A stretch of 64,000 nucleotides of DNA, taken from positions 1 to 64,000 of the IMG/VR virus record IMGVR_UViG_3300047160_014545. One strand, given 5' to 3'. How positions within the stretch are numbered: the stretch's first letter is position 1; every line of letters begins with the position of its first letter. The DNA comes from a virus. Its lineage: Duplodnaviria; Caudoviricetes. The translations under genes were made by a program, and so were the position numbers. The notes beneath the pieces were generated by a model. It was not told where the DNA came from. It was given only the letters and a program-made list of their open reading frames with translations, and did not search any database. Positions 1 to 64,000 of the stretch are shown piece after piece.

Positions 1-498
1 AGGTGGAGGTGGTGGCGGAGGTGGAGGTGGAGGTGGAGGTGGAGGCGGAGGTGGTGGCGGCGGTGGTGGCGGTGGTGGCGGAACCGGCTGATGAATGGGT
101 ATCCCGGAGCCCGTGCGCGTAATGTCCGGTGCTAGCGGCACCTTCCGTTGTGGCGGCGGGGGTGTGGTGCTCGGAACATAATAAAGATGTCCGGTAGAAC
201 CGAAATTTGAGAAGGTTGGCGGTGCCAGTGTATCCTGCTCGGTTTGAGCGATGAGTTTCCCTTGAAACCCCAGATATTGATATTGCTCGAGCACCGAATG
301 CCCAGTCACCAGCGGCAAGCCCGCCGCCAAGAGATTGCCGGTGGCGGTGTCGCTGATGTCGAGCACCCATGTTCCCAGCGGCTCGCACCATCGCATCAGC
401 AGCGAATATTGAATGCCGCCAAGCGAGATCGACTGCCGGAATGGGCCAAATGGACGGCTCGGAACCTCAAATGCCTGAACCTTTGTGCTCGATGCCAT
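1..498 (-). CDS. Baseplate plug-like protein with C-terminal polyproline extension (partial, runs off the left edge)
   Basis: Manual translation from the ATG at 498 (TGATG overlap with the upstream stop): MASSTKVQAFEVP...RWCEPLGTWVLDISD...GLPLVTG...LEQYQYLG...PTFSNFGSTGHLYY, a typical myovirus baseplate small-protein pattern. At least 27 consecutive Pro codons follow, up to base 1. Absent from the ORF track because it is truncated. Confidence 0.7.
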   Translation of the reverse strand, partial: MASSTKVQAFEVPSRPFGPFRQSISLGGIQYSLLMRWCEPLGTWVLDISDTATGNLLAAGLPLVTGHSVLEQYQYLGFQGKLIAQTEQDTLAPPTFSNFGSTGHLYYVPSTTPPPPQRKVPLAPDITRTGSGIPIHQPVPPPPPPPPPPPPPPPPPPPPPPPPPPP

Positions 499-1073
499 CA
501 AGTCCCAGGGGTTAGTGCATCTGGCACAACAACAAAATTTTTCCCGTCCTGCAGATTATTGGTTCCCATATCGGTAGCACCCGCAGTCGCCTGCGGGTTG
601 CTCTGATTTTGCACCGGCACATTCACCGCTGTCGTGCTCACCAGAATTACCTGGCGGCAATGGATCGTGCCGTCGAGAATGTTTTCCGTGCGCTCATTGG
701 TCGCCACCGAAATATGGCTGACCAGCATGTTGAAATAGTGTCTTTTCCCTGTATAGAGATCAAACAGGATGCTTTCCGCCTGTAATTGAAGAAAGCCCTG
801 ATAGATCGATTGGAGTTCGGTCTGGCTCTCGCCGCGCCAGCCGAGCCGCAATGTTACCTCGGCCGGACGCTTATAGGCGTGATCCGAGATGGTGGCACCT
901 TGCTCGACCGGGTGATCGGTAATCACCAACGTGTCATCGAGTCGCTCTTCGACCCATACCGTCGGCTGAGTGACGAACGAGCCCTGCATCGGCTGAAACG
1001 AGCGCGATGTGATGATTGTCGCCGGTAGCAATGCCGGGCCAAGCGGAATGGCTCCCGGCGGGATAGCGCTCAC
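498..1073 (-). CDS. Dit-like phage baseplate/tail initiation protein
   Basis: Motif VEE..DDTLVITDHPVEQGATISDHAY..P.EVTL; lies in the baseplate module; GTG start overlapping the upstream stop preferred over the ORF-track start at 1124. Confidence 0.72.
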   Translation of the reverse strand: MSAIPPGAIPLGPALLPATIITSRSFQPMQGSFVTQPTVWVEERLDDTLVITDHPVEQGATISDHAYKRPAEVTLRLGWRGESQTELQSIYQGFLQLQAESILFDLYTGKRHYFNMLVSHISVATNERTENILDGTIHCRQVILVSTTAVNVPVQNQSNPQATAGATDMGTNNLQDGKNFVVVPDALTPGT

Positions 1074-1816
1074 GCCAGAACCTTTGCCGCACCGGTGGTG
1101 ATATGACCGGTACCCGCAGGGCACTCGACCGTGTCGCCGATGCGCGCCACACCCTTGCTGCCGCCGCCCAGCACGACATTGCCGCTGGCGGTAATCGCCA
1201 CGTCGCCCGAAGCGTTGATAGTGATCTTGCCCTTGGCGGTGATCGTGACGTCGGCCTCGGTAACCAAGTGAATGCTGCCACCCTTCGATCCTGTAGCCGC
1301 GAAGGTTCCGGTGGTACCTGCCGCTCCGGAGCCGCCAGCTATTTCGACATAAGTCTTGCCGTCATCGGTGCGCAACTGCACCGTATCGGTGCTGGCCCCC
1401 TTTAGCGCGCGCACCTTTGAGCGTGTGCCCAAAATGGCGAAGCCATCGCTCAGATCATGCTTACGGATCTCCGCTTGCGGCTGCACGCCACCCTTGTCCC
1501 ACCAGGTATCGATGCAACGGCTCGAAAACACCACTAAGCATTCATCACCCTTCTTGACCGGCATCGTCAGGGTGTAGCCGCCGCCCGAAGGGAAGTGCAC
1601 CGGCACATGGATCAATTTATCCATCGTGACATCAACGAGAGAGCCGTCCGGTGTTTGAATGGCTCCCTTGAGCGCCGGCTGTACCGAAACGGTACCTTCC
1701 GCAGCATCATAGGATAGGATGATGCCAGGTAACGCGGTCCAGATTTCCGACTGGCGGCCATCCATCGCCGCGCGCACCGCTTCCTGCAGGTCTTCGTAGC
1801 GCTCGCGTCGATCCAT
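1070..1816 (-). CDS. Baseplate spike/assembly protein (Gp138-like N-terminal OB domain)
   Basis: IWTALPGII.SYD...VSVQPA...VPV.FP.GGG..LT.PVKKGDECLVVFSSRCIDTWW...R.HDLSDGFAI; start MDRRERY at 1816 preferred. Confidence 0.85.
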   Translation of the reverse strand: MDRRERYEDLQEAVRAAMDGRQSEIWTALPGIILSYDAAEGTVSVQPALKGAIQTPDGSLVDVTMDKLIHVPVHFPSGGGYTLTMPVKKGDECLVVFSSRCIDTWWDKGGVQPQAEIRKHDLSDGFAILGTRSKVRALKGASTDTVQLRTDDGKTYVEIAGGSGAAGTTGTFAATGSKGGSIHLVTEADVTITAKGKITINASGDVAITASGNVVLGGGSKGVARIGDTVECPAGTGHITTGAAKVLA

Positions 1817-1918
1817 TTTAGAATGGCTCTCCGGGCGCGTAGGGAGGCCCAGGAGAGGCCGGAAGACATCGGCAGGTAGGGTAGCTAGGGCGAAGAGCCC
1901 CACGGCTCTCCAGAAGGC

Positions 1919-2665
1919 TCATTCGTACTCGCTGCCCTCTTTCCTCCGGCGAGCAACCGGAGGGCCAAAACATCTGCTTTCTCTTCCGCGCCAGTTCATG
2001 CCCATGGCTCCGCCAATCTCAGACGCCAGATGAATGCCAATGATCTCGGGGATCAGCCCCCGCTTGCCGCGTGGCCACTGGCGCGCAAAAGCAAGATCGC
2101 TTCGGTCGGCCATACCGTGATCGGGGTATTTCTTGATCCCCGTATGGCCAGCGTGCCAGATCTGGAAAAACCCGATAGGGGCCCAACCGTCCTCGCGCAT
2201 CTTGGCGACCCGAACGCCCATCGGAAACGCCTCAGCCTGGATAAAGGCGTCGCACGAATGCTGCACCTCGGGATACGCCAGATAGCACATCCACGCCTCG
2301 AACGATGGACACATCATCCGATCGATACCGTAGATAGTATCGGGCGAGAGCTCAGCTTTCTCGATCAGCGCTCGTGTTCGCGGCGGAAGGACGATATCGG
2401 CATCAAAATGGGCGATCCAATGTTCTCCGGACAGCCGCTGAAGTCCGGCATTGATGCCACCCGATTTGCAAAAGGCCCGCTCGTGCTCGTAGAACGCGTC
2501 AGTGGTAACGCATTCGACGTGATGATGCTCGCAGAGGTCTCGCGTTCGCCGGTCACGGCGGTCGGTGACAACCACATACCGGTTAAACAGGCTCTTGTTC
2601 CACAGGATTGTGTGAGAGAGGAAATCTGCGTAATTAACGCAGATCGTTACCGCTTCGATAAACAT
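1919..2665 (-). CDS. GT-A fold (GT2-like) glycosyltransferase
   Basis: N-terminal VTICVNYADFL, VVVTD, KSGGINAGL, DxD motif HFDADIVLP, C-terminal IGFFQIW and SDLAF. Confidence 0.75.
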   Translation of the reverse strand: MFIEAVTICVNYADFLSHTILWNKSLFNRYVVVTDRRDRRTRDLCEHHHVECVTTDAFYEHERAFCKSGGINAGLQRLSGEHWIAHFDADIVLPPRTRALIEKAELSPDTIYGIDRMMCPSFEAWMCYLAYPEVQHSCDAFIQAEAFPMGVRVAKMREDGWAPIGFFQIWHAGHTGIKKYPDHGMADRSDLAFARQWPRGKRGLIPEIIGIHLASEIGGAMGMNWRGRESRCFGPPVARRRKEGSEYE

Positions 2666-2678
2666 CCGACGTCACTCG

Positions 2679-2879
2679 CTAAGAAATAGCGAGCCATTTT
2701 TGCGATGTATGAGTTAGATTTTCGAGCACCCCAACCGGCCCGCCGCCGCCAGTAAAGAATATGATGTTCCCTTGCTGCCCTTCGGGAGCGGCCTCTATCC
2801 GGTAAGCATGAGCAAGATTGAGCAGCACGGCGCTTCCGTCGGTCTTTGTAAATCTAACCCAGTGTGCGTGTGGTGGCAT
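2679..2879 (-). CDS. Hypothetical protein
   Basis: 66-aa ORF tiling the gap, preceded by a GAGGAG RBS. Confidence 0.5.
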   Translation of the reverse strand: MPPHAHWVRFTKTDGSAVLLNLAHAYRIEAAPEGQQGNIIFFTGGGGPVGVLENLTHTSQKWLAIS

Positions 2880-2909
2880 ATCAAAGGTTCTCCTCTTACA
2901 GAAAAGCGA

Positions 2910-4052
2910 TTATTTGATGTCGATGTCTTCTACTGTCACGGTGCCCGGTGGATCCGGAACTTTCTCGCCTGGAGGGAGAGGCGTTTTGAGATCCGTCGGC
3001 GTAGGTCCGCCAGTCGTCGAAGGATCGAGCGCCAGGAGGACCATGTTGGTGTACCACGGATTGCCACGGCTATCACCTTCATGCTCAACCACAAGCACCC
3101 GATAGAAACCATCATTCGTGACGTCCGCGAAACGCGTCAAATTCGTATAACCCGGGAATGTCGTCGAATTCGGATTTGGCCCCGAGCTCTCCGCTCCCTG
3201 CTGGATGGTCTGGTTGATGTCTTTATTATTAATCTGAACCTGGTCATAAACTTTGACCACCGGATTGAGCAAAGAGCGTACCATGATGCCTTGATCGGTC
3301 GCCTCCGGCACTCCGATCATTCCGGTGCGAGAATTGAGTTGGATCGCAGTACCCTTGGCTACGCCGTTATTGGGTATGATTTTTAGCTTGCCGTCCTCGA
3401 TGAGCCAGCCAACGCTGTTATTGTTGGCAAAATCCCGCATCCGCCCGACAAACATGCCGTAGAGCACCTTGCCACGAGGCAGAATACCACCCGTGCCGGA
3501 GGCCTCACCTGGCGAAGCTTTGAGCGTCTGCTCGCCCTTCTCGATGCCATAGGCGGCGATCGCACCATTGACGACATCGACTTGCTGCTGCGTTGTTGCC
3601 GGCCCTTCTATGGTTTTGTTCACGATCGCGTAAAGGTGCGCGAGGTCGCCATCTGCGGCAAATATGTCAAGATAGCTATCAATGTTGTTCTCTCGCCCGC
3701 GGCGGAACTGCTTGATTGTACCATCGAAAATTATGGCAAATCTTCCCGTTTTATAGCCGGCCGAAAGAGTGACCCGAGAATATTCCTGAATGACTCGCTT
3801 TCGGGTTTGTTCTGAGAGATTGTAAACCCGAATGGTGGCAGTCTTGGGTGTCGAGGCGCCATCAGCCGCGCGGATGTAGAATGTGAACCGGAGTCGCGAA
3901 AGGTCTTCGCCTTGCGAACTAGCGCCTATATCCGACGAAAAATCAGTAGCACTACCAGCTGACACTACCAGCGAAGCCCGGCGCAGCCATAGATCGGTCG
4001 TGTAGGAAGTCTGATAGGAAGCCGCCCCAACCCCAAGCCGGGAGTCGCTCAT
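2910..4052 (-). CDS. Baseplate hub protein
   Basis: LRFTF.I...TPKTATIRVYNLS...V.L.AGY....IIF.G.I.Q..RGRE...YLDI.AADGD...GMIG.PE.T..GI.V.SLLNP...G.YRVL...H.GDSRG..WY; directly after the tape measure gene. Confidence 0.8.
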   Translation of the reverse strand: MSDSRLGVGAASYQTSYTTDLWLRRASLVVSAGSATDFSSDIGASSQGEDLSRLRFTFYIRAADGASTPKTATIRVYNLSEQTRKRVIQEYSRVTLSAGYKTGRFAIIFDGTIKQFRRGRENNIDSYLDIFAADGDLAHLYAIVNKTIEGPATTQQQVDVVNGAIAAYGIEKGEQTLKASPGEASGTGGILPRGKVLYGMFVGRMRDFANNNSVGWLIEDGKLKIIPNNGVAKGTAIQLNSRTGMIGVPEATDQGIMVRSLLNPVVKVYDQVQINNKDINQTIQQGAESSGPNPNSTTFPGYTNLTRFADVTNDGFYRVLVVEHEGDSRGNPWYTNMVLLALDPSTTGGPTPTDLKTPLPPGEKVPDPPGTVTVEDIDIK

Positions 4053-5851
4053 TGCGCTGCCGCCGCTTCGGGCTGCCGCGGGCCCACCGGGTCGACAGCG
4101 CCGCGCAGATTGCGCACCATGTCGCCATTAACCCGATCCATCGTATTTTGAATTGCCCGCGCAGCTTCAGGCGCATCATGACCAGTGACATTGATGTTGT
4201 TGGTTTGAGTGATGCCGACGCCGCTAGAGCCACCGCCGCCAGTGGATGCCAGAGCCGGAGCTCCAAACATCGCTTCTCGCCATCTCCGTGCAAAAGCTAC
4301 GCCGCCAAATCCGCCGTAATCGTTAAACCGCTCACCTGCGATGTTCACTCCTACACCGCCAGCCACATAGTTTGGATCGCCAGGACTGCCCTGATCGGTG
4401 TAGCCGCGGATGATGTTGCTGCCGGCGAGGGCTTCATCGATATTCCGCATTCGGGCGGCAAGACGTTCTGGATTGCGTTCTAATTCCGCTAGTCGACCCT
4501 CCACCTGGCCGCGCCTCACGGGACCATAAAAGCTTCCGGCACCCCCTCCGATGCCTTCGGCGATCGTACCGGCTCTCCCAGCCTCCCGAGCCAAAAGCAT
4601 TCGATTCATTAAACTTTCAACTACCCCTGTCCCTGCTTGTGGATTTTCGAGGTCGACGAGCGCCGCCAAGCGTCGTTTGAGTGCTGGGTTTTGTTCCAAT
4701 TCTTCCCGGAACGGCGCCCGCATCCGAGCAATATCGGCATTGCCTCCGCCGGTCCACCAATCGCGCAAGCGGTTCAACAATTGCCGCGGAGCCGATGGGC
4801 CATTTGGATCGATAAAGGGACGTCCTTCTTGTGGCGTTTGTGGCCCACCCATAAATCCGGGTATCGGTATCTGATGCTCGCTGAGCCACTTGATCCCATC
4901 AACGATTTGGGAAATTACAGTCGAAACCGCGACAAACGCATCCTTGACCTCGGTCAATGTACTCTTGATGTTATCCCAAGTTTGTTTGTTTTCCAGTAAT
5001 GCCACAAATTCTCTGACGCCAGCCACAATATAATCGGTAAATTCTTTTTGATGATCGGTTAGCCATGTATTCAGCTCTTTTAATTTTGATAGAACGAGGG
5101 GCAACAACTCTTGGGCAATCCTGTCCCAGCCAACACCGAGTGTCGCAAAAATGCTGCGCATAGTGCGCTCAAAATCGACCCACAACTGCGTCAGTCGTGT
5201 GGGATCGATACCCGCAGCCCGCTGCTTTTCCCGGTATTCCTCTAGCGCCCGATTTATTTCCTCAAGATTTTTGGCAGATTGCCGCAATGTTACCGGGTCA
5301 ATCCCCAATTGCTCCACAATCGAGATCGCCAGCGCTTCGCCCGCGGGACCTTGGCGCGCCATGCGGTCGTACCATTTGGCGATGTCGATAAAAATCCGCG
5401 AGGTATCTCGTAATTGGCCATTGGTGCGCCGGGTCGCGATGCCGAGCGAATTCACCCATTGCTCGGTGCCTAGCACGGTCCGCATCCGCTGGGCAAAGCT
5501 CTCGACCTGCGCCTCCATGCCCTTGAATCCGAGCCCTACCTGGGCCGAGGCGTAGCGCAAAGCCATCAAATTTTCGGCGCTGGAGCCGGTTCGCTGTACT
5601 GCATAATATAATTCGCTGAAATCATCCGCCATCCGCTTGATGGCGAGCGTAATCCCGGCGGTCGAGAGGCCAAAGGTCAAGGCCAGCTTCTTCATGCTGT
5701 CGGCCGCACCCTCAGCGACACCCTTGATCGTCGAGCCCAGGCCTTGCACAACCTTGGTGGCACCGCTGATGGCGCCCTGAAAGGCGCGCATACCAGCGTT
5801 GTCCACTTTAAAGCCCAATGAAACCAAAAATTCGCGAATAGGATCAGCCAC
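4049..5851 (-). CDS. Tape measure-like protein with a C-terminal globular (possibly muralytic) domain
   Basis: Starts MADPIREFLVSLGFKVD; long Ala/Gly helical region; follows the tail chaperones. Confidence 0.8.
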   Translation of the reverse strand: MADPIREFLVSLGFKVDNAGMRAFQGAISGATKVVQGLGSTIKGVAEGAADSMKKLALTFGLSTAGITLAIKRMADDFSELYYAVQRTGSSAENLMALRYASAQVGLGFKGMEAQVESFAQRMRTVLGTEQWVNSLGIATRRTNGQLRDTSRIFIDIAKWYDRMARQGPAGEALAISIVEQLGIDPVTLRQSAKNLEEINRALEEYREKQRAAGIDPTRLTQLWVDFERTMRSIFATLGVGWDRIAQELLPLVLSKLKELNTWLTDHQKEFTDYIVAGVREFVALLENKQTWDNIKSTLTEVKDAFVAVSTVISQIVDGIKWLSEHQIPIPGFMGGPQTPQEGRPFIDPNGPSAPRQLLNRLRDWWTGGGNADIARMRAPFREELEQNPALKRRLAALVDLENPQAGTGVVESLMNRMLLAREAGRAGTIAEGIGGGAGSFYGPVRRGQVEGRLAELERNPERLAARMRNIDEALAGSNIIRGYTDQGSPGDPNYVAGGVGVNIAGERFNDYGGFGGVAFARRWREAMFGAPALASTGGGGSSGVGITQTNNINVTGHDAPEAARAIQNTMDRVNGDMVRNLRGAVDPVGPRQPEAAAAQ

Positions 5852-6024
5852 TATCTCGGATTCCTATAGAATTCATCGAGGCGCCGCCGGTTTTCATCGC
5901 GCACGTCGAGCGCGTCGTTCATGTTGGCCCAGTCATTGAGATCGAGCTCAGTGCTAATCATGCTCTCGTAGCGAACAATCCCCTCGAGCACCGGTCGCCA
6001 CAGCCAGTTCTCGTCGTCCGGCAT
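5851..6024 (-). CDS. Tail chaperone second segment (DUF6889-like, T-equivalent)
   Basis: MPD.E.WL.RPVLEG..RYESM....LDL.D.A.MNDALDV..EN pattern between chaperone and tape measure. Confidence 0.7.
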   Translation of the reverse strand: MPDDENWLWRPVLEGIVRYESMISTELDLNDWANMNDALDVRDENRRRLDEFYRNPR

Positions 6025-6035
6025 ATTGACAAAGT

Positions 6036-6500
6036 CTATGCCCTCAGCTGGCGCACGACCCCAGACATCCCCGAGGTCGAGGGGCTTACGTTGAAAAAAC
6101 TTTGCAGATTCTCCGAGATGACGTGCCAGCACAGCTGAAGCATGGTTGGAAGATCCATGTCGTCGAACATGATCCCGGTATTGGCGTTGTAGACGTTCGC
6201 CCAAGCACCATTATCTTGACGCCGCTGACACACCGAAAGACAGGTGTTCACGACGTAATCAGCTTGTTCGTCACTCAAAGCACCGATCGCCTCGATGATT
6301 GGCCCAGCCGTGCGCAAAATGGACGTCAGATTTAGTTCAGCATTTTCTACGGGCTCGTCGCCTGCGGTTGCGCCCATTGCCTCAAATAAATTGCTGGCGG
6401 CACTCAATACCGGTGCCAGCCGGCGCATTACATGAAATTGTTGCTTGGGATGAAGCCGGCCAGTGCGATAGGTCTGATCGCCAAATTCGATTTCGCTCAT
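6036..6500 (-). CDS. Tail assembly chaperone
   Basis: YR.G.L....QFHV.RRLAP...A...LSDE.A.YV...CLSV..R...MFDD.DL..ML.L...VI.ENL..FF; follows the tube gene. Confidence 0.8.
   Translation of the reverse strand: MSEIEFGDQTYRTGRLHPKQQFHVMRRLAPVLSAASNLFEAMGATAGDEPVENAELNLTSILRTAGPIIEAIGALSDEQADYVVNTCLSVCQRRQDNGAWANVYNANTGIMFDDMDLPTMLQLCWHVISENLQSFFNVSPSTSGMSGVVRQLRA
6093..6099 (-). other. Putative programmed -1 frameshift slippery site T TTT TTC
   Basis: X XXY YYZ heptamer in the chaperone reading frame (AGT TTT TTC); the -1 frame is the open 5851..6204 frame. Confidence 0.6.
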
Positions 6501-6955
6501 GCGCTCACCGGTGCACCATCACCCAGCACTTGGTCGACAATACCACCCCAGGACCATTCTTGCATCGCTCCTTCCTTGCTGTAGACGATCGTCGGAAACC
6601 GCATGAAGGCCATGCTGGTGCCGGTAATCGTATCGCCGCGCACGTTATCGCTGACGGTGATCGTGTTGCCGCCCCAATTCGCCGAGCTCGCCGATTGACT
6701 GTTGTACATTGACGATAGCTTGGCATTGGTCGGACTGGTCTTGAGCAAGCGCACGGTAATGCGCCCCGGTTTGGCGGCATGCAATGCATGCATCAAGACG
6801 CCATCGGCACCCCAGATCATCGTGTCTTTGTCTTCCATCATCTCGATGGAGATGCCTTCTTCGGCCACGGCGGCGCCAGCGCCAAAATTCACGACACCGC
6901 CGACGCCGCTGATAGACGCGACACAGTTCAGAAACGAGTAGGTTGTTGCTGCCAT
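6497..6955 (-). CDS. Tail tube protein (DUF3277-like)
   Basis: TYSF....A.I.G.GG....G.GA..AEEGI.I.M.EDKDTM..GADG..MH.LHA.K.G.ITV.LLKTSP.N..LS. Confidence 0.85.
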   Translation of the reverse strand: MAATTYSFLNCVASISGVGGVVNFGAGAAVAEEGISIEMMEDKDTMIWGADGVLMHALHAAKPGRITVRLLKTSPTNAKLSSMYNSQSASSANWGGNTITVSDNVRGDTITGTSMAFMRFPTIVYSKEGAMQEWSWGGIVDQVLGDGAPVSA

Positions 6956-6970
6956 TTGTTGCTCCCAAAA

Positions 6971-7048
6971 TTACGGGATATCCGAAACCTTCGGGACTTC
7001 CTGATAGAGCCCGCGGGCGAGTTCCGATATAAAGTCGTCCGTCTTCAT
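6971..7048 (-). CDS. 25-aa micro-ORF MKTDDFISELARGLYQEVPKVSDIP
   Basis: ATGA-coupled to the sheath stop; fills the sheath-tube gap. Confidence 0.35.
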   Translation of the reverse strand: MKTDDFISELARGLYQEVPKVSDIP

Positions 7049-8586
7049 GCCATCATACCTGCAAAAAGCGCTGCCAGACCGGAAGTAATAAATCCGATCA
7101 AGGCCCGGTTGACAGTGATCGCGACATCCACAGTATGGACTGCGCCCGCTAGTTTTGCTGCGACCTGGATCAGCGGCGAGCGCCGTGCCGCGCGGTCGGC
7201 AAGCGCTTGGTCGGCCACTGTCGGGGCCCAGACGTAATAGCCTTTGGTGAGATTGTCGCCTTGCTTGATGCTACCAAAGCCGGCCGAATTCCACACACCT
7301 GGCGCCAACAGTCCATTGGTGACGGCTTGCGTCAATGACGTTTCGACATTGTTGGTGAGGATTATGACACCCGCATCGGTCTGCGGTATTTTTGGCGCAT
7401 CATAAAGCAGATTGAAGAGACCCGTTTGGATGTAGTTGGCCATCCAATCGGTACCCCATACTTCATCGATGTAGAACCCGCCTGCGGTCTTGCCATTGAC
7501 GATGATCGATTTGCCAACCGAAATCTCAGCCAGATAATTATAATTGTTGAGATCGAGATTGTCCGCGGCGGTCGACCCGAGAAATTCCGGATCCACACCC
7601 GGCTCGATCTGCCACATAAAGGTGATGGCGGTATTGCTGCCGGTAAAATCGACCGTACAACCGCGGGCGAAGAGTGAGGTTACCGCATAAGGCGTGGTGG
7701 TAGAATATTGCACTGCCGAACGCTTGTACCCAGCAGCTCGCAACAAAGCACCGATCGAGGTCGTGTCCGGCGAGAAAATCGCCGCCGCATCATTTGTCGT
7801 GACGCCCTGCATGTGTTTGTTGTCGGAACCTTCGACAAACCCAGCCACCGCGAGGTAATCATTGCTGGTCACCGTGACTGTCGTCGCCCATGTCATAAAA
7901 TACCAATAGGTGCGCGCCCCATCGAGAATGATGACCGCCTCTAGCGGCGTTTCGGCAGCAATCCCGGCAATCAGCGATTCCGCCGTCGTCGAACTCATTT
8001 GCAGCATGTTGGAAAGATCGGTGCCGGTACCGGCCGATGTCAAATAAGTGACCGCCGAGGAGGGTCCAGTGCTCGTAGTGCTTATGATGAATTGAACACC
8101 ATTCCATAGACAGGTCGCGCTGCCGGTCAAAGCTGAGGTAATTATCGAGGCCACACCATTTAGATTGGTGATACCGGATAGATCCAGACCCGTGACATTG
8201 TGCGCGACACCGTCGATAACAACGTGAAAGCTGCCGTCGGTGATCGACGTCCAATTGCTCAGCACTTGTTGCGCGGCGCTCAACGGGCCGCCGACATTGA
8301 TGCCCGCCGTCGCTGACGACGCCCATCTGCCAATATAGAGGGTATGCGGTTGTGGCGATTGGTCAAAGAACAGCACCGCCGCCTTATATTCAGGATCATC
8401 AATAGTGAAGTCGCCGGCGACTGCTGAGAGGCTGTTGTAAGTTCGAATGCGCTCGAGCACATCGATCACATTGCTGTCACCAACAATCAGCAGGGTGTCA
8501 AAATTAGCGGCTGGCGTTGCTGTCGGCGCCAGTGTCACCGTAACATTGATAAACCGGTTTACCGGCAAGCCGATCGATTGTGCCAT
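7045..8586 (-). CDS. Contractile tail sheath protein (DUF3383-like)
   Basis: LPVNRFINVTV.L.P.A....NF..LLI.G.S.VID..ERIR.Y......DF....PEY.AA..FF.QSPQP..LYIGRW; C-terminal KIPQTD.G and R.AR.SP.IQVA.KLAGAVH. Confidence 0.9.
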   Translation of the reverse strand: MAQSIGLPVNRFINVTVTLAPTATPAANFDTLLIVGDSNVIDVLERIRTYNSLSAVAGDFTIDDPEYKAAVLFFDQSPQPHTLYIGRWASSATAGINVGGPLSAAQQVLSNWTSITDGSFHVVIDGVAHNVTGLDLSGITNLNGVASIITSALTGSATCLWNGVQFIISTTSTGPSSAVTYLTSAGTGTDLSNMLQMSSTTAESLIAGIAAETPLEAVIILDGARTYWYFMTWATTVTVTSNDYLAVAGFVEGSDNKHMQGVTTNDAAAIFSPDTTSIGALLRAAGYKRSAVQYSTTTPYAVTSLFARGCTVDFTGSNTAITFMWQIEPGVDPEFLGSTAADNLDLNNYNYLAEISVGKSIIVNGKTAGGFYIDEVWGTDWMANYIQTGLFNLLYDAPKIPQTDAGVIILTNNVETSLTQAVTNGLLAPGVWNSAGFGSIKQGDNLTKGYYVWAPTVADQALADRAARRSPLIQVAAKLAGAVHTVDVAITVNRALIGFITSGLAALFAGMMA

Positions 8587-8609
8587 GACTTAGTAAATCC
8601 CTTTATGGA

Positions 8610-10535
8610 TCAAGCGCCATCGCCGCCGAGGATATAGGTCTCATTGCCAACCTCGACGACTGTGATCAAAGCACCTCTGCCGGCGGTGCCGGTAAAGTTG
8701 TGTGGTTGAGGAATGAGTGTTACCGCGGCAAAGTTCGGAGTTACTTTGCCGGTTCCGGATTGGACAAGACCGCACTCAAAATTGAAAGTGGCGCCGCCGA
8801 GACCGGTAGGCACTGTTACCGCGATCGGAGAATTTGAGGTATAAGTAACAACTCCGTCTTTATCGGCTGCGGTTAGCGTATCGGTGGTGCCCGCTACGGT
8901 GCGCCTGGTGGTGCCAACCGGTCCAGTCGGCCCGGTGACGCCTTGCGCTCCTTGAGCACCCTGAGTGCCGGTAAAACCGGTCTGCCCGCGCAAGCCGGTG
9001 GGTCCAGTATTGCCCAATGGTCCGGTGACGCCCGCAGAGCCTTGCGGGCCAGCAGCACCCGTAGCGCCGGTAGGACCAACATTCCCCTGAAGTCCTTGAG
9101 CGCCAGCTGATCCGGCTGGTCCAGTCGGGCCAGCACCTGTCGGTCCCGTGGCACCAACGGCACCCGGAGTGCCGGCGGTCCCTTGATTGCCTTGAGCTCC
9201 GGTCGGACCAGCAACACCAGCCACACCTTGCGGGCCAGCACTGCCAGTAAAGCCGGTAACACCTGGAACGCCCTGGATGCCAGCGGGACCGGTTGCGCCG
9301 ATACCACCCGGAATGCCGGTAGGCCCGGTCTGACCCTGAACACCCGCAGCGCCGGTGGCACCAGTAGGACCGCCTGAAGGACCGGTGGGCCCGGTAAAAC
9401 CGGTGCCGCCCCCGGGTGGCCCGGTCATTCCGGTGGCCCCTGTAGGGCCTCCAGGCGTGCCCGCAACCCCGGTTGGTCCGGTCGCGCCAAATCCCGTAGC
9501 GCCCGTCGGGCCGAGAGGTCCGGTCTGCCCGATTGCGCCAATGGCTCCGGTGGCACCTTGCAATCCGGTCGGGCCGGTGACCCCGGCAGGACCCTGCACA
9601 CCGGCAACCCCAGTGGGCCCCTGCGAGCCAGCTGGCCCCACTCCGCCAGTTGGGCCGATAATGCCCTGAGCACCTTGAGCACCAGTGGGACCGGTTGGCC
9701 CTACTCCAGTAGGCCCGGACGGGCCGCTCGGGCCAGTCGCAGCAGCCCCGGCGGGACCGGTGGCTCCAGGAGGACCGGCATTGCCTTGGACCCCGGCACC
9801 ACCAGTTGGGCCAATGATACCCTGCGGACCCGTGGTACCGGTAGGACCTAATCCCCCCGCAGGCCCGGTCGAGCCAGCTGGACCAATCCCGCCACCGACG
9901 CCGGTTGGTCCAGTGTGACCAGGGTCCCCGGTCGCTCCGGTCGGGCCACCGGATGGTCCAGTTGGGCCTAGAGCACCGGTTGGCCCGCCAGCCGGTCCGG
10001 TTGGGCCCAGGGCTCCAGTCCCTCCGGCAAGGCCGGTGGGACCAGTTGCTCCTGTACCAAAACCAGTCGGACCCAAAGCACCTGTGGCACCCGGAATACC
10101 CGTTGGACCGGTATGTCCAGATACGCCGGCAACACCCTGAGGGCCAGCGGTGCCGGTCGGGCCAGCAGCACCGCGCCCGCCAGTCGGCCCCGCAGGTCCC
10201 GGCGGTCCGGTAATGCCTCCAGGAATCGGCCGCGCCGGAGTTGGCGCCGGTGCCGTACCGACAACCGTTATCGTAAAATCGCCAAAGAATGTTTGATTAT
10301 TGAGAGTATCGACCGCTTGAACAGTAATAACATTATCACCGGAACCGATAGTGCCAGACCATTGCGTAACAAGATTGGCACCATTGATAGCAAATCGAGT
10401 GTTGACCCCGACCAACGTAAATATCGCCGGCAGCGGAATTCCGGCGTCGGTTTGCAACTGAAAGCTACCGACAATGGTAAATTGCGGCGCATTGGCATTG
10501 ACGACACCGCTGCCGGACAGGGTGAATGACGTCAT
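8610..10535 (-). CDS. Collagen-like fibre protein (cadherin/Ig-like N-domain, about 145 Gly-X-Y triplets, C-terminal fibre domain)
   Basis: GPT/GAT/GxQ triplets across approx. 8910-10217; C-terminal T.TLTAAD....V..T......VTVP..L. Confidence 0.85.
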
Positions 10536-10561
10536 TTCCGATCGTCCCTTTGATTTTAGGG

Positions 10562-10666
10562 CTAAACGCGCGTTCCGAATTTAGCGGTCAGGACTTGTTT
10601 TTCGACCGGCTGCGCAGGCTCGGGCGGAATTACATTCGCCGTGTCGAAATCACTTTCGATCGACAC
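10562..10666 (-). CDS. Possible 34-aa micro-[37 protein letters not shown]
   Basis: GTG start 7 nt after AAGGAG; fills an intergenic gap. Confidence 0.3.
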
Positions 10667-10745
10667 GAGAATTTCTCCTTGTATCGGGACAGCCGCCATC
10701 GCTTGCTGCCCCTGAGCACCGGCACCCAACAACATTTTAGGAAGG

Positions 10746-11336
10746 TTATTCGAGCGGGTCTTTGGTCATGGTGACGTGCAAATCAACGGCCGCATTGATC
10801 CAAGACTTAATTGCGTGCTGTTGGAATTCTGCGTTGCGCGGCTGAAGATCCGCATCGAGCCCATAGCCGTAGCCGTAACCAAAATCGCAGTTGATGCCGA
10901 TGTCGTCAAAATGGTCGTTCTCACGCCATTTCTTGTTGAAGTAGACGAAGGAAAGCGCCGAGAGCGGTGGCCATTTGGCTCGTGGATCCGCTATCGCGCG
11001 CTGCGATGACCAATGCGGCACCACTAGAATGCATTGTCCCTGTGGCTTTAATATCCGGTAAACCTCATTGAAGAACGCGATGCGCTCGGGCATATCGAGA
11101 CGGTGCAAATAATGCGCCGAGAACACGGCATCGACCACCGCATCATCGACAGGCCATGGCATCGACTTTAGATCAATGACGTGGTCGACAGCATCGGTCT
11201 TAATTGCATCGAGCCCGATAAACCCGTCCTCGCGCTGCTGATAGGCACCCGCCAGCCGTAGCTTGAAGGGCGCATCCTTGGGCGGAGCGATCCGGAAGGA
11301 AACCAGCCGTGGCTTAGCTCGAGCGGCGCGCGGCAT
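10746..11336 (-). CDS. Class I SAM-dependent methyltransferase-like protein (degenerate motif I)
   Basis: GFIGLD...VDHVIDL...PWP..D..VD.VFS.H.L..L...ERI.FFNEVYRILKP.G.....VPHWSS.RA..DP. Confidence 0.7.
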   Translation of the reverse strand: MPRAARAKPRLVSFRIAPPKDAPFKLRLAGAYQQREDGFIGLDAIKTDAVDHVIDLKSMPWPVDDAVVDAVFSAHYLHRLDMPERIAFFNEVYRILKPQGQCILVVPHWSSQRAIADPRAKWPPLSALSFVYFNKKWRENDHFDDIGINCDFGYGYGYGLDADLQPRNAEFQQHAIKSWINAAVDLHVTMTKDPLE

Positions 11337-11341
11337 GTTCG

Positions 11342-11905
11342 TTACACTTTCATCTCAGTAATAGTGCTTTCATGGTAGAAAGAGATCGTCCGGATCGGCC
11401 ATTCACACTGGTTCTGTAGAATCTCGCGCGCGGTGCGCAACAGAGATTCGATCGCGTGCTGCCCACCTACATCTTCAAGGATGTAGAACCCACCAGGGCG
11501 CATGTAATCCATCAGAACGTGATAGGCGAGAATCTGGTCTTGCGGATCATGCCCACCGTCATCAACGATGACATCAAACGGGAAATGGGCTTCAGCAACC
11601 CGATGGAGATCGTTGTCGACACCTGAGTTTCCGATTTCGATTGCGATGCGCTGATCGCCCGTAAAGAGCTCTTTCCGATCTTCTCGGAGATCCATTCCAA
11701 CGATATGGCCACGGTGGAAATAATCGCGCCACATGCGCAAGCTGGCACCATCGCCGACCCCTATTTCGAGCAGCTTGATGGGTTCATCTCGTAACCGCTG
11801 CAGATAGCCATGGTACCAATCAAGGTAATTGTGGCTACCCGAGGCTTTGTCGGTGCCGTGCTTACGGCCGAGAACGTCAAGAATTGAGCGGGTCATGATT
11901 ATCAA
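11342..11905 (-). CDS. Sugar O-methyltransferase-like protein (MycE/TylE-type class I MTase)
   Basis: GTDK....HNY...Y..Y....R....KLLEIGV.DGASLRMWRDYF....IVG.D...FDVIVDDGGH...LM.PGG.YI.ED. Confidence 0.8.
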   Translation of the reverse strand: MIIMTRSILDVLGRKHGTDKASGSHNYLDWYHGYLQRLRDEPIKLLEIGVGDGASLRMWRDYFHRGHIVGMDLREDRKELFTGDQRIAIEIGNSGVDNDLHRVAEAHFPFDVIVDDGGHDPQDQILAYHVLMDYMRPGGFYILEDVGGQHAIESLLRTAREILQNQCEWPIRTISFYHESTITEMKV

Positions 11906-12132
11906 CTAGGTGGGAAAGCATGAGTAAAGCCGATTTTGTAAGGATCCCAAATAGTCCTCAATAACTCATTCATTGCGAGGAATTGAACGATCAGGTCAGC
12001 TTCATCAGGATTGGCCTGGCGCCATTCGTCGTGGCTGTCCAGTGCGAGCCCCGGCCCATTCTCGTCGGGCGGCTCAGCGCCTTGCGCTTTGGCCCAATCC
12101 AGAAAAGCACGAATATTATTCTCGTCAGCCAT
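11902..12132 (-). CDS. Hypothetical protein
   Basis: 76-aa ORF tightly packed between the GT and the MTase. Confidence 0.5.
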   Translation of the reverse strand: MADENNIRAFLDWAKAQGAEPPDENGPGLALDSHDEWRQANPDEADLIVQFLAMNELLRTIWDPYKIGFTHAFPPS

Positions 12133-12145
12133 TTAATTTCCCCCC

Positions 12146-12895
12146 TCACCACATTGTGTCCGTTTCGGAAGAATAATGGCCCACTTTCACAGAGCAATCA
12201 ACAGCGCATTTATAACCATGCTTGTAAAAGTCGCTCCATCCATATAAATCTTGCGTCCAAGCACCTTCAGTTGCGCTTGCCGGAGTCTTGAACCACGGTC
12301 GCCGCAGGCGTGCATCCTTGAACATTTCCAATCGAAACAGCGTAAATCCCATACCGAGCCCGTTGCACAGCACCAAGCCACCATTCGGGTCGGGCAATTG
12401 CGGGCGGAAATTGAGCGGATGGCTGTTCGGATCGCCCCATATCTGCGCGCAGCCGCCTGGGCCTTTGGTGAAATAAAGGCCGCCGATCGCCGCCAGGCCC
12501 GGGTGCTCTTCCATCCGCCGTGCCAATTGCACCATGCCGTCGCTCGGCGGCGCGTTGTCGTGCTCAATCGTCAGAATGTATTTCCAGGTCGACAAATCCG
12601 GATTTGCCAGGATGCCCTCGATGCAACGCGAGTAGGCGTCGCCGACTTCGAGCCCCTGCGCGCCCAAACGGATGAACCGGTTATTAGGTGGATTAATCAT
12701 GCCCATCCACGAGACCGCCACCCGGAACGGAATCATTGCTGGCTTTTCCGGCTCTTTGAGATTAACCGCCGGTACAATAGCGATGGTCGATAGATCCTTC
12801 CAACTGTGCTCGGAACTAAGCCGATTTACGGTTTGCGAGAGATCGGCATTGTGTCGCCCGCTATCATTGGTGAAGATAATGGGTTCTGCGTTCAT
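12146..12895 (-). CDS. GT-A fold (GT2-like) glycosyltransferase
   Basis: LEVGDAYSRCIEGIL, YILTIEHDNAPP (DxD-like), AIGGLYFTKG, CNGLGMGFTLFRLEMFK, TQDLY, CAVDCSVKVGH. Confidence 0.8.
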   Translation of the reverse strand: MNAEPIIFTNDSGRHNADLSQTVNRLSSEHSWKDLSTIAIVPAVNLKEPEKPAMIPFRVAVSWMGMINPPNNRFIRLGAQGLEVGDAYSRCIEGILANPDLSTWKYILTIEHDNAPPSDGMVQLARRMEEHPGLAAIGGLYFTKGPGGCAQIWGDPNSHPLNFRPQLPDPNGGLVLCNGLGMGFTLFRLEMFKDARLRRPWFKTPASATEGAWTQDLYGWSDFYKHGYKCAVDCSVKVGHYSSETDTMW

Positions 12896-12898
12896 TGC

Positions 12899-13729
12899 TT
12901 ACGCTCGATAAGGCCATAAGGAAACTCCGGCTAGGCCACCGCGACCAATCAAATACCATAGTAGATCCTGTGGCCAGATCAGAAATTGATTTATATTGCG
13001 CGCATATTGAGCAAGGTCTGTGCCGAGCGCCCGGTTCCATATATCGGCGCCAACGAATGTGGCATTACTGGCGGAAGTCGGAGACTCACCAGTAACTCCA
13101 TAAGTGCCAACTCCGATGTAGTTGTTGCGAACATCGTAAACAGATGTAGACGGAGACGAAAACGTAACATCGGTCCCGTCAAGCTGTACGAAGAAGGTGT
13201 TACCTACCCTGGTTCCACTAAAAAGATGGAAATTCCCATCAACGACCGAAGCGATGCTGTCAACGCTATCCGGACTATTAACCCCGTCGTATGTGCTTAA
13301 CGCAAACTGACCAGCCGTACTACTATTAGCACTAAGCGCTACTTCCGGCGTATTGTAATTAAGATTGTTGTTTGATTGGACCAGGAGCCGGCTATTGTTG
13401 GCGTTTGATGCCGGGTTCGCCAGGACAGCGAGAGTGAAATCACCTTTGCCATCCCCGGGAGAGGATGTCGTAAGGACCGCGCGGCCCTGGCTGAACCGCG
13501 GCGCGTCTGTGCCGTTCATCGTGGTTTGGGGCCCCAAAGGGCCATTCGAGATCGCGCTCCCCGTCGTGCTGCCGTAAACCCCATTGACGAGATCGATTTG
13601 CAAACCGCCGAGCGTGCGCCAGCAAAAACACAGTCCGCGGGTCAGCGGGTTGGACCAATCTATTCGCGGAATGCCACCTAAAGCAACTTTGCGGTAGCGA
13701 TTGGCGATCGGTCGAGCAACAGAGGGCAT
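12899..13729 (-). CDS. Concanavalin A/LamG-like beta-sandwich protein
   Basis: IDWSNPLTRGL.F....GG...DLV; FT.AV.A.P; FH...GTR.G....VQLDG; IWNRAL...LA....N..QFL.WP. Confidence 0.7.
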   Translation of the reverse strand: MPSVARPIANRYRKVALGGIPRIDWSNPLTRGLCFCWRTLGGLQIDLVNGVYGSTTGSAISNGPLGPQTTMNGTDAPRFSQGRAVLTTSSPGDGKGDFTLAVLANPASNANNSRLLVQSNNNLNYNTPEVALSANSSTAGQFALSTYDGVNSPDSVDSIASVVDGNFHLFSGTRVGNTFFVQLDGTDVTFSSPSTSVYDVRNNYIGVGTYGVTGESPTSASNATFVGADIWNRALGTDLAQYARNINQFLIWPQDLLWYLIGRGGLAGVSLWPYRA

Positions 13730-13737
13730 TCAGACGC

Positions 13738-14484
13738 CTAGAGTTGCACGGCCCAGGGAGCCAAGAAAACAGCCCAAGCCGTGGGCATCGTCGCTTTTGA
13801 ATTGTTCTGGATCCGCACCTTGAATGGCACGGTCGGCAAATTTATGACGGACCGGCCATCCATCGGGCTCGTATTGCCTGCGACGTAAGCAGCATTGTCC
13901 AAAGGAATGCTAAAATCAGGTGTGCGTATTTGCGCCGGCACTGTGGTGCTTGGCGTTTGGAGAACACTGTCGAATGTGAGACCGCCATCTCGCGATTCCA
14001 AGAACCAGCCATCCAGATGCGCATTGAGGCCCGGCGTAAATCCGGCACCGCCACACATAAACCAGATGTCACCTTGTAATGCTTGATTGATGTCGGAAGG
14101 AGACTGACGGAATATTCCAGTGCTATTCCAATAACTCGACGTGAGTGCCGCGCCGTCGATGAGATTGGTCGCCTCACCTCCGATCAGCACCGGATAATTG
14201 TAGATATTGATGGCGGTGCTAGCACTACTGCTGGTCGCCGTGAGTATCGTAATAGCGGTACCGCTGGTGACGGAAGCCACGATATCAGGCGCGTGACCGC
14301 CAGCGCCAAGAGTAAGATATTGCCCTCGAATTACACCGGTTCCGGCCGGACCGCCCTGGGAGTTAGGAGTGAAACCCGCGATCGTGTCGACATTCGCATT
14401 GGTATGAGTGGCCGCCGTACCTGACAAAACCGCCGGGCTCAGATAGCCGGCATTCCCTGCCGCTGCGAGAAAATTGGTGGGCAT
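13738..14484 (-). CDS. Putative virion accessory protein (paralog of 21436..22203)
   Basis: FTPG....LDGWFLES.DGG.TF...PDFSIPL...LP..PFKVRIQNNS.ATMP; adjacent to the LamG gene. Confidence 0.6.
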   Translation of the reverse strand: MPTNFLAAAGNAGYLSPAVLSGTAATHTNANVDTIAGFTPNSQGGPAGTGVIRGQYLTLGAGGHAPDIVASVTSGTAITILTATSSSASTAINIYNYPVLIGGEATNLIDGAALTSSYWNSTGIFRQSPSDINQALQGDIWFMCGGAGFTPGLNAHLDGWFLESRDGGLTFDSVLQTPSTTVPAQIRTPDFSIPLDNAAYVAGNTSPMDGRSVINLPTVPFKVRIQNNSKATMPTAWAVFLAPWAVQL

Positions 14485-14491
14485 GAATGCT

Positions 14492-15001
14492 TTAACTCAG
14501 TCCGGCCGCATCGAGATCATTATGATTCACCTCTGATCTGAGCCCACCACCACCGTTAACGAGATCGCTAGGATTTGTTTGCGCTGACCACCAAAGAATC
14601 TGTGGCGCATCATAAAGCGCGTAGAGATTGGTTAGATTAGTTCGAGTGGTAGGAAAAGCAGCGGCGGTAAAAAAGCTATTCAATTGTCTTCGCGCCTGTG
14701 AAGCCTGAGAGACATCCACTGTTCCCAATGCCAAAATGTCTCGCACTAACTGCTTCTGATCGTTTGGCGTCGTTGGCAATGAATTAAAATCATTAGGAAG
14801 TATGCAATCATAAATCTTATATGTTGCCACGATTGCGGGCACTGCCGGACCAGCTATTTTGAGCGTGTTTATCTCATTCAATTTAGCATCGGTCGTGGTG
14901 CTGACCAGCGTTGGCCACTTGGCTATTAGCGCATCATAATGGCCTGGCGGCGCGCCCGCGGTCGGCAGCGGAGCGCTTGCTTCTTCTACGACATCAGCCA
15001 T
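14492..15001 (-). CDS. Hypothetical protein
   Basis: 169-aa ORF with 2-7 nt gaps to its neighbours. Confidence 0.55.
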   Translation of the reverse strand: MADVVEEASAPLPTAGAPPGHYDALIAKWPTLVSTTTDAKLNEINTLKIAGPAVPAIVATYKIYDCILPNDFNSLPTTPNDQKQLVRDILALGTVDVSQASQARRQLNSFFTAAAFPTTRTNLTNLYALYDAPQILWWSAQTNPSDLVNGGGGLRSEVNHNDLDAAGLS

Positions 15002-15003
15002 TT

Positions 15004-18000
15004 TTACAGCATGCCCATTTGATAATACAACGCGGGATTGCCGACGCCCGAGCTGAGGCTTTGCCAGGCAATCGTTCCGGGTACCGCACTACCAGCGGAT
15101 GATGTGCTCCCATCTCCGGGGAACGCCACCGACCCTTGTGCATTGGGTATGCCCGGCAGATTGAACGAAAGGGCCTGCCGGGAAATTGCCATGGTAGTGC
15201 CGAGCCAAGTCGGTGCCGCAGCCGATAGCGAGGTATTGCCGGTCGCTGTGGCGCTTGCCGAATTTCCCATGATTCCTAACAGATAATCGCTCCCGCTCAG
15301 TATCGCGCCGAATGGTATGTCGTGCCGCAGCCACGCACTGAAGTTAGATGAAACCGCATTCATTTGCGCATAAGCGCTGGTGCCCGAAGTCGTGCTCGCC
15401 GAGGTCGAAAATGACGAACTGACTTGAGCACTGGTTCCCTGCGGCCATGCCATCGTGACCGTGTTGCTCATCGTGTGCGAGCCGGAATTTCGGCTAATAC
15501 TCCACGACTCAGTAAGACCAAAGGTCGCTATCGTTGACGAATAACTGGAGAAGGAATTGGTGCTCGTGCCGCCTTGCCGCGAATAGAGCACCAAACTCTG
15601 GGTCGAGCCCCACGATGCGCTCGCTGTCAGCGTAGCAGTATTGCTCGAGGTCACGCTGTAGCCGACCGTGCCGACGGCAACATTGCGTGAGGCCAACAAC
15701 CGAACTTGGTTCACCGACAAATAATTTGCCGGAAGGATCAGCGGTGCCACCTGCATGGTGCCAACCGCTAGCGCCAGGGTCGTCGTAGAGATCAGCGGCA
15801 TATTCTCGAAGTACATATTCGAGATGCCGGCGGGTCCACTGATAACCAATGTTGATGAGGAAAAACCCACCGAAACCGCACCAGCACCCGACAGCGTCAG
15901 AGTGCCGACCGTAACCGCCGATGACGATGCGAGGCCGGTCGTATTTCCTACGGCGACGAAATTATTCGTCGCGAAAAGTGAAATTGTGCTGCCAGACGTT
16001 GACAGCGATATGCCGTTGCTCGCCACCAGCGATGACGTCGCCGGTAACGACATGACAATTGATGAATTGCTAAAGCCGACGCTCAACGCCCCCGATGCGT
16101 TGAATGTCAGCGAACCGGAATTAACTGAGACGCTCGAGGTGACCGCAGTGGTGTTGCCCACTGCGTACATGCTCAGCGGGCCCGGCCCAACCGTGCCCCC
16201 GGAAATGATGATCGTGTTCGACGAATAGCCGACACTGGCGGCACCAGCGCCACTAAATGACAATGCTTCCGGTAATGCCGACGAGGTCGACGACGACACC
16301 GTGGTATTGCCCACAGCAAAGAGGCTGAGATTGGGCAACGGTGCCGAAATGACCGCCGCACCGGCACCCGCCGCAGTCGTCGAGTAACCAACGCTGACGG
16401 CACCCGCTCCGGAGAGCGATATGCTGGTCAGCGTCGCGGTCGTCGACGATGACAACCCCGTTGTATTACCGATCCCGTATAAGTTTTGAACCGTACCGCT
16501 GGCTGCCGGCCCGGAAATCACCAAGGCCCCAGCACCCGCAGCCGTGGTCGAATATCCTACCGAGACGCCACCCGCTCCCGAAACCGACATGACGCTGAGC
16601 GTATCGGTGGTCGATGACGACAGCGCTGTGGTGTTGCCGAGAGCGAATAAATTCTCGACGGTGCCGGAGGCGACGGTTGTTGCCCCCGAGATGACGAGCG
16701 CACCGGCACCCGCCGCGGTGGTCGAAAAGCCGACGCTGACTCCACCGGCCCCACTGATGGAGATGCTGCTTAATGTTTGCGTCGTCGAAGAGGAAGCCCC
16801 GACCGTATTACCGATCGCGAATTCATTCTGCACCACCCCGGAAGCGGCTGTCGTCGCTCCCGAGATGATCAGCACACCCGAATTGGCGGCAGTAGCGAAA
16901 CCAACACTAACGCCGCCAGCACCGCTCACCGAAAGACTGTTGAGCGTCCCTACAGCCGAGGACGACGCCGAAGTTGTATTCCCGAGTGCGGCGATGCTGT
17001 TCGCGGTTCCCGATGCGATTGGCGGGGTAACAGACAGCATCAAGACGGCAGAGTTTGCCGCAGTCGAAAAGCCTGCCGATATTCCGCCGGTGACGCTGAC
17101 CGTCAGGCTGCCGAGCGTACCGAGCGCCGACGAGGATTGTCCGAAGGTGTTGCCGCTGGCAATCCGGCTCTCGGCGGTGCCCGAAGCCGAAGTCGTGGCA
17201 CCCGAAATAACCAAGGCGCCGGCGCCAGCGGCGGTGGTTGCATAGCCCACCGAGACACCGCCTGCACCGCTGATCGAAATCGAAGTCAGCGATTGCGTGG
17301 TCGAGGATGTCGCCCCGGTCGTATTTCCGATGGCGAACTCGTTCTGCACAGTGCCGCTGGCTATCGCGACCGGCGCCGAGATAACCAATGCCCCGGCTCC
17401 GGCAGCAGTTGTGCTGAAACCCACCGAAACCGCACCGGCACCAGAAATCGATATGCTGCTGAGGGTTTGCGTAGTAGACGAAGTCGCGCCGACCGTGTTG
17501 CCAATAGCAAATTCGTTCTGCGTGCCGCCGCTGGCAACGGTAGTCGCGCCGGAGATAACGACTATCCCCTGTCCGGCACCGGTCGTGGAGAGGCCAATGC
17601 TGACGCCGCCAGCACCACTCAGGCTGAGCTGACTGAGAGTGTGGCTGCTCGACGATGAAATCGCCGTGGTATTGCCAGATGCGAAAACATTTTGCACCGT
17701 GCCGGAAGCCACAGTCGTGGCACCGGAGATGACCAGCGCACCCGCGCCGGCCGCCGTCGTCGAAAAGCCGACGCTTACCCCGCCAGCACCTGAGATTGAG
17801 ATGCTGCTGAGGGTCTGCGTCGAAGATGACAACGCACCCGTCGTATTCCCTATAGCATATTCATTTTGCACCACCCCGCTGGCCACAGCCACCGGAGCGG
17901 AGATGACAACCGAACTGTTGCTGACCCCGACACTAACAGCACCGGCGCCATCAAACGACAGCGAGCCTGCCGCAATGACACCCGACGAGACCGAGCTCGT

Positions 18001-18378
18001 CGTGTTGCCAACCGCGTAGACGCTGATCGTCGGCGCGGTTTGCGTGCTCGAGGCCGAAATGACAATCGAGCCATTCGAGAAGCCGACCGAGGCAATCCCG
18101 GCACCGTCAAACGATAGCGAGCGGGCATCGCGCGTCTGTGAGGTAGTTGTCCCGGTCGTGTTGCCGACCGCGGACATTCCCAGCGTCTGTACGCTCTGAC
18201 TCGCCACGCTGAGGGTGGCTGTGTTGCCGGAACCGCTGATTGTCAGATTTTGCCCGGCCAGGTACAGGGTCCGGCCGGAAAGGGAGCTTCGCCCTGCGGT
18301 ATTGGTGCCGCTTAGGCCAACATGGAGCCGCGCCGGCCCGAGCGCTCGATCACCCGGGATCGGTGAGAAATCAGCCAC
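15004..18378 (-). CDS. Ser/Thr/Gly/Ala-rich repeat fibre protein (14 repeats of about 52-58 aa)
   Basis: Repeat consensus [FY]A[IVL]GNTTx(2)SSST.TL.S.S.SGAGGVSVG[FY]STTAAGAGALVISG; non-repetitive C-terminal domain of about 270 aa. Confidence 0.85.
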   Translation of the reverse strand: MADFSPIPGDRALGPARLHVGLSGTNTAGRSSLSGRTLYLAGQNLTISGSGNTATLSVASQSVQTLGMSAVGNTTGTTTSQTRDARSLSFDGAGIASVGFSNGSIVISASSTQTAPTISVYAVGNTTSSVSSGVIAAGSLSFDGAGAVSVGVSNSSVVISAPVAVASGVVQNEYAIGNTTGALSSSTQTLSSISISGAGGVSVGFSTTAAGAGALVISGATTVASGTVQNVFASGNTTAISSSSSHTLSQLSLSGAGGVSIGLSTTGAGQGIVVISGATTVASGGTQNEFAIGNTVGATSSTTQTLSSISISGAGAVSVGFSTTAAGAGALVISAPVAIASGTVQNEFAIGNTTGATSSTTQSLTSISISGAGGVSVGYATTAAGAGALVISGATTSASGTAESRIASGNTFGQSSSALGTLGSLTVSVTGGISAGFSTAANSAVLMLSVTPPIASGTANSIAALGNTTSASSSAVGTLNSLSVSGAGGVSVGFATAANSGVLIISGATTAASGVVQNEFAIGNTVGASSSTTQTLSSISISGAGGVSVGFSTTAAGAGALVISGATTVASGTVENLFALGNTTALSSSTTDTLSVMSVSGAGGVSVGYSTTAAGAGALVISGPAASGTVQNLYGIGNTTGLSSSTTATLTSISLSGAGAVSVGYSTTAAGAGAAVISAPLPNLSLFAVGNTTVSSSTSSALPEALSFSGAGAASVGYSSNTIIISGGTVGPGPLSMYAVGNTTAVTSSVSVNSGSLTFNASGALSVGFSNSSIVMSLPATSSLVASNGISLSTSGSTISLFATNNFVAVGNTTGLASSSAVTVGTLTLSGAGAVSVGFSSSTLVISGPAGISNMYFENMPLISTTTLALAVGTMQVAPLILPANYLSVNQVRLLASRNVAVGTVGYSVTSSNTATLTASASWGSTQSLVLYSRQGGTSTNSFSSYSSTIATFGLTESWSISRNSGSHTMSNTVTMAWPQGTSAQVSSSFSTSASTTSGTSAYAQMNAVSSNFSAWLRHDIPFGAILSGSDYLLGIMGNSASATATGNTSLSAAAPTWLGTTMAISRQALSFNLPGIPNAQGSVAFPGDGSTSSAGSAVPGTIAWQSLSSGVGNPALYYQMGML

Positions 18379-18387
18379 GGGTGCCGG

Positions 18388-18813
18388 CTAGAAGTCGGCA
18401 GCAAACGTGGTCAACGTGACCGATAGTGCCGTCGTTACCGTCGTGAGCGAGGCAAATTTGAGCACATCACCGGAAATCAGATACAGAAAGGGGTTGCCAT
18501 CGCTATCGATCGGCAGACCCGGAATAACTGCCGGATCCAGGATATTCGTTGACGGGGTTCCGTTCACATTGCCGGAACTAATCGCCACGTTTTTCGTACC
18601 CAACAGATAGTCCGTACCACCATTAGTAATAAACACTTGGATATCGCGAGCCACCGTGTCCGTGCTCGTGGCGATGATGCCGGTAATTTTGCTGCCGTTG
18701 GCACCCGCGGTATAGCCGGTGACCAAGGTTGTGCCGGTCGCATTGAGGATTTTGACTTTGAGGTTTTGCGGCTGATACGGAAAAACCGGTGTAGCGTTAG
18801 GCGTGAACGGCAC
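18388..18813 (-). CDS. Small beta-rich virion protein
   Basis: PVFP..PQN..V.ILNA.GTTL.T.YTAGANGSKI.GI.ATSTD...RD.Q..IT.GGT.Y.LGT; lies between two fibre genes. Confidence 0.6.
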   Translation of the reverse strand: MPFTPNATPVFPYQPQNLKVKILNATGTTLVTGYTAGANGSKITGIIATSTDTVARDIQVFITNGGTDYLLGTKNVAISSGNVNGTPSTNILDPAVIPGLPIDSDGNPFLYLISGDVLKFASLTTVTTALSVTLTTFAADF

Positions 18814-18814
18814 T

Positions 18815-20116
18815 TCAGGCTACTCCGCCTAGCATTGAGAAAAAATACAACGAACTTGGCCCGCGCGCCCCAGTGCTTCCCGTGTTTCCACCTAAACCCG
18901 TGGCCCCGGTCGGGCCGGTGACGCCTTGTCCACCAGCCGGGCCTGTAGCTCCAACACCTGGCGGGCCGGTTGGCCCAGTGGCACCCGTACCCGAAGCAGC
19001 TCCGGCGGCTCCTGTGGCCCCGGTCGGGCCTGTGCCAAGAGGCCCCGTAGGCCCCGTCGCACCAGTTCCTGAAGATGTCCCCGGAGCCCCGGTAGCACCT
19101 GTCGGGCCTACCCCAAAGGGACCTGTATTACCAGTCGGCCCCGTGGCTCCTAGCCCGGTCGGCCCGGTGGCTCCTACGCTGCCGCCAGCCCCCGTCGGCC
19201 CGGTGCTCCCGACCCCTGCCGCGCCGGCAGCGCCTGTAGGCCCCTGGGAGCCCGTAGGACCAGGGGAACCGGTACTGCCCGCTACCCCTGTAGCCCCCGT
19301 GCTTCCCGGCGCTCCAGCGGCTCCGGACGCGCCCACAGCGCCGGTCGGCCCGGTAACCCCTGGGCTGCCCGCAATCCCGGTCGCACCCGTAGATCCGACA
19401 CCCCCCGTAGGGCCTGTCGCACCCGTAGATCCGACACCCCCAGCCGAACCCGCACCCCCCGTCGGCCCGGTCGCCCCAACATCTCCGGTCGGACCGGTAC
19501 GCCCCGGATTTCCTGTGGCCCCCGCAGGACCGGTCAAGCCGATGCCGACAGCGCCTGTGGGACCCGTTGGTCCGCCTGAAGGGCCAGTAGGCCCGGCACT
19601 GCCCGTAGGCCCTGTAGAACCTATGGTTCCGCTAAAACCCGCCTGGCCGGTGGCGCCGGTCGGGCCTGTGGCACCAAGCCCCGTTGGCCCAGTCGGTCCG
19701 CCACGATCGCCGGTCGGCCCCGCCACCCCGGCTGAACCGGTGGGACCCGAGCTGCCGGTTGGTCCGGTAACTCCGATAATTCCCGGGAGATCCTCGGAGA
19801 GCAGCGAACTCCACACCAGAGCCAGAGGGCCGGCATGGATCGGCGCGCCGCCAAGCGAGGAATTTATCGAACCCCGCTCGATTGTCTGATTTACGGCATC
19901 ATATCTGCCGTGCCCGACCTCCCAATAAGTCCATTGCCCGTTGACGTAAGGACCATCAACCAGCGTGTAAGCCACAAGCTGCTGGTTGACGATCGGCGGG
20001 TTGACATCAGCAAACGATCTAAACCCGCGGAGTGCGGAGCCCAGCTGGATGATCCCAATGCCCGGTGCCGCGCGCACGGACATTTTGACCATGTCATAGG
20101 CGAGAACCGCAACCAT
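18815..20116 (-). CDS. Collagen-like fibre protein (fibre-anchor N-domain, about 100 Gly-X-Y triplets)
   Basis: N-terminal D.VK.....PG.G.I.LGSA..GF.SFA...V.Y...DG....WEVG.G.Y......R..SS pattern, then GPT/GAT repeats. Confidence 0.85.
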
Positions 20117-20119
20117 CTA

Positions 20120-20758
20120 TCAAGGATCGATAATATTCCCTGCGGCCTCGATAACCGTGCGTACCGGGTAATTACGGGTGATGATGCGGTTGAACAGATA
20201 AGTGCGATCGACGCGCTTGAGCCAGCGTCGATTGATTAGTTCGGGCGCCCACACTGGATTGCCGACTTCGACCAAGCCAAAGCCGCCGAGCTGCAGAGCT
20301 TCCCGGTTTTGAGCGATGGCCAAGCCATCGCGCAGAATGCCGTCGCTCCAGCCGGCATGCGGGCCATAACTGGTCACCAGCAAATCCATTTGCTCGTGCT
20401 GCAGCATACGGTATTGCACACCATCTTGAGTCGTCTGGTCGGGCTCAAACCCTTCCCACGAGAAACCGGGATTGAGTCTACTGTTGGTGATGCCGATCGC
20501 TACCCAATCAACATCGAGCTCGGGCAGCGGCACCGGTTCGGGTTGCCAGCGCGGCCGCACGAGCTCCACCGGTAGATGGAGGACCCCGGCAACCAATTGT
20601 TGAAAGAAATTGTCGAGTATGTCGCCATCGAGCGGCTGGGCTCTGACCCAATAGGATGGGTCGGTGCCCATCTCGAAGGTCCATCGGTAAATGCCTGGCC
20701 CCGGAAGAAGCGGGCCAGGAACGGCGCTATCAAGCGCCGTTGGCAGCGTATCGGTCAT
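20120..20758 (-). CDS. Neck/tail terminator protein
   Basis: L.GDILDNFFQQLVAGV..LP..LVRPRWQPEP...P....DW.A.GI...QHE...LL.T.YGP.A....LRDGL.I.QNRE.L. Confidence 0.7.
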   Translation of the reverse strand: MTDTLPTALDSAVPGPLLPGPGIYRWTFEMGTDPSYWVRAQPLDGDILDNFFQQLVAGVLHLPVELVRPRWQPEPVPLPELDVDWVAIGITNSRLNPGFSWEGFEPDQTTQDGVQYRMLQHEQMDLLVTSYGPHAGWSDGILRDGLAIAQNREALQLGGFGLVEVGNPVWAPELINRRWLKRVDRTYLFNRIITRNYPVRTVIEAAGNIIDP

Positions 20759-21059
20759 GTACCATCGATGATGCTATGGCCTGATCGTAAACCGCCAAAC
20801 ATTCTTTCTTGCTTCGGCCTGGGGTATCGTTAAACGCAGGAACCGAGTTCCATTCGCCAAACCCGACATCGGCAATGGCTCGCAACAGAACTCCCGGATC
20901 CCCGCCTGCACCAATCATGCAAACGGCCTCCCGGCATTCTCCTGGCCAAAACCATTTTCGCGTTAGGCAGGAATTTTGGCACCATCCGGCTTCTAACCGG
21001 GTACGTCCGGCTATGAGTTGTCGCGTGACCTGTGAGACTTCGCTCGCATCAAATGGCAT
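20730..21059 (-). CDS. Hypothetical phage protein (DUF6197-like)
   Basis: L..GR..LE.GWCQ....G.C.....C..GA....FND.PGRSK.E.LA.YD.AI. Confidence 0.45.
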   Translation of the reverse strand: MPFDASEVSQVTRQLIAGRTRLEAGWCQNSCLTRKWFWPGECREAVCMIGAGGDPGVLLRAIADVGFGEWNSVPAFNDTPGRSKKECLAVYDQAIASSMVHDRYAANGA

Positions 21060-21071
21060 AAGGTTCTTCCT

Positions 21072-21407
21072 TTACCCACAAAGCATGGTCGTCGAAAGCA
21101 TCAACCGTCGGCCGTCGCTGAGATTGGCGAATGCGGTATGCAGATAAATCGCGCCGAGCGCACTGTCAGGCAGCCCTCCAATGAGGGCGGTCACATAAGC
21201 GCCGCGGCGCGGATAGAGACAATTGTCGAGCGGAGAGCGCAGATCGATCGAGCGCTCAATGGTAACCCCCAGCACATGCGATTGCGGGGAGGGATCCAAG
21301 CCCACACCAGATTGCAGACTCAGCGTCCAGCTCGCACCCACAATATCGGCAGCACCAGCGTCGAAAGCGAAGTTGAACGATAATCTGTCGGTTTCGCCCG
21401 GCGCCAT
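21072..21407 (-). CDS. Small virion protein (fibre-tail adaptor-like)
   Basis: PGE.D..SF.F...I..A.W......G.DP.P.SH pattern in the neck region. Confidence 0.5.
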   Translation of the reverse strand: MAPGETDRLSFNFAFDAGAADIVGASWTLSLQSGVGLDPSPQSHVLGVTIERSIDLRSPLDNCLYPRRGAYVTALIGGLPDSALGAIYLHTAFANLSDGRRLMLSTTMLCG

Positions 21408-21435
21408 CGGGTCGAACGGATTTACTGTGCGAATG

Positions 21436-22203
21436 TCAGACGATCCTGATCCGGCCCTGGCTTTCGCACAGCCGCCCCTCGCTCACTTCCAGCGCCTGCG
21501 TTGACGCAGGGTAGAGCGTCAGCAAGCCGCCTGCCGGCAGCGTAACATCGATATTATTTTGCGCCAACACCTTGAACCGCTGAGTAGTAAAATCGATCGG
21601 CACTCCGGCCGCCCATATCTGCTCGCCGCTCATGTAGGTGCGCAAAGCAAACATCAGCTGAAAGTCAGCGGGCCGCGCCGGTGGCCGAACAAAAGCCAAA
21701 CGCGCGCCGATATCGTCGGCGAGTGCGGCTTGCGACATCTGCACGGTCGAGGCCATCGGCGCCGAGGCGACATAGGTTCCGACCGGAATATTTAGTGGCT
21801 GCGCCAAATCAAAAACATAGGCTGAGCGGGAATTGCTCGAGCTGTCAAACCAGATGCCATCGGTTGGCACGACATTGGTCAGATTGAGCGAGACGCCGCC
21901 AACATCGCCGGTCGCCTGGCCATATTCAAATTTTTGCCCATCGCTTGTTGGAAGTAACCAGACATCTATGGTCGGTGTGCCCACTAATGTACTGGTTAGT
22001 GCACCACCCAATGTGTAGACCAGCAAACCCCGACCAAATTGAGCGCTAAACAGGCCACCTGCTCCGCTGGCGCTCGACAGCGCCAAACCGTTTGGCGGCA
22101 GCCCGTCCATCTCGGTCGTCAGCAGAGTGAGTGGGGTTGGCGGCAGGCAATCGGAGCGATCGACCGACTGCCAGCAGCAATTCAGCGGATCCCAGAACGC
22201 CAT
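21436..22203 (-). CDS. Putative virion accessory protein (paralog of 13738..14484)
   Basis: IDVWLLPTSDGQKFE...RPPARPADFQL...RFKVLAQNN.DVTLP. Confidence 0.55.
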   Translation of the reverse strand: MAFWDPLNCCWQSVDRSDCLPPTPLTLLTTEMDGLPPNGLALSSASGAGGLFSAQFGRGLLVYTLGGALTSTLVGTPTIDVWLLPTSDGQKFEYGQATGDVGGVSLNLTNVVPTDGIWFDSSSNSRSAYVFDLAQPLNIPVGTYVASAPMASTVQMSQAALADDIGARLAFVRPPARPADFQLMFALRTYMSGEQIWAAGVPIDFTTQRFKVLAQNNIDVTLPAGGLLTLYPASTQALEVSEGRLCESQGRIRIV

Positions 22204-22204
22204 A

Positions 22205-22468
22205 TTATTTAGATGCTCTCTGACAATTCAACACTGCACGTTTCACCGTATCCAGTGCTTCCGTCACGTCTTGTTCCCGCCAAGGTCTATCCTCCAGAAC
22301 CGCCGCCAACTCGCATAGCGACAGACCCCCGCGAGAAGCTAATACCTCCAATGTTTGACGATGGTTCTTGACCGCTTGCGCTTCGTGAGGCTCGACAATT
22401 TGCCACTCAACACCCAGAAGATAATTTCTGTGTATCGAATGAATCGGAAAGAGCCGTTCGCTCATCAA
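22205..22468 (-). CDS. Hypothetical phage protein
   Basis: W...EPHEAQA..NH.QTL..LA.RGGLS.CEL.AVLEDR.W motif; coupled to the upstream gene. Confidence 0.5.
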   Translation of the reverse strand: MMSERLFPIHSIHRNYLLGVEWQIVEPHEAQAVKNHRQTLEVLASRGGLSLCELAAVLEDRPWREQDVTEALDTVKRAVLNCQRASK

Positions 22469-22860
22469 TAGCTTTCCTGCTCCGGCACAGGCGTCCGCGC
22501 CTCGATACGCTCGGCGCCAGCCAGGATGAATCCGCCGCTAAAGCCGGTCAGGTCATTGTTGGTGGTCACGACATAAACTTCGTCGTGCCAGATTACTTGA
22601 TCCGGCTGCCTTCCTGGCCTTGGCCCTTGCAGTCGGAACCGGGTGGCGATGTTGATGGCGTTGGGCTGATATTCGGTATCCGGAACCCGCATCAAATCGC
22701 TGGGATTGCTGGCGGTAATGATGCCCGATGTCTTGATGGTTTCGACGACAAAGGGCTGGGAGCGGCCATACTGGTCGACATGAGCCGAGCGGCGCTGCAC
22801 CAGAAAGAAATCGACGAGATTGGAGTCGCTAAAGAGCGGCGAGAAATCAGCGTCGGGCAT
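22465..22860 (-). CDS. Head-tail adaptor/head closure protein
   Basis: MP..D.S.LF.D....D.F.V.RR...VD.YGR...V....P.DL.R.PD....I.I.TRF.L.G...G.QPD.V.W. Confidence 0.7.
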   Translation of the reverse strand: MPDADFSPLFSDSNLVDFFLVQRRSAHVDQYGRSQPFVVETIKTSGIITASNPSDLMRVPDTEYQPNAINIATRFRLQGPRPGRQPDQVIWHDEVYVVTTNNDLTGFSGGFILAGAERIEARTPVPEQESY

Positions 22861-22869
22861 GCGATATCA

Positions 22870-23139
22870 TTATTTGTGGCCCGGCCGAGCTCGATTATCC
22901 GACATCGACTTCCAACGGACGCCAGCATCAAATGCTGCTCGTAGTTTTTTCAATTCAGTTTCGGCTACGGCCTCGAATATCTCACGATCGAAGAGTCGAC
23001 CAATTTTTGCTTTGGTGAAGCCCCTTGCTGCCGCTTCCAAAACGGCCAACTCCGCCAGTTTGTCGATGATACGGCGATCAGCTTCATCCATATTCTTTTC
23101 GAACTGCTCGGTCAGAGGATCTTTCTTTTCTGCGATCAT
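22870..23139 (-). CDS. Hypothetical protein
   Basis: 89-aa ORF in the neck cluster, ATGA-coupled to the upstream gene. Confidence 0.45.
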   Translation of the reverse strand: MIAEKKDPLTEQFEKNMDEADRRIIDKLAELAVLEAAARGFTKAKIGRLFDREIFEAVAETELKKLRAAFDAGVRWKSMSDNRARPGHK

Positions 23140-23678
23140 CGCACCCGCACTTTCCTAATCACATAAGCATAGGCGGCGCGAAGTTGACCGCTGTCAAGCA
23201 GCGGTTTGATGGCGGTAAACCCCGGTGCCACCTTGCCGCCGGATTTGGCCAGTTTGCGCATGCGGGCGCGAACAGTCGCGGGTGCCAACGGCGCGAATTG
23301 TCCGGTGGTGATTTCCTGGCGCACCGCATTCTGTCCGAGCAAACCTACCGCATGCAGATTTTGCATCATGCCTTGCTGATTGCCTTTTGACGCAAACGTA
23401 GCGGCTCGCCTCAGAAACGCCACCATGCGCGGCAGCGCTTTCTCCACACCCGGTACCAGATGCGGGCGCGCCGGTATATTCTGAGCCGGCGAACCGGTGT
23501 TGTGAATATAGGCCAAGAGCGCATTTGTCGGTCCGTCATTGCGCTGATTAGAACCCGGGCTGGCTCCTTCCGGATGGTCAGCGGGAACGCCAATCATCAC
23601 CCGCAAACCCGCGAGATCGTTTATTGCTTTGACGAATTTCGCAACGTCATCTTTGACAACAATAACCGGGTCAGCCAT
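23136..23678 (-). CDS. Neck/virion morphogenesis protein
   Basis: V.IGVP......R.DG.TNA.LAYIHN.GSPA.NIPARP.L.PG...F.PLAPATV.AR...KPLLD.GQLR.A..YV. Confidence 0.72.
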   Translation of the reverse strand: MADPVIVVKDDVAKFVKAINDLAGLRVMIGVPADHPEGASPGSNQRNDGPTNALLAYIHNTGSPAQNIPARPHLVPGVEKALPRMVAFLRRAATFASKGNQQGMMQNLHAVGLLGQNAVRQEITTGQFAPLAPATVRARMRKLAKSGGKVAPGFTAIKPLLDSGQLRAAYAYVIRKVRVR

Positions 23679-23682
23679 TTAA

Positions 23683-24249
23683 TTACATATTATTCCAGGC
23701 TGGCACCCATACCGGCGGGCCTGGCCAGCCTTCGCCCGAAGTGGGTCCATGCGTCGGCGAAGTACATCCCGGCGGCGGGATCAGTGGGCGCGGGAACCCG
23801 ATGCCAACCTGGATCGGGATCGCACCCACCATATTCGCCAGCCAGATAAAGCGGGTGCCATAAGTCGTCAGGTTCCAATGCCCCGCATCGGTCACGATCC
23901 CAGCCTGAGTATCGTAGGAGACGCTGGCACCGTTGACACCATTCGCCTGCACAATTCCGGTGGCAGTTCCAGGAATGCCGCCGAGCGCCCCTTGCTGCCG
24001 GGCGCGCATCTCGAGCGCCAGATTATGCGCGACGAAAAGCTCCATGCCGATGTCGCGCATCGAGCGCGGCGGGCACATGCGGCTTTTCTTGGTTGACCAG
24101 AAACAAGTCAACAGCAAATCGGCTACCATCAGCCAATATTGAACGACATTATCGGGATTGCGCTGCTGGTCATCGAATTCCGGATAATCGGCGCGGAATT
24201 CAGCGAGAGTTACCGGGCAATCGCAGCCGCATTGAGGAAGCGGCACCAT
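23683..24249 (-). CDS. Head-tail connector (DUF4054-like)
   Basis: FR.DYPEF.D...P...V..WL..A...G.ELFVAHNL...SVSYD...AGHWNLTTYGTRF. Confidence 0.85.
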   Translation of the reverse strand: MVPLPQCGCDCPVTLAEFRADYPEFDDQQRNPDNVVQYWLMVADLLLTCFWSTKKSRMCPPRSMRDIGMELFVAHNLALEMRARQQGALGGIPGTATGIVQANGVNGASVSYDTQAGIVTDAGHWNLTTYGTRFIWLANMVGAIPIQVGIGFPRPLIPPPGCTSPTHGPTSGEGWPGPPVWVPAWNNM

Positions 24250-24333
24250 TCAGAGGCCTTTCTGAAAGAACACCACAGCAATCGCAACCAAGAACGTGAT
24301 GCTCGTTCCCAAATAGCCGATGGCCAATCTCAT
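24250..24333 (-). CDS. 27-aa single-pass membrane micro-protein MRLAIGYLGTSITFLVAIAVVFFQKGL
   Basis: ATGA overlap with the upstream stop; its TGA is immediately followed by the ATG of the connector gene; hydrophobic core of about 20 aa. Confidence 0.55.
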   Translation of the reverse strand: MRLAIGYLGTSITFLVAIAVVFFQKGL

Positions 24334-24638
24334 GGCAGAGAGGCTATCCCACGCGGCAGAAAAGGGTCAAGACCCGCACCTTGCTCGGTCGCATCAGAGA
24401 AGCGCCCGCTGGGTGCTTCGACAATCGGCACATCTTCTGGGGTTTTGGATGCGCGCGGCATCGCATGCCGGGCGTAATGCTCGTCTTTTTCGACATCAGC
24501 CAGAATCCCAGCTGCTGCTAATTCGAGCACCATCGCGTGTGCTCGCAATTCTGCTGTTTCCCTATCCACACCCCAAAGACGCTCCAAGCGCTGAATCACG
24601 CCTACCGCCGGATGAAAAACGCCTGGCCAGAAACTCAT
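24330..24638 (-). CDS. Hypothetical protein
   Basis: 102-aa ORF, ATGA-coupled at both ends. Confidence 0.45.
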   Translation of the reverse strand: MSFWPGVFHPAVGVIQRLERLWGVDRETAELRAHAMVLELAAAGILADVEKDEHYARHAMPRASKTPEDVPIVEAPSGRFSDATEQGAGLDPFLPRGIASLP

Positions 24639-24970
24639 ACCGGCCTCACCTTTTGCACATCCGGTTGCAGCGGAACGCTTTGCTTTTGTCGCCAGTATTC
24701 CTCGTTGCGCCGCTGAAGCTCGGCCAGGGTGAGTTCGGGATCGACCTGGGTGTATTCGGCATCGGTCGTGCCGCTCGTTCCCTGAGTGCGGTATTGCGGC
24801 ACCTCACCAGCCGGATCAGCACCACCGTAGCGGTATTCGCTCGGTTCATCATGAACACCGGTAATGGTGCCTTTGTTGGCACTGGCGTAGAACACTCGCT
24901 CTCCTTTCTCCGGACCATATTCCTTTTCCATGGCCTGTTTAATCTCTGAGCCCTTCTCCGTGAGCGGCAT
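24635..24970 (-). CDS. Conserved small head-associated protein
   Basis: MPLT.KG.EI..AM.KEYG.EKGE.VFYAS.NKGTITGV.D pattern typical of DUF2213-type phages. Confidence 0.7.
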   Translation of the reverse strand: MPLTEKGSEIKQAMEKEYGPEKGERVFYASANKGTITGVHDEPSEYRYGGADPAGEVPQYRTQGTSGTTDAEYTQVDPELTLAELQRRNEEYWRQKQSVPLQPDVQKVRPV

Positions 24971-24985
24971 CTCTCTAACTCCCCG

Positions 24986-25435
24986 CTAGCGGCGGCCCCG
25001 GTCGGGTTGCGACGACCTAGAACCGTTGCGCACGTCTTCGGGCCTGGCCCCCGGAACTGGCTGCGGCTCCACCTTCTCGGGGGCCTCGGGTGTGCGCGGC
25101 GGAGCAACCGATTTCTCCGGCTCTGGGGTTGCTGCCGCCGGCCGGTTCACCGCTTCCGCTCCGGCCGCCTTCACATACCAATGGTCGGCCAGGCTTGCCG
25201 GGACGTCATATGTGCCGGCCCGCAACAGCACTCTGTCCCCACCAACCATTCCCTTGGTTTTATCAGTCGGATCAAGCGTGACCAGAATATTGGCAGGGAT
25301 GCGCAACCGCACCATCCCTTCGCCTTCCTTGGGTTGCAAATCGCCCGCCTCGATCGGCATGGCGACAGCCCCGCCGGGACCGACCGGCGTGAACGGGTCG
25401 ACCTGTGGTGTCGCAGCTACACGGTCATCCGACAT
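24986..25435 (-). CDS. Phage-associated protein downstream of the capsid gene (STY1053-like core, Pro-rich tail)
   Basis: AGTYDVP..LADHWYVKA core; AAGGAGG RBS. Confidence 0.55.
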   Translation of the reverse strand: MSDDRVAATPQVDPFTPVGPGGAVAMPIEAGDLQPKEGEGMVRLRIPANILVTLDPTDKTKGMVGGDRVLLRAGTYDVPASLADHWYVKAAGAEAVNRPAAATPEPEKSVAPPRTPEAPEKVEPQPVPGARPEDVRNGSRSSQPDRGRR

Positions 25436-25456
25436 GGCAAGAATCCTCCTTGGTCC

Positions 25457-25501
25457 ACAAAACGCCGCAGGTTTATCCGGGTTCCGAAGCCGACCTGCGG
25501 C
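25457..25501 (-). terminator. Putative Rho-independent terminator after the major capsid gene
   Basis: 9-bp inverted repeat GCCGCAGGT/ACCTGCGGC followed by GTTTTGT on the minus strand, 24 nt past the capsid stop. Confidence 0.55.
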
Positions 25502-25524
25502 AGCAACAGCAGGAGGACACTACC

Positions 25525-26598
25525 TCAAATGCCGTCGGAGTAGCTGATTGTTTCCGGATACACCACCTCGACCACGCCGAGCCGCCCGAAATAGGTCGAT
25601 TTGTGGTAGATGCCGTCATACTGCACCGGGGTGCGTTGGAGCAGCGTCATCGGGTAGCGCAACCGATTCTCGTCATTGGTATAAGTCACCATGCGGTCGA
25701 CGGTCCCGGTGGTGCCGATGGTGCCGCCCGAACCTGCGCCGATCAGCCATTTCACCGGCAGAATGTCGAGCGTGCCCAAACCCGAAGCGGTCAGGACGTT
25801 GAACTGCTTCAGATAGGCCAGGACCGACATATTGCCGGCGGCGCTGACGATGCGGATCGAGATGTCGCCAAACTGATTGGGCGGGATCAGAATGCGATTT
25901 GGCATCACCGCCCAGGCGCTGTTGGCCCAAGTCAACATGATCGCATTGTTGACGTCGCTTAGGATCTCCTGCGGGGTCTTGGTCGCCCATTGCGGAGTGC
26001 CGCCACCTCCAGTGACAACATTGGTCGGGGTCACCCGGCTGGAATTGGTCATGCCGGTATCGCCGGTGCTGGTGTCACCAAAATAGACCTGCTCGTCGAC
26101 ATCCATTTGGTGCTTCATCTGCAGCGCTTCGAATTTCTGCTGGTCGATTGGCCGACCAACTTTCGCTGCGCTCTCCAGCTCGAGGATGGAATATTTCAAT
26201 TCCAGTTCCCATGGCCGCAACGGCTGGGTGATCTTGGCGATGTCGACCGACACATTGCTGATTTGCGTCGTCGTCTTGCCGCCCCAAGCCTTGCCGGTGC
26301 CGATGCCGTTGCCAGTGCCCAATGCGCCCGCAGAAGCAAAGGTGCTAAGGGTAAAACTCGACACTTCGTCGGCAATGGTCACGTCATTGCGCAATTTGAT
26401 GTCGCGTGACCAAGTGATGCTGACCAATGGCCGGTGCAGGGTTTGATCAAGCCGCTCGAGCTCACCCACTAGGAAAGCACCGGAACTGTCGACCACATTG
26501 CCGTCATGGGTGGTGTAGGGCTGCGGAAATTTTTGCCCTATTTGGTTGCCGGCGCCATCGGTCGTGAATGCCGCCGATGTGTCATACGTCATATACAT
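25525..26598 (-). CDS. Major capsid protein (DUF2184/encapsulin-like, HK97 fold)
   Basis: GAFLVGELERLDQTLH.PL.S.TWSRDI.LR.DV.IADEVSSFT...ELESAAKVGRPIDQQK...K..MD.DEQVY.GD...YFG.LG.VE.VYPET..Y.DGI. Confidence 0.92.
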   Translation of the reverse strand: MYMTYDTSAAFTTDGAGNQIGQKFPQPYTTHDGNVVDSSGAFLVGELERLDQTLHRPLVSITWSRDIKLRNDVTIADEVSSFTLSTFASAGALGTGNGIGTGKAWGGKTTTQISNVSVDIAKITQPLRPWELELKYSILELESAAKVGRPIDQQKFEALQMKHQMDVDEQVYFGDTSTGDTGMTNSSRVTPTNVVTGGGGTPQWATKTPQEILSDVNNAIMLTWANSAWAVMPNRILIPPNQFGDISIRIVSAAGNMSVLAYLKQFNVLTASGLGTLDILPVKWLIGAGSGGTIGTTGTVDRMVTYTNDENRLRYPMTLLQRTPVQYDGIYHKSTYFGRLGVVEVVYPETISYSDGI

Positions 26599-26639
26599 AG
26601 TATTATTCCTTCTCCCCTGTAACGCGCGTGCCGCAGCGG

Positions 26640-27179
26640 CTAGTAATTCGTGTCAATGCTGATCTCCCCAATGCCATTGGGGTCGGGCGGGCCATTGAAG
26701 CGGCAATTAGTCAGCGCCACTGTGCTGCCGCCGGTGGCGCTGGCCTCGAAGCCGCCCTGCACATGATCAGTGCCAAAGACACCACCGCCGGTGCTCGCTG
26801 CGATCCACAGATTCACGGCGCCGAATTTTGTCGGCTGGCCGAATATCGGCACCAAGATGTAGCCTTTTTTGACGACGTCGATTTCGCCAGCCGGCGGCAG
26901 CACTGCGGCACCAAAGGCGATGGCGCCAAAATTCACCGCACTGACCTGCTGAATCGGGAAGGGCCGCGCGGCAATGCCATCGATTGTGGTGACGCCAGTG
27001 TCGCTGGAGAGCACACCGCGATAGGAATTATTGGCGGTGACACCAATAACCGCCTGACCAAAGAACTGCACCGGATTGGTCGTATCGTTTTTACCGGGCT
27101 CGATTGAGACCGGGTGCGAGCGATTGACGTCTCCGGCAAACCCGGCATTCATCCGGAACGGGAAAGCCATGTATGGCAT
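26640..27179 (-). CDS. Head decoration/cement protein
   Basis: AFPFRM.AGFAGDV.R.HP..IEP...V.K.GY..V...A.K.G.V..W...GGFE; immediately upstream of the capsid gene. Confidence 0.8.
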   Translation of the reverse strand: MPYMAFPFRMNAGFAGDVNRSHPVSIEPGKNDTTNPVQFFGQAVIGVTANNSYRGVLSSDTGVTTIDGIAARPFPIQQVSAVNFGAIAFGAAVLPPAGEIDVVKKGYILVPIFGQPTKFGAVNLWIAASTGGGVFGTDHVQGGFEASATGGSTVALTNCRFNGPPDPNGIGEISIDTNY

Positions 27180-27208
27180 TACGATTTACTCCTTTATTGC
27201 AATCGCTC

Positions 27209-28450
27209 TTAATTGATGCGGCCGCCAGCCCAATGCTGGTCTAATTGCGCTTGCAAATCGGCCGGCGTCTGCGGGCGGTTCCGGGTTGCAGCGGGGATAT
27301 TCTGGCGTCCGACTTGCTGGGCAGCGGTATTCAATGTCCGCTTCTGCATTGCCGCAGCTTTGAACACCACCCGCAACTGATCATTGGGCAAGCGCCCGCT
27401 GTCGAAATGCCCGGGCGAGCCCGAGGTCAGAACATCAATCGCCGCCCGCATTTCCGGACCCGAGGCATAAGCCCCGGTCAATGCCCGGCGGCGCAGATCA
27501 AACATCGCTCCGACGGTTTCTGCCGGTTTGGCATTGCGGTTAAACGCTGGCAGGCGGATCCCCGGATTGAGGATTTCGGCGAGCGCTACGGTTTCCTGAT
27601 GAGCGTCGACAAACAGTGCACTGTCATGAGCTGTGCGGGCGCGGTCGCCGGTGCCTGGCGGCGCCTCAAATTCGAGCTCGCCCAGGATCTCGCGATTAGC
27701 CTCCATGGGTGCGGGCTCGGCATTGAAGGCGTCGTCAAACCGCTTGCGGTCGTCATCCATGCGGCGGCGGGCATCGTCGTCATAGCGGCGATAGCCGTCC
27801 TCTTCGTGCCGGCGCATGGCGTCATCCATGCGCCGCCAGTCTTCCTCGAGGCGGCGATGGCGGTCTTCCTCCATACGCCCGCGAGCATCATCGAGGCGGC
27901 GACGAGCATCGCCTAGATGCCGTCGGGCGTCCTCTGCATGCCGGCGACGATCCTCCATGCGCCGATCGTCGTGCCGCCGGTCGTCATGCCGGCGCCGGTC
28001 ATCGTGGCGGCGGTCTTCCATGTGCTTGCGCATGCGGTCGAGATGCCGTCTGCGGGCATCGTCCATGCGCTTGCCGCGGGCGTCATCGGCGCGGCGGTCC
28101 CGGGCGGCGTCTTCGTAACGCCGCCGGCGATCCTCGTAGCAGCGGTCGTACCAGTCGTCTTCCCCTTCGCCTTCGGCGCGCTGCTCGACCTCTTCGGCCT
28201 CGGCTTCGGCCAACACCTCAAGGTCGGCGCCCAATTCCTCGACCTGGCGCTCCAGCGCCTCCATTCGAGTTGCGACCTGTTCGCCTTCCTCCTGGTCCTT
28301 CTCGGCAGCCTCGGGCAAATGCACGTGCACGTGCTGGTGCTCGCCCTCTTCGCCCTCTTCGGCTTCCTTCTCGATCTCCTCCAGCTCAGCCGCATCACGC
28401 GCGGCAAATGCTCGCCGAACCAAGTTCTGTAACTTGCCACGTGCGGCCAT
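27209..28450 (-). CDS. Scaffolding protein with an Arg/Asp/His low-complexity core
   Basis: Starts MAARGKLQNLVRRAFAARD after a GAAAGGG RBS; acidic segment, HQHVHVHL, RRxDD repeats; C-terminal EIL.PGI..P...R..AL..A...F..AA...N...P....W, typical of the scaffold tail. Confidence 0.75.
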   Translation of the reverse strand: MAARGKLQNLVRRAFAARDAAELEEIEKEAEEGEEGEHQHVHVHLPEAAEKDQEEGEQVATRMEALERQVEELGADLEVLAEAEAEEVEQRAEGEGEDDWYDRCYEDRRRRYEDAARDRRADDARGKRMDDARRRHLDRMRKHMEDRRHDDRRRHDDRRHDDRRMEDRRRHAEDARRHLGDARRRLDDARGRMEEDRHRRLEEDWRRMDDAMRRHEEDGYRRYDDDARRRMDDDRKRFDDAFNAEPAPMEANREILGELEFEAPPGTGDRARTAHDSALFVDAHQETVALAEILNPGIRLPAFNRNAKPAETVGAMFDLRRRALTGAYASGPEMRAAIDVLTSGSPGHFDSGRLPNDQLRVVFKAAAMQKRTLNTAAQQVGRQNIPAATRNRPQTPADLQAQLDQHWAGGRIN

Positions 28451-28504
28451 AGCGTTGCCCTTTCTTGACCTTCTCAACGAAACCGAAAAAATGAACCGCT
28501 TCTT

Positions 28505-29158
28505 TTACTTGGCGCGGTTCAGACCAAGCTCCCCTGCAGAGAGGTGGAGATGAATATGTCTGATACGGCGGCGCTGTACTGCCGCAAGAATTACTGGCGG
28601 CATGTTATTGTCGTCATCGCCAATTGAGCAGCGCGGGCCACAGCGGGCACTATCGACGAGCGCTATGTGATTGCCGACAATATTGGTCTGCGCATAATGG
28701 CCATCGCCCAATTTCTTGTAATCGGCACCGTATCCGCAGCTGACTTGCCGCTTGCCCTCCATAATCGCTTGAATGGCTTCCTCGTCCTGAATTACGAGGT
28801 CGGCAAACAGCAGCGAGTCTTCGATGCCCTCGCCGCGGTGCACATGCTGGGCATTGCCCATGGCATAGCGCCGCCAGTTGCCGGGGTTGACATCCTCGCT
28901 AGGATGATCGTTGACGATCGGTGCGCCTTCGAACGAAGCAATCGTTTGCGGGCGGAACACCTCTTCGGGTTCGCGCTCAACCTTGATGTAGCCATTGGGC
29001 CCGGGCTCAATCGGCGGGTCATTCGGACCAGCGCGGATTTCGTTTGGCCCATAGATTTGCAACCCGGTACGAGCAATTGGCACATCAAAGCAGATCAATG
29101 CTCCCGATGCGGTGCGCGCCCGCTTTGGACCGAGTTGTGCGGTGGTGTAGAACTTCAT
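28505..29158 (-). CDS. Prohead protease (DUF2213-like)
   Basis: G.LIC.DVPIARTG.Q.Y...R.PEEVF.P.TIASFEG.PI..DHP...V.P.NW...A.G.AQ.V.RG...L.ADL.I.D..AI...VSCGY.A...GNHIALV..ARCGPRCSIGD. Confidence 0.9.
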   Translation of the reverse strand: MKFYTTAQLGPKRARTASGALICFDVPIARTGLQIYGPNEIRAGPNDPPIEPGPNGYIKVEREPEEVFRPQTIASFEGAPIVNDHPSEDVNPGNWRRYAMGNAQHVHRGEGIEDSLLFADLVIQDEEAIQAIMEGKRQVSCGYGADYKKLGDGHYAQTNIVGNHIALVDSARCGPRCSIGDDDNNMPPVILAAVQRRRIRHIHLHLSAGELGLNRAK

Positions 29159-29451
29159 CTAGTAGATGCGGGTGCCGTGTTTGAAGTGTCGCGTTTGGTC
29201 AAAGTGCAAGTCTGGGTAATGCTCGGCAGCGTTGGTACATCGGTGGTCGCCGCATAAGCGCCGCCGACCTTGGCCGGGATAGCACTCGCTGGAATTGTTG
29301 CCGTGGTGGTTGCGGTGCCGCCCGTCGGATTGCCGTACACATAAACCGTTACACACGCATCGTTTGCTGTGAGAGTTAGAGGCCCATTCTGGCCAGGGGT
29401 GCAAGCAACTAAACTTGCTGCGAACAGTAACGAGACTGCACGCAATTTCAT
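29155..29451 (-). CDS. Putative lipoprotein
   Basis: MKLRAVSLLFAASLVA-C: basic N-terminus, hydrophobic core, lipobox LVAC. Confidence 0.6.
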   Translation of the reverse strand: MKLRAVSLLFAASLVACTPGQNGPLTLTANDACVTVYVYGNPTGGTATTTATIPASAIPAKVGGAYAATTDVPTLPSITQTCTLTKRDTSNTAPASTR

Positions 29452-29469
29452 GTGCTACTCCATTTGAGG

Positions 29470-30444
29470 TTAGGCGAAGCCGGTAATTATCCCATTCACC
29501 ACCGTGATAGTTTTGCCGACAAGAGTGGCTGAAGTTATGGTTCCCGAAAAACCGCTATAGGAGGGTCCGGTGGCACCCGTGGGCCCGCCTGCCCCGGTGG
29601 GGCCCGTGGCACCCGGTGTCGAGGTGGCTCCCGTCGGGCCCTGAACTCCGGTCGGTCCGGTGGCTGCTGCACCGGTAGCGCCGGTCGGACCCGTACCGAG
29701 CGCGCCGGTTGGCCCGGTGGCACCGACTGCTCCGGTTGGTCCAGCTCCGGTTGGGCCCGTAACTCCAGGCGTACCGTTCGCGCCAGTGCTTCCGGCGGCG
29801 CCTGTCGGACCGGTAGCCGCAGCACCCGCGGCGCCGGCTGGCCCGGTGGCACCGGTCGGGCCTGGCCCTGTAGCCCCGGTGCTTCCAGCTGTCCCTGTCG
29901 GGCCTATACTTCCAGTTGCGCCCGTAACCCCGGGCACACCATTTGGCCCGGTCATTCCTGTGGGGCCGGTCGGTCCGCCGGATGGCCCCGTGTTGCCAAT
30001 AGGCCCTGTGGGGCCCGTGGAAGCCGCTCCAGCGCCTCCAGTTGGTCCGGCGGTACCAGTGGGACCCGTCGCTCCTACCCCGCCTGTAGGGCCGCCGCTG
30101 GGCCCCGTTGCCCCGCCCGGGCCTGTGGGTCCAGCAGCGCCGGTCGGACCGCCTGAGGGACCAGTTGGTCCGGTTGAGCCTACCCCAGACCCGAGCGGGA
30201 CCTGAATATCGAGCGTGCTTGCTCCCGATACGGTAATGCCGGCGATATAACCGTTCCCGCCGACCCCCATTTGGAGAACGCCGCCCGGCTGAACCGGCGT
30301 ATCGGTTGTAACCGCTACAACCGAGGCGCTGCCCAGCCGGACATACCCGGTAACAGTGCCGTTATTGGCGACAAAGGCTGTGAGCCCACCACCCGTAGGA
30401 AGGGCGACGCGCGCAGAAACATTGGTGATCGCGAGCGTCGCCAT
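29470..30444 (-). CDS. Collagen-like protein (about 70 triplets) with a small beta N-domain and a C-terminal [10 protein letters not shown] motif
   Basis: GPT/GAT repeats over about aa 87-298. Confidence 0.85.
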
Positions 30445-30472
30445 GGACTACTTCCTCTTCAAGCGGACGGAA

Positions 30473-30955
30473 TTAGTCCAAAGAGCAATCGACGTGCCCG
30501 GTGGTCGTGCTGCCGCCCCCGGTGATCACTGTCTTGCTCCGCCATTGGGCAGGCAATGGTATTCCGGCGCCGACATTGGTTGTGGTCGTGACACCCGGAC
30601 CAACACTCAATGCCGTCGTTCCATCAGTCGCGACAATGCTGGCTGAGGACAACAGCGACACATAGGTCGTCGCGAATTTGCCCTCGAGCGAAAACACTAC
30701 AGTCGGCGAGCCGGTATGAGCGGTCTGGTTATAGACGCAAATTATCGTCGAGCCATAACCGCCCTGATCGGTCGAGGTAAACGTGCCGGGTGCGGCAGCG
30801 GTCAGCGTTTGCACACCGGTTATAGCGGTGCGTCGCTCTTGCGTACCTACTATACTCGAGGGCGGTGATTGAGCCAGCGCAAGCGCCGTCAAACCGCCAA
30901 GAAGCACAACAGCCGGCAGCAACGCCGTGAGAATGTGACGGCGCAGTTCTTTCAT
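30473..30955 (-). CDS. Signal-peptide-bearing beta-rich protein
   Basis: MKELRRHILTALLPAVVLLGGLTALALA-Q resembles a Sec signal; Thr/Gly-rich mature part. Confidence 0.6.
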   Translation of the reverse strand: MKELRRHILTALLPAVVLLGGLTALALAQSPPSSIVGTQERRTAITGVQTLTAAAPGTFTSTDQGGYGSTIICVYNQTAHTGSPTVVFSLEGKFATTYVSLLSSASIVATDGTTALSVGPGVTTTTNVGAGIPLPAQWRSKTVITGGGSTTTGHVDCSLD

Positions 30956-30971
30956 CGGATTTCTCCTTGGT

Positions 30972-31736
30972 TTACGCGGCCCGCCGTTCGGGCAAAATGT
31001 CAGGAATTACCGGCAGTGGTGTGCAGCGACAGTTTGGGAAATTGCCGGCGTGCCCCGTCATGTTGTCGAGGGTTGGGGGCTCATCCCAACGCACGAATTT
31101 CCCTTCCATGGTCCGATGGCTAGGCCTGACGCGCGCATCCCGCACCGTAAGCCAGCGATACCCAGCCGAGCCGACATATTCGGCGCGCGCCTGGGTTAGG
31201 CTGCTCGAGGTCCGTGCCACCTCGGTGCGCGCGATCAGTGTTGCGCGGTTGACGGTGATATCGCCGAGCCCGTGTATTTCGGGCACAAGTTCGGCTGCTC
31301 GCTTCCCGGCAAGCAAGCCCTCGATGGTGAGCTCGTGCACCCGCTGCGCCGCTTCGAGCGGCAGCGAGGTAATCAGATCCACCTGCTCGTCGAGTATGTC
31401 GCGAAACAATTGGCCCGTCGGCGCGTTGGCTATTTCAAGCCGCAAAGCCCGGGACATTTGCTGCGCCATCGTCGCCCAGGCCTTGGCGTCGCGGCGCTCG
31501 ACATCTTGCAGCATGCGCAACCCGGTGGTGCGCGCCCAAGGGCGGATCAGCTCTGCATATCGAACAAGAGCATTCTGGACCAAGCTGTCGAAGAGCGGAT
31601 CCTCGAGCGAAAAGCCATTGAGGATCTCAGCAACATGACGGGCAATCGCCCGCAGCCGTCGCGCGTATTCGGTATCGGCGCGGCGTACCTTGGCCCATGC
31701 CGAACGCTCGGCGCGGGTGTTCTGTTGTGCTGGCAA
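30972..31736 (-). CDS. Phage Mu F-like (SPP1 gp7) minor head protein, short form without toxin domain
   Basis: NRA.LIARTEVAR.S..LTQARA...GS.GY.WLT..D.RVRPSH..M.G.FV.WD.PP.LD..TGHAG.FPNCRC. Confidence 0.9.
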   Translation of the reverse strand: MPAQQNTRAERSAWAKVRRADTEYARRLRAIARHVAEILNGFSLEDPLFDSLVQNALVRYAELIRPWARTTGLRMLQDVERRDAKAWATMAQQMSRALRLEIANAPTGQLFRDILDEQVDLITSLPLEAAQRVHELTIEGLLAGKRAAELVPEIHGLGDITVNRATLIARTEVARTSSSLTQARAEYVGSAGYRWLTVRDARVRPSHRTMEGKFVRWDEPPTLDNMTGHAGNFPNCRCTPLPVIPDILPERRAA

Positions 31737-31745
31737 AAGTTTAGA

Positions 31746-31844
31746 TTATTTTCCGAATAGGAAAAAACCAAACACACACGCGAATAGAATTAGAACCAAG
31801 GCTGTCCAAAGTAATCCGCTGTTACCGCCACGACCATGACCCAT
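31746..31844 (-). CDS. 32-aa single-pass membrane micro-protein MGHGRGGNSGLLWTALVLILFACVFGFFLFGK
   Basis: Manual translation; AGGA upstream; fills the gap before muF; hydrophobic stretch of about 20 aa ending in Lys. Confidence 0.55.
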   Translation of the reverse strand: MGHGRGGNSGLLWTALVLILFACVFGFFLFGK

Positions 31845-31850
31845 AAATTC

Positions 31851-32228
31851 CTACGGCAGAAATTCCCGCAAGCGCGGATCGGCGATCAGCTTTTCGACCG
31901 CGCATCTGATGGCTTCAGATAACATTTCCGACTCGCCCGATTTGGTCAATTGCCGATTGTTGCGGGTAACGGTGACCGCCCACCCATGCATTGGCGGAAC
32001 GCCAGGCTCTTCGGATGGCGTCTTCAGCTGATACACAAATACCGCGGTTGCATTGTCTGACAAGGTTCGTTCCTTCCAAAAATGTACTTGTCCAATCCAT
32101 TTCCTCCAAAAAGAGCGGGGCCGGCATTTGGAAACATTGGGGAATGCCGACCCCAGTTTATGGGAGGAAACGACCCCGGGCGGCCTGGACAGCACCGACC
32201 GGGCCCCTTCACCGCAGATGTGACCCAT
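31851..32228 (-). CDS. Hypothetical protein (start uncertain)
   Basis: The C-terminal half of the ORF looks coding (WAVTVTR...LSEAIRCAVEKL). Confidence 0.4.
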   Translation of the reverse strand: MGHICGEGARSVLSRPPGVVSSHKLGSAFPNVSKCRPRSFWRKWIGQVHFWKERTLSDNATAVFVYQLKTPSEEPGVPPMHGWAVTVTRNNRQLTKSGESEMLSEAIRCAVEKLIADPRLREFLP

Positions 32229-32281
32229 CGCGGCAAAGCTCGTATTAGCCTATCATCCTATTTCGCATTTTCGATCTTCTT

Positions 32282-32527
32282 GTGAACTTCCGGACACGTT
32301 TCCAAGACGGTGATGAATTTCCCATCTGTTGTTTGAACGGCACAGTTGGCCCCCACGGGCAGCAGCCGTTTGTGCTCGCGAGGCGCCCGGATGGCAACGA
32401 CTGCCGAAGGGTTGATCTCGATAATTTCGTGATCGAGACCGGTCAGGATTACGAGCTCATAAGCAAGTTGGTCGCGCGAGGACGAAGTGCAGGCGCTCAG
32501 ACCCGACAGAAGCGCACCAACAATTAA
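32282..32527 (+). CDS. Possible hypothetical protein (opposite strand to the operon)
   Basis: ORF track only; no recognisable motif. Confidence 0.25.
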   Translation: MNFRTRFQDGDEFPICCLNGTVGPHGQQPFVLARRPDGNDCRRVDLDNFVIETGQDYELISKLVARGRSAGAQTRQKRTNN

Positions 32528-32581
32528 AATTGTTGCGTTGCGGCGTGGCGCAGCGGTGCGACGTAGCGTGATTCTCGTCCG

Positions 32582-32824
32582 TCAGCATACGCAGAGGGAA
32601 GCGTTCATTTTCGCCGGAATTGTCATCGTGACTTTGGCCGGTTCCCCGGATTGTTCCTGCTCGGCTGTCTCAAGCGTGACTGTCGTGGTCTTGGTGCTGC
32701 CACCTGCGGTATGCTCGTGCCCGCCACCCGTTTCTTCGCATACGCAGCCCTTGATGCTGCCGCAACCATTAATAGAAAGCATAGATAAGCCCATTACCAG
32801 AGCAATGAGACGCATCGTCTTCAT
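32582..32824 (-). CDS. Lipoprotein-like Cys-rich small protein
   Basis: MKTMRLIALVMGLSMLSING-C with a lipobox-like INGC; four further Cys; downstream of the endolysin. Confidence 0.5.
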   Translation of the reverse strand: MKTMRLIALVMGLSMLSINGCGSIKGCVCEETGGGHEHTAGGSTKTTTVTLETAEQEQSGEPAKVTMTIPAKMNASLCVC

Positions 32825-32839
32825 GGGCAGATAATCCGT

Positions 32840-33049
32840 TTAAGCTGCCGATGGTTCGCGTTCTCTGATCGGTCGAAACTGTATTCCGTGATCCCCTTCG
32901 AATGGCTCGCTGTGGTCGTGACTGCCGCTGGCGATCTCGACCGGGATGCCGCCGAGCGTCAAATCTTTCTGTGCCGGGAACGCTTCACAGAAGGGCCAAT
33001 TGCGGAGCCAACCGCACGAGAAACACACAGGGCTACCGCCCGCCATCAT
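32840..33049 (-). CDS. Small Cys/His protein of the CxxC...C.AFP...GIP...H.EP..GDHGI.F type, typically found beside phage head toxin genes
   Basis: VCFSC..L....CEAFP.......GIP.EI.SG.HDH.EPF.GDHGIQF.P; ATGA-coupled start at 33049. Confidence 0.65.
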
Positions 33050-33270
33050 ACGAGGCCCACGTATTCCCAATAGGCCGAGTGATCGTAGCCGATAAATCGA
33101 TACAGATAGCGTTTCACAACAATCTCTTTGGTTATCCGCGGGGTGGGGGTGTCTTTTGGGATCTCCCATTCAAGCGAGGGGAATTCGTGGAGCAGAAGTT
33201 CTCGGTATGGAGATGCATGAATTTCTCCATCGTGCGGCCCACCACGACACATTCCAGTGAAATCCTTCAT
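33046..33270 (-). CDS. Hypothetical protein
   Basis: G.C.GGP.DG motif; GGAG RBS. Confidence 0.5.
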
Positions 33271-33282
33271 TGGGCGCGCATG

Positions 33283-34044
33283 CTACCAATTCTTGCCGGT
33301 GTAGTGGTTGATTGCGGTTTGGGTATTGGAACCCCACAAGCCGTCTACCGTACCAGCATCATAGCCCATCTGGTTCAGCGCGAATTGCAGCATCGCAATC
33401 GCGGGTTTGACGGTGTCCGGCCGAGGCGGCGGCAAGGTGCCCTTGGCAAGCCATTTGTTCAGGTCATCAATCGTGATCGGGGGCGCGAGCTGGTTGAGAT
33501 CCGTCTGGTTGCCCGGACAGCCGGGAACCTGCCCGGTCTCGCTAGACTGCCAGATTGCCCAACACTCGCGCCAATCCGGGTTTGCCGTGGTGCCGTCCCA
33601 CGGCTTCAGCTTGAGATTGTTCCAGCTGGTATATTCCGGAAACCAGCGCGGCCATTGGCCGATGCGCGCACTTGGTGCTGCCGGCGGATACAACCCGTAA
33701 TAATTCATGCCCTGCCGGAGATAGCGCGCCTCGTAGGCGTCCATCCAACGTTCTACCGCCGCGGCAGGCACACCCTCCATTTCCCAATCAAGACAGAGCA
33801 CCGTATCGCCGATTGAATCAAAACACGCCTGCATGTCGTCGGCACTGTCATCAGCATGCAGGTAGACGTAAGCCATCACCGGCATGCCGGCTGCCTGAGC
33901 GTTGGCGAGATTGACGGCAAACTGCGGGTCGGGCGAGGACCCCTCCCAGGCTTTGATGACGACAAACTGGATACCCGCCGCAGCCATTTTCGGCACATCG
34001 GGATAATCTTGATAGTGCGAATAGTCGACGCCGTTGACGGTCAT
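33283..34044 (-). CDS. Endolysin, GH25 muramidase with C-terminal peptidoglycan-binding domain
   Basis: GVDYSHYQ...AAAGIQFVVIKAWEG..DPQF..N...A..AG..V.AY.Y..LDWE (DxE)...IWQ.S.TG.VPG..G..DLN; C-terminal LQFAL..MGY..G.VDG.WG..T..AI. Confidence 0.9.
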   Translation of the reverse strand: MTVNGVDYSHYQDYPDVPKMAAAGIQFVVIKAWEGSSPDPQFAVNLANAQAAGMPVMAYVYLHADDSADDMQACFDSIGDTVLCLDWEMEGVPAAAVERWMDAYEARYLRQGMNYYGLYPPAAPSARIGQWPRWFPEYTSWNNLKLKPWDGTTANPDWRECWAIWQSSETGQVPGCPGNQTDLNQLAPPITIDDLNKWLAKGTLPPPRPDTVKPAIAMLQFALNQMGYDAGTVDGLWGSNTQTAINHYTGKNW

Positions 34045-34053
34045 CAGAAGGAT

Positions 34054-34263
34054 TCAATCCGGGGATCGCTCGGCTTCAAATTCACCTTGAACACACGCAT
34101 ATATCTGAAGCGCCGCCGCAACATCGGCTACGCGGTTCTCGCGCGCGGCCGGTGGGCCGCCAAGCTTCGGCATGTACACCGCCAAGGCTCGCTTGATCTC
34201 ATCCGTTGCCAGCCAGCGGGCTATCGCCGCTATCTGTTCGGGCTCGGGTACGTAGCCGCTCAT
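34054..34263 (-). CDS. Hypothetical protein
   Basis: 69-aa ORF, TGATG-coupled. Confidence 0.45.
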   Translation of the reverse strand: MSGYVPEPEQIAAIARWLATDEIKRALAVYMPKLGGPPAARENRVADVAAALQIYACVQGEFEAERSPD

Positions 34264-34439
34264 CAGAAAGACTCGACCACTCGGTTGTGCGCGTCACAGA
34301 TCTGCTTCAACAACACTTCGACGTCGTCGGCATTTTCAGGGGTCACCGCGAAATAAACGATGGTTGTGGCCGTCCCGCGCTCACCTTCCTCGATCAAGAC
34401 GCCGAGGCCATCATCGGTTACTCGAACATGCCACAGCAT
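34263..34439 (-). CDS. Hypothetical 58-aa protein (not in the ORF track)
   Basis: MLWHVRVTDDG...AHNRVVESF; TGATG overlaps at both ends. Confidence 0.5.
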   Translation of the reverse strand: MLWHVRVTDDGLGVLIEEGERGTATTIVYFAVTPENADDVEVLLKQICDAHNRVVESF

Positions 34440-34795
34440 CAGAGCGGATCCATTCCGGCATCGCTAGCGTCGGCGAGCCAGCTGTCGATCGCTTCACGAG
34501 TGGTGAGCTTGTCGACGCGCAAGCGCATCATGGCAAGCCAAGCACAGCTGTCGGCATCGATATGCGGATTGTTATCCCACACCGAAGAATCGATCCACTG
34601 ACGAAAGTAGGCGCGCAAGGTGGCGATCTGCTCATCGCTCAGCAGTTCCTTATGTTGGAGGTAGGCCTCCATCGCGGGTCGCAACACTCCCGAGGTCTCG
34701 TACATCCAATAGCCAGGACCCTCTTGGCCTGGCGGAACTGTCCAGCGGAAATGGCCATCCACCGCTATTCCTGCGACGCCGTTGGCCAACATCAT
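34439..34795 (-). CDS. Hypothetical protein
   Basis: GPGYWM.ETSG.LRPA.EAYL....L...IA.LRAY.RQWI...W motif; start just after the zincin stop preferred. Confidence 0.5.
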   Translation of the reverse strand: MMLANGVAGIAVDGHFRWTVPPGQEGPGYWMYETSGVLRPAMEAYLQHKELLSDEQIATLRAYFRQWIDSSVWDNNPHIDADSCAWLAMMRLRVDKLTTREAIDSWLADASDAGMDPL

Positions 34796-34796
34796 T

Positions 34797-35588
34797 TTAC
34801 CTAAAATAGCTTTCCAGCAATCGGCTAAGGTCATCCACACCGGGTGCGCTCTTAGCGGTATCGTCGCCCCAGCGCAAGACGGCAAATGCCTCGGCCGCCC
34901 ACTCGTCCTCGTTCACCAAAGCATATCTGGTAGGGAAGCGGTCGAGCCGTCTACATGTAGCCCATGCAGCGTTCTGAAGCTTTTCGAATGAGGGTCCGAA
35001 TTCCTGGTCGGCCGCGATTTCGTGAGCCACGAAATGCCCGTACTCATGGCTGAATATGGATTTAATCGTGGTCATGCCACCATGAAAGCGCCGCGGGCCA
35101 TCTCGATAATCGGTGAAATTGCCGGCAAAGAGCCGCGCCTCAAGCGCTTCCCGGCCTTCGCCGCTCTCACCAAAAGCTCGGCTATTGAGGTAAAGCGTGC
35201 CGTCAGGGTCCGCATCGCCAAACCAGCCGCTGCAATTCTGCTCGCCACCGGGCATGCGATCGGCGATCTCGATGCGCCTGATGCCCGAACGCAGCGGGAA
35301 TTTCTCCTGCAGCTCGGCGAGCTCGTCGAGGACGTCGGTGCGCAACGAAGGGTGCAGCGCCTCGCCGGTAAATTCGATAAGGTCGGCATTCTCAGTCGGG
35401 GGCGCATCGCGAGCCGCGCGGCAATTCGAGCATTCGCAGGCCGGCCCGCAATCGGTTGTTTGTGTCAGTATATTGTGTAACTCAGAGAGCGGTGGCGACG
35501 GATAAAAACGTAGCAAACGCGTTCTCGATACCGGACCGCGCCGCATCACGACATGGGCGCCACGGATATGGAGGTGCATCGCGGTCAC
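34797..35588 (-). CDS. Zincin-like metallopeptidase, probable head-associated effector
   Basis: HExxH motif FSHEYGH plus a distal Glu in TRYA..NEDEW.AEAF; N-terminal MHLHIR and CxCxxC. Confidence 0.7.
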   Translation of the reverse strand: MTAMHLHIRGAHVVMRRGPVSRTRLLRFYPSPPLSELHNILTQTTDCGPACECSNCRAARDAPPTENADLIEFTGEALHPSLRTDVLDELAELQEKFPLRSGIRRIEIADRMPGGEQNCSGWFGDADPDGTLYLNSRAFGESGEGREALEARLFAGNFTDYRDGPRRFHGGMTTIKSIFSHEYGHFVAHEIAADQEFGPSFEKLQNAAWATCRRLDRFPTRYALVNEDEWAAEAFAVLRWGDDTAKSAPGVDDLSRLLESYFR

Positions 35589-35945
35589 AGAAGCGTCCCT
35601 ATGGGCTCACGAGCGTTTCGGGATTTAGCGACAATCGAATGCCGGCCCTCGCCCTCATAGAAACTCATTCGCTCACGAATATCGGAAATATATTCGGCTT
35701 CTTTCTCGACCAAGATTGCGTTGCGGCCCGTGGCCAGGGCGGCGATACCTGTTGTACCTGATCCAGCGAAGCAATCGAGCACCAAGCCATCCTTCGGCGT
35801 AACGAGCGGCACGAGCCATGCCGAAGCGGGCAAGTGTGCTTGTCAGATGATACGGCGGGTCAGTCACGATGCTGTCCACCACCACGCCCTCCGCGACAAG
35901 GCGCGGGATCACTTCGAGCATATCTCCGTGCTCGAGGCGAATCAT
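35585..35945 (-). pseudogene. Internally deleted, frameshifted beta-class N4/N6 DNA methyltransferase
   Basis: Frame A: MIRLEHGDML...DSIVTDPPYHLTS; frame B: WLV.LVTP..GLVLDCFAGSGTTG.AA...GR.AIL.EKE.EY. The two halves are joined out of frame with the central region missing. Confidence 0.8.
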
Positions 35946-37555
35946 GCGACGTTGAGCCGTTCGGCATCCATGTTGCGCCAGTTCTCTTCGAGGTGGTCCA
36001 CCAAACGTAGCCTGGGGCGCTCTCCGGAGGCGCTGGAGCGCTGTTGTTGCCCGGGGGCTAGTTGGGTAGCCTCCTGGCCTTCCCCCCTCTTAGCGGGCTC
36101 CCCAGGGCGCGGCAGAGCATGTTGCGGGCCACCGCCAAATGCACCTAGCTCTTCGAGGCCCGGCGGAGCCGGCGGCGGAGCCGATTTGAGCTCCTCGATG
36201 TATTCGTCGGTAATGTTCGAGAACACCCCGGTCTTGCGCGAAGCCTCCCGCAATTCCTCGGCGGCGATGGCGAGATTGATGATTCCGTCGGCAAGCGCGT
36301 TCGAAACTGCCTGCGTGGTTTGCACCGAAATTTGCGCCTTCTCGGCTTCCTGCAGCTGCCACAGCGTTTTGAACCGGAAATCAAAATTCTCGGGAATGGC
36401 GATGCCTTCGCTGCGCGCCATCATTTTGTAGATTTTGTTGACCGGCTCGTGCAAGTGCCTTTCTTGCTGCGAATTAATCCCGTCGTAGTACATTCGCAGG
36501 TCGCTCTCGCCGGTCGAGTTGAGACCAGCGGGCGACATCCCGAACAGCCGCACCAACGGGATCTGCAACGCTCCGGCTAGCTGCTGCCCGAGTTGCAGCA
36601 GACCATCCGACATCCCGGTAAAATTGCTTTGATTGACCGACCCGAAATCGTCTTCGCCATCGAGCATCGTCACACCCTCGACGCCCTGGAACTTGCGCAT
36701 CATCTCGACGTAGTTGATGACACCGCGAAGCTGGTCGTCGCCGGCATAGATGATCTGACGCATTCCCTTGATTTTAAGCCACCGCAAATATGATTTATAT
36801 ATACTCTGCGAAAGGCCCTGGGTAGCGCTGTCAAAACCGATCATGCGGTCGTAGAGGCGCTCGAGCACCGAAATCGACCACATGTTTTCCATGACTCGCT
36901 GCGCATAAGGCAGCCGCACACCCTCCATGCGGAGCACCCGCGAATAATGCACTTGCTGCCCGGTGAGTGCGGGAGCCAACGCCAGCACATGGTAATATTC
37001 CGGCATCCCGAGGTCGGGCCCAAATTCTTTGACCAGGTTGGTGAGCGAAGGCTCGACCATCCAGCGATCGAGCACCGTCAAACCGCGGAAGTCGTTTTTG
37101 CCCACGGTCTCGATGCGCAAGGGTTGGGAGACGTCCTGGCCTTCGATCAGCATTACAGCGATAGCCCCGCCATAAAGCCGGCCCCACTTGATGGTATCGT
37201 TGATTTCCGGCCACAGGTTCAGCCGGCGCGCCAAATTCTGTAATTCCTCGATGTCGTCGGGCGGCATCGTCGAAGTGATTTCGATGCCCGCTTTGGTCAT
37301 GTCATCGGCGACGAGGTCAATCGCCACCCCACCCAACCAGCTACCGCGATGAATCCACTCGAGCAACGTTCTGTTGCGAGTGATCGGGTTGAAACCATAG
37401 GTGCTCTGGCTGAGCGCATTGTTGGTACCGACACCAAGCGACAGGCCGAAATTTTGAAACGAATCGCGGAATTGCGCGGAGCCGAAATAGCTCTGCATTT
37501 TTTCGTTTTGCTCGGCGAGCGCGCGAGCGTCAGCGATCGGATTCGGATCAGCCAT
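35942..37555 (-). CDS. Portal protein (DUF1073 / anti-CBASS Acb1-labelled family)
   Basis: DSFQNF...LG.GT.N.LS.STYGFNP.TRNR.LLEW..RGSW.GG.A.D.VA.DMT..G...W.RLYGG...FGMSPAGLNSTGESD.R.YYD.I. Confidence 0.92.
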   Translation of the reverse strand: MADPNPIADARALAEQNEKMQSYFGSAQFRDSFQNFGLSLGVGTNNALSQSTYGFNPITRNRTLLEWIHRGSWLGGVAIDLVADDMTKAGIEITSTMPPDDIEELQNLARRLNLWPEINDTIKWGRLYGGAIAVMLIEGQDVSQPLRIETVGKNDFRGLTVLDRWMVEPSLTNLVKEFGPDLGMPEYYHVLALAPALTGQQVHYSRVLRMEGVRLPYAQRVMENMWSISVLERLYDRMIGFDSATQGLSQSIYKSYLRWLKIKGMRQIIYAGDDQLRGVINYVEMMRKFQGVEGVTMLDGEDDFGSVNQSNFTGMSDGLLQLGQQLAGALQIPLVRLFGMSPAGLNSTGESDLRMYYDGINSQQERHLHEPVNKIYKMMARSEGIAIPENFDFRFKTLWQLQEAEKAQISVQTTQAVSNALADGIINLAIAAEELREASRKTGVFSNITDEYIEELKSAPPPAPPGLEELGAFGGGPQHALPRPGEPAKRGEGQEATQLAPGQQQRSSASGERPRLRLVDHLEENWRNMDAERLNVA

Positions 37556-37836
37556 AAATATAATATATTATTTTTTGATAAAGCTAAGGAGTTTCGGCAA
37601 ACCCGGGAAAACATTATCTCCGTTGGTTTTGACAACGCAGCGATTGCGCGGTGTGGCACAGCGCATCGCTGTTGCGGGGAGCAGCCTTTTTTCGGTTGGC
37701 GCATCGTGGCGCAAGGTATCGGCTCTCGGGATTTCGGGCGAGGTTTGCAATTGCCAACCGAATTTATCGAAGATAAAAGTTTGATAATATATGATCATAC
37801 TACTGGCAGAGACTCGCAAAGAGAGGAGGTAGGATC

Positions 37837-38085
37837 ATGCTCTGTCCCAAATGTCACAGGGAAATGCGCCACATTGGCATAAGCCTAATTCGAGGCGAGC
37901 ACGAAATTCTCGGTAATGACGCTTCTTGGGATGACGGACATGCAATAACTTCCGACAAATACGAATGTGCAACCTGCGGCATTACCGCGCTTTCCCAAGA
38001 AGATAATGATAATTACAATTATACAGAACAGTCCCGATCCAATATCGTTTCTGTAGTAATTTCATTAAAACCGGCAAATAAATAA
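37837..38085 (+). CDS. Small Zn-ribbon protein on the opposite strand (moron-like)
   Basis: GAGGAGG RBS; MLCPKC...YECATC; locally AT-rich. Confidence 0.55.
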   Translation: MLCPKCHREMRHIGISLIRGEHEILGNDASWDDGHAITSDKYECATCGITALSQEDNDNYNYTEQSRSNIVSVVISLKPANK

Positions 38086-38188
38086 CAGACGCCGATTTCA
38101 TCATACTACTTGGCGCAGCAATCTTGCCTTCGGCTCTAGGATGAAACAGGCGACGTGCTGACCAATCCCGGGACCAGGACTGCCATCT

Positions 38189-38395
38189 TCAGCCTAAAGA
38201 AAATATTTCTTTGGCGCTAATAACTTCTTTACCATATCGGTATTCTATCCAAAGCATGAACCAAGGGAGTTGGATTTTGGATTTAAACCCGAAACAGAGG
38301 TGAGGCTTGAGCATACAATCGTAGGCCGGCCGCCATATGTCGTAGGCTGAGAGTAGTTTGACTGTTGGCATTATTCGTCTCTTTCTTGTCGTCAT
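38189..38395 (-). CDS. Possible hypothetical protein
   Basis: ATGA-coupled to the terL stop; AT-rich; no motif. Confidence 0.3.
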   Translation of the reverse strand: MTTRKRRIMPTVKLLSAYDIWRPAYDCMLKPHLCFGFKSKIQLPWFMLWIEYRYGKEVISAKEIFSLG

Positions 38396-39759
38396 TGCCC
38401 GAGCTTGCGCCACATTTCGAGGTCGACGACGCTTTCGTCGACGAGAAGATCGGTTATTGCCCAGACGAGCGCATCGACTCTATCGGGTGAAGCGGCTTTG
38501 TCGTTGGCGACGAGCGCGCTGCCGCGGTCTTTTGGGTCGACAACGAAATTGACCATTTGGTCTTCGAGGTCAGCAAAGTTCCCGACATGGTGCACCCGCT
38601 TTTGCTCGTAGAGAGCCGCCACGGGTTCGGCGCGCACATATTTTCCTCGAGTGGCTTTAACCTGCTGATAGCTTATCGAGGCATCAATCATGCGCATGGT
38701 ATTTTCGACCATGTCGCCGCCGTTGTTGGTTTCGGCTACGACGCGATCGGCGCGCCAGGTTTTATAGAGATGAACAACCTTGCTCGCCCACTCCAACGGC
38801 GAGTAGCGCCCGCTCTCATCGGCAAGGACAAAGCCATGACCCGCGCTGTTGCGGCCGGCAACGATGATTCCGGTTTCGTCCGACTCCTCACCCATGGTCA
38901 TAGCAGGGTCCACCGCGACCACGATACGAGCGAAATTGCGTGGTCTGCCGCTGGTTTGAAATTCGATGTCCTCTGCTTTGGCACGAGTTTCATCGATCAT
39001 CTGATGGGTCCAGAGCGCGCCTTCGAGCTGCTCCAGAATTTCGGCGTTGAGCTCCTGGCGACCGAGCCGGGTGCCCTCATATTTGCGAATTATCTGGGCA
39101 AAAAATGCGTCGGGTAAATTGGCGCGGTTTTCGTAGGTTGAGCCGCGGGTGACCGCGGTATTTGGATCGGCAATTAAATTTCGAATAATCTGAATAGGCT
39201 TAGGAGTGGTAGTAACTACCACGCGCGGGTCCGCGCCCAAGCGAAGGCCGAACATCAGCATGTCCCAGGCTTCGGGGTAGCGCCAAGACCCCAATTCATC
39301 ACACCAAGAAGCATCATGAGAAGGGCCCCGAAGGCGCTCAGGTTCGTCGGCGCTGTAGGTTGTCGCCATGCCGCCGTTGGGCCAGATGATTTCGCTTTTG
39401 GTGCCGATATACCGCGGGCGCTCGGAAATTCGCCCAACCGATAATATTCCGCTCTCGCCCTCGACCATCACTCGGCGCACATCACCGGCGGTCGGAGCGA
39501 CCAGCGCCATGCGGCGGCGGCCATGATGCATGATCTGGTCGTGCACCCACTCGGCACCGCTCCGGGTTTTGCCTAGACCGCGACCCCCAAGCAGCAACCA
39601 GGTGCGCCAGTTTCCTGGCGGAGGCAGCTGATTAGGACGAGCCCAGAATGTCCAATCGTTTTCGAGAGCTTCGAGATCGGCGTCAGTTAGCCCCTGCAGC
39701 ACTTTCGCTCGTTGCTGCGGCGGCAGCGAGGCGATCGAAGCGGCGTTCAAGACGGGCAC
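38392..39759 (-). CDS. terL: Terminase large subunit
   Basis: WARPNQLPPPG.WRTWL.LGGRGLGKTRSGAEW (Walker A), LRGP..DA.WCDEL (Walker B), nuclease VVAVDPA...DETGI.VAG...SPDR.DA.VWA. Confidence 0.95.
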   Translation of the reverse strand: MPVLNAASIASLPPQQRAKVLQGLTDADLEALENDWTFWARPNQLPPPGNWRTWLLLGGRGLGKTRSGAEWVHDQIMHHGRRRMALVAPTAGDVRRVMVEGESGILSVGRISERPRYIGTKSEIIWPNGGMATTYSADEPERLRGPSHDASWCDELGSWRYPEAWDMLMFGLRLGADPRVVVTTTPKPIQIIRNLIADPNTAVTRGSTYENRANLPDAFFAQIIRKYEGTRLGRQELNAEILEQLEGALWTHQMIDETRAKAEDIEFQTSGRPRNFARIVVAVDPAMTMGEESDETGIIVAGRNSAGHGFVLADESGRYSPLEWASKVVHLYKTWRADRVVAETNNGGDMVENTMRMIDASISYQQVKATRGKYVRAEPVAALYEQKRVHHVGNFADLEDQMVNFVVDPKDRGSALVANDKAASPDRVDALVWAITDLLVDESVVDLEMWRKLGQ

Positions 39760-40288
39760 GGACGTTTGATGCCTCCGGCGCTGAATCTGCGCCTTCTGGG
39801 GTTTCGAGTGCTCGAGCCTCTTTCCAGCCGCAGCGGGTTTTGGCCCAGAAAATTGCTGCCGTTACAGTAGCGGATGTTACCCCGATATGACGGATGGCAA
39901 GCGTGCCATTTTTTTTGGTGTAGGTTTCGCGCCCGGTGGCGGCATCGTAGAGAAACCGCCCGACGGCAGCATTAGCGATGGTCGAGCCGTCGATAAGCTC
40001 GGCGACAAAATGTTTGTTCAGCGTGAGAACGGAGATGCGCAGCACCGCCGCGATTTTTTCCTGCGGGATGCCGACACCGGACATCGCCTGCACTTTTTCC
40101 CGGTCGCCCTGAGAGGGGACCCACGCTCTGGGCCCTACACGAGCAGCGCCGGCTGCGAGCGACACAACGTTTGTAGCCAGCAGCTCCGGGGGCAGAGTTT
40201 TCGGCTTGGTTTTGCTACCCTTCGGGCGGCCCCGGCCACGCTTCACCGGAATTTCCGCCGCCGCAGAATGCGCCTTTGAGGCGTCCAA
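39683..40288 (-). CDS. terS: Terminase small subunit (AT-hook plus HTH-like)
   Basis: Directly upstream of terL; KRGRGRPKGS AT-hook; GIPQEKIA..L.IS..TL.KHF..EL...AAIFW.KTR.GWKE. Confidence 0.78.
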   Translation of the reverse strand: MDASKAHSAAAEIPVKRGRGRPKGSKTKPKTLPPELLATNVVSLAAGAARVGPRAWVPSQGDREKVQAMSGVGIPQEKIAAVLRISVLTLNKHFVAELIDGSTIANAAVGRFLYDAATGRETYTKKNGTLAIRHIGVTSATVTAAIFWAKTRCGWKEARALETPEGADSAPEASNVRARLERRFDRLAAAAATSESAAGAN

Positions 40289-40332
40289 CCCACTACCCCT
40301 TAGAAGATAATTTCGGGATCGTGAGCAAGCCT

Positions 40333-40359
40333 TGTCAAGATTTTTGGAAGGATGTCAAG
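40333..40359. promoter_or_regulatory. Tandem TGTCAAG motif with 20-bp period upstream of terS
   Basis: TGTCAAG at 40333 and 40353; the same geometry recurs at 59030/59050. Confidence 0.35.
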
Positions 40360-40420
40360 ATATTTTTACGCTTTCTACCCCGGAATGTGCGAACAGCGCG
40401 GGCCGTCACAAAATACGGTG

Positions 40421-40445
40421 GTTAACAAAGGTTAAGATATGTTAA
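40421..40445. promoter_or_regulatory. Three phased GTTAA half-sites (10-bp period)
   Basis: gttaacaaag gttaagatat gttaa in the intergenic region. Confidence 0.4.
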
Positions 40446-40489
40446 TGTGCATCGCGTAGCTCCCACCGGGAGAAGGAGCAACGAGGGGG

Positions 40490-40594
40490 ATGCAGCTAAC
40501 AATTTGGGAGACAATTCGGCTCACCACGTTTAGCGGATTGATATCCGCAGCGATATGGGCTGGGATAATTTGGCTGATTATCACAACCTTATGA
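40490..40594 (+). CDS. 34-aa membrane micro-protein MQLTIWETIRLTTFSGLISAAIWAGIIWLIITTL
   Basis: GAGGGGG directly before the ATG; C-terminal hydrophobic helix of about 20 aa; not in the ORF track. Confidence 0.55.
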   Translation: MQLTIWETIRLTTFSGLISAAIWAGIIWLIITTL

Positions 40595-40815
40595 ACAGAG
40601 CGATCCTGGCGAGCATATATCCCCCCACAGGAGGATATCCTGTCAATATTGCCAGGTCACGAGCGTAACGCCGCTGATCGCGCTGCACAGCAGGCTTCCC
40701 ACCTGGACAATCCGGGTCGAATGGGGAAAGGGTGGCAGATCGTCGCCGCAAAGAGATCGCTCTACAAGCCAGCTGGTGATCGGACCCCCGATTAGGAATG
40801 CGTCCAGAAAAATGT

Positions 40816-41550
40816 TCATCTCTCGGCTGCCCGGCGTTTGCGCACGCCCACAGCGTAGCTGCCTATCTGTCGCTTCGCATCCTGGGATGGCTCGACAACG
40901 GTTCGCTCATAAACCTCCCATGCTGCCGCCGGCATCTCGTCGAGCGTGGCGATGCTTGCAACGACCGAGCAGGCCGAGCGCGGGAGCGGCATTACCGTCA
41001 GTAGTGGGTGGAAAGCCGGGAACCGGATCGGCGTATCGGTCGCGATCAGCCGAATGTTGATAAACAGCGGCCCGCACCAGGTGTCCGTCTCTACCAGGCC
41101 CTCATAAGCCTGGAAAGAACCAGAATGGGCTATATTCGGCGGCATCCGAATCAGCGTGTTCCAGCCAGGTGCGGTCTTGATTATACAGCCGGACCAAATC
41201 TGAATGATGCCGGGCGCACCTAATCGAGTGAGCCAAGGCGGACAATAAGCTCGGCAATCAGGCAAGGCCAGTTCCTCGAACACCGAGAGCGCACCCGGAT
41301 ATTGGATGGCATCCCGCAGCGGATACCATCCATCGTCGTTATCGAATGCCCACCAGATATCGTGACCGTCCCACTGCAGCTGAAATCCGACCGGCGGGTA
41401 GACGTAATAGCCCAGAGCGCTGGCCGACGTGAGAGCCTCGCAGTAGCGATGCCCCCGCGTCGGCAGCTCCCCCCGAGCCGACCGGTCACCCCGCTCAGGC
41501 GGTTTGCCGCCTAAGACTTGCCATAGAGAGAGGATCGGCTCGGCTGACAT
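40816..41550 (-). CDS. DUF6065-like protein
   Basis: RYCEA.TSASA.GYYVYPP..F.L.WDG...IQIWSG....TAPGW..LIR.P.N......Q.YEG.VETD.W.GPLF.N.RL..TD.P..F. Confidence 0.68.
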   Translation of the reverse strand: MSAEPILSLWQVLGGKPPERGDRSARGELPTRGHRYCEALTSASALGYYVYPPVGFQLQWDGHDIWWAFDNDDGWYPLRDAIQYPGALSVFEELALPDCRAYCPPWLTRLGAPGIIQIWSGCIIKTAPGWNTLIRMPPNIAHSGSFQAYEGLVETDTWCGPLFINIRLIATDTPIRFPAFHPLLTVMPLPRSACSVVASIATLDEMPAAAWEVYERTVVEPSQDAKRQIGSYAVGVRKRRAAER

Positions 41551-41643
41551 TTACTTGCTCTGCGCTGGAGCTTGTCCGCCGCCTACACGGACGCGGCCGG
41601 GATCGCGGGTCGATGTCGGTGCGGTCGGGTGCTTCGTCGTCAT
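41551..41643 (-). CDS. 30-aa peptide MTTKHPTAPTSTRDPGRVRVGGGQAPAQSK, candidate RiPP-like precursor
   Basis: GAAAGGT SD; its TAA abuts the DUF6065-like ATG; D.G.VR.GGG motif. A longer TTG start at 41802 is in frame. Confidence 0.6.
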   Translation of the reverse strand: MTTKHPTAPTSTRDPGRVRVGGGQAPAQSK

Positions 41644-41861
41644 GATCATATACCTTTCGTTGAGAAAGGTCCGAGCCGAACCCGTCAGCAGCCGACAAGT
41701 TTGTGCCGTGAACAAAGTGGCCCGTGGTCCAGTTGTCACCTTGCCGGCATCGAGCAGATCGGCCCGAACCGAGCGAAGGAATACAGTGGTCGGCGTCAGC
41801 AACTCGTCCCGATTAGCGTGAATGACTGTGAAAAAATCGGGAATAATATGTCAGCGCGCCG

Positions 41862-42080
41862 TCAAATCGACATGGTAGCCGGAGCATAGGTTCCTCTCTC
41901 GCGAGCCACCGCTTCGGCAAAATCTGCTACCGGCATTCGATAGCATCGGTCGATCGGCCAGAATTGAGAGGCGACGCCAGGAGGCCATACCTGATAGAGC
42001 ACCTGCCCGCGCCAGATCTCATGCACGGCGATCCCGTAACCATTCGGAAAATCTATGCAGCTGGGGACTTTGATGACCAA
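41862..42080 (-). CDS. Hypothetical early protein
   Basis: Tiled small ORF. Confidence 0.45.
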   Translation of the reverse strand: MVIKVPSCIDFPNGYGIAVHEIWRGQVLYQVWPPGVASQFWPIDRCYRMPVADFAEAVARERGTYAPATMSI

Positions 42081-42082
42081 CG

Positions 42083-42295
42083 TCAGCGCACCGTCAAATC
42101 GACATCGGCGAGCACGACCGCGAATTGGTTCGCAGCATCGTGGATCGTCGACAGGATGCGGTCGCCATTGACCGTGATCCTGCCATCGCGGACCGTGATG
42201 CGGATGCGGTCCTCGCCATCACCAAACACGATCCGGCTGCAGCCGGTGAGGTCGATCTGCTTTGCCGGAGCATACCAGTCGGCGGTGATCTTCAT
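42083..42295 (-). CDS. Hypothetical early protein
   Basis: ATGA-coupled small ORF. Confidence 0.5.
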   Translation of the reverse strand: MKITADWYAPAKQIDLTGCSRIVFGDGEDRIRITVRDGRITVNGDRILSTIHDAANQFAVVLADVDLTVR

Positions 42296-42492
42296 GGGTT
42301 TGCCCTATCCATTGCGTCTCGGTGTTTACGCCATTCTCGGTATTGGGCGCTGGCCCGAAAATCCTCGCCGAATACAGTGGACACCCAACCGCATGAGCAG
42401 CTCAACTGCCGACAAGAAGAGTCCGTCATCCCCATATACCGATGCGCAACGGATTTCAGCACCCGATCGGTCGTCTGCGGTTGGTCAGTCAT
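42292..42492 (-). CDS. Hypothetical early protein (CxC...W)
   Basis: Coupled small ORF; begins MTDQPQTTDR. Confidence 0.5.
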   Translation of the reverse strand: MTDQPQTTDRVLKSVAHRYMGMTDSSCRQLSCSCGWVSTVFGEDFRASAQYREWRKHRDAMDRANP

Positions 42493-42703
42493 CTTCTCGC
42501 TCCAGAAAAATGGTGACTGGATAGACCTTGCCTTCGCCGGCAGCGAGCCGCGTAGCCTCGGCTTTGTCGCGGATCGAGTTGACGATTATGCGTCCTCTCG
42601 CATCAAGCATTGCCCAGCCGGTTGCCCTAAGCACCTTACGGCCCCTGCCGCGCTTAGAAAGCTGAGCCAGCAATTCCGGCGGCAATCCTTCGTGGTCAGT
42701 CAT
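42485..42703 (-). CDS. Hypothetical early protein
   Basis: GAGG RBS; tiled. Confidence 0.5.
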   Translation of the reverse strand: MTDHEGLPPELLAQLSKRGRGRKVLRATGWAMLDARGRIIVNSIRDKAEATRLAAGEGKVYPVTIFLEREDD

Positions 42704-42742
42704 GGTTCGACCTCACATTTGGACATCTTGCCCCCTACTCAT

Positions 42743-42937
42743 TTACTGAACGTCAAATGGACACGCCTCTAAGGTCCAGCCACCATTTTTGTATAGGGTT
42801 GTGATCCCACAGCCCTTTTCGTCCCAATCAATAACCATGTGCTTTGATAAAACGTCCGAGGGTAAATCTTGATATTGGTAAGTTGTCATATTAGGAAACG
42901 CAATAACTACATAAAAGGCAACTGGAAGGATATTCAT
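42743..42937 (-). CDS. Hypothetical protein with hydrophobic N-terminus
   Basis: AGGAG RBS before MNILPVAFYVVIAF; AT-rich. Confidence 0.45.
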   Translation of the reverse strand: MNILPVAFYVVIAFPNMTTYQYQDLPSDVLSKHMVIDWDEKGCGITTLYKNGGWTLEACPFDVQ

Positions 42938-43023
42938 CTTTGCTCCTGATTTCCACATTCCTCGCGGCTATCATCTAAACACCTTCCCAATGTGGCGGGC
43001 CAGCGCCAACGGGATGCGCGCGA

Positions 43024-43335
43024 TCATCGCCGAGGCGTTTTGTTGAGAGCATGGGCGAGCGCGGCCCGCGCCTGTTGCATGTAGCTGACACTCTCCGGGA
43101 TCAGCCTGTCAGTAGCTATCACCCTCAAGATGTCGTCGAGAGCGTGGTAGAGATCAGGAGCGGCGGCGATCAGAGCAGCGTTAGCACTATTCTCGCGATC
43201 ATCTGCCGACGTGAAACCGCCCTCGTAAAGAGAGCCGCCTTCATGGCAAAGATAGCTGAATGGCAAGTCGCCTTCAGTGTCCGGGCGGTGATGCTCGAAC
43301 CACCAAGGGCCATCGGTGAATTTTGGCTCTGTCAT
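43024..43335 (-). CDS. Hypothetical early protein (T.GPW...ANA.LIAAAPDL family)
   Basis: Very common phage motif FTDGPW ... NSANAALIAAAPDLY.AL. Confidence 0.65.
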   Translation of the reverse strand: MTEPKFTDGPWWFEHHRPDTEGDLPFSYLCHEGGSLYEGGFTSADDRENSANAALIAAAPDLYHALDDILRVIATDRLIPESVSYMQQARAALAHALNKTPRR

Positions 43336-43341
43336 TTTCAA

Positions 43342-43590
43342 TCCGCCGCTATCTCGAGGAAGAGGGGGGCGCGCCGGCGCGCGGGGACCGGTTATAACAG
43401 AGGCAAGCGCTAAATTCGGGACAGGTTTCGTCAATCGCCATGAAGTCCCAATCTGGGCAGTAGTGTTTGAAATGGCCGCTCAATTCGGCATATCGCTCTG
43501 TTTCACGGTCATACGTTTCCTGACTGTCCGCCATGTTGCCCCACTTCACTCGATCCTCCATCAGTCCGCCGCTATCTCGAGGAAGAGGGG
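43342..43590. repeat. 26-bp perfect direct repeat TCCGCCGCTATCTCGAGGAAGAGGGG (43342-43367, 43565-43590)
   Basis: Two identical copies 223 bp apart, both followed by GCGCG-rich tails, bracketing ORF 43349..43561. Confidence 0.85.
43349..43561 (-). CDS. Hypothetical protein (HYC.DWDFM.IDET.PEF..C.C)
   Basis: Recognisable small phage motif; lies between the direct repeats. Confidence 0.6.
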   Translation of the reverse strand: MEDRVKWGNMADSQETYDRETERYAELSGHFKHYCPDWDFMAIDETCPEFSACLCYNRSPRAGAPPSSSR

Positions 43591-43642
43591 CGCGTCGGCG
43601 CGCAGGCGGATCACTCGATTCGCTCCCACTGCACCAGCTATT

Positions 43643-43954
43643 TCACGTGCTCAACACCAAAGCTGTCCGGCGATCTAAAATCGGTCCATAATCCCGATCA
43701 TCTTCTTCTCCTACCGCAATCCAGCCGCCTTCCCAGGTATAGGTTCGCGGCTTTATCGGAATTCCTCTCTCATCCTCAGATGGACCGAAATAGTCCTTTG
43801 GGCCGAAGAAAAACGCCTGCGCGACGGTCATCTCAGAGACTAAGCCACTGTAAAATTCATCACTACATTTAAACATAATCAGCGCGTCCGGCGGTAATTT
43901 CTCCAACTTCGCCATGAGCTCTCTCGCCGTTACGATCGTTTCCTCATCAGACAT
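43643..43954 (-). CDS. Hypothetical early protein
   Basis: T..EL...L.KLPPDA.I motif. Confidence 0.55.
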   Translation of the reverse strand: MSDEETIVTARELMAKLEKLPPDALIMFKCSDEFYSGLVSEMTVAQAFFFGPKDYFGPSEDERGIPIKPRTYTWEGGWIAVGEEDDRDYGPILDRRTALVLST

Positions 43955-44003
43955 AGCTATTGCCCCACACAGTCACTCGACCCTCGTCCAAGGCATTTGC
44001 TCG

Positions 44004-44264
44004 TCAGCCATTTCGGATCTTCTCGGCGATAGAAAAAGCAGTCACCCAGTCGGCCTCTTCTGCATCGGCGATCTTAGCGCAGCGCTCGCGCTCCTCACGC
44101 CGCACCGACGCAATGATCTTCGCGAGCTGGTGTTGATCAATGATCCTGGCCAGTAGGCGATGGTGACGATGGTCCAAGGTGAAGCCGGTAGCGCAAAACT
44201 CGGCCGCGATTTCCTCATCGCGCGGACTCGGCTTTGGGATCGCTTCGTCAGCTTTCCCGCGCAT
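44004..44264 (-). CDS. Hypothetical early protein (start uncertain)
   Basis: ERERCAKIAD motif common in phage early proteins. Confidence 0.45.
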   Translation of the reverse strand: MRGKADEAIPKPSPRDEEIAAEFCATGFTLDHRHHRLLARIIDQHQLAKIIASVRREERERCAKIADAEEADWVTAFSIAEKIRNG

Positions 44265-44517
44265 TGGCCCACTCGAGAATTTTGCGCGCAAGCGCCAGCG
44301 TGGCGTTCCTGCCGCGTCCGCCTCTGCCTGCGAACGGAAAGAAATCACAGATTTTATTCCCCGTGGCATCGACGATGCTTAGATACCCGTGGCTTTGGAT
44401 GTTGTGCTCTTCCAGCCGCCAAGGATGCGGCGCGTCTCGACTCGAGCTTGGGGTCGTCTCATCCGCCATGCTGCACCCCCTCTTACCTCGGCCTGAGGGA
44501 TCGATCGTTTCTGTCAT
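44248..44517 (-). CDS. Hypothetical early protein
   Basis: P.PW.......Y.SI.DA.G..IC.F pattern; ATGA-coupled. Confidence 0.5.
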   Translation of the reverse strand: MTETIDPSGRGKRGCSMADETTPSSSRDAPHPWRLEEHNIQSHGYLSIVDATGNKICDFFPFAGRGGRGRNATLALARKILEWANARES

Positions 44518-44678
44518 GTCACACCCTCTTTAATTTCAGCTTGGATTGCGTAAAAAATCCTCTCCCATGCAGCGGCAGACAGATCTCCCGGCGCAGTAAT
44601 CGCCAGCAGCTGAATCAAACCATCCCGAAGCTCCGCAACAGACAAGTAGCGATCGGTCGTCTGCTTTGCGTCGCTCAT
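44514..44678 (-). CDS. Hypothetical 54-aa protein (not in the ORF track)
   Basis: GAGGGGG RBS; MSDAKQTTDRYLSVAELRDGLIQLL...; ATGA overlap downstream. Confidence 0.5.
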   Translation of the reverse strand: MSDAKQTTDRYLSVAELRDGLIQLLAITAPGDLSAAAWERIFYAIQAEIKEGVT

Positions 44679-44688
44679 ACTACCCCCC

Positions 44689-45639
44689 TCAAATCACCGC
44701 CGATATCACGGCAGAGATAGATTTACCGCCCTGATCGGCGGTTATTTTTAGTGAATGGTCCCCCTGATCCGCCGATGTCAGCGCTTGCGCTGTGACCAGG
44801 ATCGAGCCAGAGATGCGGAAGAGGGGACTACCACTGACCGACAATGTTCCGGTAAATGCCGAACCATCGGACATAACGACTCCGATCGTGGTCACTAGAG
44901 TGCCAATAGGGGAGGTCGGTGGTATTTGCGCACTTTCTGGCGAGAAGGTGATATCAGATGGAGTTGCTCCAGCGACTACAGCTGAGGTGGCCCATACGGT
45001 TTGGGTGGCGGACATCGCTAAAACATTTGAAACCAGCGACAAGTATTCATTAGTTCTATCATTTAGAATTGTATAGCCGCCGCCGCTGGCTTTGATTGTC
45101 CAGGTGTCACCGGTGGCATTTTCTGTTACCGTGCCGTCGTTGGCGTCCGCCATAAAAGCTCCGGTAATTTGCCCACCGCCGCTTGCGACCAAAACATTAC
45201 TCAGTTTTGAACCATCCCACACCCATTGTTGGCCGGTGCCAGTATTGGTTGGATAAATCTGCACGTATGGTGTAGCGCCCCAATATCCGTGCCCGCCGTC
45301 GACCGAATCGCTACCAGACGCAAAATTATAAGTCCCGTTAGCCAGAGATTGAATGGGAGGGATAGTGGCGGCGGTAACGGTTACAGGAAATATAGCATTT
45401 CCCGAATCCACAGGGCTAGCGCTTGTTCCATTGATGCCTACGGAATAATGCCCCGCTAAAATCGGAGTGACTCTTGTTACTAAATTACTCCCCGATATCT
45501 CAAAAAGATCTCCCCCTGTGACTATTGTATAGGCACAGGTTATCACCGTGCCCGGTGGTTGCTGCGCGCTGAGCACGCCCACCACTGTCCCCTTATTTGC
45601 GTTGGCGGCGATCGTTAGATTGCTGATACCAATAATCAT
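44689..45639 (-). CDS. Cadherin/Ig-like plus ricin-B-like lectin-repeat protein
   Basis: Two cadherin-like modules (GTVVG.LS...FEISG.NLVT; GTLVTTIGV...FRISG.ILVT) flanking QxW-like repeats (GQQWVWD, DTWTI, QTVW). Confidence 0.65.
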   Translation of the reverse strand: MIIGISNLTIAANANKGTVVGVLSAQQPPGTVITCAYTIVTGGDLFEISGSNLVTRVTPILAGHYSVGINGTSASPVDSGNAIFPVTVTAATIPPIQSLANGTYNFASGSDSVDGGHGYWGATPYVQIYPTNTGTGQQWVWDGSKLSNVLVASGGGQITGAFMADANDGTVTENATGDTWTIKASGGGYTILNDRTNEYLSLVSNVLAMSATQTVWATSAVVAGATPSDITFSPESAQIPPTSPIGTLVTTIGVVMSDGSAFTGTLSVSGSPLFRISGSILVTAQALTSADQGDHSLKITADQGGKSISAVISAVI

Positions 45640-45658
45640 GGAATCTCTCCTTCTCTTA

Positions 45659-45787
45659 TCACTCGGGCCACGGATTGGGCGGTCGCGGCTTTTTTACCTT
45701 ATCCGGTTTGTATTTGCGTAGTTGTTTTTGCCGTTTCATGCGTCTGGATTCGGCGGTGTAGGGTTTCGTCGGGCGAAATTTTCTCAT
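45659..45787 (-). CDS. 42-aa highly basic micro-protein
   Basis: MRKFRPTKPYTAESRRMKRQKQLRKYKPDKVKKPRPPNPWPE; ATGA-coupled. Confidence 0.4.
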   Translation of the reverse strand: MRKFRPTKPYTAESRRMKRQKQLRKYKPDKVKKPRPPNPWPE

Positions 45788-46296
45788 TTTCCCTCTCGCA
45801 CCGTCACGTCACGATAGGCAGCCTCGGGCAGCCATTCACCAGAACGCGTGCGGATGACGCATTCCTGTAGCGGGCCCCAAGATGTCTCGATGCCAGCGGC
45901 TCGCCAGCGGCTGTGACAGCTGGCCGCCGCTAACCACATGCATCCGCCGACCATGATTGACAGCACACAAACACAAATACTCGCAAATGTAGCAAACCCA
46001 ACCCAATCTCTAGTATGTCCATATTCGTCATAAAATAGCCTCGGCAGCTTGCGGCGCTTTCTTCCTCCTTTGAACTGATCCTGAGCATCTCGAATAATCT
46101 CATCAAAGGCCTTGTCCGCTGCAGCTAGCTCGGCATAGGAACTAAGTAGATTTATCGGCTGCGGAACGATTCTGATTTTCCCGCATTCTACGCATTTCTT
46201 GTTTGGCCGTATTTGCCCGCTCATTAGCGGCAAACTAATCCAATTAGAATGGTCGCATCTTTGCGTCAACGCACGGTCTTTATCGTCCTTTGTCAT
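45784..46296 (-). CDS. Hypothetical protein with one TM segment
   Basis: WVGFATFASICVCVLSIMVGGCMWLAA; ATGA-coupled to the HTH gene. Confidence 0.5.
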   Translation of the reverse strand: MTKDDKDRALTQRCDHSNWISLPLMSGQIRPNKKCVECGKIRIVPQPINLLSSYAELAAADKAFDEIIRDAQDQFKGGRKRRKLPRLFYDEYGHTRDWVGFATFASICVCVLSIMVGGCMWLAAASCHSRWRAAGIETSWGPLQECVIRTRSGEWLPEAAYRDVTVREGK

Positions 46297-46493
46297 TTTT
46301 CCTCTCCATTTTTTAGCTGTTCGGGATGCTCGAGCAGATAGGCCATCGCCAGGCGCACCACGCGCGGCACCGGGTGACCGATATCGCCCGCCTCGTAATA
46401 GGCGATGGTGCGCAGCCCGAGATCGAGGGCGGCACCCGCCTGCGGCTGGGTGAGCCCGAGCTCACGCCGCCATTTCTTGAGGGTGAGTTCCAT
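46293..46493 (-). CDS. XRE/Cro-type HTH regulator
   Basis: LKKWRRELGLTQPQAGAALDLGLRTIAYYEAG. Confidence 0.85.
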   Translation of the reverse strand: MELTLKKWRRELGLTQPQAGAALDLGLRTIAYYEAGDIGHPVPRVVRLAMAYLLEHPEQLKNGEEK

Positions 46494-46497
46494 TTAT

Positions 46498-46806
46498 TCA
46501 TCTTTCTTTTGCAGCGGGATCGTCCGGCTGATTGCTGTCATCCCAGCCAAACGGCGACGGCAACTTATCGTAATACCGCGCAAAAATTACCCTGTCGTTA
46601 GGCGCTATTTCGCTCGCGGCACGCTGGTCCCAGGTTCGATGAATAAAGTCCGGCAATCCGAATACCGCTATCGCACGGTGATATTGACCGCTCTCGGCAA
46701 ACCCTACGAAGTGAGCCGCTGTCGGTGCATCAGCAAAGACATCATCCACCGGCGCACGATGCAACCTCACGCACAGTACCCGCTCAAAACAGAGGAATTT
46801 GTTCAT
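46498..46806 (-). CDS. Conserved hypothetical phage protein
   Basis: HFVGF....Y.RA..VFG.PDFIHR.WD.RA..EIAP.D.VIFA pattern; start uncertain. Confidence 0.55.
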   Translation of the reverse strand: MNKFLCFERVLCVRLHRAPVDDVFADAPTAAHFVGFAESGQYHRAIAVFGLPDFIHRTWDQRAASEIAPNDRVIFARYYDKLPSPFGWDDSNQPDDPAAKER

Positions 46807-46837
46807 ACAGGGCTCCGCGGAGGCGGGACAAATAGCA

Positions 46838-47176
46838 TCAGAGGGCTTTGGTTTCATTCCAGAGTCCCATAAGCGGCAAAGGACGAAAATCGTCGTTGCC
46901 GAAAGCCGCCGCAAGATCAACCGGGACACCATTCATCCCAGCTGATATCGCGGACAAGAACCGCGCAGATCGGGTGATTTGTTCTTTTTCCTTCTCATCT
47001 GTGGTTTCTAAATGAGCGGCAGTCAATGCTGCTGTGAACCGCAAATCATCATCCGTAGACAGCCAAAATTGATGCGCCGCCCTCATCGCTTTACGCAGAC
47101 GCTCTGTAAGAGCCGGCTCATTCGCACATTCCGGTCTAATAGATGTAACAGCTATCATCAAAACGGCGTTATTCAT
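46838..47176 (-). CDS. Hypothetical protein
   Basis: ATGA-coupled to the upstream gene. Confidence 0.5.
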   Translation of the reverse strand: MNNAVLMIAVTSIRPECANEPALTERLRKAMRAAHQFWLSTDDDLRFTAALTAAHLETTDEKEKEQITRSARFLSAISAGMNGVPVDLAAAFGNDDFRPLPLMGLWNETKAL

Positions 47177-47979
47177 GCTGCCGCCCTCCGACCATCGGCC
47201 AGCACCTCACCATAATAGTCGGCAACAATCTTATTTGCCTTGGCGACAAGGTCCGGCTTTTTGAAGATGACGTGTAGATTGCCGTTGCGATACAGCTGGA
47301 ACCGGAAATATTCGGTCTCGCATTCCCGCTCGTGCTTGTGGCTGGCCTCGCCGACAACGGTTCCGGCATCGTTCAGGTGAGACGGCGGCTGTTTGCCGTC
47401 GAGCACATGAAACATGCGGTCGACATCGGCCACCAGGTCGCGCTTGTAGCCGTAGAACCCGCCGTGCTGCGACAATGCGTAATCGAGGATCATTTTCTTG
47501 CCCAGCCGAAACGCGTCGTTGTTCGCATAGTGCCGGCTCAACTTTTTGAACACATTGACCAGGCTCTGCTGCAGGATCGAGCCGCGGCGGTCACGCAGGC
47601 CGGTAAACGTGCTGATCAAGTTGTCGAGCGTCACCTCGGGCGGATCCTTGCGGACCTGCTCCTGGAATGCTTTGAGCGTCTCCGCGTCCATCAGCGATTT
47701 AAGCTCGGTGGCACCGATGAGATAGGTCCATACGTCGCAGTCGACCTCGCGCTTGACTTCCTCCATCGCCTTGTCGACCGAGGAATAACGCAGATCGACC
47801 GCACCGCGCTGGCTTAGGCTCTCAGGGAAATACGAACCGGGTGCCGCAAGCTTCTGCGCCTCGTGCGCCTTGCTGATCCATTCGAGCCCGAGCTTGAAAT
47901 ACTCCAGCGCCCGATTGCGGTGGCCGATTAATTCCTCGGCCGAGCCCTTGCGAATGATTTCGTGGCTGGTTGAGATCAC
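47173..47979 (-). CDS. DUF4942-like protein
   Basis: W.YL...T.L..LMDA.T...F.EQ...PE.T.DN...TF..L...V.VFK.LS..Y..N..F.LGKK.I...D..R.FH.LDGK.P...E.EYF....Y.NG..H..F. Confidence 0.75.
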   Translation of the reverse strand: MISTSHEIIRKGSAEELIGHRNRALEYFKLGLEWISKAHEAQKLAAPGSYFPESLSQRGAVDLRYSSVDKAMEEVKREVDCDVWTYLIGATELKSLMDAETLKAFQEQVRKDPPEVTLDNLISTFTGLRDRRGSILQQSLVNVFKKLSRHYANNDAFRLGKKMILDYALSQHGGFYGYKRDLVADVDRMFHVLDGKQPPSHLNDAGTVVGEASHKHERECETEYFRFQLYRNGNLHVIFKKPDLVAKANKIVADYYGEVLADGRRAAA

Positions 47980-47988
47980 TTTCTTCCC

Positions 47989-48189
47989 CTATGTGCGTTC
48001 GAGAACTTCGGGGCGGCCACTGTGCGCCCCTCGAATCAATACGCTGCTGCCATCGTCGAAAATGACGACCTCGCCGCTCAAACCGTGCGATCGCTCGCCG
48101 CCTAATTCTGTCGCATACTGAAACAACACCGTTCGATAATCCAGCCCGTTGTCTCGCACGGCTTTTGCAAATTCATAAGCCTTCGTCAT
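47989..48189 (-). CDS. Hypothetical early protein
   Basis: AGGAAGGAAAG RBS. Confidence 0.5.
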   Translation of the reverse strand: MTKAYEFAKAVRDNGLDYRTVLFQYATELGGERSHGLSGEVVIFDDGSSVLIRGAHSGRPEVLERT

Positions 48190-48206
48190 CTTTCCTTCCT
48201 TGTCCC

Positions 48207-48572
48207 CTATAGCTCGCGCCAGGACGTAAACCCGTGGCGCTCATGGCCGTATTCCCGGCAATTCTGGCAGAACGCCATATGAAATTGCTCGTCTTCCTTC
48301 GGATGATAATTCAGCCCCGGCATGGCTCGAGCCTGGCGAGAGGCAATCCACACCGCTGGCGCGCCGCATTCATGCCCATAGGTACCCATTTGCGCATTTT
48401 GACAGAACGCATGCGCGACCAAAAAATCAATCGCCGCATCCCGATCCGGAAACCGCTGATTTGTATGGGTGCAGACAAATTCATCGCGGATGCAGGACAC
48501 CGTCCCACGATAATGCCCGTCGACAGAAATCGACCAGTCGCGCTCAGAGCGCTGATTTATTTCGGTTGCCAT
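48207..48572 (-). CDS. Hypothetical early protein (Cys/His-containing)
   Basis: GTYGHECG.PA.W...FC..C motif. Confidence 0.55.
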   Translation of the reverse strand: MATEINQRSERDWSISVDGHYRGTVSCIRDEFVCTHTNQRFPDRDAAIDFLVAHAFCQNAQMGTYGHECGAPAVWIASRQARAMPGLNYHPKEDEQFHMAFCQNCREYGHERHGFTSWREL

Positions 48573-48579
48573 TTTAAAC

Positions 48580-48876
48580 CTACGCTGTCGGGCAAATCGG
48601 CAGATGCCGGCACGCTCGCCATAAGAGTGAGCGAAGATGCGCCCGCGGAACCGCCATCGCGCGACTCCCCTGGGCGGGGAAATGCACGACATCGAGACCC
48701 GCCAGCGGCGTGTCCGATATCACCAGCTTGCCCGGCTCGCTGCCTTTCGATGGGATCACAAAGATGGCGATATCGTTCGAGTAACCGCGCATCCGAAATG
48801 CCGAGTCCAGTGATGCCTGAACAGACGCCGTTTCCTGGTCAATCCAGGCGTTGTAAGAAAAATCTCCGTAGCTCAT
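48580..48876 (-). CDS. Hypothetical early protein
   Basis: GGAGAGGG RBS. Confidence 0.5.
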   Translation of the reverse strand: MSYGDFSYNAWIDQETASVQASLDSAFRMRGYSNDIAIFVIPSKGSEPGKLVISDTPLAGLDVVHFPAQGSRAMAVPRAHLRSLLWRACRHLPICPTA

Positions 48877-48904
48877 CGTCAGTCCCTCTCCGCTAGGAGG
48901 TCCG

Positions 48905-49090
48905 TTAGCCAAGCCGGTAATAGCTGCTGCCGACATATGTACCGTGCAGCCCGGCTAGGTCTTCCAGCCGGTCGTATTCCTTTTGCTCCTTCCGAGTCCG
49001 CTCTTCAGCGTAGGTCGGCAGTAGCAGTTCGGCAAAAACGCTTGGCGTTGATACATGGAAAAACTTATAGCCTTCTGGTGCGTAGTTCAT
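48905..49090 (-). CDS. Hypothetical early protein
   Basis: Tiled ORF. Confidence 0.4.
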   Translation of the reverse strand: MNYAPEGYKFFHVSTPSVFAELLLPTYAEERTRKEQKEYDRLEDLAGLHGTYVGSSYYRLG

Positions 49091-49092
49091 TT

Positions 49093-49914
49093 CTATAATC
49101 CCCATTTCTCGGCACAAATCGGGCCTATGCCAGCCTCGATTGATTTCCCGACGGTTAGTGTTCTGCCGCAGCATGAGCAGGTGCCGGTGCGCTGCCCATA
49201 GCGAACCGCCTCGCCTCGCGGGTCGGCGGCGATATCCGAAAGCGCGGGAGCCAATTTGCCGGTGTAGGCGGTGCCGATGATTTTTCCGAGATAATCATCG
49301 TTCTCGCTCTTGACGTAGAGAGCACCGGGATTTTTCCCGATGTCGGACGCCCGAGTGATGATGAGCCCCGCCGCCCGATACACAGGGCGCTTGTAGCCGT
49401 TGGCGCGCGCCGCCTCGAACATGGTACGGATCGGCGATAGGTCTACCACCGCATCGCCCGCATGCCGCTCAGCGGCTCTCTCCGCCGTCCGGACCGCTAC
49501 TTTGGCGGCCATGCTGCGGACCGCCCGCACTTGCCCATCTGTAAGACTGCCATATTCGGTTAGCTTGCTCGCCAATTCGACCACAAACGGCGACCACGTG
49601 TTCTGCGCCAGGAAGGGCGCGACATCAGGATATTGCTCGTCAAAAGCCGCACGCGCCTCGGCGAGCCGGCGCGCCTTGCTGGCGGCTTTTTGCGCCCGGG
49701 CCTTTTGCCGATCGCGTTCACTTGTCAAAAAATATCCCTTGCCGCTGCACGCAAAACAATCGCTGCGCGTCTGATGCGTGCGCACGCCACGGTATTTTCC
49801 GGTGCCGCCACAGGCCTGGCAGGGAAAGCGCTCGGTCTTCGCATCCGGACCGCGCTTCTCGCTGACAACCGCGGTGTCGAGATCGTCAGCCGGGAAATCG
49901 TCTTGCAAGGTCAT
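49093..49914 (-). CDS. Zn-finger protein with a C-terminal DUF6011-like domain
   Basis: C..CGGTG ... CF.C.GKG; C-terminal YG..TG.CSCCGRTLT...SIE.GIGPICAEK. Confidence 0.75.
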   Translation of the reverse strand: MTLQDDFPADDLDTAVVSEKRGPDAKTERFPCQACGGTGKYRGVRTHQTRSDCFACSGKGYFLTSERDRQKARAQKAASKARRLAEARAAFDEQYPDVAPFLAQNTWSPFVVELASKLTEYGSLTDGQVRAVRSMAAKVAVRTAERAAERHAGDAVVDLSPIRTMFEAARANGYKRPVYRAAGLIITRASDIGKNPGALYVKSENDDYLGKIIGTAYTGKLAPALSDIAADPRGEAVRYGQRTGTCSCCGRTLTVGKSIEAGIGPICAEKWGL

Positions 49915-50138
49915 CACAATAATCCCATCGCGATTGCGAGTGAGCAGAACGGACGCCAATCTTTGGGTTTCGCCAAGGCTGTAGGGAAAGGAATGAGCCG
50001 CACGAGGCGCGGTTGCATATGAGCGGTGTCGATAATCAAAGTGCGATCATCGCATGTCAGAACCGGGCAGGGCGCGGGACCGGAAACAGATTTGCGGCGG
50101 GGATGATAAACGCTGATTTCCATCGCAGCTATCTCCGC

Positions 50139-50453
50139 TTAAAGATGCGTGTAGAGCCCGGTGAGCCGGGTGAAGGATTCTTGTAAATCGTCGCAATAGA
50201 TGGCGCTCTCTGAAGCGATGACCTTGATCAGGTTTGCCGCCCGCGCCGAGCAGCGGAAAGCCTCGACGGTATAGGTGTCGCTCGGGTCGAGAGTGACGCG
50301 AACATGCGTCACCCGGGCCTCGCCGTGGCGGGCATTTGGCACCCGCATCGAAAGATAATTTTCGCCGCCGACAAAGCTATTTGCGCCGGTCATCACCTGG
50401 AACCGCCGGCCGCCAAGCTGCTGAAGGATGATTTGCGGAACTTCGTGCATCAT
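50139..50453 (-). CDS. Conserved hypothetical phage early protein
   Basis: IL.QLGGRRF.VMTGA..F...V.V.LD.SDTY.VE...IYCD.LQ..F...TGL.T.L. Confidence 0.7.
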   Translation of the reverse strand: MMHEVPQIILQQLGGRRFQVMTGANSFVGGENYLSMRVPNARHGEARVTHVRVTLDPSDTYTVEAFRCSARAANLIKVIASESAIYCDDLQESFTRLTGLYTHL

Positions 50454-50644
50454 TCGCCTCCGCGCATAAGCAGCGAGAGAGGCGCGGCACCGCCGCCGAC
50501 CAAATAACGCCCTTGCCGCTGCAACGCATCGAGCGCCTCGATATATTCCGGATCGTCGCGGTCGAGCGCCTCATCAAGATCGCACTCGCCCTCAAGCGTT
50601 TGAGTGCCGGTGTTTTGATCGATCGTATAAATCTTAATTTTCAT
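50450..50644 (-). CDS. Hypothetical early protein
   Basis: First gene after the leftward promoter; AAAGGA RBS. Confidence 0.6.
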   Translation of the reverse strand: MKIKIYTIDQNTGTQTLEGECDLDEALDRDDPEYIEALDALQRQGRYLVGGGAAPLSLLMRGGE

Positions 50645-50684
50645 CGCAGGGATCCTTTGTTTTCGTTCGCTTTCGATAACGCAT

Positions 50685-50713
50685 CATATGCATCGCGTCG
50701 GCGGGCATGTCAA
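50685..50713 (-). promoter_or_regulatory. Leftward sigma70-type promoter TTGACA-N17-CATATG
   Basis: Perfect -35, 17-nt spacer, alphaproteobacterial-style -10; upstream A-tract. Confidence 0.7.
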
Positions 50714-50812
50714 CCATTTTTTTGGCGTGCGCGCGATTTTTTCCGGGCGGAAAATCGAGGGAACCCGCCGAAAACGGCTCCGGAATATTTTTTGTTTTTC
50801 CGAAAAAATATG

Positions 50813-50841
50813 TTGACACCCGTCTCCGAAAGACGCATATT
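50813..50841 (+). promoter_or_regulatory. Rightward sigma70-type promoter TTGACA-N17-CATATT with a spacer inverted repeat CGTCT-N5-AGACG
   Basis: Read directly from the sequence; AT-rich UP-like element. Confidence 0.7.
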
Positions 50842-50886
50842 ATTCATGCAAACACGACGACACCACCCTTTAAGGAGCACCCGCAA

Positions 50887-51120
50887 ATGGCGAAGATGAC
50901 CGAACAACAAACCCGCCGCGCCCTGCTCGCGATATGCGATGCGCTCGTCGAATCCGTACAGGCGGCCGGTTCGCTCGGTGCCCCGGCGGGCGTCATGTAT
51001 GCCGTGCTTATGCAGCATGGGTGCAGCCTCGATCAATTCAACCAATTGACGGGCGCGCTCGTTTCGCTCGGCAAGTTGCGCCGGCAAGGCGACCTGTTTT
51101 TCGTCGGCACGGAGGCCTGA
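50887..51120 (+). CDS. Hypothetical early protein (winged-helix-like)
   Basis: TAAGGAG RBS; GAP.GV.YA.LM..G.SL.QF..L...LV..G motif. Confidence 0.65.
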   Translation: MAKMTEQQTRRALLAICDALVESVQAAGSLGAPAGVMYAVLMQHGCSLDQFNQLTGALVSLGKLRRQGDLFFVGTEA

Positions 51121-51121
51121 A

Positions 51122-51472
51122 ATGCGCGGTTCATTCTACACCCCACGCGAAAGCCTGATCCCGAAAGGGGCGCAAAAGATTTCCGACAAGCTCTCGGATG
51201 CGGTCGCCTATCTCTACCCTGCCGGTAATGGCAAGCCTGCGATGATGGTCTTCTACGGCAAGCAGGCGAAGCCGGTGGCCCGATTCTTTTACGTCGATGA
51301 AGCGAGCCGCGAAGCGGCCGTAAAACGCTATTTTGATGCGCGCCAACAGCACAACGCCAGAAATATCGAAAGGGCCACTCCAGCGCTTCCCCAGGGGCTC
51401 GCAGACACCATCTCGCGGAACTGGGCCCGGAAGCGGTCGAGGCATTCCGCTCCGCCATGGAAGAATTCTTGA
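51122..51472 (+). CDS. Conserved phage protein, C-terminus probably truncated or fused
   Basis: GKP....F.GKQAKP.....Y..E..R...V..YF motif followed by a low-information tail. Confidence 0.55.
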   Translation: MRGSFYTPRESLIPKGAQKISDKLSDAVAYLYPAGNGKPAMMVFYGKQAKPVARFFYVDEASREAAVKRYFDARQQHNARNIERATPALPQGLADTISRNWARKRSRHSAPPWKNS

Positions 51473-51627
51473 CCAGCCCTGGCAAGATGCGCGCCTGGAA
51501 GAATGGTGACACTGACCGATTCACCTACCGCATTCAGGTGTTTCGCGTTTCGACAGCGAAGAGAAAGCTGCTGATTGGCATATCCGGTTTTCACGCAAGT
51601 CGGCCTAACTCCAAAGGAACCAAAAAA

Positions 51628-52353
51628 ATGGCTCAATCCCTGCAAATCGTTTCGTCCGAGAAATCCCGCCCGACAGCAAAGCGCCGCGGCATCAAGGCAT
51701 TCTCGGTCACCTCATTGTGCGGACACACCATGTATCCGCCGCCGGTAGCCTGTGCCGAATTTGCTGGCGGTGAAAAAATCCGCATGTCTTTCTGCCAGAT
51801 GGCGGGCAAGCCGTGGGACTTCACCCGAGCTCGGCGGCTCTTGGCGCAAACCATCGGCAACGAGCGCGGCCGCAGCACCCCGGTGCACCATAAGGATTTG
51901 GAAAACCTGCGGCGCAAGGTCGAGGCGGCGCGCACCCTGGCGGCTCGGCCTGGCTCGGCCGGCGAAGGCGATGCCGCGAAGCGCGCGCTGGCGCGGCTTT
52001 CGAAGTCGGAAAAGCTTCTCGCCGAGAAGCAGGCAATGGCAGCGGCCTTTGATGCGCTCAACGTTTACACCCGCGTCTATGCGCCCGCCACCGACTTTGT
52101 TTTGTTCTGGGTCGAGCACGACGGCAAGAGGATCGATCCAGCCAAGATCGAGGCACCCGCCAGAAAGGCGCTAGGGAGCCCCAGGAAGCGCGGAAGCTCC
52201 CCGGTGGCCATACCTACCCCGGAACCCGCAAAGAGACCTCGAAACCATGGAAAAAGGCGGCATAAAGATGGCCATGAGCATAATAATCGATCGCGCCTAC
52301 ATCGAGCAGCTCTCCTGGCGCTTCGCCCGGACCATGCCGCAATGGCCGCATGA
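51628..52353 (+). CDS. Hypothetical protein
   Basis: AAAGGA RBS before MAQSLQIV; I.MSF.Q..GKPWD motif. Confidence 0.5.
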   Translation: MAQSLQIVSSEKSRPTAKRRGIKAFSVTSLCGHTMYPPPVACAEFAGGEKIRMSFCQMAGKPWDFTRARRLLAQTIGNERGRSTPVHHKDLENLRRKVEAARTLAARPGSAGEGDAAKRALARLSKSEKLLAEKQAMAAAFDALNVYTRVYAPATDFVLFWVEHDGKRIDPAKIEAPARKALGSPRKRGSSPVAIPTPEPAKRPRNHGKRRHKDGHEHNNRSRLHRAALLALRPDHAAMAA

Positions 52354-52621
52354 GTACACGGTGCGGGCTCGGGACGGCTCGGCTCGGGATCATGCCTATT
52401 TAGTGCTGTGGCAAACCATCCGAGACCATGGCACCGAGGAAACTTTTACCGGCACCCGCCAGCCGTCGACCAAGAAATACCTCTATCCTGGTGACGGTTG
52501 GCGCTACTGGTTCGAAAATCCGGATCCGCACACAAGCCGGATAATCAACCGGAACCGGGTGGAGGAAGCGGAACGGCTGCGAGCTCTGGGGCTACTCTCC
52601 GCACGATCTTTGCCCGAGTAG
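52268..52621 (+). CDS. Conserved hypothetical protein (W.FA.TMP.WPHEYTVR)
   Basis: Recognisable motif; converges on the GNAT gene. Confidence 0.6.
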   Translation: MAMSIIIDRAYIEQLSWRFARTMPQWPHEYTVRARDGSARDHAYLVLWQTIRDHGTEETFTGTRQPSTKKYLYPGDGWRYWFENPDPHTSRIINRNRVEEAERLRALGLLSARSLPE

Positions 52622-52991
52622 CCAGCACCAGCCGGACCCGCGTCGCACCTGCGGTGGTTCGCTTTCCGACAACCTGGAAACCCTTGGCCGTATAATGTGA
52701 GGGATAGTAGGCATACGCATCGACATACGCGACGCGCCCGCGGCATTCCGCAATGTGTCGGTCAATTAACGCTCCAGCGACCCCCCGGCGCCGCCAAGCA
52801 CCATCGACCCACATGCCGCGAGACCGAGCGCGGCCGTTCGCCATTGTGAGCCCGCCCACCGCTACAATGACGCCATCCTGATATCCGGCAAACCATCGGG
52901 TGTTGGCCATCTCGCCAAGAGTGACGCGGTCCTTGGCAGCGGCTTTTTTCAGATGGGCGATTTCCTGATATGAAACCTCTTTAATTTTCAT
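52545..52991 (-). CDS. GNAT-family N-acetyltransferase
   Basis: Motif A WV...WRRRGVAGALI; Y.AKGF.V. Confidence 0.8.
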   Translation of the reverse strand: MKIKEVSYQEIAHLKKAAAKDRVTLGEMANTRWFAGYQDGVIVAVGGLTMANGRARSRGMWVDGAWRRRGVAGALIDRHIAECRGRVAYVDAYAYYPSHYTAKGFQVVGKRTTAGATRVRLVLATRAKIVRRVAPELAAVPLPPPGSG

Positions 52992-52992
52992 C

Positions 52993-53565
52993 TTATCGCT
53001 TCACATAGAATTTGCTGCCGCAATTATCGCAGAGCACCTCGAGATAGTCGGGCTCTTGGATATCGACGAGATCAGCTGCCGTTAATTCATCCTTATCGGC
53101 ACCATCCCCCCTAGCCTCGGCAGCTGGCGAAGCGGCCGGCGACTGGGCAAATGACAGATTGAGTTGCGGCAACTCTGTTTTGAAGTCCAGCACTGCGAGG
53201 TCGAATTCGAATGGGAGGTTCAAGCCGGCGAGTTCGCTGCCGAGCAAATCGTGGTCCCAAAGCGAAAACTCCTGCACCCGATTATCGGCGATCCGGTCGA
53301 GTTTGTTGGTCTCTGCATCGTTGTCGGTGTAGACGCATGGCAGCTCTTTCATGTTGAGCCGACGAGCGGCCTGCCATCGCGTATGGCCTTTTACGATGAC
53401 ATTGTTGCGGTCGAGAACGAGCGGAACATTAAACCCGACTTTGGGCAATATCTCGACCAATTTAGCAACGGTTTGATCGTTTCTGCGGGCATTTCGCTGA
53501 TAAGGCTTGATCCGCCCAATTGGGACCATCTCGATTTTGCTGACGACGTCTACCATGGGAATCAC
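52993..53565 (-). CDS. ParB/Srx N-terminal domain protein with C-terminal Zn ribbon
   Basis: IKPY.RNARRND..V..L...GF.VPLVLD...VIV.GHTR..AA..L.M...P; RIADNR; CDNCG. Confidence 0.85.
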   Translation of the reverse strand: MIPMVDVVSKIEMVPIGRIKPYQRNARRNDQTVAKLVEILPKVGFNVPLVLDRNNVIVKGHTRWQAARRLNMKELPCVYTDNDAETNKLDRIADNRVQEFSLWDHDLLGSELAGLNLPFEFDLAVLDFKTELPQLNLSFAQSPAASPAAEARGDGADKDELTAADLVDIQEPDYLEVLCDNCGSKFYVKR

Positions 53566-54122
53566 GATCCTTTGGTTTTCAGCCGGCTTTCAATCTGCCG
53601 CGGCGTTTCCAGCGCCCGCGAATATTCCGCATTTTCATAAAGCTTGGCATATCCGGTAATATGTTTCAACCGGGCAAGCTCCTCGGGCTCCAGGCCAATT
53701 TCCTCACAGATCTGTTTATTCCCCCATCCGTTCTCGAGCATTGACATCACGAGCGTACCCATGCCCTGGATGCTGTGCTTGCCACGAGCCCGGTTGTGGC
53801 GGACGGTCGAAGCCATGCGGTCATTCAGCGACTTGTCGAGCACGACGATTGGCAGCAAACCATGGTTGCGCTCGTATATGTCGCGGAACCGCTTCATTAC
53901 TGTGAAGCGATGGAGCCCGTCTATGATAATCCAGCCATCCCGCGCATCATCCCTGATAGTGACAATAGGCATCGTGTACCCATCGTGCTTTATCGACGTG
54001 TACAGCAGCCGCAGCTCGGAGATAGCTACATTATTGGGGTTATAATTGTTAGCAAATACTTTCTCTATCGGCACCCAAATGACATTGCTTACAGGATTGT
54101 GGCTCAGATCAGGTGCGGACAT
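53562..54122 (-). CDS. ibrB: IbrB-like ParB domain protein
   Basis: PV..V.WVP..KV.AN.YNPN.VA..E..LL..SI..DGYT.PIV...IIDG.HR...RM.STVRHNRARG.H...M..LV. Confidence 0.85.
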   Translation of the reverse strand: MSAPDLSHNPVSNVIWVPIEKVFANNYNPNNVAISELRLLYTSIKHDGYTMPIVTIRDDARDGWIIIDGLHRFTVMKRFRDIYERNHGLLPIVVLDKSLNDRMASTVRHNRARGKHSIQGMGTLVMSMLENGWGNKQICEEIGLEPEELARLKHITGYAKLYENAEYSRALETPRQIESRLKTKGS

Positions 54123-55200
54123 GAGGCCTCTGATCAATAGCGATTTTCTTCGCCTTTGATTTGGTGCCGTCAACGTCATTGATCACCAGCCCGCGCACAT
54201 GCTCCCTATACCACTCATCTGTATTCTGCCCTTGCCAGAGCTTCAGGAAGATCGGGCGGTTGTGAGGTGCCACCAGATTATCTAGCAGGTAATCGCGGTA
54301 TTCATGCCAGTCCCGAAACACCGAGGGCAACTTGGTCGGGACCAGATCTTCGTGTATGTGATTATAGGTCGATGCTCCGGGAACACGACGCACAAAGCGA
54401 TCGTAAGTTTCGGGCTCAACTTCCTGCAGAATAGCAATCCAGCGAATCGACGTCTCATGAATTAAAAACGATACCCTCATATCATGACGAGCAATTCCGT
54501 AGCGGAAATAATAATCATAAACCCGGTTGTAAGGCAGATTATTCTTGGCGAGGCAAACCCAGACATCCTGATCGGTAAAATCATAGATTGGCCAGAAAGT
54601 GCGGGTCGGGCCGAACATTCGTTTTTCGCACCACTTGATATGCTTATAGGTACCCCCGCCGGCAGTGAACTGAAGGCGGCGCATCGGGCTCTCCACCATG
54701 CGGATCCCGACAAGCACGCCCACATGCTTCTTCCCGGCGACACCGCAGTGCTGGTGCATGTTCTTGCTGATCTGAGCGTATCGGTCGTAGGGGGCGCACG
54801 GGTTGACTTTGATGCTGATGGGATCTTGCGGGCGGATCCATAAATCCTGTGCCTCGGGATCCCAGCAAGTCAAAAAGCCGCTGGTGTGCGACAGGCTGTT
54901 TGTCAGCCGGAACGGAAACTGAAACCAATAGGGCTCGATGTCCGGGGAATATAAAACCTGTCGCATGTGATCATAGGTACCCTGCCACTCGACCTCCTGG
55001 TCGAGCCAGACCACCTTGATTTTAGAAATGCCCCGCTCTTTGGCGACAACCCGGGCGAGGTGCAGCAACACAGTGCTGTCCTTGCCGCCCGACATGGCGA
55101 CGATGACGTCGTCGCACTCGTCATAGACAAAGCGGACGCGATCTAACGCCGCCTCGTAAACCGTGATGTTCTTGTAGGTATTTGCGCGCTTGATGGCTAT
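54109..55200 (-). CDS. ibrA: IbrA-like PAPS-reductase (PP-loop) family protein; N-terminus extended to an ATA codon
   Basis: V.EAALDR.RF.YDE.D.V.V..SGGKDSTV.L; WLDQE.E..GT; GIR..ES..R; F.PIYD.T..DVW; MRVS.LIHE. The only ATG in this region lies inside the P-loop. Confidence 0.85.
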   Translation of the reverse strand: MAIKRANTYKNITVYEAALDRVRFVYDECDDVIVAMSGGKDSTVLLHLARVVAKERGISKIKVVWLDQEVEWQGTYDHMRQVLYSPDIEPYWFQFPFRLTNSLSHTSGFLTCWDPEAQDLWIRPQDPISIKVNPCAPYDRYAQISKNMHQHCGVAGKKHVGVLVGIRMVESPMRRLQFTAGGGTYKHIKWCEKRMFGPTRTFWPIYDFTDQDVWVCLAKNNLPYNRVYDYYFRYGIARHDMRVSFLIHETSIRWIAILQEVEPETYDRFVRRVPGASTYNHIHEDLVPTKLPSVFRDWHEYRDYLLDNLVAPHNRPIFLKLWQGQNTDEWYREHVRGLVINDVDGTKSKAKKIAIDQRPHVRT

Positions 55201-55270
55201 TTCAGGGGGATCCTACCAAAGCTGAACCTGCGGCATAAGGCGCATCGTTGCTTGAGCCATCGCCAGAGGC

Positions 55271-55465
55271 TCATTCGCTCGCCTGCCGGCGCCGCCGGCT
55301 AATGCCAAAGCGGCCGCGGCCTCGGGTATCTGTCGCCCGACTATCAGAACCGCCGTGCTCCCGCACATACTGATCGAACGGCATCTTGGTGCCGTCAGGC
55401 AAAACGATGTTCGTTTGGTCCAGGTACTGCAAAAAGAAACGGTCGGGCCCGTCATTATCAGCCAC
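55271..55465 (-). CDS. Small protein directly after the ART gene (candidate antidote)
   Basis: GGAGGAG RBS, GTG start 3 nt after the ART stop; DRF......NIVL motif. Confidence 0.55.
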   Translation of the reverse strand: MADNDGPDRFFLQYLDQTNIVLPDGTKMPFDQYVREHGGSDSRATDTRGRGRFGISRRRRQASE

Positions 55466-55467
55466 AG

Positions 55468-57669
55468 CTACTCTCCTCCTTTATCCATTTCGCATTCCAT
55501 ATATTTCTTTTGCCTATCGAAATGCGTGATTTTCAGAAACACGCCGCGATTAAAAAGGATCTCGCTTTCACCAACGTTGGCTACCGTAGTTCCTGGCATG
55601 CCGGCAGGAGCGGTGATTTTGATGGTCATGCCGCCCCAACTTTTCATAGGGTTCGGATCAAGGCTGGTTGAGACAAAACCCCGTTCCTCCCAGCGCATTC
55701 CGACCGTGCCGATGGACATCAACGCCGCCTGATATGGTCCCTTGACCCGGCGCCACAAGGTCATCGGCAAAGGCGTTTTCGCCTGGCCCAGCCACTCGTC
55801 AAGAGCCTTCACACGGGTGTCCGTGCAATCTACCTGCTGGCGCATGCAATCGTTCATATCGGTATAACCGCTTCCCTTATAGCTGCTCAGAGAAGACTGC
55901 TGATCAGGCGTTATTTCTGGTCGATGCGTTTCGAGCTTGTGATAGGCGTCCGAATAACTTCCTGCAGCTATGGAGCTCTCGATCTCGGCGACCGGCACCG
56001 GCGCTGGTTTTGGCATTGGTGGCGGTTTGGGGGGCGGAGCGGGTGCAACCGGCTTCACGGGAGCCGTGACATCGGCACTAAGAATGGTATTTCTTCTATC
56101 TGCTAATTTGGTCGCGAGAGATTGCTTCGCAGCCGAATCGCCAGGACCCCATTGCTCAACTACAGAAAGAATAGCCGCCTCTGAAATTTGCAGAGACTTC
56201 TTTGATTCCTGCAATTCCTGTGGTGTCATATCGCCATAAAGCGAAGCAGCTGACGGATTCTTATGCGGGTCTCGCATCGTTGTCCATTCCGATGCCTGAT
56301 ATCCGAAGGCGTCTCCCTTCGGGGTTCCCCCAGCGCGGTAGAGCAGAGCGCCGCCAAAATCCAGCGGCAATAACTTTCCGTTTTTATCTGCCCCGACATT
56401 ATCGCCGGTCAGCCCGACTGCGTCCCAATTGGCCAGCCATGCGTGGATCGCGAAATCCTTCTTGGCCTGCGCCCGCTGCTCGGGCGTGAGTTCCTTCAGG
56501 TTGTCTTTGCCGAGGTCGACCATCTTGGTCGCCACTCCGAGCTTACCTTCGGGCAACGCCACCGGGTGATAATCCAGAGTGCTGCCCCCAGCCAGCCGGA
56601 AAAGAGCGGCAGCGAGCATCTCATTCGCGGCGTGGGCATCGGTCTTAGAGAACTTCACATAGTATTTATTCCCTGATGCGTCCTCGAACACACCGCCCGG
56701 GTTCGAACCCTTTTGCGGCCCAACCTGCTTGAGATTGGCGAAGTTCAAAATCGGCCCGATCGCCGAGTTGGCTCGTTCAACCGGCGAAAGCTCTTTCTTG
56801 GGCGTCGGCACCTCCGGCTCTGGCTTGGCCGCAGGAGCCTCTGCGGGGACTGCTGGCGCTTCGCCGCCGGGCTTGCCCTTGAACTTGCCGCCGGGCCCGC
56901 GCGGATGGAGCGCTTCAAACGCTATATTGAGCTGCTGCTGAGTCGTACCCTGAACGATTCCTTTTTCCTTTGTCCAAAGCTGCCACTTTCCGGCATTCGG
57001 GGGATCAATCCCGATAACGAGGGATTCAGTTCCCGCGTTGTTGACCCACCGCATGGCCTGGCCGCCCTGCCACTTGGTGCCCTCCATATTTGGCAAAACC
57101 GCATTCACCCCAGGCGGAGGTGCTAGCGGCGTCTTTCCGGCGGCTGGTTCCTTTGCTTCAGGCTTCGCCGCCGGGGCCGCTGCGGAGGCCGCTGGAGCAG
57201 GGGAAGGCTTTTCGTGATGGATATGTACCTGTGGCTCGTTAGGGTGCTCCAGCAAGCTCTGGAGAGCCGCTAGACCCTTGCCAGTTTTCTCTACTCGATA
57301 GCCGGGTCCGGCACTCACCCATTTGAAAGACCCCGACGGGATATATTTAGATTTGCCAGAGGTTGGCGGGTCAAACGAGAAGGTGAGCGTTTTCCCGCTC
57401 GGATGCGCAAAAGTCTGCTGTCCCTTTTGATGTTGAAATCCGAGTTCCTGTAACAGGTTTGTAATTTTCGAGCTTAGTGAGTAGGGGGCGCCCTTTGCAG
57501 CTGCCGGCGTTTCCTTTCCTACCGCTGCCGCTTCGCCGCCCCCCTCGCCTGCCTTGACAAACTGCCCACCCTTGCCGGTGCCCTTGGCACCGCGCGGATG
57601 CTCAGCTTCCTTGAATTCATCGCGGAAATAATACCTCTTGTGTCCGATATGGATCCCGATGGTTAGCAT
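55468..57669 (-). CDS. Multidomain effector: HPRG..G.F motifs, HipA/PI3K-like kinase fold, VIP2-type ADP-ribosyltransferase
   Basis: Kinase: GSNPGG......YYVK, ANE.LAA.L, AWLANWDAVG...DN, LDFGGAL. ART: Y.G.GY..MN..MR, TLWRRV, GFVSTS, GESEILF (R-STS-ExE). Confidence 0.85.
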   Translation of the reverse strand: MLTIGIHIGHKRYYFRDEFKEAEHPRGAKGTGKGGQFVKAGEGGGEAAAVGKETPAAAKGAPYSLSSKITNLLQELGFQHQKGQQTFAHPSGKTLTFSFDPPTSGKSKYIPSGSFKWVSAGPGYRVEKTGKGLAALQSLLEHPNEPQVHIHHEKPSPAPAASAAAPAAKPEAKEPAAGKTPLAPPPGVNAVLPNMEGTKWQGGQAMRWVNNAGTESLVIGIDPPNAGKWQLWTKEKGIVQGTTQQQLNIAFEALHPRGPGGKFKGKPGGEAPAVPAEAPAAKPEPEVPTPKKELSPVERANSAIGPILNFANLKQVGPQKGSNPGGVFEDASGNKYYVKFSKTDAHAANEMLAAALFRLAGGSTLDYHPVALPEGKLGVATKMVDLGKDNLKELTPEQRAQAKKDFAIHAWLANWDAVGLTGDNVGADKNGKLLPLDFGGALLYRAGGTPKGDAFGYQASEWTTMRDPHKNPSAASLYGDMTPQELQESKKSLQISEAAILSVVEQWGPGDSAAKQSLATKLADRRNTILSADVTAPVKPVAPAPPPKPPPMPKPAPVPVAEIESSIAAGSYSDAYHKLETHRPEITPDQQSSLSSYKGSGYTDMNDCMRQQVDCTDTRVKALDEWLGQAKTPLPMTLWRRVKGPYQAALMSIGTVGMRWEERGFVSTSLDPNPMKSWGGMTIKITAPAGMPGTTVANVGESEILFNRGVFLKITHFDRQKKYMECEMDKGGE

Positions 57670-57967
57670 CCTGCGCCCTCTTCAGGATTCCCCAAACGTT
57701 ACCGTAAAGTGCCGACCGGGAGGTGTCTACCGTCTCTTTGAAGTTATGATAATCGATCCTCATAATTAGCGCAAACACTGCGTCTGCAACAGTCCGCCGC
57801 GGAAGAGATATTCGATAGCGATAATCGGCATCTGGCGTGAAGCTGATTTTTGCCCTTGGAAAAAGTTTCTGAAGATCTCGGCGAAAACGCCCGCGCACCA
57901 TTAAATTATCAGAGTTGTTTTTGTCTTCGACGACCGAGATAAAGCCACGCGTGGCGAACACCCACAT
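57617..57967 (-). CDS. Conserved hypothetical protein (MW.F...GF.S.V...L.VR.R...DY.YR...IDY.NFK)
   Basis: Recognisable motif; immediately upstream of the effector. Confidence 0.7.
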   Translation of the reverse strand: MWVFATRGFISVVEDKNNSDNLMVRGRFRRDLQKLFPRAKISFTPDADYRYRISLPRRTVADAVFALIMRIDYHNFKETVDTSRSALYGNVWGILKRAQDANHRDPYRTQEVLFPR

Positions 57968-58018
57968 TTTTATTTTTCCTTTCTGCCGCATTTATTTTTA
58001 GCGGCGTGCGCCACAGCC

Positions 58019-58285
58019 TCATGGCGTGGTGCCCATGATCTTGGCGTTCGCCGAGGTAAGCTCGCGCACCATCGAGCAATGCACGCTGAGCAATTCAGCC
58101 CGCATCTTGCGGGTGCCCTCCACATCGCCGGGTATATGATGGCCCGCCAACCAGATCGCCAGGCAATCAGCAAGCACCGCCCCCTGAACTTCGGCTGGCT
58201 TGCCAGCTAACAACGGCCCGAATTGCTCGACGATTGCCGCAACCTGCTCGGCGCGTCCGGTTATTTTCGCGTGGTCATCACACAT
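58019..58285 (-). CDS. Hypothetical protein
   Basis: PLLAGK..EVQGAVLAD.LA.WLAGH motif. Confidence 0.55.
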   Translation of the reverse strand: MCDDHAKITGRAEQVAAIVEQFGPLLAGKPAEVQGAVLADCLAIWLAGHHIPGDVEGTRKMRAELLSVHCSMVRELTSANAKIMGTTP

Positions 58286-58676
58286 GAAACACCGGCAGCG
58301 GCACGTCTTGCGCCCGCACCGGGCGATAGGGTGTTAGCCTCGGGTCGCGCCGGCCGAGCTCCCGCGCCTGGCGGATCGCCTCCGCCTCGAGGCGGTAACG
58401 CTGCTCGCTCAGCGGCATCGGTTGTTTCCAATGTCCAGCAAGGCAAGTCTGCCGCTCGCGGGCGAATTCGAACACCGGCTCGGTCCAGATCGACTTAGGC
58501 GGATCATACCATTCGCCACCGACCTCAGCGGCGAGAAACGGCTTGCCGCCGCGGTCAAGCTTGTTTTCAGGATCCCCCGGCTCGTGGTCGCACCACCAAA
58601 TGCGCACCGGCACAAACGGGCCACGGCGAACCATCTGCATCAGCCAGCAACCAGTTTGAGGGACGAAGCTAGACAT
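58278..58676 (-). CDS. Conserved hypothetical phage protein
   Basis: G.WL...VR.GP.VPVRIW motif. Confidence 0.6.
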   Translation of the reverse strand: MSSFVPQTGCWLMQMVRRGPFVPVRIWWCDHEPGDPENKLDRGGKPFLAAEVGGEWYDPPKSIWTEPVFEFARERQTCLAGHWKQPMPLSEQRYRLEAEAIRQARELGRRDPRLTPYRPVRAQDVPLPVFHV

Positions 58677-58998
58677 TGCCGAAGGTCATCCCACCAGATC
58701 GGCTGGGATGATGCGCTCCATCACACGCTTGGTTTGCGGGCGCGGGCTCTGCCTCTCCATCGCCGAGCACCGACAAACGCCAGCTGTCGTCGAGCACCAC
58801 CAGCCCAACTCCGCTCGTCAGCGTACCGAGAAAACATTGTCGCACATTAAGGTCAAACTGGGCGCGCTCTTCACGCGGCATCGTCTGCAGAAACGGCACC
58901 CACACGACGAGCGTATCGCCGGGGTTAAGCGCCAAGCGCTCGATGCGCGGGGTATCGGGCAAAAGCGGGGACATCGTCCCCTCCTTTAGATTGTCCAT
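58669..58998 (-). CDS. Hypothetical protein (alternative start at 58974)
   Basis: Two SD-preceded ATGs; IERL.L.PGDTLVV motif. Confidence 0.55.
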   Translation of the reverse strand: MDNLKEGTMSPLLPDTPRIERLALNPGDTLVVWVPFLQTMPREERAQFDLNVRQCFLGTLTSGVGLVVLDDSWRLSVLGDGEAEPAPANQACDGAHHPSRSGGMTFGNV

Positions 58999-59029
58999 AT
59001 GTTTCCTCTCTCTTATATTTGCGGAGAGT

Positions 59030-59056
59030 TGTCAAGGCGGTTTACAAAATGTCAAG
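59030..59056. promoter_or_regulatory. Tandem TGTCAAG motif with 20-bp period
   Basis: TGTCAAG at 59030 and 59050 in an AT-rich intergenic gap. Confidence 0.35.
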
Positions 59057-59059
59057 CCT

Positions 59060-59344
59060 TTAATATCTCCTGCCGGTGGCACGAAGCAGCGCCAAATGCT
59101 GCTCATTTGGCGTAGGCACGTGCCTGAAAGGCGGCACCGGTGCCGGCTCAGATTCAACGGCAACCGGTTCCTTGGTCACACGCGGAATGTCACCATAACA
59201 GCGCCGCAAATATTCCCGGCCGCAAACCCGGCCAGTCGCGTCGTGTACCTCCCTGGCAATCTGCGTCCAGCTTAGCCCCCGAGCCCGCGCGGCCGTTACG
59301 ATTTCAGCTTCGGACTTCTCGGTGGTCTGGGATTGGTCAGGCAT
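59060..59344 (-). CDS. HTH-like small protein
   Basis: ARARGLSWTQIAREV; ATGA-type coupling. Confidence 0.5.
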   Translation of the reverse strand: MPDQSQTTEKSEAEIVTAARARGLSWTQIAREVHDATGRVCGREYLRRCYGDIPRVTKEPVAVESEPAPVPPFRHVPTPNEQHLALLRATGRRY

Positions 59345-59615
59345 TTTGCAACCCCTTGCATGCCACTTTGATTGAGCGCGGGTCATCAGCACGCCCCGCA
59401 GTGGTGCAGGCGATGGATAGTCCGCAAATCCGACAGACTATATGCCACGCCCCGCACCGGCGAGCAGGATACGGTAACGCGATGATACAGGTCTTAGCTG
59501 CCCCTAGAGAAAGATCACAATCAATGCCATGAGGATACGCTGGGTTCGGCTGACATTGGGGTTCGCGACCAGAGTCGAGCCAGCGCACGTCATGGGATGT
59601 TGGCGTGCCCGTCAC
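59337..59615 (-). CDS. Cys-rich conserved phage protein
   Basis: W.D.GREPQC.PNP.YP.GID.D...C...LPYPA.RCG...C..CG...TTAGR.DDPRS. Confidence 0.65.
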   Translation of the reverse strand: MTGTPTSHDVRWLDSGREPQCQPNPAYPHGIDCDLSLGAAKTCIIALPYPARRCGAWHIVCRICGLSIACTTAGRADDPRSIKVACKGLQNA

Positions 59616-59821
59616 CCGCAATCCTCCAGCTGATAGCCTTTTCTCATTTCGATGAGATGCTGTTGGAATTCGGTATGCGTGCCGACCCACCCACATCTGC
59701 AGCGCATTTCCGACCCGTCCAATCGACCAGCGAAAACGTCATGTCCGGGGACCCCCCAACGACGGATAATCTCTGCTTCGACCGCACTCCATCCGATTTT
59801 ACCGGCATCTTTCCATATCAT
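59612..59821 (-). CDS. Small C2H2-like protein
   Basis: H...C.CGW.G....F.QH. Confidence 0.45.
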   Translation of the reverse strand: MIWKDAGKIGWSAVEAEIIRRWGVPGHDVFAGRLDGSEMRCRCGWVGTHTEFQQHLIEMRKGYQLEDCG

Positions 59822-59836
59822 TTACAGCACCCCCGA

Positions 59837-60340
59837 CTAGAATGGAATGTCGTCGTCGAGCTCGGGATGACCGCCAACACGAGGCCGCTCGAACTGGGTG
59901 ACGTTGTCGCCAAAATCGCTTGTATTACCCCAGTTCCCGTCATCCTCGTCAAAGCCATTGGCGCGCGCCGCTGCCTTCTCGGCGCGCTTGTCGGTGAGCA
60001 GCAGGAATCTTCCACCCCAACCGCGCACCACGATTTCGGTCGAGTAACGGTCTTTGCCGTCCCTGTCCTGCCATTTGCGGGTCTGCAATTGCCCCTCGAT
60101 ATAAACGCGGTCACCCTTTCGCACCGATTTCTCGATGTGCTTCACCAGGCCATCACCCCAAACGACGATGCTATGCCACTCGGTTTTTTCCTTGCGCCCG
60201 CCGCCGTTCTTGTCAAACCAGTATTCCGAGGTCGCCACCGAAAGGTTCGCCAGGCGGTCGCCAGATGTAATTGAGCGCGTCTCCGGGTCCCGGCCCATCG
60301 TGCCGAGCACAGTCACCCGATTTATGCAGTAGGAGGGCAT
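59837..60340 (-). CDS. ssb: Single-stranded DNA-binding protein
   Basis: INRV..LG..GRDPE.R....A.LSVATSE.W.DK..G.RKEKTEWH.IV.W...KG..VYIEGQLQTRKWQD.DG.DRYSTE; acidic tail LDDDIPF. Confidence 0.95.
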   Translation of the reverse strand: MPSYCINRVTVLGTMGRDPETRSITSGDRLANLSVATSEYWFDKNGGGRKEKTEWHSIVVWGDGLVKHIEKSVRKGDRVYIEGQLQTRKWQDRDGKDRYSTEIVVRGWGGRFLLLTDKRAEKAAARANGFDEDDGNWGNTSDFGDNVTQFERPRVGGHPELDDDIPF

Positions 60341-60373
60341 GGAATTCTTTACTCCGAGGAATTTCTATAAATA

Positions 60374-60934
60374 CTATTTGCTACGCGGGATCGCCTTGAC
60401 CTCGGCAACCGAATCCAAAAAACGCAAGCTTGTTTCAGCCCAATACACCATGCCGGAGCGCCCATGATTCATACTCCTATGATTCTCATGCTCCACCAGG
60501 AAACCGAGCTCCTGCCCGAACAATCCAGTCGGGCATTTCTTAGGACATCCGCAGTTTATATCTCGGGGATTTGGCGTGCTGTTTTGGTGTAGAAACAGCA
60601 GCCACACCGGCAGTTTTGTGATCCTAGCGACGTGCTGATAATCTTCATAGTGCCGTAGATCGATTCCAGTAGTCCATCGCTGTGTTTTGCGGTGCCAACT
60701 GAATACAGACTTGTGCTTGGCTTCGCACCATAACACCCCCCATGCGCGAGTAAATACGAGCATGTCAGGCGCGACGTATTCACCAATCGGCGCAAAGAAC
60801 TGTGGCCCCTTGCCGGTATGGTACTCAGTCTCGTAAATCGGGAGGATCGAGTTTCCACGATCGCGAATCCACCTACCGATATATTTCTCGGACACCCGAC
60901 CGGTCTTCAGATTATCTTCAAATGTCAAACCCAT
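60374..60934 (-). CDS. PD-(D/E)xK-like nuclease-fold protein
   Basis: E..I..W (helix) ... APDMLVF ... WCEAKHK; directly downstream of the MTase. Confidence 0.6.
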   Translation of the reverse strand: MGLTFEDNLKTGRVSEKYIGRWIRDRGNSILPIYETEYHTGKGPQFFAPIGEYVAPDMLVFTRAWGVLWCEAKHKSVFSWHRKTQRWTTGIDLRHYEDYQHVARITKLPVWLLFLHQNSTPNPRDINCGCPKKCPTGLFGQELGFLVEHENHRSMNHGRSGMVYWAETSLRFLDSVAEVKAIPRSK

Positions 60935-60939
60935 GATGA

Positions 60940-62556
60940 TTAACCAAGCACCCGCGCCTCCGCAGCATCGAAGAATTTCTTGTCGATCTCGATGCCGATG
61001 GCCCGCCGCCCGTTTTTCTTGGCTACTGCCGGCACAGTCCCAACACCCATGAACGGATCTAACACCAACTCACCAGGAATCGTGATCAAATCGATAAGGT
61101 ATGCCACAACCGCTTGCGGCTTCTGAGTCGGATGGAGCGGATTGCCCTTCTGATCGACGATACGCTCCTTTCCCTGACAAATCGGGAATCGCTGATAATT
61201 CAACCCCGCTCCATCTGCATCACCGGGATAGTTGAATGTGCGCACGCCACCAGGCTTGGAGAACTGGATCGCGTAGTCCATCGCCGGCATGAAGTCCGCC
61301 TTCGTTACACTTGGCCCAGGATTGGAACGGCACCAAAAGAACGTCTGGCGGATTTCAAATCCTGCCGCATCAAACAACGACTGAGCGACATTAAGCCAGC
61401 GCTCACCGACAAACATGAACCCGGTGCCGCCAGGTTTCAGAATCCTAAAAAACTCCGCGGCCCAATCCGCCATTGCAGCAACGAAATCACCCGCCTCGTG
61501 ATTGTCCCAGTCACCGAAATTCTTGTTCCAGTCAGGCTGAGTGCTTAGCGTAAAGATACGATCATCACTGATATTGTATGGCGGGTCGGTGACAATAGCG
61601 TCGATGGCACCATCGCCAATTTTGGCTAGTTCATCCAGTGCGTCACCAAGGTGCAGCTGGACGCTGTAGCGCTTGGCCACCTTGTCGCGGGTAGCTTCGA
61701 GCAGCTTCTCCAGCTTTGGCCCCGGCCCTTTCTTGTCGAGCCACTCGTCGTCGTAGATCCCCTTATGCACCTGCTCGAAGGCCTCATCGATGATATCTTC
61801 GTCGACTTCCCCAAGCTGCCGTTTCAGCCAGCATTCCATCGCGGCCTGTGCATGATAGGAATCGGCCAAGCGCGAAAATTGCTTCTTGGTGAAGCGACGG
61901 TCGTTATCGTCTTTGCCGGCAGCGAGCCACTTCACCAGTTCGATCTGCAGACGCGGATTGAGCGCAATCGCGTCCGCGTCTTTCTTACCGAGCACGTCCC
62001 ACTTGCGCGGCAGAAGCGCGCGGAGCAGGCCTTCCGTAAACATTGCCACAGGTGTGGCAATCTCTGCCACAACGCCCTGATCTCGTGGCAATCCGTTTTC
62101 TCGAACCGTTGTGGCAACAATATTCCAAGCTACAAGTGCTATCTTTTGGAGCAGGGCGTAGTTGCTGACGTCGCTCCGGCTCCATCCGAGCTCGCCGGCG
62201 ACGGCCTGCTGCGTCTTGCCCTCGCCAAGCATCTGCCAGATCAGTTCCGCGTAGCAGCAGAATGTCATCGGCAGCGCGTCTTCACTGGCGATGTTCAGAT
62301 CAATCGCCGCTTTCGTAAGAGAACCATTCGGCGGCGGGCCGACGTCCATATACGCCTCGGTGTGCCCGAGCCGCTTCAAGGCCTCGTACTTGTGGTTGCC
62401 GCCATAAAGGATGCCATCGGCGGTGACAGCCAACGGATACTGGCGGAGCAATCCGAGCGTCTCGATCTTGTGGATCAGGCGCTCGATGTGGCGCTCGTTG
62501 AGCGGGCGGACGACGTGAATGCTCTCGATCGTCGAGAGCGGGAGTAACTCGGTCAT
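60940..62556 (-). CDS. ParB-HTH-DNA methyltransferase (beta class, N6-A/N4-C) fusion
   Basis: N-terminal ParB (YPLAV...LYGGNHKYEA.KRLG), HTH (TQQAVA.ELGWSRS.VSNY), DAIVTDPPY, HPTQKP...LI...T.PG.LVLDPFMG.GT. Confidence 0.88.
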   Translation of the reverse strand: MTELLPLSTIESIHVVRPLNERHIERLIHKIETLGLLRQYPLAVTADGILYGGNHKYEALKRLGHTEAYMDVGPPPNGSLTKAAIDLNIASEDALPMTFCCYAELIWQMLGEGKTQQAVAGELGWSRSDVSNYALLQKIALVAWNIVATTVRENGLPRDQGVVAEIATPVAMFTEGLLRALLPRKWDVLGKKDADAIALNPRLQIELVKWLAAGKDDNDRRFTKKQFSRLADSYHAQAAMECWLKRQLGEVDEDIIDEAFEQVHKGIYDDEWLDKKGPGPKLEKLLEATRDKVAKRYSVQLHLGDALDELAKIGDGAIDAIVTDPPYNISDDRIFTLSTQPDWNKNFGDWDNHEAGDFVAAMADWAAEFFRILKPGGTGFMFVGERWLNVAQSLFDAAGFEIRQTFFWCRSNPGPSVTKADFMPAMDYAIQFSKPGGVRTFNYPGDADGAGLNYQRFPICQGKERIVDQKGNPLHPTQKPQAVVAYLIDLITIPGELVLDPFMGVGTVPAVAKKNGRRAIGIEIDKKFFDAAEARVLG

Positions 62557-62711
62557 ATCAGGCCCTCTTCGTCTCCGGCTTGGCGGTCCCGGAATTGGAT
62601 TACAGGAGCAGCTTACGCTGCGCCGGAAACGAAGAGGATTCCACGTTTCCAATTCTGTGCTGCCTCTCTCCGGCACCTCGGGTCAAGCTTCGCTTTTCGG
62701 CGCCGCCGGCT

Positions 62712-62876
62712 TTATCCCGACGAGCCCAATTCCAATTCCTCGTCAAACGCCTCGGCGTAGAAATCCGTCAGTGATTTCGGCCGGACGCGCTGCTTTTCCT
62801 CCCGAATATATTCCTGCCAGCGCTCAAAGCCGCGCAGAATCAGCTGGTGACCGAGGGTTGGCTTGGGCTTATTCAT
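62712..62876 (-). CDS. Hypothetical protein
   Basis: ATGA-coupled 54-aa ORF. Confidence 0.4.
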   Translation of the reverse strand: MNKPKPTLGHQLILRGFERWQEYIREEKQRVRPKSLTDFYAEAFDEELELGSSG

Positions 62877-63229
62877 CGCCGCGCCCCAATCTCTCGCGCT
62901 ATTGACTCGGCGCACAGATCTCCGTCCCGCCCAAATGGGCCAAGAGTTCGCCCGTCATCTGGGCTGCCCATCGAGCGGGCAATTTTGAGGCATTCTTCGC
63001 GCTCGCTTTTTACGCCGAGCGCATGAGCGTCTATGGCGCTCGTCAGGCGTGCGTGGGCGAGCGCATCCAAAACTATTGCTTCAGCCCCGGCGCAACCCGG
63101 ATACGCCTCTAGGATACGAGCCACAGCCTGCCTATCAAACGGCTCCCACTGCGTCCGATAAGCAACCTCTTGTTCCCCGCTCTGGTCCTGGTCGAGCGCG
63201 CCCAACTGTTCTGCATCATCAGCCATCAT
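62873..63229 (-). CDS. Hypothetical protein
   Basis: GGGAGGG RBS; ERE.CLKIA motif. Confidence 0.5.
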   Translation of the reverse strand: MMADDAEQLGALDQDQSGEQEVAYRTQWEPFDRQAVARILEAYPGCAGAEAIVLDALAHARLTSAIDAHALGVKSEREECLKIARSMGSPDDGRTLGPFGRDGDLCAESIAREIGARR

Positions 63230-63705
63230 TTCCCTCCCGATTCGGGTCCGATAAGCTCCGCGTTCCAGCCCTGTTTGGTCCGCCACACCCAAATATATTT
63301 ATCTCCGCTTTTCGCGGTGCCGCCACATCTTTTTCCAATATTCTGATGTTGTGGAAATCCTTTCTGTGCATGCCAGGAAAAGACAGAAACCAATAATGCT
63401 CGCGCCTCATCGTAATTCCTGCATCCCTGCAGGGTTATCGTTCCTATTCCTATATAAGCATGATCTTCAAAATCATTCCGACCTCCGGATCGATAGGTCT
63501 TAACCCCATCTTCGTTGGCGACCGCGAGTGAATTGCACACCGCATTCTCGGCATCGGCATCATTATGGGAGCGGACATAAGCCACTATCAGTGCGGCCCA
63601 ATCTCGATAGCTTTTGCACCCAAGCACTCCCGAGAAGCGCCAAGGTTCATCACAATGCTTTAAGCGTTTTTTCAGCATTCTTCTTTCTCCAAAAACCATA
63701 GTCAC
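63226..63705 (-). CDS. Hypothetical protein
   Basis: 159-aa ORF, ATGA-coupled downstream. Confidence 0.45.
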   Translation of the reverse strand: MTMVFGERRMLKKRLKHCDEPWRFSGVLGCKSYRDWAALIVAYVRSHNDADAENAVCNSLAVANEDGVKTYRSGGRNDFEDHAYIGIGTITLQGCRNYDEARALLVSVFSWHAQKGFPQHQNIGKRCGGTAKSGDKYIWVWRTKQGWNAELIGPESGGK

Positions 63706-64000
63706 ACCTCTAGCCCTTTCTGTCCCCGGATGTAGGAAGGGATACTCTAGCTGTACCCCCTTACCAGCACCTCGAGTGGCTCTTGTCCTTTGAGCCAGGT
63801 AGCCACCATGAAGGAGCTACCGACATACTAGGGCCCCCCGGAGCCGTTGAGCTCCCCCGAATCGTAATTCGGTCATCCTGGGCCATTTTGAGCGGGTTGG
63901 CCCCTATGCGAGTTTCGGACTCTGGCCCGCATAGCCGTTAACCCGTTTGTCCAACTCCGAGGTGAGTGCTCGAAGCCATCCATTGTGCCGGGGCGTCAAA

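Follow-up and report, generated by a model that had tools for sequence, protein, structure and literature searches.

A viral record of 81,624 b, IMGVR_UViG_3300047160_014545, carries on its minus strand a short ORF that is joined stop to start to a gene of the DUF6065 family. The stretch analysed, referred to here as the window, comprises the first 64,000 nucleotides of this record, which is classified as a virus and is 100% complete by CheckV, so that the phage carriage assumed in a first-pass annotation of the sequence was borne out. All genes of the cassette region are encoded on the minus strand, and its features are the following:

40643..40819, minus strand: 58-aa ORF, overlapping the DUF6065 stop codon as ATGA, with two hydrophobic segments.

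40816..41550, minus strand: DUF6065 gene, 244 aa, which keeps the R-Y-C-E cysteine loop and has a predicted dUTPase-like fold.

41548..41553, minus strand: TAAATG stop-start junction of the short ORF and the DUF6065 gene (TAA 41553..41551, ATG at 41550).

41551..41643, minus strand: short ORF of 30 codons plus TAA, encoding a single-unit precursor-like peptide that aligns with the 30-35-aa single-unit peptides upstream of other DUF6065 genes.

41581..41610, minus strand: core TRDPGRVRVG, with the same ten residues (last V or I) in the related loci L171 and L172.

41644..41802, minus strand: upstream in-frame extension, which would give an 83-aa form from TTG 41802 and contains the segment DAGKVTTG (41751..41728).

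41652..41670, minus strand: hairpin with a 7-bp stem and a 5-nt loop, whose 3' arm contains the SD sequence GAAAGG (dG -8.1 kcal/mol).

Both ORFs and the TAA/ATG junction are thus present as first described, and the 83-aa in-frame extension was likewise found to contain the second, similar segment that had been pointed out in it. An alternative ATG at 41649 would lengthen the short ORF to 32 aa, compared with 30 aa from ATG 41643; the SD sequence (41658..41653) lies 9 nt before ATG 41643 and 3 nt before ATG 41649, a spacing that favours the former as the probable start. The predicted product is composed of a 12-aa N-terminal part rich in Ser, Thr and Pro, the conserved core and a short basic tail, a layout that would fit the leader and core arrangement of a RiPP precursor, and no signal peptide was seen on inspection by eye. 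GC by codon position was uninformative for the short ORF and its extension, both of which are too short, and PADLOC and NCBIfam searches returned no match.

The 58-aa ORF has its hydrophobic segments at residues 1-19 and 34-57 according to hydropathy, and its GC by codon position is coding-like. No homologue of it was detected in 89 DUF6065 loci and no match in Pfam, PHROG or PADLOC; it may encode a small membrane protein belonging to the module. Of the minimal two-gene module originally proposed, the pair of peptide and DUF6065 genes stands, and this overlapping ORF makes a third gene possible. Between the cassette and the putative small terminase gene there is a gap of about 355 nt (40289-40642) with no listed minus-strand ORF longer than 56 aa and a GC of about 0.50-0.52, below that of its surroundings; this gap could harbour a late promoter or the packaging site.

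The hairpin around the SD sequence was also recovered, its arms (41670..41664 and 41658..41652) pairing within the predicted fold. The local fold z-score at this position is -0.76, the 64-kb window contains 63 perfect 7-bp hairpins, and L172 has no equivalent; on these grounds the hairpin was rejected as a conserved regulator. Since it is not conserved, and since the placement of the peptide by AlphaFold2 (see below) failed, translational control of the cassette is just a guess. Promoter and terminator scans gave no signal above shuffled sequences, and Rfam returned sub-threshold chance matches only.

The window protein matches PF19541 (DUF6065) with 47.2 bits (cut-off 26.6, E 2.6e-12), a match that recurred in a search at the genome level, and retains 25 of the 25 invariant columns of a 120-sequence alignment. 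The invariant residues include one Cys, located in the R-Y-C-E loop, two Glu, an Arg and two Asn; no His is invariant, and the family also conserves an E-G-x-x-E-x-D stretch. The lack of an invariant His as partner for the Cys makes a classical cysteine peptidase improbable. In an AlphaFold2 model built with 119 homologues the enzyme part reached a pLDDT of 84.6. In VIA-align the first 22 structural matches of this model, at Z 5.8-10, belong without exception to dUTPases and dCTP deaminases, another fold appears only at Z 4.3, and Foldseek agrees; these matches (Z up to 10.0, rmsd of about 3 A over 111-125 residues) correspond to a beta-clip fold. The earlier suspicion that DUF6065 is dUTPase-like is thus supported for the modelled structure, and the protein contains a G-I-I-E-T-D-x-W-x-G stretch which we take to resemble dUTPase motif III. 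A Pfam search of the window protein matched nothing but DUF6065 at E up to 1, hence no dUTPase (PF00692), and a profile search of PDB sequences had no match at E up to 10. The complex of peptide and enzyme was modelled with AlphaFold2 as a read-through fusion in which TAA was read as Q (P0121); the peptide had a pLDDT of about 50, so that docking was uninformative and the prediction supported no binding mode.

DUF6065 comprises at least 1258 clusters at 50% identity and occurs in at least 585 species genomes among those scanned; among 14 model genomes, that of Caulobacter vibrioides alone scored above the PF19541 cut-off, which would make this species tractable for genetic work on the family. 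Culturable carriers among the loci include Elioraea tepidiphila DSM 17972 (L035) and Acidisphaera sp. S103 (L075). In clusters of the ESM Atlas, DUF6065 is joined to JmjC/Cupin_8 domains and, in viruses, to 2OG-Fe(II) oxygenase domains. A word search for fused forms yielded none, and the fusions found are those of the Atlas clusters and one with DUF6817. This last protein, P0239 (452 aa), joins an HD-like domain (DUF6817, weak HD_4) to DUF6065, is a single representative and may be either a genuine fusion or the result of two genes called as one. Neither 'DUF6065' nor 'PF19541' is named in any paper of the searchable literature, where no function is described. The sole literature trace found is by Iyer et al. 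(2010; PMC2938197), who remark that the peptide-modifying dioxygenase cluster of phage Syn9 also encodes a protein with a dUTPase fold and a conserved cysteine.

The surroundings of DUF6065 genes were compared in 80 genomic and 9 IMG/VR loci (89 in total; protein identity 40-49%), 83 of which have enough upstream sequence for testing. In 78 of these 83 loci (94%), DUF6065 is preceded on its own strand by a peptide gene built on a [KR]-[VI]-x-hydrophobic-G unit; the other five (L001, L010, L014, L048, L061) showed none, and loci missed by the unit profile have variants of the same unit. The number of units per gene ranges from 1 to 41, the largest product having about 700 aa. When the regions upstream of the homologues were scanned for small ORFs, the strict motif D.G.VR.GG occurred 27 times, on the coding strand every time. 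It had been suggested at first pass that peptides with this motif recur next to DUF6065 genes; the recurrence holds, and the strict motif is just one variant of a broader unit. The generalised pattern D.G[KR][VI].[LFMIV]G[GAD] gave 151 matches in 43 loci, all upstream, and the unit profile hundreds, all of them upstream and on the coding strand, whereas the motif was absent from six-frame controls of about 1.3 Mb (658 kb from the rest of the loci and 646 kb of unrelated phage loci). In the six frames of the window the generalised motif has exactly one match, the short ORF, compared with a mean of 0.13 in shuffled windows.

Between the repeat units of the same gene in the relatives, 334 synonymous and 37 non-synonymous codon differences were counted, which argues that these genes are translated and that selection acts on the peptides. 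The peptide classes agree with the clades of the enzyme, with 21 label changes on the enzyme tree as against 52.7 for shuffled labels, and this agreement may be due in part to shared ancestry. The window enzyme sits on a very long branch of the tree (1.74). Giant precursor genes occur in L080, L015, L050, L053 and L009, with 41, 35, 28, 27 and 24 tandem 17-aa units of the DAGKVRLGG type, respectively; the carriers are Rhodopila-like and other Alphaproteobacteria, and the genes lie upstream of position 4001 in each locus. As judged from these comparisons and from those of the closest relatives, the short ORF of the window belongs to a conserved family of peptide genes located directly upstream of DUF6065, its core being under purifying selection.

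The two enzymes most similar to that of the window (50-51% identical) are those of L171 and L172, both on short metagenome contigs, and in both a small ORF with the core TRDPGRVR[VI]G precedes DUF6065. Of the ten core codons, three are identical between the window and these relatives, six differ only synonymously and one accounts for the V/I exchange, whereas the flanks have diverged almost completely. The peptide stop directly adjoins the enzyme ATG in the window (0 nt), and gaps of 8 and 5 nt separate the two in L171 and L172, respectively; in the window the stop lies 12 nt before the first conserved residue of the enzyme, compared with about 80-250 nt in other subfamilies. The L172 peptide ORF (40 aa) follows immediately on a stop codon, is served by a strong GGAGGA SD sequence and has a leader as long as that of the 30-aa form of the window. 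A second, intact unit is present upstream in the same frame in L171, and a remnant unit ended by a stop codon in L172; in the light of both, the DAGKVTTG segment of the window is best read as what is probably a decayed first unit.

Some further observations were made on these contigs. The public gene call of L172 (70 aa, 68-280) is in the wrong frame, overlapping the conserved 40-aa ORF (240-362), which is in another frame; this ORF is called correctly on other contigs (P0271, 12 contigs). Variation among L172-type contigs was left unused, as the differences were too few and one copy was frameshifted. Downstream of DUF6065 in L171 (912-1684) there are two overlapping small genes and an AAA_25 ATPase; to judge by its gene content, the setting of L171 is compact and mobile-element-like, unlike the phage context of the window. 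Searches for additional close relatives gave little: DNA-pattern scans for the core returned chance matches only, save for the L172 contig already known, exact peptide patterns found no close relatives in metagenome contigs, and tblastn of the window protein against 50,697 phage records detected no homologue.

The peptide-DUF6065 pair is the only constant among the loci compared, and the other neighbours vary, including receiver-domain proteins, EamA exporters, TldD/PmbA peptidases and ABC binding proteins. Receiver-domain proteins (clusters 6 and 13) adjoin the pair in about 26 of the 89 loci. In L300, the cassette nearest to that of the window, the peptide and DUF6065 genes are followed directly downstream by an EamA exporter. 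In 8 loci (L009 718-2175 and seven more) the strand of DUF6065 also carries, about 2 kb upstream, a TldD/PmbA metallopeptidase gene, a candidate for a releasing protease. In three IMG/VR loci (L082, L085, L086) a YeiH-family membrane gene (PF03601), the peptide gene and DUF6065 are followed by a convergent receiver-domain gene and a large terminase. The terminase of these contigs was not accepted as proof of phage carriage, given the bacterial YeiH-family gene directly upstream; their TerL proteins have no BLAST similarity to TerL of the window. By their gene content, most IMG/VR DUF6065 loci look like prophage or GTA borders, not true cargo.

Downstream of the window cassette, on the same strand, lie a putative small terminase, TerL and the portal, the last two adjacent to each other; the small terminase had no Pfam match and was assigned by its position directly before TerL. 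A search for an integrase found none, and no receiver-domain gene is present in this phage. The base composition of the cassette is that of its surroundings. When 80 phage loci encoding a related TerL (43-66% identity) were examined, 54 of them with at least 1.5 kb of upstream sequence, none had DUF6065 or the motif, which argues that the cassette, located just upstream of the terminase genes, is accessory cargo in this phage. Four soil metagenome runs contain low-depth pieces that are identical to the window and show no variants, and no RNA data carrying them are listed. The host is probably a Gram-negative Alphaproteobacterium.

Since the pairing recurs beside almost every related gene examined, the two genes very probably constitute a real, undescribed module, presumably one of peptide maturation. 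That the short ORF encodes a ribosomal precursor peptide and DUF6065 the protein that matures it is rather probable, and a RiPP-like reading of the pair is no more than plausible. In the proposed mechanism both genes would be carried on one mRNA, and ribosomes ending at TAA would restart at the adjacent ATG, by which the level of the enzyme would not exceed that of the peptide. DUF6065 would bind the extended core in a cleft that corresponds to the nucleotide site of dUTPases; the G-I-I-E-T-D-like strand would line this cleft along with the invariant Arg and Asn, and the invariant Cys of the flexible R-Y-C-E loop would be catalytic, together with acidic residues. The peptide would be covalently changed at or next to the invariant Gly, either by a modification or by a cut releasing the individual units. 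The product, be it a short peptide or a small molecule derived from one, would act outside the cell; in bacteria it would be exported (compare the EamA exporter of the closest cassette), and in the phage it could be released at lysis with no exporter, which would explain why the phage version is cut down to peptide and enzyme.

The sequence evidence consistent with maturation consists of the Pfam membership, the invariant residues, the linkage, the selection on unit and core, the agreement of classes with clades and the 0-8-nt coupling in the three closest cassettes. The EamA exporter of L300, TldD/PmbA in 8 loci, the oxygenase fusions and the remark of Iyer et al. (2010; PMC2938197) were counted as further support; the unplaced peptide in AlphaFold2, the lack of an invariant His, the five loci with no peptide gene and the long branch of the enzyme (1.74) were counted against it. 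Given the dUTPase-like fold and the one HD-like fusion, the ligand could still be a nucleotide.

A rather unlikely alternative is that the peptide is itself a signal or ligand and that DUF6065 serves as a binding protein, chaperone, immunity factor or simple releasing peptidase with no modification involved; in its phage version, the unmodified peptide would mimic a host peptide signal or be used for phage-to-phage communication. The receiver-domain proteins beside about 26 of 89 pairs speak for it, as does a protein with no invariant His and no recognisable cofactor site in its sequence, but the phage of the window has no receiver-domain gene, the set of 25 invariant residues, with Cys, two Glu, Arg and Asn among them, suggests catalysis and not mere binding, DUF6065 is elsewhere fused to oxygenase domains, and exporters of the EamA type are better suited to small molecules than to free peptides. 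The stop-start coupling, with gaps of 0-8 nt in the three closest cassettes, and the SD sequence inside a hairpin could also be those of a regulatory leader (uORF or arrest peptide) that tunes DUF6065 translation and whose peptide has no role as a product; conserved amino-acid cores are typical of arrest peptides. This is very improbable: relatives with up to 41 tandem units and about 700 aa under purifying selection are unlike a leader, the peptide stop lies about 80-250 nt before the first conserved residue of the enzyme at most loci, L172 has no hairpin and L300 has a linked exporter.

If anything a little less probable still is that DUF6065 is a stand-alone protein of nucleotide metabolism from the dUTPase/dCTP-deaminase superfamily and the peptide gene an unrelated neighbour. 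The 22 best structural matches (Z 5.8-10), the stretch assumed to resemble dUTPase motif III and the one fusion to the HD-like DUF6817 would agree with such a role. Against it, Pfam found no dUTPase at E up to 1, the PDB profile search had no match at E up to 10, a dUTPase is only about half as large, and the peptide gene, present at 94% of the loci that could be tested, tracks the enzyme clades. Barely credible is a short ORF that is a chance open frame or a decayed remnant, functionless in the phage. It has only 30 codons, a length at which codon-position GC is uninformative, its upstream unit is clearly decayed and the enzyme is on a long branch; nevertheless, the window has one match to the motif where 0.13 would be expected, the ten core residues recur unchanged in L171 with synonymous differences only, a proper SD sequence and ATG are in place, and the enzyme retains every invariant residue.

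For the maturation module, the nearest parallel is provided by multi-core RiPP cassettes, exemplified by cyanobactin PatE with PatA/PatG. They share with DUF6065 loci a small precursor gene directly upstream of the maturation gene, conserved repeated units in variable number, an apparent leader-core layout in the single-unit forms and, sometimes, a linked exporter; they differ in that the DUF6065 partner is dUTPase-like and up to 41 units occur per gene. As no Pfam domain beyond DUF6065 was matched, the partner has no known recognition, protease, cyclase or YcaO/radical-SAM domain. No described RiPP enzyme is known to have a dUTPase-like fold, and a literature search likewise found no paper on one. 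Judged from gene order and predicted fold, the cassette is one that would work like a multi-core RiPP cassette, outside every described RiPP class because the fold of its partner matches no RiPP enzyme known. With trimeric dUTPases and dCTP deaminases (PF00692 superfamily) DUF6065 shares the beta-clip fold, these proteins being common in phages; in contrast to them it has 244 aa instead of about 130-170, no match at the sequence level, a near-obligate peptide-gene neighbour and, in addition, a conserved N-terminal R-Y-C-E loop and C-terminal helices.

Similarities with other phage and peptide systems are more partial. The phage Syn9 protein is, by its published description, also phage-borne, with a dUTPase fold, a conserved Cys and a context of peptide modification, and it sits among ten dioxygenases and halogenases, whereas the window cassette has no oxygenase (PMC2938197). 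The pantocin A cluster paaPABC likewise combines a tiny precursor gene, one or few enzymes and an exporter of the small-molecule type, and if the likeness holds, few residues of the peptide would end in the product, as in pathways of that type; DUF6065 cassettes differ from it by their unrelated enzymes and tandem-unit precursors. Phage arbitrium (AimP/AimR) shares a phage-encoded short peptide that possibly acts outside the cell. Unlike arbitrium phages, the phage of the window has no identified receptor gene, no signal peptide (by eye) and no integrase, it possesses a dedicated enzyme-like partner, and its host is probably a Gram-negative Alphaproteobacterium.

A bolder extension of the maturation module, decidedly unlikely as it stands, is that a lytic soil phage makes, by means of a single dUTPase-fold enzyme, a molecule of the type that its hosts make and sense, and releases it at lysis to imitate or jam a host peptide signal or to signal to other phages. 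Alphaproteobacterial hosts would in that case use multi-unit precursors and sense the product through the linked regulators. If true, this would be the first maturase-dependent peptide signal on a phage of Gram-negative bacteria and a new class of RiPP enzyme.

For DUF6065, a protein family with no described function, the near-obligate pairing with a peptide gene provides a concrete, testable substrate and, in view of the modelled structure, may point to peptide-maturation chemistry on a nucleotide-hydrolase fold. The phage copy consists of one 30-aa peptide and one 244-aa protein with no exporter or regulator, and is therefore convenient for co-expression and mass spectrometry. What the window adds to the family is a complete phage carrier, the smallest version of the module, a stop-start-coupled subfamily and a ten-residue core that has remained fixed across 50% enzyme divergence. 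Such modules travel on soil phages, and one may ask how a virus would profit from a peptide product of the host type.

Follow-up and report, generated by a model that had tools for sequence, protein, structure and literature searches.

The closest described relatives of the locus are IbrA and IbrB of E. coli (the IbrAB island of ECOR-9, with the K-12 paralogues YbdN/YbdM). The gene order is the same as here, with a PP-loop protein of the PAPS-reductase fold and a helical C-terminus followed by a protein of the ParB/Srx fold. To our knowledge, the sole published phenotype of IbrA/IbrB is activation of the prophage eib genes in E. coli. Pairs of this type are very common in phages, where annotations routinely and wrongly place them in sulfur metabolism, and the same pair has been annotated in Flavobacterium, Streptococcus, Mycobacterium and Microbacterium phages. 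Phage genes annotated as 'IbrA/IbrB' or 'PAPS reductase + ParB-like nuclease' (phrog_2302 and phrog_2159) show a strong profile likeness to the pair described here. Literature searches found no modified nucleoside from a phage IbrA/IbrB module and no experimental study of the phage module, and the IbrAB papers that were found name neither the CxxC-tailed second ParB nor the WPHEY protein that accompany the pair in this phage.

The window, i.e. the whole stretch of 64,000 nucleotides that was analysed, comes from an 81.6 kb phage genome in IMG/VR. It carries on the minus strand a set of four genes encoding IbrA (54109..55200), IbrB (53562..54122, or to 54179), ParB2 (52993..53565) and a small GNAT acyltransferase (52545..52991). 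Gene calls and profile matches agree with the sequence-only reading that these genes are real, tightly coupled and of the IbrA/IbrB kind with an extra ParB (phrog_2302, phrog_2159 and phrog_620), overlapping or abutting as it had described. The GTG start of ParB2 gives an overlap of 4 nt with the IbrB stop, the ATG of the GNAT lies 1 nt past the ParB2 stop, which couples the two translationally, and the IbrB start (ATG 54122 or 54179, likely the former) falls within the 3' end of IbrA. A fifth gene on the plus strand (52247..52621, alternative start 52268) encodes a 124 aa WPHEY-domain protein and converges on the GNAT gene, with a 77-nt overlap at the 3' end of the latter. An ADP-ribosyltransferase effector gene is found directly upstream of the module, and the terminase is 13 kb away from the module. 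A promoter and terminator scan of the locus gave nothing above shuffled expectation, and the region had no megablast match among cultured phages or E. coli genomes. The four genes are part of a widespread phage gene set that probably modifies phage DNA, with the GNAT as a rare add-on.

Comparison of 102 related loci (80 viral and 22 genome) shows which parts of the module belong together. The IbrA+IbrB pair is present in 100 of them, IbrB standing by IbrA in 78/80 viral and 22/22 genome loci, and ParB2 is present in 94 (77/80 viral, 17/22 genome); the loci without IbrB or ParB are mostly contig ends or distant relatives. The linkage persists across phyla and rearrangements. In most relatives the module is located 1-4 genes upstream of terS/terL, as in the cultured phages Hendrix and Daisy, and accessory enzymes include a pyruvoyl arginine decarboxylase (PvlArgDC), radical SAM proteins, glycosyltransferases and methyltransferases. 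Judged by these gene neighbourhoods, the conserved unit is the WPHEY-domain protein together with IbrA, IbrB and the CxxC-tailed ParB2, and the GNAT is swappable cargo; the locus thus helps to define the real conserved unit apart from such cargo. Two short peptide patterns alone retrieved 479 relatives from IMG/VR, and 223 cultured phage records contain a homologue. Because several cultured phages with BSL-1 hosts carry the module, its chemistry is directly testable. Cultured carriers include Microbacterium phages Hendrix and Rasputia, Mycobacterium phage Daisy (gp1-gp5), Flavobacterium phage FCL-2 and Streptococcus phage CHPC877.

IbrA matches PF01507 PAPS_reduct (E 3.5e-12, 47.1 bits, cut-off 22.5 bits) and, over residues 1-288, phrog_2302 (E 2.4e-71). 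The SGGKDS PP-loop is intact and is invariant across 33 sequences compared, and the alignment has about 50 invariant residues, which indicates that IbrA is an enzyme, of the PP-loop ATP pyrophosphatase type. The AF2 model has a pLDDT of 89.8, and over its N-terminal ~230 residues it matches CysH, APS reductase, the PAPS domain of FAD synthase, CysD and TilS; the matches include PAPS-reductase-fold enzymes that use the alpha-phosphate of ATP. CysH, APS reductase and FAD synthase come out best (E about 1e-7 for CysH and the FAD synthase PAPS domain), and TilS/MesJ, TtuA and NcsA are also among the structural matches. The helical C-terminal domain may be DUF3440-like, PF11922 scoring 18.4-20.1 bits against a cut-off of 25 bits and covering only the first half of the profile. 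No significant match to IbrA was found among PDB sequences.

Across 64 IbrA sequences no cysteine column reaches 95% conservation (the highest values are 81-86%), and no cysteine is invariant in IbrA alignment A4, so there is no Fe-S triad or persulfide dyad. This argues against sulfur chemistry of the Dnd or CysH type. The cysH models reach 18.5-22 bits, with cut-offs at 154-165, and the NCBIfam model for DndC (TIGR03183) scores 15.2 bits against 290.4. The sequence-only reading had set the locus apart from canonical Dnd chemistry, and the missing invariant cysteine strengthens that case. Among defence families IbrA comes nearest to BrxP (PADLOC, E 3.4e-10, 36.8 bits, profile positions 114-350 of 779 only) and DndC (E 1.3e-5), with a weak profile similarity to both.

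No ATG, GTG or TTG precedes the conserved N-terminal ~30 residues of IbrA, and a canonical start first occurs at 55095, the methionine of MSGGKDS. Since the conserved N-terminus lies upstream of this first ATG, in a reading frame that opens past the TAG at 55213-55215, the start is probably non-canonical, either ATA 55200 or ATC 55194. The ATA coincides with the position at which the sequence-only reading ended the operon. Recoding of TAG was considered as an explanation for the absent start and rejected, because TAG ends 12 of 61 long minus-strand ORFs and is an ordinary stop. An attempt to assign a host through IbrA matches in genome contigs (best identity 52%) failed, as these were spread over Oscillospiraceae, Bacteroidales, Anaerolineae, Proteobacteria, Flavobacteria and an archaeal plasmid.

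IbrB matches phrog_2159 (E 1.4e-66) and has DGLHR and RHNRARG motifs. ParB2, with a KGHTR box, matches phrog_620 (E 1.9e-38), phrog_498, which represents the N-terminus of ParB-methyltransferase fusions (E 2e-31), and PADLOC MTase_II (E 1.3e-16), and this ParB2 domain is what phage DNA methyltransferases carry as a fusion. The GxxR box implies that IbrB and ParB2 share the ParB fold. Identity with partition ParB (ParB/Spo0J) was rejected, in that ParB_N scores 17.0 bits for IbrB and 20.7 bits for ParB2 (cut-off 26.3), TIGR00180 scores 20 against a cut-off of 58, and an HTH centromere-binding domain was not detected in either protein. Searches of PDB sequences with IbrB and ParB2 gave nothing significant, and the PADLOC scan of IbrB gave no match above noise. 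The Zn ribbon earlier ascribed to ParB2 turned out to be a single C-terminal CxxC(G) knuckle plus a conserved Cys77, not a four-Cys ribbon; C77, C179 and C182 are kept in at least 95% of sequences.

The WPHEY protein carries the motif ...FARTMPQWPHEYTVR..., and its invariant residues are MP..PHEYTVR, G, YW and NR. It matched nothing in Pfam or PHROG, in the PADLOC scan or by tblastn against cultured phages. The WPHEY profile is found in 31/102 loci (viral 22/81, genome 9/22), nearly always just upstream of or abutting the IbrA start. The convergent position given in the sequence-only reading is correct, but the gene is not a mere neighbour; its recurrence beside IbrA marks it as a conserved fourth partner that is relocated here. 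Elsewhere the domain is fused to nucleases of the NERD and PD-(D/E)XK (PDDEXK_4) types and to GmrSD_N, FtsK, an integrase and a methyltransferase, and these fusions to DNA enzymes make it probable that WPHEY is a DNA-recognition domain. The domain family is large (about 3,100 clusters at 50% identity) and unannotated, and its fusion partners tie the module to DNA; bacterial WPHEY-domain genes are found in defence-island-like contexts beside WYL regulators. The AF2 model (pLDDT 89.5) gave no convincing fold match in PDB (Foldseek best E 0.04; VIA-align wide best Z 3.9), nor did the profile give anything significant against PDB sequences. A fold search of BFVD returned one 93-aa viral protein (E 1.2e-5), and a protein atlas look-up returned viral clusters only, with scores of 0.80 or less.

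What is established here is which genes the module contains, how conserved they are and what folds and motifs they have, whereas substrate, chemistry and biological purpose are what we infer. The locus is read as a lineage-specific version of the widespread phage IbrA/IbrB module that most likely modifies phage DNA covalently before packaging, to which we give a probability of about 0.42. DNA-directed modification is the best supported reading because all partner domains are DNA-associated and the nearest defence relatives of IbrA are BrxP and DndC. IbrB and ParB2, with their ParB/Srx folds, and the WPHEY domain would bind DNA and position IbrA, the PP-loop of which would use ATP to adenylate a target group on the DNA. 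A nucleophile, differing between lineages, might then displace AMP. The GNAT at the end of the operon may perform optional tailoring, e.g. N-acylation of an attached amine, or be unrelated cargo. The modification would allow escape from host restriction. Two features of this phage count against modification, namely the 13 kb between module and terminase and the IbrA gene without a canonical start codon, and ParB-fold proteins can be regulators or NTPases without a modification role (PMC12704722).

It is unlikely, though the most probable of the rival readings, that the module is instead a regulatory device in which IbrA/IbrB and ParB2 act as DNA-bound, NTP-dependent co-activators of late (packaging and virion) genes and leave no stable modification on the DNA. 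In most relatives the module stands directly before terS/terL, where early genes give way to late ones, which fits such a role, and ParB-fold proteins are nucleotide-dependent DNA-binding switches (PMC12704722). However, the invariant PP-loop and the many invariant residues of IbrA indicate an enzyme, the co-located glycosyltransferase, methyltransferase, radical SAM, PvlArgDC and GNAT genes are hard to account for by regulation alone, and in this window the late genes are 13 kb from the module.

Counter-defence is a less probable explanation. IbrA would adenylate or consume a host metabolite or immune signal, with the ParB/Srx proteins as NTPases and the DNA unchanged. The substrates of PAPS-reductase-fold enzymes include small nucleotides (FMN, sulfate and PAPS), and the ParB/Srx fold binds various NTPs (PMC12704722); the effector gene directly upstream of the module and the WYL-associated, defence-island-like setting of the bacterial WPHEY genes also speak for this reading. 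The fusion partners of WPHEY and the relatives of ParB2 are nevertheless DNA enzymes and not signal-processing enzymes, and IbrB, the GNAT and WPHEY have no PADLOC or anti-defence family match.

An extension of the DNA modification reading, which we regard as speculative and about as doubtful as counter-defence, is that IbrA, IbrB and ParB2 install a covalent DNA mark of which WPHEY is the reader, so that bacterial nuclease fusions of the GmrSD, NERD and PD-(D/E)XK type would restrict marked DNA. The standalone phage WPHEY protein would then guide or limit the IbrA enzyme. If this is true, the phage module and the bacterial WPHEY fusions face each other in an undescribed arms race over DNA modification, and variants with a GNAT, an arginine decarboxylase or a radical SAM enzyme elaborate the mark in particular lineages.

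Less probable again is the chemistry proposed in the sequence-only reading, in which the GNAT is integral and, after the adenylation step of IbrA, transfers an acyl group to a base or to the backbone in the manner of Mu Mom. The identification of the GNAT itself was correct, with Pfam domains above cut-offs (Acetyltransf_10, 26.6 bits, cut-off 23.6; Acetyltransf_1, 26.0 bits, cut-off 20.7; Acetyltransf_7 also matches at about 26 bits) and an acyl-CoA-binding motif A, the motif-A-like WRRRGVAG (R-x-x-G-x-A/G), conserved within the family. Its start 1 nt past the ParB2 stop speaks for a shared role, and so does the recruitment of GNATs beside IbrA at least three separate times: in the window and its relative L006, in L008/L009, where the gene is inserted between IbrB and ParB2 in opposite orientation, and directly upstream of IbrA in the Rogerhendrixvirus phages Hendrix and Rasputia of Microbacterium. 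Against this, conservation with ibrAB, which had been proposed as a check, is confined to 3/102 loci, the GNAT being absent from the other 99, and this goes largely against an integral role. The family has only five homologues among 5.8 billion proteins; the one in phage L086 stands beside a terminase on a short contig where the module proteins of the window, ParB2 and WPHEY included, were not detected. Orthology between the GNATs of separate lineages is not detectable by BLAST (E 3.6), and no other GNAT family occurs among the families listed for 135 neighbour-family representatives. PDB sequence and PADLOC searches with the GNAT gave nothing significant and no match, respectively. By tblastn it has no match at E <= 0.01 among 50,697 cultured-phage records, so a Mom-like role is without sequence support in that search. 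Of the modification system first proposed, DNA modification thus stands as the best supported reading, but adenylation followed by acylation is unsupported as its core chemistry.

Modification of RNA, with IbrA acting on a tRNA base like TilS or TtuA-type PP-loop enzymes and favouring phage translation, is highly improbable. In its favour, the fold matches of the IbrA core include TilS/MesJ, TtuA and NcsA, and in Hendrix a cluster of tRNA genes is separated by two ORFs (about 1.2 kb) from the glycosyltransferase, methyltransferase, GNAT and IbrA block downstream of it. Against it, tRNA enzymes are not the best matches, RNA-binding domains (THUMP, PUA or TilS C-terminal) were not detected, and the module partners are DNA-associated.

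In this locus and about 90% of sampled relatives the IbrA/IbrB pair comes with the CxxC-tailed second ParB as a fixed third member, and the WPHEY-domain protein is a frequent fourth. Unlike the IbrA/IbrB systems this locus adds a GNAT, and the Pfam DUF3440 match falls below its cut-off. Among cultured phages, Hendrix and Rasputia have a GNAT beside IbrA, in a block of glycosyltransferase, methyltransferase, N-acyltransferase and IbrA-like genes, and across their genome ends three ParB genes (the third a full-length ParB2 homologue) are followed by one more gene and TerL. They differ from the window in an IbrA identity of about 39%, in a GNAT that is upstream of IbrA and not detectably orthologous, and in carrying glycosyltransferases and a methyltransferase; a WPHEY homologue was not found by tblastn in any cultured phage.

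DndC and BrxP (BREX type 4) share the PP-loop superfamily fold with IbrA, which differs from both in having neither the Fe-S triad nor the persulfide dyad. The module genes include no cysteine desulfurase, DndD/E or BREX partner, and other BREX models matched none of the seven module or neighbour proteins scanned. DndB is a ParB-family partner in Dnd, as IbrB and ParB2 are here. The distinction from Dpd (7-deazaguanine, DpdA/DpdB) drawn in the sequence-only reading holds, because TGT/DpdA or Que genes are found neither in the module nor among the neighbour families listed for related loci, and the enzyme here is a PP-loop ATPase. The Dpd system nevertheless resembles the IbrA module in that its DNA-modifying enzyme is accompanied by a ParB-like NTPase (PMC12839542).

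The IbrA, IbrB and ParB2 genes (54109-55200, 53562-54122 and 52993-53565, all on the minus strand) constitute a conserved core, because IbrB and ParB2, in contrast to the GNAT (52545-52991), accompany IbrA in almost all relatives. An IbrA alignment gave 80 IMG/VR loci (43-74% identity, 33 clusters at 85% identity), out of 479 confirmed relatives, and also 22 loci on bacterial and archaeal genome contigs from many phyla. IbrB is present in 78 of the 80 viral loci and in 22 of the 22 genome loci and ParB2, the second ParB-like protein, in 77 (the three exceptions being contig ends) and 17, whereas the GNAT is found in three and none, respectively.

The virus record is 81,624 bp long and rated complete by CheckV; the window is its first 64 kb, and the minus strand carries nearly all of its long genes. 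The profile matches of IbrA (phrog_2302, E 2.4e-71), IbrB (phrog_2159, E 1.4e-66) and ParB2 (phrog_620, E 1.9e-38) are far beyond chance, and the GNAT scores above two Pfam gathering thresholds. IbrB and ParB2 overlap at GTGA, ParB2 and the GNAT are 1 base apart, and the WPHEY gene (52247-52621, plus strand; 124 amino acids, motif FARTMPQWPHEYTVR) converges on the GNAT with a 77-nt overlap. These matches and overlaps confirm the tightly packed genes with a convergent neighbour described in the sequence-only reading. The Zn ribbon it gave to ParB2 is not borne out, as the protein has a single conserved C-terminal CxxC(G) and an invariant Cys77 and lacks a four-cysteine ribbon. Transcription on the minus strand runs from a gene for a protein of 733 amino acids whose C-terminal part is an ADP-ribosyltransferase domain (55468-57669; PF03496, E 1.2e-13; Alt-like phrog_802), directly upstream of the IbrA region, through a 64-aa gene (55271-55465) to IbrA, IbrB, ParB2 and the 148-aa GNAT. 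Further upstream, a 578-aa protein (60940-62676, minus strand) has an N6_N4 DNA methylase domain confined to residues 358-573, and its N-terminal 330 residues have no Pfam or PHROGs match.

Mechanical calling opens the IbrA reading frame at 55095, the M of MSGGKDS. In all relatives, however, the PP-loop follows a stretch of about 30 residues (…TYKNITVYEAALDRVRFVYDECDDVIVA). This stretch is also encoded in frame upstream here, and no ATG, GTG or TTG separates it from a TAG at 55213-55215. TAG works as a normal stop in this genome and the closest relative has TTG at the equivalent position; the probable start of IbrA is therefore ATA 55200 or ATC 55194, with an AGGA about 10 nt ahead of it. A short upstream reading frame of 15 codons (ATG 55257, minus strand) ends at the same in-frame TAG, 12 nt before ATA 55200, which may reflect termination-reinitiation or a recent nonsense change.

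In the AF2 model of IbrA (pLDDT 89.8), an adenine-nucleotide alpha-hydrolase core of the PAPS-reductase type forms the N-terminal part and a helical domain the C-terminal part. Structural matches to the core include CysH, APS reductase, the FAD synthase PAPS domain, CysD, FMN adenylyltransferase and TilS. Besides SGGKDS, about 50 positions are invariant, a pattern that fits an ATP-pyrophosphatase or adenylyltransferase. Dnd- or CysH-type sulfur transfer is not supported, because no cysteine is invariant in the alignment of relatives (best columns 81-86%) and the DndC and CysH equivalog models give 15-22 bits against cut-offs of 154-290. The missing cysteine strengthens the separation from canonical Dnd suggested earlier. 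The nearest defence-family profile is BrxP, with a partial match (E 3.4e-10). In two related loci (L084:442-2805 and L085:5082-7445) the IbrA match is interrupted by about 1.4 kb with two small reading frames, which could be an intron or homing-element insertion, and in a third (L028) IbrA is divided into frames of 240 and 129 amino acids.

The WPHEY gene is a partner of the module and not a bystander. Of 81 viral loci, 22 have it by tblastn and a profile from 42 homologues, as do 9 of the 22 genome loci; in the latter it is without exception on the IbrA strand and upstream of that gene. Apart from the window and its closest relative, L006, which alone have it convergent behind the GNAT, 20 viral loci carry it; in 19 of these it is on the IbrA strand and touches or overlaps the start of IbrA, and in L062 it lies directly 3' of IbrA. 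A 298-aa reading frame (51457-52353, plus strand) that begins upstream of the WPHEY gene and runs into it has no family match, and its counterpart in L006 (58% identity) occupies the equivalent relative position. No Pfam or PHROG model matches the WPHEY family, in which MP..PHEYTVR, G, YW and NR are invariant, and the predicted alpha/beta domain (pLDDT 89.5) has no convincing PDB fold match. An exhaustive profile search (E <= 0.001) gave 3,088 cluster representatives at 50% identity, mostly standalone proteins of 90-200 residues. Fusions in bacteria join the domain to NERD and PDDEXK_4 nucleases, to FtsK behind its gamma domain, to a tyrosine integrase, to a SAM methyltransferase and to GmrSD_N (DUF262) in proteins of about 840 residues. 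As all these partners act on DNA, WPHEY is most simply taken as a putative DNA-recognition domain, and it may read modified DNA. Bacterial WPHEY genes adjoin WYL regulators in defence-island-like neighbourhoods in 3 of 3 contexts examined.

Most relatives have the module 1-4 genes upstream of terS/terL (phrog_309, phrog_38, GpA terminase), unlike the window, where it is about 13 kb upstream of TerL (38392-39759; portal at 35942-37555). In relatives, the interval between ParB2 and the terminase holds variable genes, including several unknown families of 200-280 amino acids. The variable genes also include, within or just after the module, those for a pyruvoyl-dependent arginine decarboxylase (seven loci, e.g. 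L076:2345-2842, plus strand) and a radical SAM enzyme (three loci, e.g. L075:6127-6978, plus strand). These two enzymes hint at an amine, agmatine for example, as a possible substrate in some lineages.

The best-supported reading, with a probability of about 0.4, is a DNA-directed modification system that works ahead of packaging. In this reading, DNA would be bound by the ParB-fold proteins together with the WPHEY domain, IbrA would carry out ATP-dependent activation, and enzymes that differ between lineages would provide or tailor the attached group. Literature searches found no experimental paper on the phage IbrA/IbrB module. The main rival is a regulatory role, which the description of IbrAB as a prophage gene co-activator keeps in play and with which the position of the module at the early/late boundary is compatible. 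Less likely are small-molecule counter-defence and an RNA target.

The sequence-only reading proposed adenylation followed by acylation. The GNAT as an obligatory step of this kind is improbable, since the GNAT is absent in 97% of relatives and is not a conserved partner of ibrAB, although translational coupling and repeated independent recruitment favour some functional link. L006 has the gene order of the window and a GNAT with 64% identity; in L008 and L009 (37%) the gene lies between IbrB and ParB2 on the opposite strand. A word-indexed search of 5.8 billion proteins gave only five other family members. One of these, in L086, adjoins DUF5681-TerL, and neither ParB2 nor WPHEY is detectable on this 3.2 kb contig, which extends only some 200 nt beyond the 5' end of the GNAT. 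No further GNAT families were listed in a Pfam scan of 135 neighbour-family representatives. A GNAT beside IbrA has been recruited more than once, also in the Microbacterium phages Rasputia and Hendrix, whose GNATs show no detectable orthology to that of the window.

The locus adds a clean definition of a four-part core, a rare GNAT variant and a link from the module to a large unannotated DNA-associated domain family. Among cultured phages, the module is likewise 1-4 genes upstream of the terminase in Hendrix and in Mycobacterium phage Daisy (gp1 ParB-like, gp4 PAPS-reductase-like, gp5, gp6 terminase). In Hendrix (NC_047977) it is split over the ends of the linear record (L092/L093, 1-2007 and 94205-97753), with GT-MTase-acyltransferase-IbrA on the right and, on the left, three ParB-like genes ahead of TerL, and annotation pipelines treat these as unrelated genes. 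In both Rasputia and Hendrix the right genome end reads GT(s)-GNAT/MTase-IbrA, and the left end continues with three ParB genes, the third of them a full-length ParB2 homologue, then a further gene and TerL.

Follow-up and report, generated by a model that had tools for sequence, protein, structure and literature searches.

P0001, a 733-aa phage protein, joins a kinase-like domain and an arginine-type ADP-ribosyltransferase (ART) domain behind two tags of the type that heads cargo modules in related proteins. From this combination, we conclude that the protein is probably a two-enzyme host-takeover tool. The window analysed is a stretch of 64,000 nucleotides (positions 1 to 64,000 of the IMG/VR virus record IMGVR_UViG_3300047160_014545), taken from the 81,624-bp genome of a soil phage. 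All features given below lie on the minus strand, and positions are those of the window.

Architecture of P0001 and its tags

According to the ORF call and its translation, the P0001 gene spans 55468..57669. A GAGG Shine-Dalgarno sequence is located 6-7 nt ahead of its ATG. From the N-terminus, the protein consists of a leader, a tag, domain A, domain B, a second tag, the kinase-like domain, a proline-rich linker, and the ART. We looked for portal, MuF (PF04233), and DUF2213 domains in P0001 itself and found none. The leader (aa 1-20; 57610..57669) presents an hHhHh strand followed by YYFRDEF. It is kept in the anchor-less homologues P0004, P0007, P0009, and P0014, and strands resembling it also precede the tags of other proteins.

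Tag 1 (aa 18-37; 57559..57618) has the motif ExxHPRG..GGQF in the sequence EFKEAEHPRGAKGTGKGGQF. Tag 2 (aa 250-263; 56881..56922) has the sequence FEALHPRGPGGKF and contains the second HPR motif, AFEALHPRGPGGKF. A preliminary description of this locus had noticed two HPRG..GG[QK]F motifs in one protein, and both are indeed in frame. FEALHPRG.GGKF, near-identical to tag 2, is found in P0007, P0009-P0012, P0014, P0015, P0018, and P0019. No other real ORF of the whole phage genome carries the motif. Because it recurs at equivalent positions of the homologues, the tags are not chance matches.

Two small domains precede the kinase-like domain. Domain A (aa 62-142; 57244..57486) is alpha/beta, with an AlphaFold pLDDT of 70-90; the top match of its fold search reached just Z 6.9. 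The same module is present in P0004, P0009, P0014, and L012. Domain B (aa 185-255; 56905..57117) is beta-rich (AlphaFold pLDDT >90) and also present in L012, L013, L006, P0014, and P0015. Its fold search gave no informative match. For the N-terminal 300 residues together (model pLDDT 68), the VIA wide search gave a maximum Z of 6.9, and BFVD gave none at E<=0.001. The homologue P0007 is labelled 'HicA-like' in the JGI annotation. A metagenome scan with the whole of P0001 recovered two short fragments and nothing more.

The kinase-like and ART domains

The kinase-like domain occupies aa ~305-530 (56080..56757). The preliminary description had read it as a HipA/PI3K-like kinase and had proposed structure prediction as a check. 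The predicted middle domain came out as a kinase fold, with a pLDDT of 95 and a pTM of 0.91, and structure comparison gives it the bilobal form. Its top match is CtkA from H. pylori (PDB 3akj; Z 14.9, rmsd 4.1 A, 209 residues, 19% identity). The next ones are CotH (Z 12.4), PI4KIIalpha (12.3), MavQ (11.9), and HipA (11.2). At Z>=8 there are 58 PDB representatives, nearly all kinases among the matches listed. Likewise, the top Foldseek matches are kinases without exception.

The residues expected of a kinase (YVK, ANE, WD...DN, DFG) are also in place. More precisely, the domain presents a G-loop (GSNPGG), the beta3 lysine K339 in YVK, the alphaC glutamate E350 in ANE, the catalytic aspartate and asparagine in W411/N414/D416...N424, and the DFG aspartate D437 in LDFGG. 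All 41 relatives compared keep K339, E350, D416, N424, and D437 without change. CtkA and other atypical kinases have the same layout. Compared with them, the P0001 kinase has a catalytic loop of the form NWD-x7-N, is phage-borne, and is embedded in cargo proteins.

The likeness to HipA and PI3K holds for the structure, but not for membership in these sequence families. Searches of Pfam, NCBIfam, PADLOC, and PDB sequences with the kinase domain returned no kinase family match, and the family profile found no sequence-level match for this domain among solved structures. Membership in HipA (PF07804/PF20613) or the PI3/PI4-kinases (PF00454) was rejected, with zero matches outside the ART in Pfam at E<1 and zero matches in NCBIfam. 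The kinase fold is thus recognised through structure comparison only. Feature-level leads in the Atlas come from members of neighbouring clusters (HipA_2 46%, PI3_PI4 12%). Judging by the modelled fold, whose structural neighbourhood comprises CtkA, CotH, PI4KII, and HipA, this kinase most likely acts on proteins as substrates.

The ART domain (aa 563-733; 55471..55983) follows a Pro/Ala-rich linker (aa 531-562; 55984..56079). PF03496 (ADPrib_exo_Tox) matches aa 582-720 with an E of 1.2e-13 and 51.3 bits, above the curated cut-off of 23.4. P0001 also matches PHROG 802 (Alt-like) at E 9e-8. The family profile reaches VIP2, CDTa, and Iota with E values down to 3e-24 (2.9e-24 for VIP2). The catalytic triad of a VIP2/C2-type ART, R-STS-ExE, is intact as had been proposed. 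It consists of R640 (in LWRRV), S667-T668-S669, and E701-S-E703. R640 aligns to the arginine of Lmo0066 and VIP2, and STS and ExE align to theirs. In C2, Iota, ExoS, and Alt, the ExE motif goes with arginine specificity. By analogy, the P0001 ART, a member of the Alt/VIP2 clade, most likely targets arginine. The domain identities and the intact catalytic residues are observed; the enzyme activity and the substrates we infer.

Distribution of the family and genomic context

The kinase domain family has 4,218 clusters (50% identity, E<=1e-3), and the proteins concerned almost all measure 500-7,000 aa. Nearly all members are large multidomain phage proteins in which ART or NUDIX is a frequent companion; fusions to the head proteins portal, MuF, or DUF2213 are also frequent. 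Among 41 kinase-bearing proteins, ART is the commonest partner (21/41), and NUDIX follows (17/41). The head-type partners are portal (8/41), DUF2213 (5/41), MuF (5/41), and minor capsid protein 2 (2/41). Zeta and phosphatase domains are further partners, and in one Atlas cluster the kinase fold occurs together with ART and with Gad2 (40% of members).

The HPR tag occurs in more than 116 IMG/VR loci, always in frame within long ORFs. Its consensus is a beta strand, then [DE][FW]xExxHPR[DG]xxG[KQ]F, then a Gly/Ser/Pro-rich linker. Seventeen of 68 tag-bearing proteins have a portal; the others carry ART, NUDIX, TopoIB, Zeta, PBECR, LPD, or RelA_SpoT domains. In the fusions, the tag begins ~0-50 residues past the portal or DUF2213 domain, and in the relatives every cargo module behind either of them opens with it. 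At least 17 anchor-less kinase proteins have it at aa 17-49. The preliminary description had linked the motif to head proteins. This link stands for portal and DUF2213, but not for the MuF fusions, from which the tag is largely missing. In a literature search, we found no description and no functional test of the tag. A search for virion proteomics of P0001 relatives, including the cultured ones, likewise found none.

Relatives are encoded in different places. Gordonia phage Sixama encodes a kinase protein (gp73) and an ART protein (gp75) between the portal and the maturation protease. In Morganella phage Mecenats66 (ORF50) and the IMG/VR locus L007, the position is immediately upstream of the terminase genes. 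The homologue of Pseudomonas phage Dolphis (gp117) is among non-structural genes. The P0001 gene itself lies 15.7 kb upstream of TerL and ~16 kb from the head module. The genes here form one long array on the same strand; an SSB/ParB-methylase block lies on one side of P0001 and an IbrA-ParB-GNAT block on the other, so that DNA-metabolism genes surround it. A promoter and terminator scan at the locus gave no signal above chance for timing. In our assessment, the lack of an anchor domain and the distance of ~16 kb to the head module were counted against packaging.

The head module of this phage has a stand-alone DUF2213 protein (28505..29158; PF09979 E 6e-48). Elsewhere, this domain is fused to kinase proteins, with the tag directly after it. 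Here, the DUF2213 protein is a possible loading partner or protease. The short muF at 30972, described earlier as toxin-less, is a real MuF gene (30972..31736; PF04233 E 3.6e-20; PHROG 324, head morphogenesis) and has no C-terminal effector. The portal protein (35942..37555; PHROG 146 E 1e-122) carries no C-terminal cargo. A jackhmmer search of IMG/VR seeded with this portal retrieved kinase proteins with a fused portal domain.

Upstream of P0001, the 124-aa gene P0003 (57617..57991) overlaps the P0001 start by 53 nt. It belongs to a phage-wide family with zero matches in Pfam, PHROG, and NCBIfam. In 11 of the 83 related loci, a P0003 homologue is encoded no more than about 3 kb away from the kinase gene. 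Most of its look-alikes in the Atlas are viral; a fusion to NUDIX is seen in one cluster.

Downstream, the 64-aa ORF P0002 (55271..55465) starts with GTG. Such a gene had been reported 3 nt after the P0001 stop; it is present, but the gap to the TAG is 2 nt. With AAGGAGG 8 nt upstream of the GTG and coding-like codon statistics, P0002 looks translated. The strong Shine-Dalgarno sequence and the 2-nt spacing suggest translational coupling with P0001. No relatives were found in the 83 related loci, in IMG/VR, or in a collection of 5.8 billion proteins, except for a weak one in L007, on the opposite strand and convergent to the ART gene. Inverted repeats flanking P0002, which might explain this flipped relative, were sought and none found. 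We also built a profile from 16 small ORFs that follow C-terminal ARTs. It ranks P0002 44th of 5,167 (E 61), so this attempt to unite the small ORFs in a single family did not show homology. The antidote proposed for this position is without conservation because P0002 is an orphan.

A candidate capsid cargo and its alternatives

P0001 is a variant of the known phage 'polyvalent' effectors. These proteins have several effector enzymes in one phage polypeptide, with ART as the commonest protein-modifying domain. Their domains also occur in cargo fused to portal or MuF, and they are predicted to be injected along with the DNA (Iyer, Burroughs, Anand, de Souza, Aravind 2017, PMC5512222; ART survey of 2022, PMC9503650). 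P0001 likewise has two effector domains, kinase and ART, in one polypeptide, and these domains are found in other such proteins. It differs from them in being anchor-less and encoded away from late genes. It is neither beside late or virion genes nor fused to MuF or portal, although its relatives do present the head-module feature. The polyvalent kinase clade has lost the C-terminal subdomain and belongs mainly to Verrucomicrobia/Bacteroidetes (PMC5512222), whereas the P0001 kinase keeps a helical C-terminal lobe. We found no mention of the HPR tag in that 2017 paper.

Other known systems resemble P0001 in part. T4 Alt has an ART of the same R-S-ExE clade; the similarity is confined to the ART region, and Alt has no kinase. 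For loading into the capsid, Alt relies on a short targeting sequence at its N-terminus, which has no relation to the HPR tag. It is packaged in the head and injected (PMC5512222, PMC9503650). The MuF polymorphic toxins of temperate phages (Jamet et al. 2017, PMC5576092) resemble P0001 in that an ART-type toxin domain forms the C-terminus, a route through the capsid is predicted, and a small gene follows downstream. P0001, however, has no MuF domain, and the separate MuF protein of this phage has no toxin. T7 gp0.7 is also a phage-encoded kinase, with a role in host takeover, and disarms host defences broadly (PMC13645617). Its sequence is unrelated to P0001, and DPV replaces DFG in T7K, whereas P0001 has LDFGG. 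Unlike the P0001 architecture, gp0.7 is an early product, neither packaged nor joined to an ART.

We consider it fairly probable that P0001 is an anchor-less polyvalent cargo effector, a kinase and an ART loaded into the capsid via leader and tag, injected, and host-modifying. One polypeptide would thereby provide two host-modifying enzymes, with a conserved tag ahead of each half. Leader and tag would steer the free protein into the procapsid, where it may be processed. Having entered the host with the phage DNA, P0001 would then modify host proteins of transcription, translation, or defence as infection begins. We infer packaging, injection, and ejection by comparison only with head-fused or head-module-encoded relatives, because the tag comes directly after portal or DUF2213 in the fusions, and anchor-less proteins have it at aa ~17-49. 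More tentatively, the leader and the ExxHPRxxxG[KQ]F tag may be a portable, hitherto undescribed signal for capsid loading or ejection, with P0001 as tag-only cargo and an injected anti-defence or takeover toolkit. If true, phages could load free-standing enzymes without fusion to portal, MuF, or DUF2213, and the kinase/ART pair delivered by P0001 would come from a phage kinase family that is uncharacterised and very large (at least 4,200 clusters). As a free protein with the tag, P0001 offers a simple case in which to examine a capsid-targeting signal.

It seems rather unlikely that P0001 is not packaged and modifies the host from within, as an early or middle product of the incoming genome. 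Its tags would then be junction or linker elements kept by inheritance and would play no part in loading here. In favour are the DNA-metabolism and modification genes around P0001, the 16 kb between it and the head module, the missing anchor domain, and the Dolphis homologue, likewise among non-structural genes. Enzymes such as T4 ModA/ModB and T7 gp0.7 act without packaging. However, fusions to portal, MuF, or DUF2213 and a location in head modules are strongly associated with the domain family. Moreover, at least 17 anchor-less relatives have kept the leader plus tag, a sign of selection on this element.

We see little probability in a toxin-immunity pair, in which the ART (with the kinase) would serve as a growth-arresting toxin against competitors or superinfecting phages, and P0002 would neutralise it in the producing cell. 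MuF toxins do have downstream immunity genes (PMC5576092), and the Shine-Dalgarno sequence and 2-nt gap of P0002 agree with such a pair. Among the relatives, a tightly spaced 40-90-aa ORF is all that follows 17 of 27 ART-ending proteins, compared with 4 of 24 others (Fisher p 0.0014, for proteins that are not phylogenetically independent). These post-ART ORFs are mostly acidic and highly variable, like typical immunity proteins. Nevertheless, P0002 is missed by their profile and is an orphan among 5.8 billion proteins and IMG/VR, and the gene of its weak relative converges on the ART gene. T4 Alt is not known to need an immunity protein. Just as improbable is a kinase-like domain that acts on a small molecule or lipid, for example a metabolite or signal derived from NAD or ADP-ribose, and that forms with ART and NUDIX a nucleotide-centred anti-defence module. 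The top match CtkA, together with CotH, HipA, Fam20, and RIO, are protein kinases, and P0001 has no NUDIX domain. The lipid kinases PI4KIIalpha and MavQ are nevertheless among the structural neighbours, NUDIX is the second commonest partner, and the P0003 fold also occurs fused to NUDIX. The Atlas cluster with kinase fold, Gad2, and ART points in the same direction.

To our knowledge, multi-enzyme phage effectors, possibly co-injected with DNA, are known from comparative genomics only, and very few have been bench-tested. The kinase-like domain is abundant in phages, has no Pfam model, and is a regular partner of ART and NUDIX; the defence-disarming T7 kinase makes it timely. Cultured relatives exist in Pseudomonas phage Dolphis (gp117), Morganella phage Mecenats66 (ORF50), and Gordonia phage Sixama (gp73/gp75).

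Kinase and ADP-ribosyltransferase domains of P0001

The P0001 gene (55468..57669, minus strand), defined by its ORF and translation, encodes 733 residues. A GAGG ribosome-binding site precedes its ATG, and the homologues share a conserved N-terminus. The C-terminal region (aa 582-720) matches Pfam PF03496 with an E-value of 1.2e-13 (51.3 bits; cut-off 23.4), and PHROG 802 (Alt-like) also matches it. In alignments to Lmo0066 and VIP2, R640, S667-T-S669 and E701-x-E703 fall on the catalytic R-S-ExE positions. The VIP2/C2-type ADP-ribosyltransferase (ART) with R-STS-ExE, claimed in the preliminary description, is thus upheld. The ART family profile detects VIP2, CDTa, Iota, C2 and C3, with E-values down to 3e-24. 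The ExE motif is arginine-specific in C2, Iota, ExoS and Alt. From this motif, the P0001 ART is predicted to target arginine.

Residues ~305-530 have no match in Pfam, NCBIfam, PADLOC or PDB sequences. Folded with 40 homologues, this middle domain models as a kinase (pLDDT 95, pTM 0.91), as the preliminary description had expected. An exhaustive structural search places H. pylori CtkA at the top (Z 14.9 over 209 residues). CotH (12.4), PI4KIIalpha (12.3), MavQ (11.9) and HipA (11.2) come next, followed by Fam20, RIO and many classical kinases; Foldseek agrees. The earlier label "HipA/PI3K-like" holds for structure (HipA and PI4KIIalpha are close), but by sequence the domain belongs to neither family. 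Ten residues are invariant across 41 kinase-domain sequences: G321, K339, E350, W411, N414, D416, N424, D437, G439 and G440. On fold and residues, the domain is predicted to be an intact atypical kinase.

For two further domains, A (aa 62-142) and B (aa 185-255), the models are of moderate-to-high confidence. The structural search returned no informative neighbour for either, and relatives of P0001 carry them as modules in variable number.

Distribution of the kinase family and its partners

In a full HMMER search against 1.84 billion representatives, the kinase domain turns up in 4,218 clusters at E<=1e-3 (881 at E<=1e-30). Protein length is 500 to 7,000 residues in nearly all of them, and some contain several copies. 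A single seven-residue pattern of the domain retrieves 364 IMG/VR stretches. The Pfam partners in 41 kinase bearers are ART (21/41), NUDIX (17/41) and Phage_portal_3 (8/41), and more rarely DUF2213 (5/41), MuF (5/41) and minor capsid protein 2 (2/41). In the ESM Atlas, some clusters with the fold are 100% MuF; others bring in NUDIX, phosphatase, HD or Gad2 plus ART. When present, the ART occupies the extreme C-terminus, often straight after the kinase, as in P0001.

In cultured phages, Dolphis gp117 and Mecenats66 ORF50 join kinase and ART in single proteins of ~1,230 aa. Gordonia phage Sixama (MN484601.1, 31765..38213) encodes a kinase-bearing gp73, a 69-aa gp74 and a 1,285-aa ART gp75 as separate adjoining genes, with the portal (gp72) on one side and the capsid maturation protease (gp79) on the other. 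Sixama gp73 and gp75 are an unfused form of the pair within a head module.

P0001 itself belongs to a known class, the polyvalent or head-packaged ART effectors. Searchable papers appear not to describe this large kinase family, which has no Pfam model, nor that it is regularly paired with ART and NUDIX domains.

The HPR motif and the fate of P0001

Both HPR motifs claimed for P0001 are present and in frame (aa 18-37 and aa 250-263). The other genuine ORFs of the complete 81,624-bp contig have none. The back-translated pattern ExxHPR[DG]xxG[KQ]F matches more than 116 IMG/VR loci, and the matches listed all lie in frame inside long ORFs. In its extended form, this tag consists of a short beta strand, [DE][FW]xExxHPR[DG]xxG[KQ]F and a Gly/Ser-rich stretch, with up to six repeats per protein. 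Phage_portal_3 is found in 17 of 68 tag-bearing proteins. Other tag-bearing proteins carry NUDIX, ART, ART-PolyVal, topoisomerase IB, Zeta toxin, PBECR, LPD3/13, InPase, RelA_SpoT, GNAT, DUF2213 or MuF.

We searched the kinase proteins with the head-protein anchors of the P0001 phage (its own portal, MuF and DUF2213 proteins). In fusions, the tag starts immediately past the portal or DUF2213 domain; MuF fusions are mostly without it. At least 17 anchor-less kinase proteins, including P0001, have it at residue 17-49. From these placements, cargo modules start at the tag, and P0001 looks like cargo separated from its anchor. The polyvalent-protein and MuF-toxin papers yielded no description of the tag, and its N-terminal placement on a free protein appears undescribed in searchable papers.

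That P0001 is a two-enzyme effector seems to us highly probable. Our preferred reading as a whole is moderately probable: as a tagged kinase/ART effector, P0001 would be loaded into the capsid and then ejected. The main rival is that the same effector is made after infection and not packaged. The position of the gene favours this rival. The genome is that of a phage: the same strand carries genes for TerL, portal, MuF, DUF2213 protein, cement protein, major capsid protein and the tail, and portal, MuF and DUF2213 are retained as stand-alone genes. P0001 has an SSB/ParB-methyltransferase block on one side and, on the other, an IbrA(PAPS-reductase)-ParB-ParB-GNAT block. A kinase/ART gene sited far from the head module appears undescribed in searchable papers. 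Two lesser possibilities are compatible with the main rival: P0001 may be the toxin of a toxin-immunity pair, and its kinase substrate may be a small molecule or lipid.

Flanking genes and other features

P0002 (64 aa, 55271..55465, minus strand) is the hypothetical antidote of such a pair. AAGGAGG lies 8 nt upstream of its GTG, and its codon statistics are coding-like. Related loci, IMG/VR and 5.8 billion proteins hold no homologue, bar one weak match in L007, the closest IMG/VR relative (7320-7550, minus strand; 12/37 identical, pairwise E 3e-7). This ORF adjoins the ART stop codon on the opposite strand (convergent), in the order kinase-ART, small ORF, ParB-methyltransferase, TerS, TerL. 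A tightly spaced 40-90-aa ORF alone follows 17/27 ART-ending proteins versus 4/24 others (p 0.0014; candidate ORFs at loci that are not independent). Homology among the small ORFs after ART-ending proteins is not demonstrable. In the related locus L037, an 84-aa ORF after the kinase-ART gene (4572-4826, plus strand) carries an HxH leader and HPR tag at its start (..HVHVNLDAFSESEHPRSHGQF..). Since it is itself tagged, some small downstream genes may be tagged cargo, not immunity proteins.

P0003 (124 aa, 57617..57991, minus strand) overlaps the P0001 start by 53 nt. Its family is mostly viral and unannotated. In 11 of 83 loci a homologue occurs no more than about 3 kb from a kinase-bearing cargo gene, and one bacterial Atlas cluster fuses NUDIX to the P0003 fold.

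The IbrA/PAPS-reductase-like gene (minus strand; region 55095..55260) has its ATG called at 55095. The frame stays open for 39 further codons upstream, to an in-frame TAG (55213..55215), and these codons include no ATG, GTG or TTG. Ahead of this TAG, that frame contains a 15-codon ORF with an ATG start (55260..55216). The PHROG 2302 alignment begins at profile position 34, so ~33 N-terminal residues seem absent. This could reflect initiation at a non-canonical codon, read-through of the TAG or an error in the sequence.

At the contig start (1..60, plus strand), a run of GGT/GGC/GGA-type triplets (AGGTGGAGGTGGTGGCGG...) encodes a repeat, Gly-rich or collagen-like, that the contig end truncates. 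The two contig ends were not found to share a terminal repeat. In the head module, the stand-alone DUF2213 gene (28505..29158, minus strand) is followed by a 422-aa protein without family match (27209..28477, minus strand), possibly a scaffold, and then by the cement protein (26640..27179). Because DUF2213 elsewhere lies N-terminal to tag-plus-kinase cargo in fusions, the stand-alone protein may be a protease or a loading partner.
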